DNA of 10,530 nucleotides from NCBI GenBank assembly GCA_041640635.1, contig JBEPZX010000028.1, positions 1-10,530 on the forward strand. Direction: 5' to 3'. A program made the position numbers and the translations under genes. Shown in pieces: positions 1 to 10,530 of this stretch. Source of the stretch: Aquificaceae bacterium. GTDB lineage: Bacteria; Aquificota; Aquificia; Aquificales; Aquificaceae. Position 1 is the first letter of the stretch; every line of letters begins with the position of its first letter. A model generated the notes under the pieces. That model had not been told where the DNA came from. It did no database searches and saw only the letters and a program-made list of their open reading frames with translations.

Positions 1-1
1 A

Positions 2-178
2 ATCTGGTAATTCATGATGAATCCGACCACACTGATTACAGCACAACCGGCGAATATTATATACTTTTGTTTCTCCAGATCTTTCTTTTGACTTTCTATT
101 TCTAGTACCAATAATTCTCATACTTTTCCCACAACAAGGAGAAGGAATCCTCCCTGCACCTCTAACCAAAAACTCCAT
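2..178 (-). CDS. DUF6431-like Cys/His zinc-binding transposon protein, partial (runs off window); true start uncertain
   Basis: Manual translation MEFLVRGAGRIPSPCCGKSMRIIGTRNRKSKERSGETKVYNIRRLCCNQCGRIHHELPD; PCCG..IG.R.R..IRRL.C..C.RIHHELPD matches my recollection of DUF6431 proteins found upstream of DDE transposase/ExeA-like ATPase genes. Confidence 0.75.
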   Translation of the reverse strand, partial: MEFLVRGAGRIPSPCCGKSMRIIGTRNRKSKERSGETKVYNIRRLCCNQCGRIHHELPD

Positions 179-232
179 TGTTTTCAATTAGCCTGAAATC
201 TGATACAATAATCATATGGTTTTTTTATTGGG

Positions 233-281
233 GACGCTTCCCGTATATCTGTTGGCGCAGATATACATGATGGGAGGCGTC
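233..281. promoter_or_regulatory. Stem-loop in the transposon leader
   Basis: GACGCTTCCC(233-242)/GGGAGGCGTC(272-281) outer stem; GTATATCTG(243-251)-TTGGCG-CAGATATAC(258-266) perfect inner stem. Confidence 0.6.
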
Positions 282-336
282 TTTTCCTTTCTCCAGAGTT
301 GCAAGTGTCGAAATGTTCCGAATTATGTATATGAAC

Positions 337-365
337 ATTATACTCGTCAAATTCTGGACAGGCAA
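337..365 (-). promoter_or_regulatory. SigA-type promoter reading into the transposon
   Basis: TTGCCT(365-360)-17 nt-TATAAT(342-337) on minus strand, overlapping the subterminal repeats. Confidence 0.55.
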
Positions 366-403
366 TACCGTCAACTTTCAGTCATTATGGGATGGCAATA
401 ACA

Positions 404-530
404 CTAAAGATTTAATAGCTTAATATTCTTTTCACTATCTTTAGCAATATTATTTATTATTTTTATTAATAATGGACGAAGTAAATTTACTATCCAAAAA
501 CCTATAATTGTTCCAAGTGTATTTAAAATA
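404..530 (+). repeat. 127-bp exact direct repeat, copy 1 (circular overlap)
   Basis: CTAAAGATTTAATAGCT...ATTTAAAATA identical to 10404..10530. Confidence 0.97.
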
Positions 531-1006
531 ATATCATCTACTACAAAACTACGATAAGTAACCCCAATAATCCCAGATATTAAAAATTGTAAAGATTCAA
601 TTCCTAAAGATGTTAAAAAACCTAAGAGTATAATTAACTTAATTTTCCTAAATCTATGCCACATTAAAGGAGCATAAAAACCTAATGGCATTAATAAAAG
701 TACATTACCACCAATTTGTTTTACTAATATTCCGATAGAATTAAAATCAAATGATGTGTAAATGCTAGAAAACGGAATGAAATTATTTTTAGTAATAGTA
801 CTAGTTTCAATCATAGATTGTATTAATCTTTTATCTATTGGAATAGGAAAAAGTGTAACTGAGATGACTAAAATTGCATAAATAAAAAATGACAAATTAA
901 GTAGTTGTTTAATTAAAGTAGTTTCTTTTTTTCGATAAAATAGAAAAGATACTATACAGTAGATCCCTAATAAAATAATAAAATGATTTTTCACAAAGAA
1001 TATCAC
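404..1006 (-). CDS. VanZ family membrane protein
   Basis: Motifs NFIPF, GNVLLLMPLGFYAP, SLGIESLQF, RSFVVDDIILNTLG; multiple TM segments; GTG start somewhat uncertain. Confidence 0.9.
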   Translation of the reverse strand: MIFFVKNHFIILLGIYCIVSFLFYRKKETTLIKQLLNLSFFIYAILVISVTLFPIPIDKRLIQSMIETSTITKNNFIPFSSIYTSFDFNSIGILVKQIGGNVLLLMPLGFYAPLMWHRFRKIKLIILLGFLTSLGIESLQFLISGIIGVTYRSFVVDDIILNTLGTIIGFWIVNLLRPLLIKIINNIAKDSEKNIKLLNL

Positions 1007-1047
1007 TCCACATTTCTACCTCCCTTCTTCCTGTTTGCCATAAGTAA

Positions 1048-1074
1048 ATTCTTCACATATTTGGAATTTCCTTC
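1048..1074 (-). promoter_or_regulatory. SigH-like promoter for the vanZ-like / secreted-protein operon
   Basis: GAAGGAAAT-11 nt-GAAGAAT on minus strand fits the RNAGGAWWW-N11-12-RNNGAAT consensus. Confidence 0.55.
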
Positions 1075-1126
1075 CCTTTTCGAGAAAAAAAACAAATTTT
1101 TCGTGCTATTTTTAAAATAGAAACAC

Positions 1127-1180
1127 TTCCTTACAGACAATTGGTTGCCTTAATGGCAACCTTTAAGCCTTCAAGGCAAA
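1127..1180 (-). repeat. Palindromic element copy A (inverted relative to 5504..5559)
   Basis: GGTTGCC-TTAAT-GGCAACC (1143-1161) and GCCTT-C-AAGGC (1167-1177); reverse complement aligns to 5504..5559. Confidence 0.85.
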
Positions 1181-1310
1181 TACGTAAAATAAACAAAATA
1201 CAGAGTTGCAAAATCTAGGACGAATTGCTATTAAACAATAGTGATAATAGAGAGAGTTTATTAAAAGTGGTTTAAAGGGTTGATATGACTAGGTTTGTTA
1301 GACTTTTCAG

Positions 1311-1364
1311 GGTGTGACGTTTTCGTCACAAAAATGATTAAAAGTGTGACGTTTTCGTTACACC
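1311..1364. repeat. Probable replication origin: two 19-bp direct repeats, each palindromic
   Basis: GTGTGACGTTTTCGTCACA (1312-1330) and GTGTGACGTTTTCGTTACA (1344-1362), 32 bp apart, just downstream of rep. Confidence 0.75.
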
Positions 1365-1382
1365 TAAAAAATTCCAAATAAT

Positions 1383-1411
1383 AAAAAAGACCGTATCAAA
1401 TTGATACGATC
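1383..1411 (-). terminator. Intrinsic terminator of rep
   Basis: Minus strand GATCGTATCA-ATT-TGATACGGTC followed by TTTTTT directly at the rep stop. Confidence 0.7.
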
Positions 1412-2088
1412 TAAAAAAATCTAGCAGGCAAATTTACCTTTTTTCCATTTTGATCTTTAAGGTTCTTTAAGGAATGTTGAAACAATCTCATAGTTAATTT
1501 ATCTAACTGAACATTATTTTTTCTAGGTGCACAAATCATAATATAAGGATTTACAATCCATGTTCTAGGGCTTACAGTCCGCCCATTTTCAGTTATTTGT
1601 CCTGCCCCTTCGGGATTTAATAGGATCTCTTTTTTCTTCAAAGAGTTCATGATTAAGGAGGTTTTTTCTCTTGATTTTCCAATCATTTCGGCAATATCTG
1701 AAACCGTTGCAGACTTTGGAAGTTCAAAATCCTCTTCAACATTTTTTCGCTTTTTTTTAAATTTATCTTCCCTACAAATAATCACATTACTTTTAAATTC
1801 TAAATAGGCTTGAATCCTAAACAAAAAACTTTCTTCTGCTTGAGTTAAATAACCAATTTGATTTAACAAATCTAAATTTCTATGCATGGTTTGATTGAAT
1901 GGCTCCCCTGCAAATGGATCTTTACTGCTTCCAATAAAATGTTCTTCACCAGTAAGTTCTTTTAATTGAACTAATAGTGATTTTTTTAATTCTTCAGCTT
2001 TGGATCTAACTTCTGAATCTTTTTCGAAATCTCTTTTTCTAGCATTTTTTTCGGCTTGGTCAAAATCAACAACATTATTTTTTTTCAA
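1411..2088 (-). CDS. rep: Plasmid replication protein, Rep14-3/pGI2-like (winged HTH, RepL-like NP motif)
   Basis: QAEKNARKRD N-terminus, YLTQAE..FLF.I, SN.I, HTH TVSDIAEMIGKSREKTSLIMNSL, IVNPYIM, C-terminal P.RFF resemble Bacillus small-plasmid Rep; TTG start with GGAGAGG RBS. Confidence 0.8.
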   Translation of the reverse strand: MKKNNVVDFDQAEKNARKRDFEKDSEVRSKAEELKKSLLVQLKELTGEEHFIGSSKDPFAGEPFNQTMHRNLDLLNQIGYLTQAEESFLFRIQAYLEFKSNVIICREDKFKKKRKNVEEDFELPKSATVSDIAEMIGKSREKTSLIMNSLKKKEILLNPEGAGQITENGRTVSPRTWIVNPYIMICAPRKNNVQLDKLTMRLFQHSLKNLKDQNGKKVNLPARFF

Positions 2089-2090
2089 TC

Positions 2091-2176
2091 CTAATTCCTC
2101 TCCCTATCTAGCAGGAATTAGACCCTTTATGTTAGAATATAAATATCTAAATGAATAAAGGGACACTAATTTCCTG
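2091..2176 (-). promoter_or_regulatory. rep leader with mutually exclusive RBS-sequestering and anti-sequestering hairpins
   Basis: CTAATTCCT(2091-2099)/AGGAATTAG(2113-2121) stem covers the RBS; 2112-2130 can alternatively pair with 2155-2176. Confidence 0.6.
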
Positions 2177-2228
2177 TCCTCTATGTATTGAGAAACCCTC
2201 CGAGTCCGCGAAAACTTGAGGGTTTTTC
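2145..2228 (+). ncRNA. Putative countertranscript (copy-control antisense RNA)
   Basis: Extended -10 TGnTAGAAT (2130-2138) on plus strand; hairpin AAACCCTC...GAGGGTTT (2193-2225) ending in a T run; antisense to the rep leader; ends approximate. Confidence 0.55.
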
Positions 2229-2238
2229 TATTTCTATA

Positions 2239-2265
2239 TTTCGACAATATCAATAAGTTCCCTCT
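2239..2265 (-). promoter_or_regulatory. SigH-like rep promoter overlapping a Spo0A box
   Basis: AGAGGGAAC-11 nt-GTCGAAA on minus strand; TGTCGAA at 2246-2240. Confidence 0.4.
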
Positions 2266-2381
2266 TTTTCTAGCATTTTTTCAATTCTTATAAGATGTTC
2301 TTGATTTTCTTTTTTAAACTTATTGAAATCACTTCTAAATTCCTTTAAAACTATTAAAATCATATTTAATTTATCACCCAT
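2250..2381 (-). CDS. Small hypothetical amphipathic/coiled-coil protein (43 aa), not in ORF track
   Basis: MGDKLNMILIVLKEFRSDFNKFKKENQEHLIRIEKMLEKEGTY; GAGGGTG RBS; start overlaps the end of the upstream gene. Confidence 0.55.
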   Translation of the reverse strand: MGDKLNMILIVLKEFRSDFNKFKKENQEHLIRIEKMLEKEGTY

Positions 2382-2799
2382 TACTTTTCTCACCCTCTAT
2401 TTTAGCTTTAAGGCTTAATAAAAGCTTATCATCAACTCTTTTAGGCTTATACCCCATCCTATCCATCAAAACACCCTCTAAAACCCTCATACGAGCTGTA
2501 TAACGACTATACTCCTGTTCAGCAAAAGCAAGAGTATCAGAATCTATTACAACCCCTTCTGGAGCCTTCTGAACGGTTCTCATAAGGTTATAACACTTTG
2601 TCCTTTCCTCTCTTACCAAACGAAGTAAAATCAATAGATCATACGTATGAAAAAGCTCCAGCTGTCCAAAGGGTAATTCCGCTTGTTCCAAATAAATAAA
2701 ATCTTTTAATTGTGGACGCTGCCTTTTCAATGGAGCGTCACAAAAACTACAATTATCAGCGAATTTTTCATTTATTGAACCGCAATATTTACAGTTCAA
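2374..2799 (-). CDS. Hypothetical protein with N-terminal zinc ribbon
   Basis: CKYCG...CSFCD; 4-nt overlap with the upstream ORF. Confidence 0.75.
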   Translation of the reverse strand: MNCKYCGSINEKFADNCSFCDAPLKRQRPQLKDFIYLEQAELPFGQLELFHTYDLLILLRLVREERTKCYNLMRTVQKAPEGVVIDSDTLAFAEQEYSRYTARMRVLEGVLMDRMGYKPKRVDDKLLLSLKAKIEGEKSNG

Positions 2800-3014
2800 G
2801 ATTGAAAATCCTTGCTATTTAAGAAGTTGAGTACCAATGCCCATAACTCGTCTGATACTTCCAATTCATATTCGCTGATAACTTGCTGATAAGATTGCAA
2901 CCCTTCAAAAAAACCTTGTTCACTTATAAAATATCGTTTAGAAGCATAATTGAATTCATTTACCCTCTCAATCACAAATTCATCATTTTCCTTATAAATT
3001 AATAATTTTTTCAT
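2796..3014 (-). CDS. Hypothetical protein (72 aa)
   Basis: ORF tightly packed in the operon, ATG start, acidic composition. Confidence 0.7.
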   Translation of the reverse strand: MKKLLIYKENDEFVIERVNEFNYASKRYFISEQGFFEGLQSYQQVISEYELEVSDELWALVLNFLNSKDFQS

Positions 3015-3020
3015 AGCTAC

Positions 3021-3413
3021 CTACACCCTATCCTTATAACGTTCTAACGCTAATTCACGAAAGAAAGCCGACATAGATTTTAAATCACGAACAGAAATTT
3101 CCTCACCGATCTTATCCCAAATATCTTTTGGGAGAGTAATAGAAACCTTTTTAGTTTCTCCTAAAGAAGGGCGACCAGTTCTTTCTTTTTTTGCTGAATT
3201 TGAATGTTTCAAATGCTCTGGTAATAAATCATACTTGTATGGTGGAATATAAAGTTGTTCAAGCATTTCATTAATTCTTTTATAGCCAATGTCCTCTTTT
3301 AAAGCTAATTGCATGAATTCATCTTCTAATTTCTTCATACTCACTTCTAGATCACTTACACCATTCCAACGAACATCATACATTTTTTTGTGGAAATCTA
3401 ATAATTCTAACAT
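3021..3413 (-). CDS. Putative ribbon-helix-helix (CopG-like) DNA-binding protein
   Basis: C-terminal GRPSLGETKKVSITLPKDIWDKI...SMSAFFRELA; start moved to ATG 3413 because of the GAAGGGG RBS. Confidence 0.75.
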   Translation of the reverse strand: MLELLDFHKKMYDVRWNGVSDLEVSMKKLEDEFMQLALKEDIGYKRINEMLEQLYIPPYKYDLLPEHLKHSNSAKKERTGRPSLGETKKVSITLPKDIWDKIGEEISVRDLKSMSAFFRELALERYKDRV

Positions 3414-3651
3414 GTTTATCCCCTTCTCTTTTAAAGTTACCTTTATCATAATGATTTAAGTAACTTTTAGTCAAGGAGTAAACAGGTTTAAAGAAAATAC
3501 TTTGAAATTTCATAACTTGAACATATCCAACAACACTATAATTTTTAGGGTTTTCTTTGAGGTGTACCAATTCATCTAAGAAAAAATGTTCAGCTTTTCG
3601 ATCCTTAAATATTGGCTTATCTGTACCTAAAATTTCATATGCTTTTAGCAT
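3376..3651 (-). CDS. Hypothetical protein (91 aa)
   Basis: AGAGGTGG RBS precedes ATG at 3651 (track start 3663 lies within the RBS). Confidence 0.6.
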   Translation of the reverse strand: MLKAYEILGTDKPIFKDRKAEHFFLDELVHLKENPKNYSVVGYVQVMKFQSIFFKPVYSLTKSYLNHYDKGNFKREGDKHVRIIRFPQKNV

Positions 3652-3693
3652 AAAAACTTCCACCTCTTTAATTCAATGTGATATACTCTGATT

Positions 3694-3752
3694 AGCGATA
3701 ATCAACATTCCGAACGCAATCATTAAACTGATAGCTTCGGATGTTTTTTTTT
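3694..3752 (+). ncRNA. Putative short antisense RNA / plus-strand terminator hairpin
   Basis: TGnTATACT at 3679-3687, then hairpin 3704-3745 and T run to 3752, opposite to the surrounding minus-strand genes. Confidence 0.45.
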
Positions 3753-3782
3753 GTTCTAAAAGTTTGAAAAGTTACATTATCA

Positions 3783-4151
3783 TTAGGATATACCTATTTT
3801 TTTAATGCTCCTACATTCAATTAGAGGTAAAAATGAAACCGTTAACTTTTCTAATAAGTTTTTTCTAATTTGAAAAATCATTTGTTCACTGTAATTCATA
3901 TCAATTGCAATTTTAATGATACTCCAATTTTCAAAATATCTAAGTTCAATAAACTTTCTTTCATTTGCATTCAAAATTTTCATCGTTTGTTCAACTATAT
4001 CAATTATCATTTTATATATTTCAGATTTCTCTTCAACTTCTCTACTAGAAGGGATTTTTAAACTATTATAACTATTAATAAATACTAGCATGTATGGATA
4101 GAGCCTTAACATATTCTCAATTTCCTTTTTAGTACTATCAGCCTTCTTCAT
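3783..4151 (-). CDS. RinA/ArpU-like transcriptional regulator (sigma-70 region 4-type HTH)
   Basis: IENMLRLYP N-terminus; LNANERKFIELRYFENWSIIKIAIDMNYSEQMIFQIRKNLLEKL; AAGGAGG RBS. Confidence 0.8.
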   Translation of the reverse strand: MKKADSTKKEIENMLRLYPYMLVFINSYNSLKIPSSREVEEKSEIYKMIIDIVEQTMKILNANERKFIELRYFENWSIIKIAIDMNYSEQMIFQIRKNLLEKLTVSFLPLIECRSIKKIGIS

Positions 4152-4177
4152 GTAACCTCCTTAGAAATTAATTCACT

Positions 4178-4321
4178 TTACTTTAATTCATTTATCAAAT
4201 TTAAAATTGCCTGTTCTAAATGTTTAAAACTTTTTTCTAATCTATGAAGAAGATAGAAAGAAATTGTAATTGGAAATCCTAAATTAGCAATTAAATTAAT
4301 ATAGTCCAATTGTTGTTCCAT
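4178..4321 (-). CDS. YvrJ family small membrane peptide (47 aa), not in ORF track
   Basis: MEQQLDYINLIANLGFPITISFYLLHRLEKSFKHLEQAILNLINELK; I.N.GFPI...YLL.R.E signature; GAAGGTGG RBS. Confidence 0.85.
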   Translation of the reverse strand: MEQQLDYINLIANLGFPITISFYLLHRLEKSFKHLEQAILNLINELK

Positions 4322-4342
4322 ATGTTACCCACCTTCATAAAG

Positions 4343-4356
4343 GGAACGTATGTTCT
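4343..4356. promoter_or_regulatory. LexA (Cheo/SOS) box
   Basis: gGAACGTATGTTCt matches GAAC-RNRY-GTTC; lies between the promoter and the yvrJ-like RBS. Confidence 0.75.
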
Positions 4357-4365
4357 CTTATTTTA

Positions 4366-4394
4366 ATTTTACCTTTAAAGTATAATATAATCAA
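4366..4394 (-). promoter_or_regulatory. SigA-type promoter of the yvrJ-like/activator operon
   Basis: TTGATT(4394-4389)-17 nt-TAAAAT(4371-4366); a divergent TATAAT at 4381-4386 may serve the plus-strand gene. Confidence 0.5.
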
Positions 4395-4423
4395 ATAATT
4401 TGGAAATTTTTACGAGGTGCTAA

Positions 4424-4711
4424 ATGACAATACTTACATTGGTTATTATCCTAAGTGTTATAAACTTAATAAGAGTAGGATTATCTCGATTTGCTAATAA
4501 AAATATAAATATCGAAGTATATGTTTCAATATTATATTTCTTAAATATTATTGTTCTCACTACATATATAATTTTGGAAAGAAACACCTTCATATATATC
4601 GATGGTACTTCAGCTCTACTCTATGTTTCATTTTTAGTCTTGTATGTGATCTGTATCTATTACATATATAAAAATATAAAAAGTTGGTTAAAAAAAGGCA
4701 CTCAAAGATAA
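4424..4711 (+). CDS. Small three-TM membrane protein, candidate immunity protein
   Basis: Three hydrophobic stretches, basic C-terminus, GAGGTG RBS, convergent with 4738..5355. Confidence 0.7.
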   Translation: MTILTLVIILSVINLIRVGLSRFANKNINIEVYVSILYFLNIIVLTTYIILERNTFIYIDGTSALLYVSFLVLYVICIYYIYKNIKSWLKKGTQR

Positions 4712-4723
4712 GTGCCTTTTTTT
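4690..4723. terminator. Bidirectional intrinsic terminator
   Basis: A7-GGCACT-8 nt-AGTGCC-T7 between convergent genes. Confidence 0.85.
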
Positions 4724-4737
4724 ATTACATATTTTTA

Positions 4738-5355
4738 TTAATATTTTAAATAATACATAGTTGTATTTCTCGAATGAACAGGAGAATTAAGATCATTCAA
4801 AGTCGTATACGTTGCTCTTACTCCTCCTGATACAGGTTCAAGAGTAGTACGGAATTTCCAACCTGCTTTTGGTGCTGGTGCAGCTTCAAGATTAGTATCA
4901 TGCCTCCAAACAGTGCTTACACTTGATAATAAACTTACAGCAGTTGCTGTTACAGCAATAGCAGCTCTTGATGTTAAACCAAGTGCAGAAAATAACGCTA
5001 TTACAGTTAATTGACCTTGTTTATAACTTGTAACATCATTTGTTGTATATGTGTAAGTATTTGAATAAGTAGATGATAAATGAACCTCTCTCTTTAAAGC
5101 ATCCCAAGAATATCCATTAGCAGTAGAGATTTTAACTCGATACTCACCAAAGTAAGGTACTTCTACAACTTCCCTTCCACTTGTAACCGAAGCACTATAC
5201 GTTTTTGTAAAAATCATTTGCCCGTCACCAGGTCTAAAAATTTGAAGTGTTTTTTGTAAAGTAGTATTACTATAACCCCAATGAATTAACAAACTTTTCA
5301 CATCTGTTTTTGAAACAAGTAGATTAAAATCAGTATTCCCTTCATGAATTGCCAT
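4738..5355 (-). CDS. Hypothetical beta-rich protein with internal hydrophobic hairpin; candidate bacteriocin/pore-former
   Basis: AAAGGAGG RBS; no N-terminal signal peptide; LTVIALFSALGLTSRAAIAVTATAVSLLSSV segment; Ser/Thr/Tyr rich. Confidence 0.75.
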   Translation of the reverse strand: MAIHEGNTDFNLLVSKTDVKSLLIHWGYSNTTLQKTLQIFRPGDGQMIFTKTYSASVTSGREVVEVPYFGEYRVKISTANGYSWDALKREVHLSSTYSNTYTYTTNDVTSYKQGQLTVIALFSALGLTSRAAIAVTATAVSLLSSVSTVWRHDTNLEAAPAPKAGWKFRTTLEPVSGGVRATYTTLNDLNSPVHSRNTTMYYLKY

Positions 5356-5438
5356 TTTTTGAATTCCTCCTTTTTTTGTTATGTTTTTATCATAAAATAG
5401 TTTGAATTCTATAAACTAAAGGAAAACTATACTAATAC

Positions 5439-5494
5439 TCTATTATTGATGATTATTATGTTAATAAAATTAAAGAGACTATTCTATTATTGAT
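5439..5494 (+). repeat. 12-bp direct repeat upstream of the 205-aa gene
   Basis: TCTATTATTGAT at 5439-5450 and 5483-5494 (44 bp apart). Confidence 0.65.
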
Positions 5495-5503
5495 CTGTTC
5501 TCT

Positions 5504-5559
5504 TTTGCCTTAAAGGCTTTGAAAGGTTGCCGTTAAGGCAACCTCCTATTTATAAGGAA
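5504..5559 (+). repeat. Palindromic element copy B
   Basis: TTTGCCTTAAAGGCTTTGAAAGGTTGCCGTTAAGGCAACC...TAAGGAA versus copy A reverse complement TTTGCCTTGAAGGCTT--AAAGGTTGCCATTAAGGCAACC...TAAGGAA. Confidence 0.85.
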
Positions 5560-5670
5560 TTCTGCTTTGAAATTTTTACGCTATATCCTATCTAAAAGCT
5601 GAAAACTTAAATAATTGCTAGATTAAATAATAAGCAAGATGGTATACTTCCCTTAGAATTAAAAATGATA

Positions 5671-5698
5671 AGGGCGCACTTATACACCGGTTGGTGTG
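5671..5698 (-). other. oriT of MOBQ (RSF1010/pIP501) type; predicted nic between 5675 and 5674
   Basis: Minus strand TAAGTGCG^CCCT (5682-5671) preceded by inverted repeat ACACC-AACC-GGTGT; upstream of the relaxase. Confidence 0.9.
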
Positions 5699-5864
5699 TG
5701 CGGTTGCTTCGCAACGAAAAAACCTTCCTTCCGAATTCTCCGGAAGGTCAAAACCAATCGCCTATGGAGAGCCAAAACAAAAAGCAACCAAATCTTCGAT
5801 TCGTTTCTTTTCGTTTCGGTCAAAAAAATGTTCACGTAGTGTCTAAAGAAAGGAGTTCCGAATC

Positions 5865-7382
5865 ATGGCTATTTATCATTTTTCAGCACAAGTTATTTCA
5901 AGAGGAAAAGGGCAATCAGCAGTTGCTTCTGCTTCTTATCGTAGTGGGGAAAAATTAGTAGATGAACGTACTGGTGAGTCAAAGTTTTATAAAAGAGATG
6001 TTCAACCTGATTCTATAATTCTAGCTCCTTCTCATGCGCCTGAATGGGTACATGATAGACAGCGTTTATGGAATGAAGTTGAAGCAGTTGAAAAGAATTG
6101 GAATAGCCAATTGGCACGAGAAATAAATGTTGCTTTGCCAAAAGAACTTTCTATGGATCAACAGAAGGAATTGATTCGTGACTTTGCTCAAGAAGAGTTC
6201 GTAAAGAAGGGCATGGTAGCTGATATTTCTATACATAGAGACGATGAAAATAATCCTCATGCACACATCATGCTTACCATGAGGGCATTCAATGAAGATG
6301 GAACTTGGGCGAATAAGAAAAAAAGAGATTATGTCTTTAATGAAAATGGAGAACATGTTCTTGATAAAAACGGAAATAAGAAATTTATTACTGTTCCCTT
6401 AACTGATTGGGATAGAATTGAAACCCTTGAAAAATGGCGGGAAGAATGGGCGAACCATACAAACCTATCTTTAGAAAAAGCAGGTTTCCAAGAAAGGATC
6501 TCCCACCTTTCTCATGAAGCAAGAGGACTTGAGGAAATACCAAGTGTCCACCTTGGTTACGTAGCTCATGCAATGGAGAAAAGAGGGGAAAAAAGCGAGA
6601 TTGGTAACATCCAAAGAGAAATTGATGGAATCAATAAAGAAATAAGGGAACAAAAGATTAAACTTGCAGAGATAGACGCAGAAATTAAAGAAGTTACTGG
6701 ACAAATTATTAAAATCAAAGAAAAGAATTCTAAAAGTGAAAGCAGATATTCTCCTGAAGAACAAAAAGTGTTAGATAAAGCAACAGAGAGCTTAAAAGGT
6801 AAAGATTTAACTTACAGTAATATCGTTAATCGCCTGGAACAAGTAGAACGATTCCAGGAACAAATTTCAACTAAAGAAAAAGAGATATATGATAAAGGGT
6901 TTGAAACTAAAACTAATAAAGATCGTGAAGACTTAGAAAAGTATAAAAACCAAAGAAAACGAGCTAATACCGAGCAAGATATTCTTTCTAAGGCAAAGGT
7001 AATCTTAGAAAAAGATTTTGTTCAGCGCCTTGCTTCAAAATATCCTGATAATCCTGAAATAAAGTTCATGAAGTTTGAACAAGCTCTTAAACTCCACAAA
7101 CTAAATAAAGGAATGGATAGAGTTATTCCAATTAGTGAAATCAAACAACAGTACGATAATGGAAAAGAACTCTTAGAAAAACATGAAAAATCATTAAAGA
7201 ATAATCAAACTCCATTATTTGATGAAAGTAAATTAGAAAGATTGAATAAATCAACTGAACTGCTAGGTGGCATTTTTGAAGCAGTCCAACAAGCTAATAA
7301 AGATATAGACAAATCAAATCGTAAAGAGGAAAAACCACGATATAGAGGTCAAAAGAAAAAAGAATTAGAGATCGAAAGATAA
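5865..7382 (+). CDS. mobA: MobA/MobL (MOBQ) relaxase with coiled-coil C-terminus
   Basis: MAIYHFSAQVISRGKGQSAVASASYRSGE, LWNEVE, AREINVALP, IHRDDENNPHAHIMLTMR (3H motif); AAAGGAG RBS. Confidence 0.95.
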   Translation: MAIYHFSAQVISRGKGQSAVASASYRSGEKLVDERTGESKFYKRDVQPDSIILAPSHAPEWVHDRQRLWNEVEAVEKNWNSQLAREINVALPKELSMDQQKELIRDFAQEEFVKKGMVADISIHRDDENNPHAHIMLTMRAFNEDGTWANKKKRDYVFNENGEHVLDKNGNKKFITVPLTDWDRIETLEKWREEWANHTNLSLEKAGFQERISHLSHEARGLEEIPSVHLGYVAHAMEKRGEKSEIGNIQREIDGINKEIREQKIKLAEIDAEIKEVTGQIIKIKEKNSKSESRYSPEEQKVLDKATESLKGKDLTYSNIVNRLEQVERFQEQISTKEKEIYDKGFETKTNKDREDLEKYKNQRKRANTEQDILSKAKVILEKDFVQRLASKYPDNPEIKFMKFEQALKLHKLNKGMDRVIPISEIKQQYDNGKELLEKHEKSLKNNQTPLFDESKLERLNKSTELLGGIFEAVQQANKDIDKSNRKEEKPRYRGQKKKELEIER

Positions 7383-7450
7383 CTAAAAAGAGTGTGGCCA
7401 ATCTCATTCTTCGATTAGCAGCACTCCTTTTATAAGTCTTGAATAATTGT

Positions 7451-7616
7451 AGGTTAATCACTAACACGTGTGATTAATAACCGTAATCCTAAACGTATGT
7501 GATTATTAGTTTTATCAAATGCCTGGTAAAACTGATTTTCTAGCAATCTATAATCACACATGGTAAACTTTAGATAACCAAGTTAACCGTTGATATAATA
7601 ACCTTTATAAGTTAAC
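7451..7616. repeat. Operator/centromere-like array and promoter upstream of the coiled-coil gene
   Basis: TAATCAC 7455-7461, TGTGATTA 7469-7476 and 7498-7505, TAATCACA 7551-7558, GTTAAC 7582-7587 and 7611-7616; TAGATA-17-TATAAT (7571-7599) with extended -10 TG. Confidence 0.6.
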
Positions 7617-7635
7617 AATGAAAGAGGGTAATGAA

Positions 7636-8520
7636 ATGGCTGATGTGACATTCGGTGTCAAAGTTAGTGAGGAATTGCGCGATAAAGTTAAGGGAATGAT
7701 TGACAATAGTGGAATTACCTCTAAGGAATGGTTTGAAAAGGCTATAGCATTGGCAGAAATTCAAGATCTAAAGGAGGGTGCCAGTGACTATAAACAAGAT
7801 CTATCTGAACTAGAAGTACATACAACTAGAATCTATGAGTTAACGGCTAACATGATTAAACGTGCTAATTATTTAAAAGATGATGCCGTAAAACATATTG
7901 AGGAAAAGCTAACAGAACGTGAAGTACAGATAAAAGAATTAAGGGAAATGCTATTCAGTCAAAAAGAAGAACTTATGTCTTTGGCTGAAAGGTTTAATAC
8001 TGTCACTAAAGAAAATGAAGAAATGCATAAACAAGTTGAAGAAATGCGATCAACTAATGAAAACAGTTTACTGCTAGTTAGTGAGTACAAAGAAAAGATT
8101 GATACTTTAAGTGGATTAGTGTCTAAATATCAATCATTCCAACTGGAAAATGATGAGCTGCAACAGCAATTAAATAAACAGCAACAGCAATATCAATCAC
8201 AAGTTAACGAGTTAACCACTGATATTAAAGATAAAGACGAGTTAACCAAAGAGTTAAAACGTGATATTGAAACTCTAAAACAGAATCATGTTACTGAGTT
8301 AGAACGGTTAATAGAAAAGAAGGACTATGAACGTGAGAAGGCACTACTAGAAGTTGAAAGGGAACATCAAAACAAACTATCTCAAATTAGCTTAGAGCAT
8401 AGCCAACAAATTAAAGAACTGTATCAGAACATGGATAAAATCAGAAATGAATATGAACAGAAAATAGAGAAATTACAACGACAACCACAACAGACACCAA
8501 CACCTAAGAAGGGTAAATAA
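7636..8520 (+). CDS. Long coiled-coil protein with RHH-like N-terminus (KfrA-like architecture; putative stability factor)
   Basis: MADVTFGVKVSEELRDKVKGMIDNSGITSKEWFEKAI then heptad-rich E/K/Q/L region; AAAGAGGG RBS favours ATG 7636. Confidence 0.75.
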   Translation: MADVTFGVKVSEELRDKVKGMIDNSGITSKEWFEKAIALAEIQDLKEGASDYKQDLSELEVHTTRIYELTANMIKRANYLKDDAVKHIEEKLTEREVQIKELREMLFSQKEELMSLAERFNTVTKENEEMHKQVEEMRSTNENSLLLVSEYKEKIDTLSGLVSKYQSFQLENDELQQQLNKQQQQYQSQVNELTTDIKDKDELTKELKRDIETLKQNHVTELERLIEKKDYEREKALLEVEREHQNKLSQISLEHSQQIKELYQNMDKIRNEYEQKIEKLQRQPQQTPTPKKGK

Positions 8521-8752
8521 GAGGTTGCGAAACACTCAGAACGGCTCGCATTGAGTTTTTAATACTAGAATAATAGTAAGATAGCCCAAAGAGAGAAAAC
8601 AACTATACAAGAGTGTTAGAGGTCTTAAATTAAGTCCGGTTTTTGTCCATTCTTTTAAAAAGGAAAACGTTCTAGTAATGGCGAAACTATCATAAAGACG
8701 GATTTATACGAACGAACGGACAATGGATGGATGATAAAGGATGGTGAAAACG

Positions 8753-9289
8753 ATGGAACTTTTAAGGAAAAAGGACTTACACCCTGAGGTAGGTGTCCCT
8801 AAGAGTACCGTTGCTGATTGGATAGAGGATTTTAATGTCTACATACCTAAGGTTAAACAAGGTAATGTGACCTACTATAGACCTGAAAGTATAGATGTTT
8901 TAAAGTTCATAAAACAGTGTAGGGATCAGAATTTACAAAAACCTCAGATAATGGAATTGTTAGCTAAAAAGGGATTCCCTATCACGGTTGAGGACGCTAT
9001 AGAGGATGTAAAGAAGGCATTGGAAGTAGATAGTAGTCCTAGAGATACCCTTTTAACTGTAATGCAAACAATGGGACAAGCGGTAAGTAAAATTGCTGAA
9101 CAGGATGAACGGTTAAGCAAACAAGACGAACGATTGACTTATATAGAAAAACGGACTGATGAAATAGAGTACTTAAAGAGTGAGTTTGAGAAGTTGAAAA
9201 AGGAGTTGGCTGCCACTAAAGAGGAACTGGCTACAGCTCAAGAACAGGAAAAGAAGAAAGGCTTTTTCTCTAGGTTGTTCAGTCGATAA
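8753..9289 (+). CDS. MerR-like HTH + coiled-coil protein ending KKGFFSRLF (pSK1 Par/RacA-like architecture)
   Basis: LRKKDLHPEVGVPKSTVADWIEDF HTH; central coiled coil; C-terminal amphipathic helix; AAGGATGGTG RBS favours ATG 8753. Confidence 0.8.
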   Translation: MELLRKKDLHPEVGVPKSTVADWIEDFNVYIPKVKQGNVTYYRPESIDVLKFIKQCRDQNLQKPQIMELLAKKGFPITVEDAIEDVKKALEVDSSPRDTLLTVMQTMGQAVSKIAEQDERLSKQDERLTYIEKRTDEIEYLKSEFEKLKKELAATKEELATAQEQEKKKGFFSRLFSR

Positions 9290-9341
9290 AGATTAAATGT
9301 GGATGGAAGTTAATTCCACTCTTGTGGAAAACCTTGCAGTC

Positions 9342-9367
9342 AATTTGGTTAATAAGTTAACCAAATT
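9342..9367. repeat. Perfect 11-bp inverted repeat
   Basis: AATTTGGTTAA-TAAG-TTAACCAAATT. Confidence 0.7.
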
Positions 9368-9467
9368 TATTCGAGATAATAAAAATTAATTATTTTTATG
9401 TGAATTTTGCATACTTGTTTTTTAATCTAATATAACTCTAATAAAATCAAAAGGAGAGATATTAGAT

Positions 9468-9920
9468 ATGTCTGAATCTAAATTCAATAAAAGGAAATAT
9501 TTTAAAATTAGTTTATTTATATACCTCTTTTTTCTAGGGATATTTTATTTTTTAGAATTAGGTCCTACTTTAACTTTTAGATTGGGCAAATACTACAATG
9601 AAGTTTCTCATAACTTTATTCTTTTTTCGACTATTACAACTTACGTTTTAAATTTCGAACACTATAATTTAAGTACATTATTTTATAATATTTTCGGAAA
9701 CGTATTAATATTTGTACCATTAGGAATTCTAGTACCATCTATTTATCCTAATATAAACCGTTATCTACAAATTATTTATATTTCCTTTCTGATAAGTGTA
9801 ACTTTAGAAGGATTACAATATATAACTTCATTAGGTGTATTTGATATAGATGACATTATTCTTAACGTAATAGGTGGTATTTTAGGATTCTATATTTATA
9901 GATTGTTTTGGAGAAATTAG
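9468..9920 (+). CDS. VanZ family membrane protein (second, divergent paralogue)
   Basis: NIFGNVLIFVPLGILVP, SVTLEGLQY, GVFDIDDIILNVIGGILG; AAAGGAG RBS. Confidence 0.9.
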   Translation: MSESKFNKRKYFKISLFIYLFFLGIFYFLELGPTLTFRLGKYYNEVSHNFILFSTITTYVLNFEHYNLSTLFYNIFGNVLIFVPLGILVPSIYPNINRYLQIIYISFLISVTLEGLQYITSLGVFDIDDIILNVIGGILGFYIYRLFWRN

Positions 9921-9938
9921 ATAACTATAACATCTCAG

Positions 9939-9990
9939 TTAAAAAGAAAGGTAAACAACTTTAATTTTTGTTGTTTACCTTTCTTTTTAA
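9939..9990. terminator. Bidirectional intrinsic terminator
   Basis: 21-bp perfect inverted repeat TTAAAAAGAAAGGTAAACAAC / GTTGTTTACCTTTCTTTTTAA between convergent genes. Confidence 0.88.
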
Positions 9991-10391
9991 TAATCCCAAA
10001 TAGAACCGTGACCTCGAACATATTGTCCATCATCACCTTTTCTCATGGTAAATCCGTATTTTCCACCTTTTCCATCGGATATTGTCCATTCCCTTTTAGT
10101 TGTTCCGTTTCTATAAAATTGTCTTGTCGAAATAAACTCCCCAACTCCCCAACCATTATCTCTATACAAGTCTACATAATAGAATGCACTAGTACCGGCA
10201 TTTCCATAAGTAGAACTTGTATTTTCCATAGTTAATAAGTAATTAGGAGATTTCGGATAAAGAGAGAATAATTGAGAATTTAATTTATATTTAAAATCAA
10301 AGTTATATGCATAAGCAGAAGCTAAAGCCGCTGTTGGAGAAATCACTAAAACAAAGAGAGTTAAACTTAAAATTATTTTTTTAAATTTCAT
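9987..10391 (-). CDS. Secreted beta-rich hypothetical protein (Sec signal peptide)
   Basis: MKFKKIILSLTLFVLVISPTAALA signal peptide with AxA site; Gly/Tyr/aromatic-rich mature part; AGGAGG RBS overlapping the vanZ-like stop codon in the circular form. Confidence 0.85.
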   Translation of the reverse strand: MKFKKIILSLTLFVLVISPTAALASAYAYNFDFKYKLNSQLFSLYPKSPNYLLTMENTSSTYGNAGTSAFYYVDLYRDNGWGVGEFISTRQFYRNGTTKREWTISDGKGGKYGFTMRKGDDGQYVRGHGSIWDY

Positions 10392-10403
10392 AAATTTTAC
10401 CTC

Positions 10404-10530
10404 CTAAAGATTTAATAGCTTAATATTCTTTTCACTATCTTTAGCAATATTATTTATTATTTTTATTAATAATGGACGAAGTAAATTTACTATCCAAAAA
10501 CCTATAATTGTTCCAAGTGTATTTAAAATA
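10404..10530 (+). repeat. 127-bp exact direct repeat, copy 2 (3' end of the vanZ-like gene; circular overlap)
   Basis: Identical to 404..530. Confidence 0.97.

Follow-up and report, generated by a model that had tools for sequence, protein, structure and literature searches.

Does a four-gene, 1.7-kb cassette on a contig assigned to an Aquificaceae bacterium encode a bacteriocin that is switched on by DNA damage? The original prediction had proposed a colicin-like system, in which a LexA box governs a YvrJ peptide and a RinA/ArpU-like activator next to a signal-less toxin and a convergent immunity gene. We favor, with a probability of about 0.55, an SOS-gated class III bacteriocin cassette that follows the logic of the uviAB/BCN5 system and is cargo of Bacillaceae plasmids and Lysinibacillus prophages. 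The earlier interpretation as a whole was supported in part: the conserved cassette held, whereas the term colicin-like applies to the logic only and the activator is not ArpU or RinA by cut-off.

The window, meaning the whole stretch of 10,530 nucleotides that was analyzed, is the entire contig. Bases 404-530 are repeated at 10404-10530 and, therefore, the contig was read as a circle of 10,000 bp, to which an assembly overlap of 127 bp and a tail of 403 bp are added. It codes for a MobQ relaxase, a Rep-like protein and a MerR-type protein, and the plasmids closest to it in these proteins are from Bacillus, Peribacillus, Priestia and Sutcliffiella. The rest of the assembly (1.43 Mb, 98% complete) encodes LpxC and reverse gyrase, and LexA is absent from the assembly. 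In tetranucleotide use, the contig was the most distant among 120 segments of 10 kb, and the 148 genomes from the assembly's own order gave a toxin-family match on this contig only. Mis-binning is probable because a Bacillaceae-type plasmid lies inside an assembly that lacks LexA, and the contig most likely represents a plasmid from Bacillaceae that was binned together with a thermophile unrelated to it. We infer its true host, the assembly being LexA-less, and the SOS box was therefore judged against Bacillaceae hosts. LexA is encoded in genomes G001, G150 and G178.

Gene order and spread of the cassette

The cassette consists of the toxin candidate, the convergent three-TM gene, the LexA box, yvrJ and the sigma70-region-4 activator, in that order, as seen in Table 1. 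Linkage, gene order, box position, repeat spacing and domain anatomy are what the analysis itself showed.

Table 1. Features of the cassette and their positions in the window
Feature	Position	Strand	Remark
Toxin candidate, 205 aa	4738-5355	-	Family unnamed
12-bp direct repeat, copy proximal to the toxin gene; candidate activator site	5439-5450		
12-bp direct repeat, copy distal to the toxin gene	5483-5494		44 bp from the first copy
Hairpin with A/T runs on both flanks, candidate two-way terminator (toxin and three-TM genes)	4690-4723		Visible in sequence
Three-TM protein, 95 aa, convergent with the toxin gene, immunity candidate	4424-4711	+	From hydropathy and position
Candidate SigA promoter(s) of yvrJ-activator	4366-4406	-	Divergent from the three-TM gene's promoter region
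LexA (Cheo-type) box	4344-4355		22 bp ahead of the yvrJ start
YvrJ peptide, 47 aa, release peptide candidate	4178-4321	-	PF12841
Sigma70-region-4 activator, 122 aa, LtrA-like	3783-4151	-	Small subfamily tied to the toxin family

DNA was gathered for 18 distinct toxin-gene loci, the window included. Two were uninformative (in L007 the contig stops within the gene, and L019 is an N-terminal fragment), leaving 16, and two matches were left out, the repetitive 1069-aa P0015 and L003, a 32-residue match that the profile did not recover. The IMM, ACT and YVRJ profiles were built partly from the loci that they scored, and untrained matches come from L032-L039 only. The convergent membrane gene adjoins the toxin gene in 15 of the 16 loci, L005 having another element there. 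The far side was visible in 15 loci, as L032 ends before it, and the activator was present in 11 of these. The full cassette was found in 8 of the 15, namely the window and seven Lysinibacillus-type loci (L001, L006 and L035-L039). Six of these eight are near-identical kin with 87-100% toxin identity and, thus, the lineages number three. Between them, identity was 37-49% for the toxin, 47-66% for YvrJ, 33-73% for the activator and 25-36% for the TM protein, the most divergent of the cassette proteins. The expected co-occurrence was borne out, with the four genes, the box and the repeat spacing all conserved over the three lineages.

Incomplete loci were also seen. L017, L033 and L034 kept the toxin gene, the TM gene and the activator and lost both yvrJ and the box; in L033 and L034, toxin and activator are intact despite this loss. 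The toxin gene of L017 carries an internal stop. L016 and L018, at chromosomal sites without phage genes, have the toxin and TM genes with no activator, yvrJ or box within 12 kb, and in L002 a toxin relative is divergent from another sigma pair (sigma4 plus HTH_16). Settings of the cassette include positions following lysis genes or umuC/yolD-type genes, a site next to an integrase, and this plasmid, and since these places are unrelated, it moves as a unit. Of 401 Bacilli genomes, one had a match to the toxin family, as did 5 of 49 genomes of Lysinibacillus. RNA-library contigs from 4 of 24 listed runs were aligned to L038: two runs covered the toxin gene only, a third covered the toxin and TM genes with separate contigs on yvrJ and the activator, and the fourth gave scattered parts. 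These contigs show neither strand nor level and were excluded from the argument.

LexA box, activator and direct repeats

The LexA-type box claimed for the window is GAACGTATGTTC, the sole perfect GAAC-N4-GTTC in it. The expected number of perfect boxes was 0.09, and 16 of 200 shuffles had one. The box is modest evidence alone and becomes strong because of its position in relatives, as it stands 16-22 bp ahead of yvrJ in all eight complete cassettes, with a chance of about 0.002-0.003 per 40 positions. All eight have the pattern of the Bacillota LexA regulon, GAAC-N4-GTTY at a promoter with a conserved position, and the same core precedes lexA in three of three Lysinibacillus genomes. The SigA-like promoter was the weakest item of the original prediction. 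Two 9-of-12 matches (4406-4379 and 4394-4366) were present, but promoter matches in the window are at chance level (48 vs 49.2 expected); in relatives, a TATAAT/TATAGT-like hexamer does occur shortly upstream of the box. The yvrJ-activator operon would very probably be repressed by LexA, with DNA damage relieving the repression.

The activator had been called RinA/ArpU-like, which is correct at the superfamily level but not by the cut-off of either family. The 122-aa protein was above the Sigma70_r4 cut-off (PF04545, 25.5 vs 24.1 bits), as were the activators of L001 and L006. It was below the RinA cut-off (TIGR01636, 24.7 vs 31.9 bits; relatives 19.8-22), and ArpU (TIGR01637) matched neither the window protein nor four relatives. 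The true ArpU genes in those relatives' prophages did exceed the ArpU cut-off. The protein, small and with Sigma70_r4 only, as is typical of LtrA, appears to fit family II (LtrA) of the Ltr activators. Passages of PMC3753634 describe Ltr activators (RinA, ArpU and LtrA-C) as working via short direct repeats before their target and as having about 110-125 aa with a C-terminal sigma70-r4. The cassette activator resembles them in size, in this domain and in the direct repeats that precede its candidate target. In contrast, this target is an upstream cargo gene, not the downstream terS of the phage activators, and control would come from a LexA box, where the phage activators answer to the phage repressor. 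Among viral contigs, 7 of 10 activator matches carry the toxin gene; the other three match its C-terminal half only and lie in ordinary phage late regions.

The 12-bp direct repeats expected upstream of the 205-aa gene were found. Repeats spaced by 44 bp lie ahead of the toxin gene in the window, and 8 of the 14 relatives examined have them as well (L001, L005, L006 and L035-L039). In L032 the pair is imperfect and its spacing is 45 bp; L017, L033 and L034 have a single copy, and L002 and L016, both without this activator, have none. Between the window and Lysinibacillus, the spacing is conserved although the repeats themselves are not the same in sequence, as could be expected of a site drifting with its activator. 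Binding of the LtrA-like activator to the repeats would probably turn the toxin gene on.

The YvrJ peptide

The 47-aa peptide had been described as a single-TM YvrJ. The family was clear (PF12841, 51.4 vs a gathering cut-off of 29.5 bits, E 8e-14), but its hydrophobic segment is short, with low hydropathy (1.06 over the best 19 residues), and a strongly amphipathic helix follows it. This topology agrees with that of the TpeE/BhlA holins, for which a short helix plus an amphipathic helix is reported in sections of PMC9527704. The window peptide weakly matched phrog_4898, labeled 'holin' by PHROG (E 5e-4), as did eight of eight further YvrJ proteins (E 6e-8 to 6e-3). The window YvrJ did not match the BhlA/UviB holin family PF10960 at E 0.1, and hhalign to a BhlA-type holin gave a probability of 0.8%. 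In the literature naming YvrJ, no tested role was found. The label 'type II toxin-antitoxin yvrJ-yoqJ', in the portion of PMC13269093 seen, is an annotation without experiment and was not adopted.

The activator had four plasmid matches, of which three were examined: its closest relatives, L074 and L075, have a LexA box upstream and an SPP1-type or BhlA holin downstream (PF04688, PF10960), and the third is a phage late region. The plasmid survey of YvrJ took in 12 of 150 records, hand-picked for range. A LexA box lay within 1.2 kb upstream in 6 of these 12 compared to 4 of 30 genome YvrJ loci, and 7 of the 12 had an annotated sigma-like neighbor. On two Paenibacillus plasmids, the box is accompanied by a sigma-like gene, yvrJ, the gene of a lysozyme or wall hydrolase that has no signal, and a lipoprotein-like gene in convergent orientation. 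In Bacillus tropicus, a plasmid has a box, a signal-less S8 peptidase, yvrJ and a convergent three-TM gene, and on a C. perfringens plasmid a sigma gene and yvrJ are divergent from becAB, with no box. Judged by the context of such neighborhoods and by the weak PHROG matches, YvrJ may be a holin. The holin-like role originally proposed thus gains contextual support, but YvrJ is not always needed, as three loci keep the toxin gene, TM gene and activator without it, and most chromosomal copies have other neighbors and no box. The signal-less protein might exit with the aid of a holin-like YvrJ, for which we put the odds a little under even, or through prophage lysis.

A possible but clearly less probable explanation is that the bacteriocin cassette is the same and YvrJ serves sigma-like activators as a membrane accessory, in regulation or as an anchor, the toxin leaving by prophage or general lysis. 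Of the 301 Bacilli genomes sampled, 113 contain YvrJ, and the majority of chromosomal copies follow DUF1659/DUF2922-type genes or accompany split sigma factors, with no box. The sigma-like plasmid neighbors noted above agree with an accessory, as do yvrJ between the sigma4 and HTH_16 halves in L042, L043, L055 and L061, yvrJ beside the oxdC/SigO-type locus L069, the three prophage loci that lost yvrJ and the failed hhalign comparison. Bacillus subtilis yvrJ is also a member of the SigO-RsoA (YvrI-YvrHa) regulon and, as in the cassette, adjoins a sigma4-type protein, according to excerpts of PMC8103513; the cassette differs in having no HTH_16 partner, a LexA box and a toxin-immunity-like pair as cargo in place of oxdC. 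Against the accessory stand the eight matches to phrog_4898, the TpeE/BhlA-like topology (PMC9527704, in part) and the true holins in the same slot of L074 and L075. In addition, the three loci that lost yvrJ are prophages with their own holins, while the holin-less plasmid keeps yvrJ.

Toxin candidate, membrane partner and known bacteriocins

For the 205-aa protein, hydropathy agreed with the hydrophobic hairpin and missing signal peptide of the original prediction: its N-terminus has no hydrophobic stretch, and a hydrophobic segment covers residues 113-151 or so. The toxin family has 26 representatives at E 0.001, one of them a repetitive false match, and those members that carry a name are annotated as hypothetical proteins in Lysinibacillus, Salipaludibacillus and Schinkia. 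The hydrophobic segment (1.44-2.32), in which small residues abound, is shared by all 21 aligned members; none has a signal-like N-terminus, and most are basic. No family was found in Pfam, NCBIfam, PDB sequences, PADLOC or the ESM Atlas, nor in PHROGs (one tail match, E 0.034), and there was no match in PLSDB plasmids or sequenced phages. A longer fused form was not seen among 8000 candidates, which is weak evidence. None of the family or fold matches supplies a function.

AlphaFold2 on 21 sequences gave a fold model with pLDDT 78.6. It consists of a seven-strand sandwich followed by a strand, two helices (105-129 and 139-152) and three strands, with pLDDT 83-93 in the beta parts and below 50 at residues 127-156. 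Residues 7-93 resemble FN3-like domains (Z 9-10, rmsd 2.2-2.6), and the C-terminal sheet carries an inserted hydrophobic helical hairpin, about 105-152. The C-terminal part had no clear fold match; modeled alone, it looked hotdog-like (pLDDT 65, Z 7.3, rmsd 3.5-4.5), which is within background and was rejected. A colicin fold was also rejected, as the model shows a beta-sandwich and a beta-sheet bearing two helices but no ten-helix bundle, and no colicin row appeared in the fold searches. The term colicin-like therefore applies to the regulatory logic and not to the fold. A binding domain joined to a membrane hairpin, in a protein that lacks a signal and has a membrane partner encoded convergently, would be the anatomy of a membrane-attacking bacteriocin. 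On balance, it is likely that the FN3-like domain would bind a surface receptor of related bacilli and that the hairpin would insert in the membrane.

The predicted convergent three-TM gene was present, its 95-aa product having three hydropathy peaks and no family in Pfam, NCBIfam or PHROGs. The shared terminator was also found, as a hairpin with A and T runs between the two genes, and a program scan of the window did not list it. The window TM protein did not recover those of the other loci by phmmer and is equivalent to them by position. A complex prediction of the toxin C-terminal domain with the three-TM protein scored 0.01 and counts neither way. By position, the partner has the convergent placement of the membrane immunity genes of pore-forming colicins. 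It is quite likely that this fast-diverging protein, made from its own promoter, would protect the carrier. Sections of PMC5100339 define a class III bacteriocin as a protein of more than 10 kDa with an adjacent immunity gene, and the 205-aa protein has that size and an adjacent TM gene with a predicted immunity role.

Another explanation, which we consider unlikely, is suicide or abortive infection, where DNA damage or phage infection would activate a membrane effector lethal to the carrier cell itself and the three-TM protein would check leaky expression. Moron positions in prophages, the missing signal peptide and a two-step amplification suited to an all-or-none decision are in its favor. 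However, PADLOC (library dated 2023) matched none of the four window proteins at E 0.1, the FN3-like domain is suited to binding outside the cell, and a convergent membrane partner that diverges fastest is the bacteriocin pattern. Even less likely is that there is no toxin and that a membrane-anchored FN3 protein and its membrane partner block a phage receptor or decorate virions. The cassette is frequent in prophages and the FN3-like domains weakly match phage tail and structural proteins, but without a signal there is no route to the surface, the sequenced phages have no match, the hairpin is rich in small residues, and the cassette is also on a plasmid and, in L016 and L018, its toxin and TM genes are at phage-gene-free chromosomal sites. 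Lysinibacillus includes insect pathogens, and the fold searches gave one weak match to the aerolysin/Etx-Mtx2 beta-pore formers, whose core fold has an amphipathic insertion loop (Sip, Z 4.8, rmsd 3.0 over 63 residues, rank 40), but a pore-former against invertebrates or protists with a bystander TM gene is very improbable, as this score is within background, the hydrophobic insertion is continuous and does not alternate as in a beta-hairpin, and the convergent TM gene is retained in 15 of 16 loci.

The SOS-gated bacteriocin cassette was then compared with known systems. Megacin A-216 of Priestia (Bacillus) megaterium is DNA-damage-inducible and plasmid-borne, needs a sigma-like protein and has a small adjacent immunity gene. 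It is a 293-aa phospholipase A2-like enzyme and, by this general description, the 205-aa protein is set apart from it, having no enzyme fold. Megacin A-216 is classed as class III in part of PMC5100339. The pore-forming colicins (A, B, E1, Ia and N) have SOS control, a hydrophobic hairpin and an opposite-strand membrane immunity gene, as proposed for the cassette (in part PMC5100339), but they have a ten-helix bundle and LexA acts on the toxin promoter, whereas in the cassette LexA would work through the activator. In the portions of PMC4459074 and PMC9527704 seen, C. perfringens pIP404 has a LexA site, an operon of a sigma-like activator and a small holin-like peptide, and the signal-less BCN5 with a hydrophobic part, all with candidate counterparts in the cassette. 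UviA, however, is a sigma factor that has both region 2 and region 4 while the cassette activator has region 4 only, and UviB is of the BhlA family, not YvrJ. BCN5 is large and multi-domain with an endolysin nearby, in contrast to the 205-aa, FN3-like candidate, which has no endolysin in its cassette and has a convergent three-TM partner.

The cassette, therefore, belongs to neither uviAB/BCN5 nor megacin A-216, though it would work like both, and its toxin candidate, partner and activator subfamily are all unnamed. No prior description of it was found in the literature searched, most subscription journals being outside that search. The missing endolysin and the loci that depart from the full cassette (L016, L018, L002, L033 and L034) speak against the bacteriocin reading. 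We infer all of its functional steps, namely toxicity, immunity, induction and release. A tentative extension is that YvrJ is an unrecognized minimal holin-like family and that 'LexA box, sigma-like activator, YvrJ' could be a portable SOS-gated chassis of Bacillota mobile elements with swappable signal-less toxins and immunity genes, the FN3-hairpin protein being a new minimal architecture of membrane-attacking Gram-positive bacteriocins. The cargo would then be the FN3-hairpin and three-TM pair here, a lysozyme or wall hydrolase with a lipoprotein in Paenibacillus and an S8 peptidase with a three-TM protein in Bacillus tropicus.

SOS-induced protein bacteriocins are a Gram-negative hallmark, and to our knowledge few are known in Bacillota (BCN5 and megacin). 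The cassette offers a compact system with an unnamed toxin family, predicted operator sites and natural deletion variants and, thus, each of its steps is open to testing together. YvrJ also gains a concrete hypothesis, that it may release signal-less proteins.

The plasmid contig and its second candidate locus

The contig that makes up the window has a GC content of 31% and is a plasmid contig of Bacillaceae type, and the Aquificaceae assembly that contains it is that of a diderm thermophile without LexA. The contig is probably a binning contaminant. An exact overlap of 127 bp closes it to a circle of 10,000 bp, leaving one tail outside, as seen in the table. A 56-bp element with an internal palindrome was found in two copies, which are 82% identical, inverted relative to each other, and bracket the block of the window that runs from rep to the toxin candidate. 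The circle also encodes a protein of 134 aa that has a signal-like N-terminus and matches no family; its gene lies between two VanZ-like membrane genes, one upstream and the other convergent. Both scored far below the NCBIfam vanZ cut-offs. Possibly, these three genes represent a second secreted toxin with its immunity genes.

Positions of the features and loci described
Feature	Sequence	Position
Exact overlap	window	404-530 = 10404-10530
Tail outside the circle	window	1-403
134-aa gene and VanZ-like genes (on circle)	window	9468-10391 + 404-1006
56-bp element, first copy	window	1127-1180
56-bp element, second copy	window	5504-5559
Second LexA box	L001	1986
Second LexA box	L006	3530
Second LexA box	L035	5653
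Second LexA box	L036	5672
Second LexA box	L037	5660
Second LexA box	L038	5655
Second LexA box	L039	5655
Distant toxin relative and sigma4 + HTH_16 pair	L002	2719-5015
becAB locus, C. perfringens pCP-TS1	L078	1881-4150
Paenibacillus plasmid cassette	L080	2620-4951
Paenibacillus plasmid cassette	L083	2005-4226

Activators and LexA boxes in related loci

All seven complete Lysinibacillus cassettes carry a further LexA box about 60-90 bp 3' of the activator stop, and the sequences downstream of it are unrelated; no such second box follows the activator in the window. At L002, a distant toxin relative and its convergent membrane gene are divergent from a sigma4 and HTH_16 pair of the SigO-RsoA type, and there is no LexA box. 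L002 has the same cargo under a different activator. Split sigma genes were also seen around yvrJ itself, which has a sigma4 gene on one side and a small gene of HTH_16 type on the other at four genome loci (L042, L043, L055, and L061), the small gene having a Pfam match in three of them. Further along L043 lie a small, Cys-rich, signal-less protein and a convergent gene.

Other cargo beside yvrJ on plasmids

S8 peptidases recur near YvrJ on Bacillaceae plasmids (L082, L084, L085, and L087), accompanied by sigma-like or glutaredoxin genes, and the three complete peptidases translated were all signal-less. On pCP-TS1, becAB is divergent from a sigma-like gene and yvrJ, which are placed like the activator and holin genes of other clostridial toxin loci. 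Two Paenibacillus plasmids combine a LexA box, a sigma-like gene, and yvrJ with a signal-less lysozyme or wall hydrolase and a convergent lipoprotein-like gene. This arrangement is a related cassette in which the cargo has been swapped.
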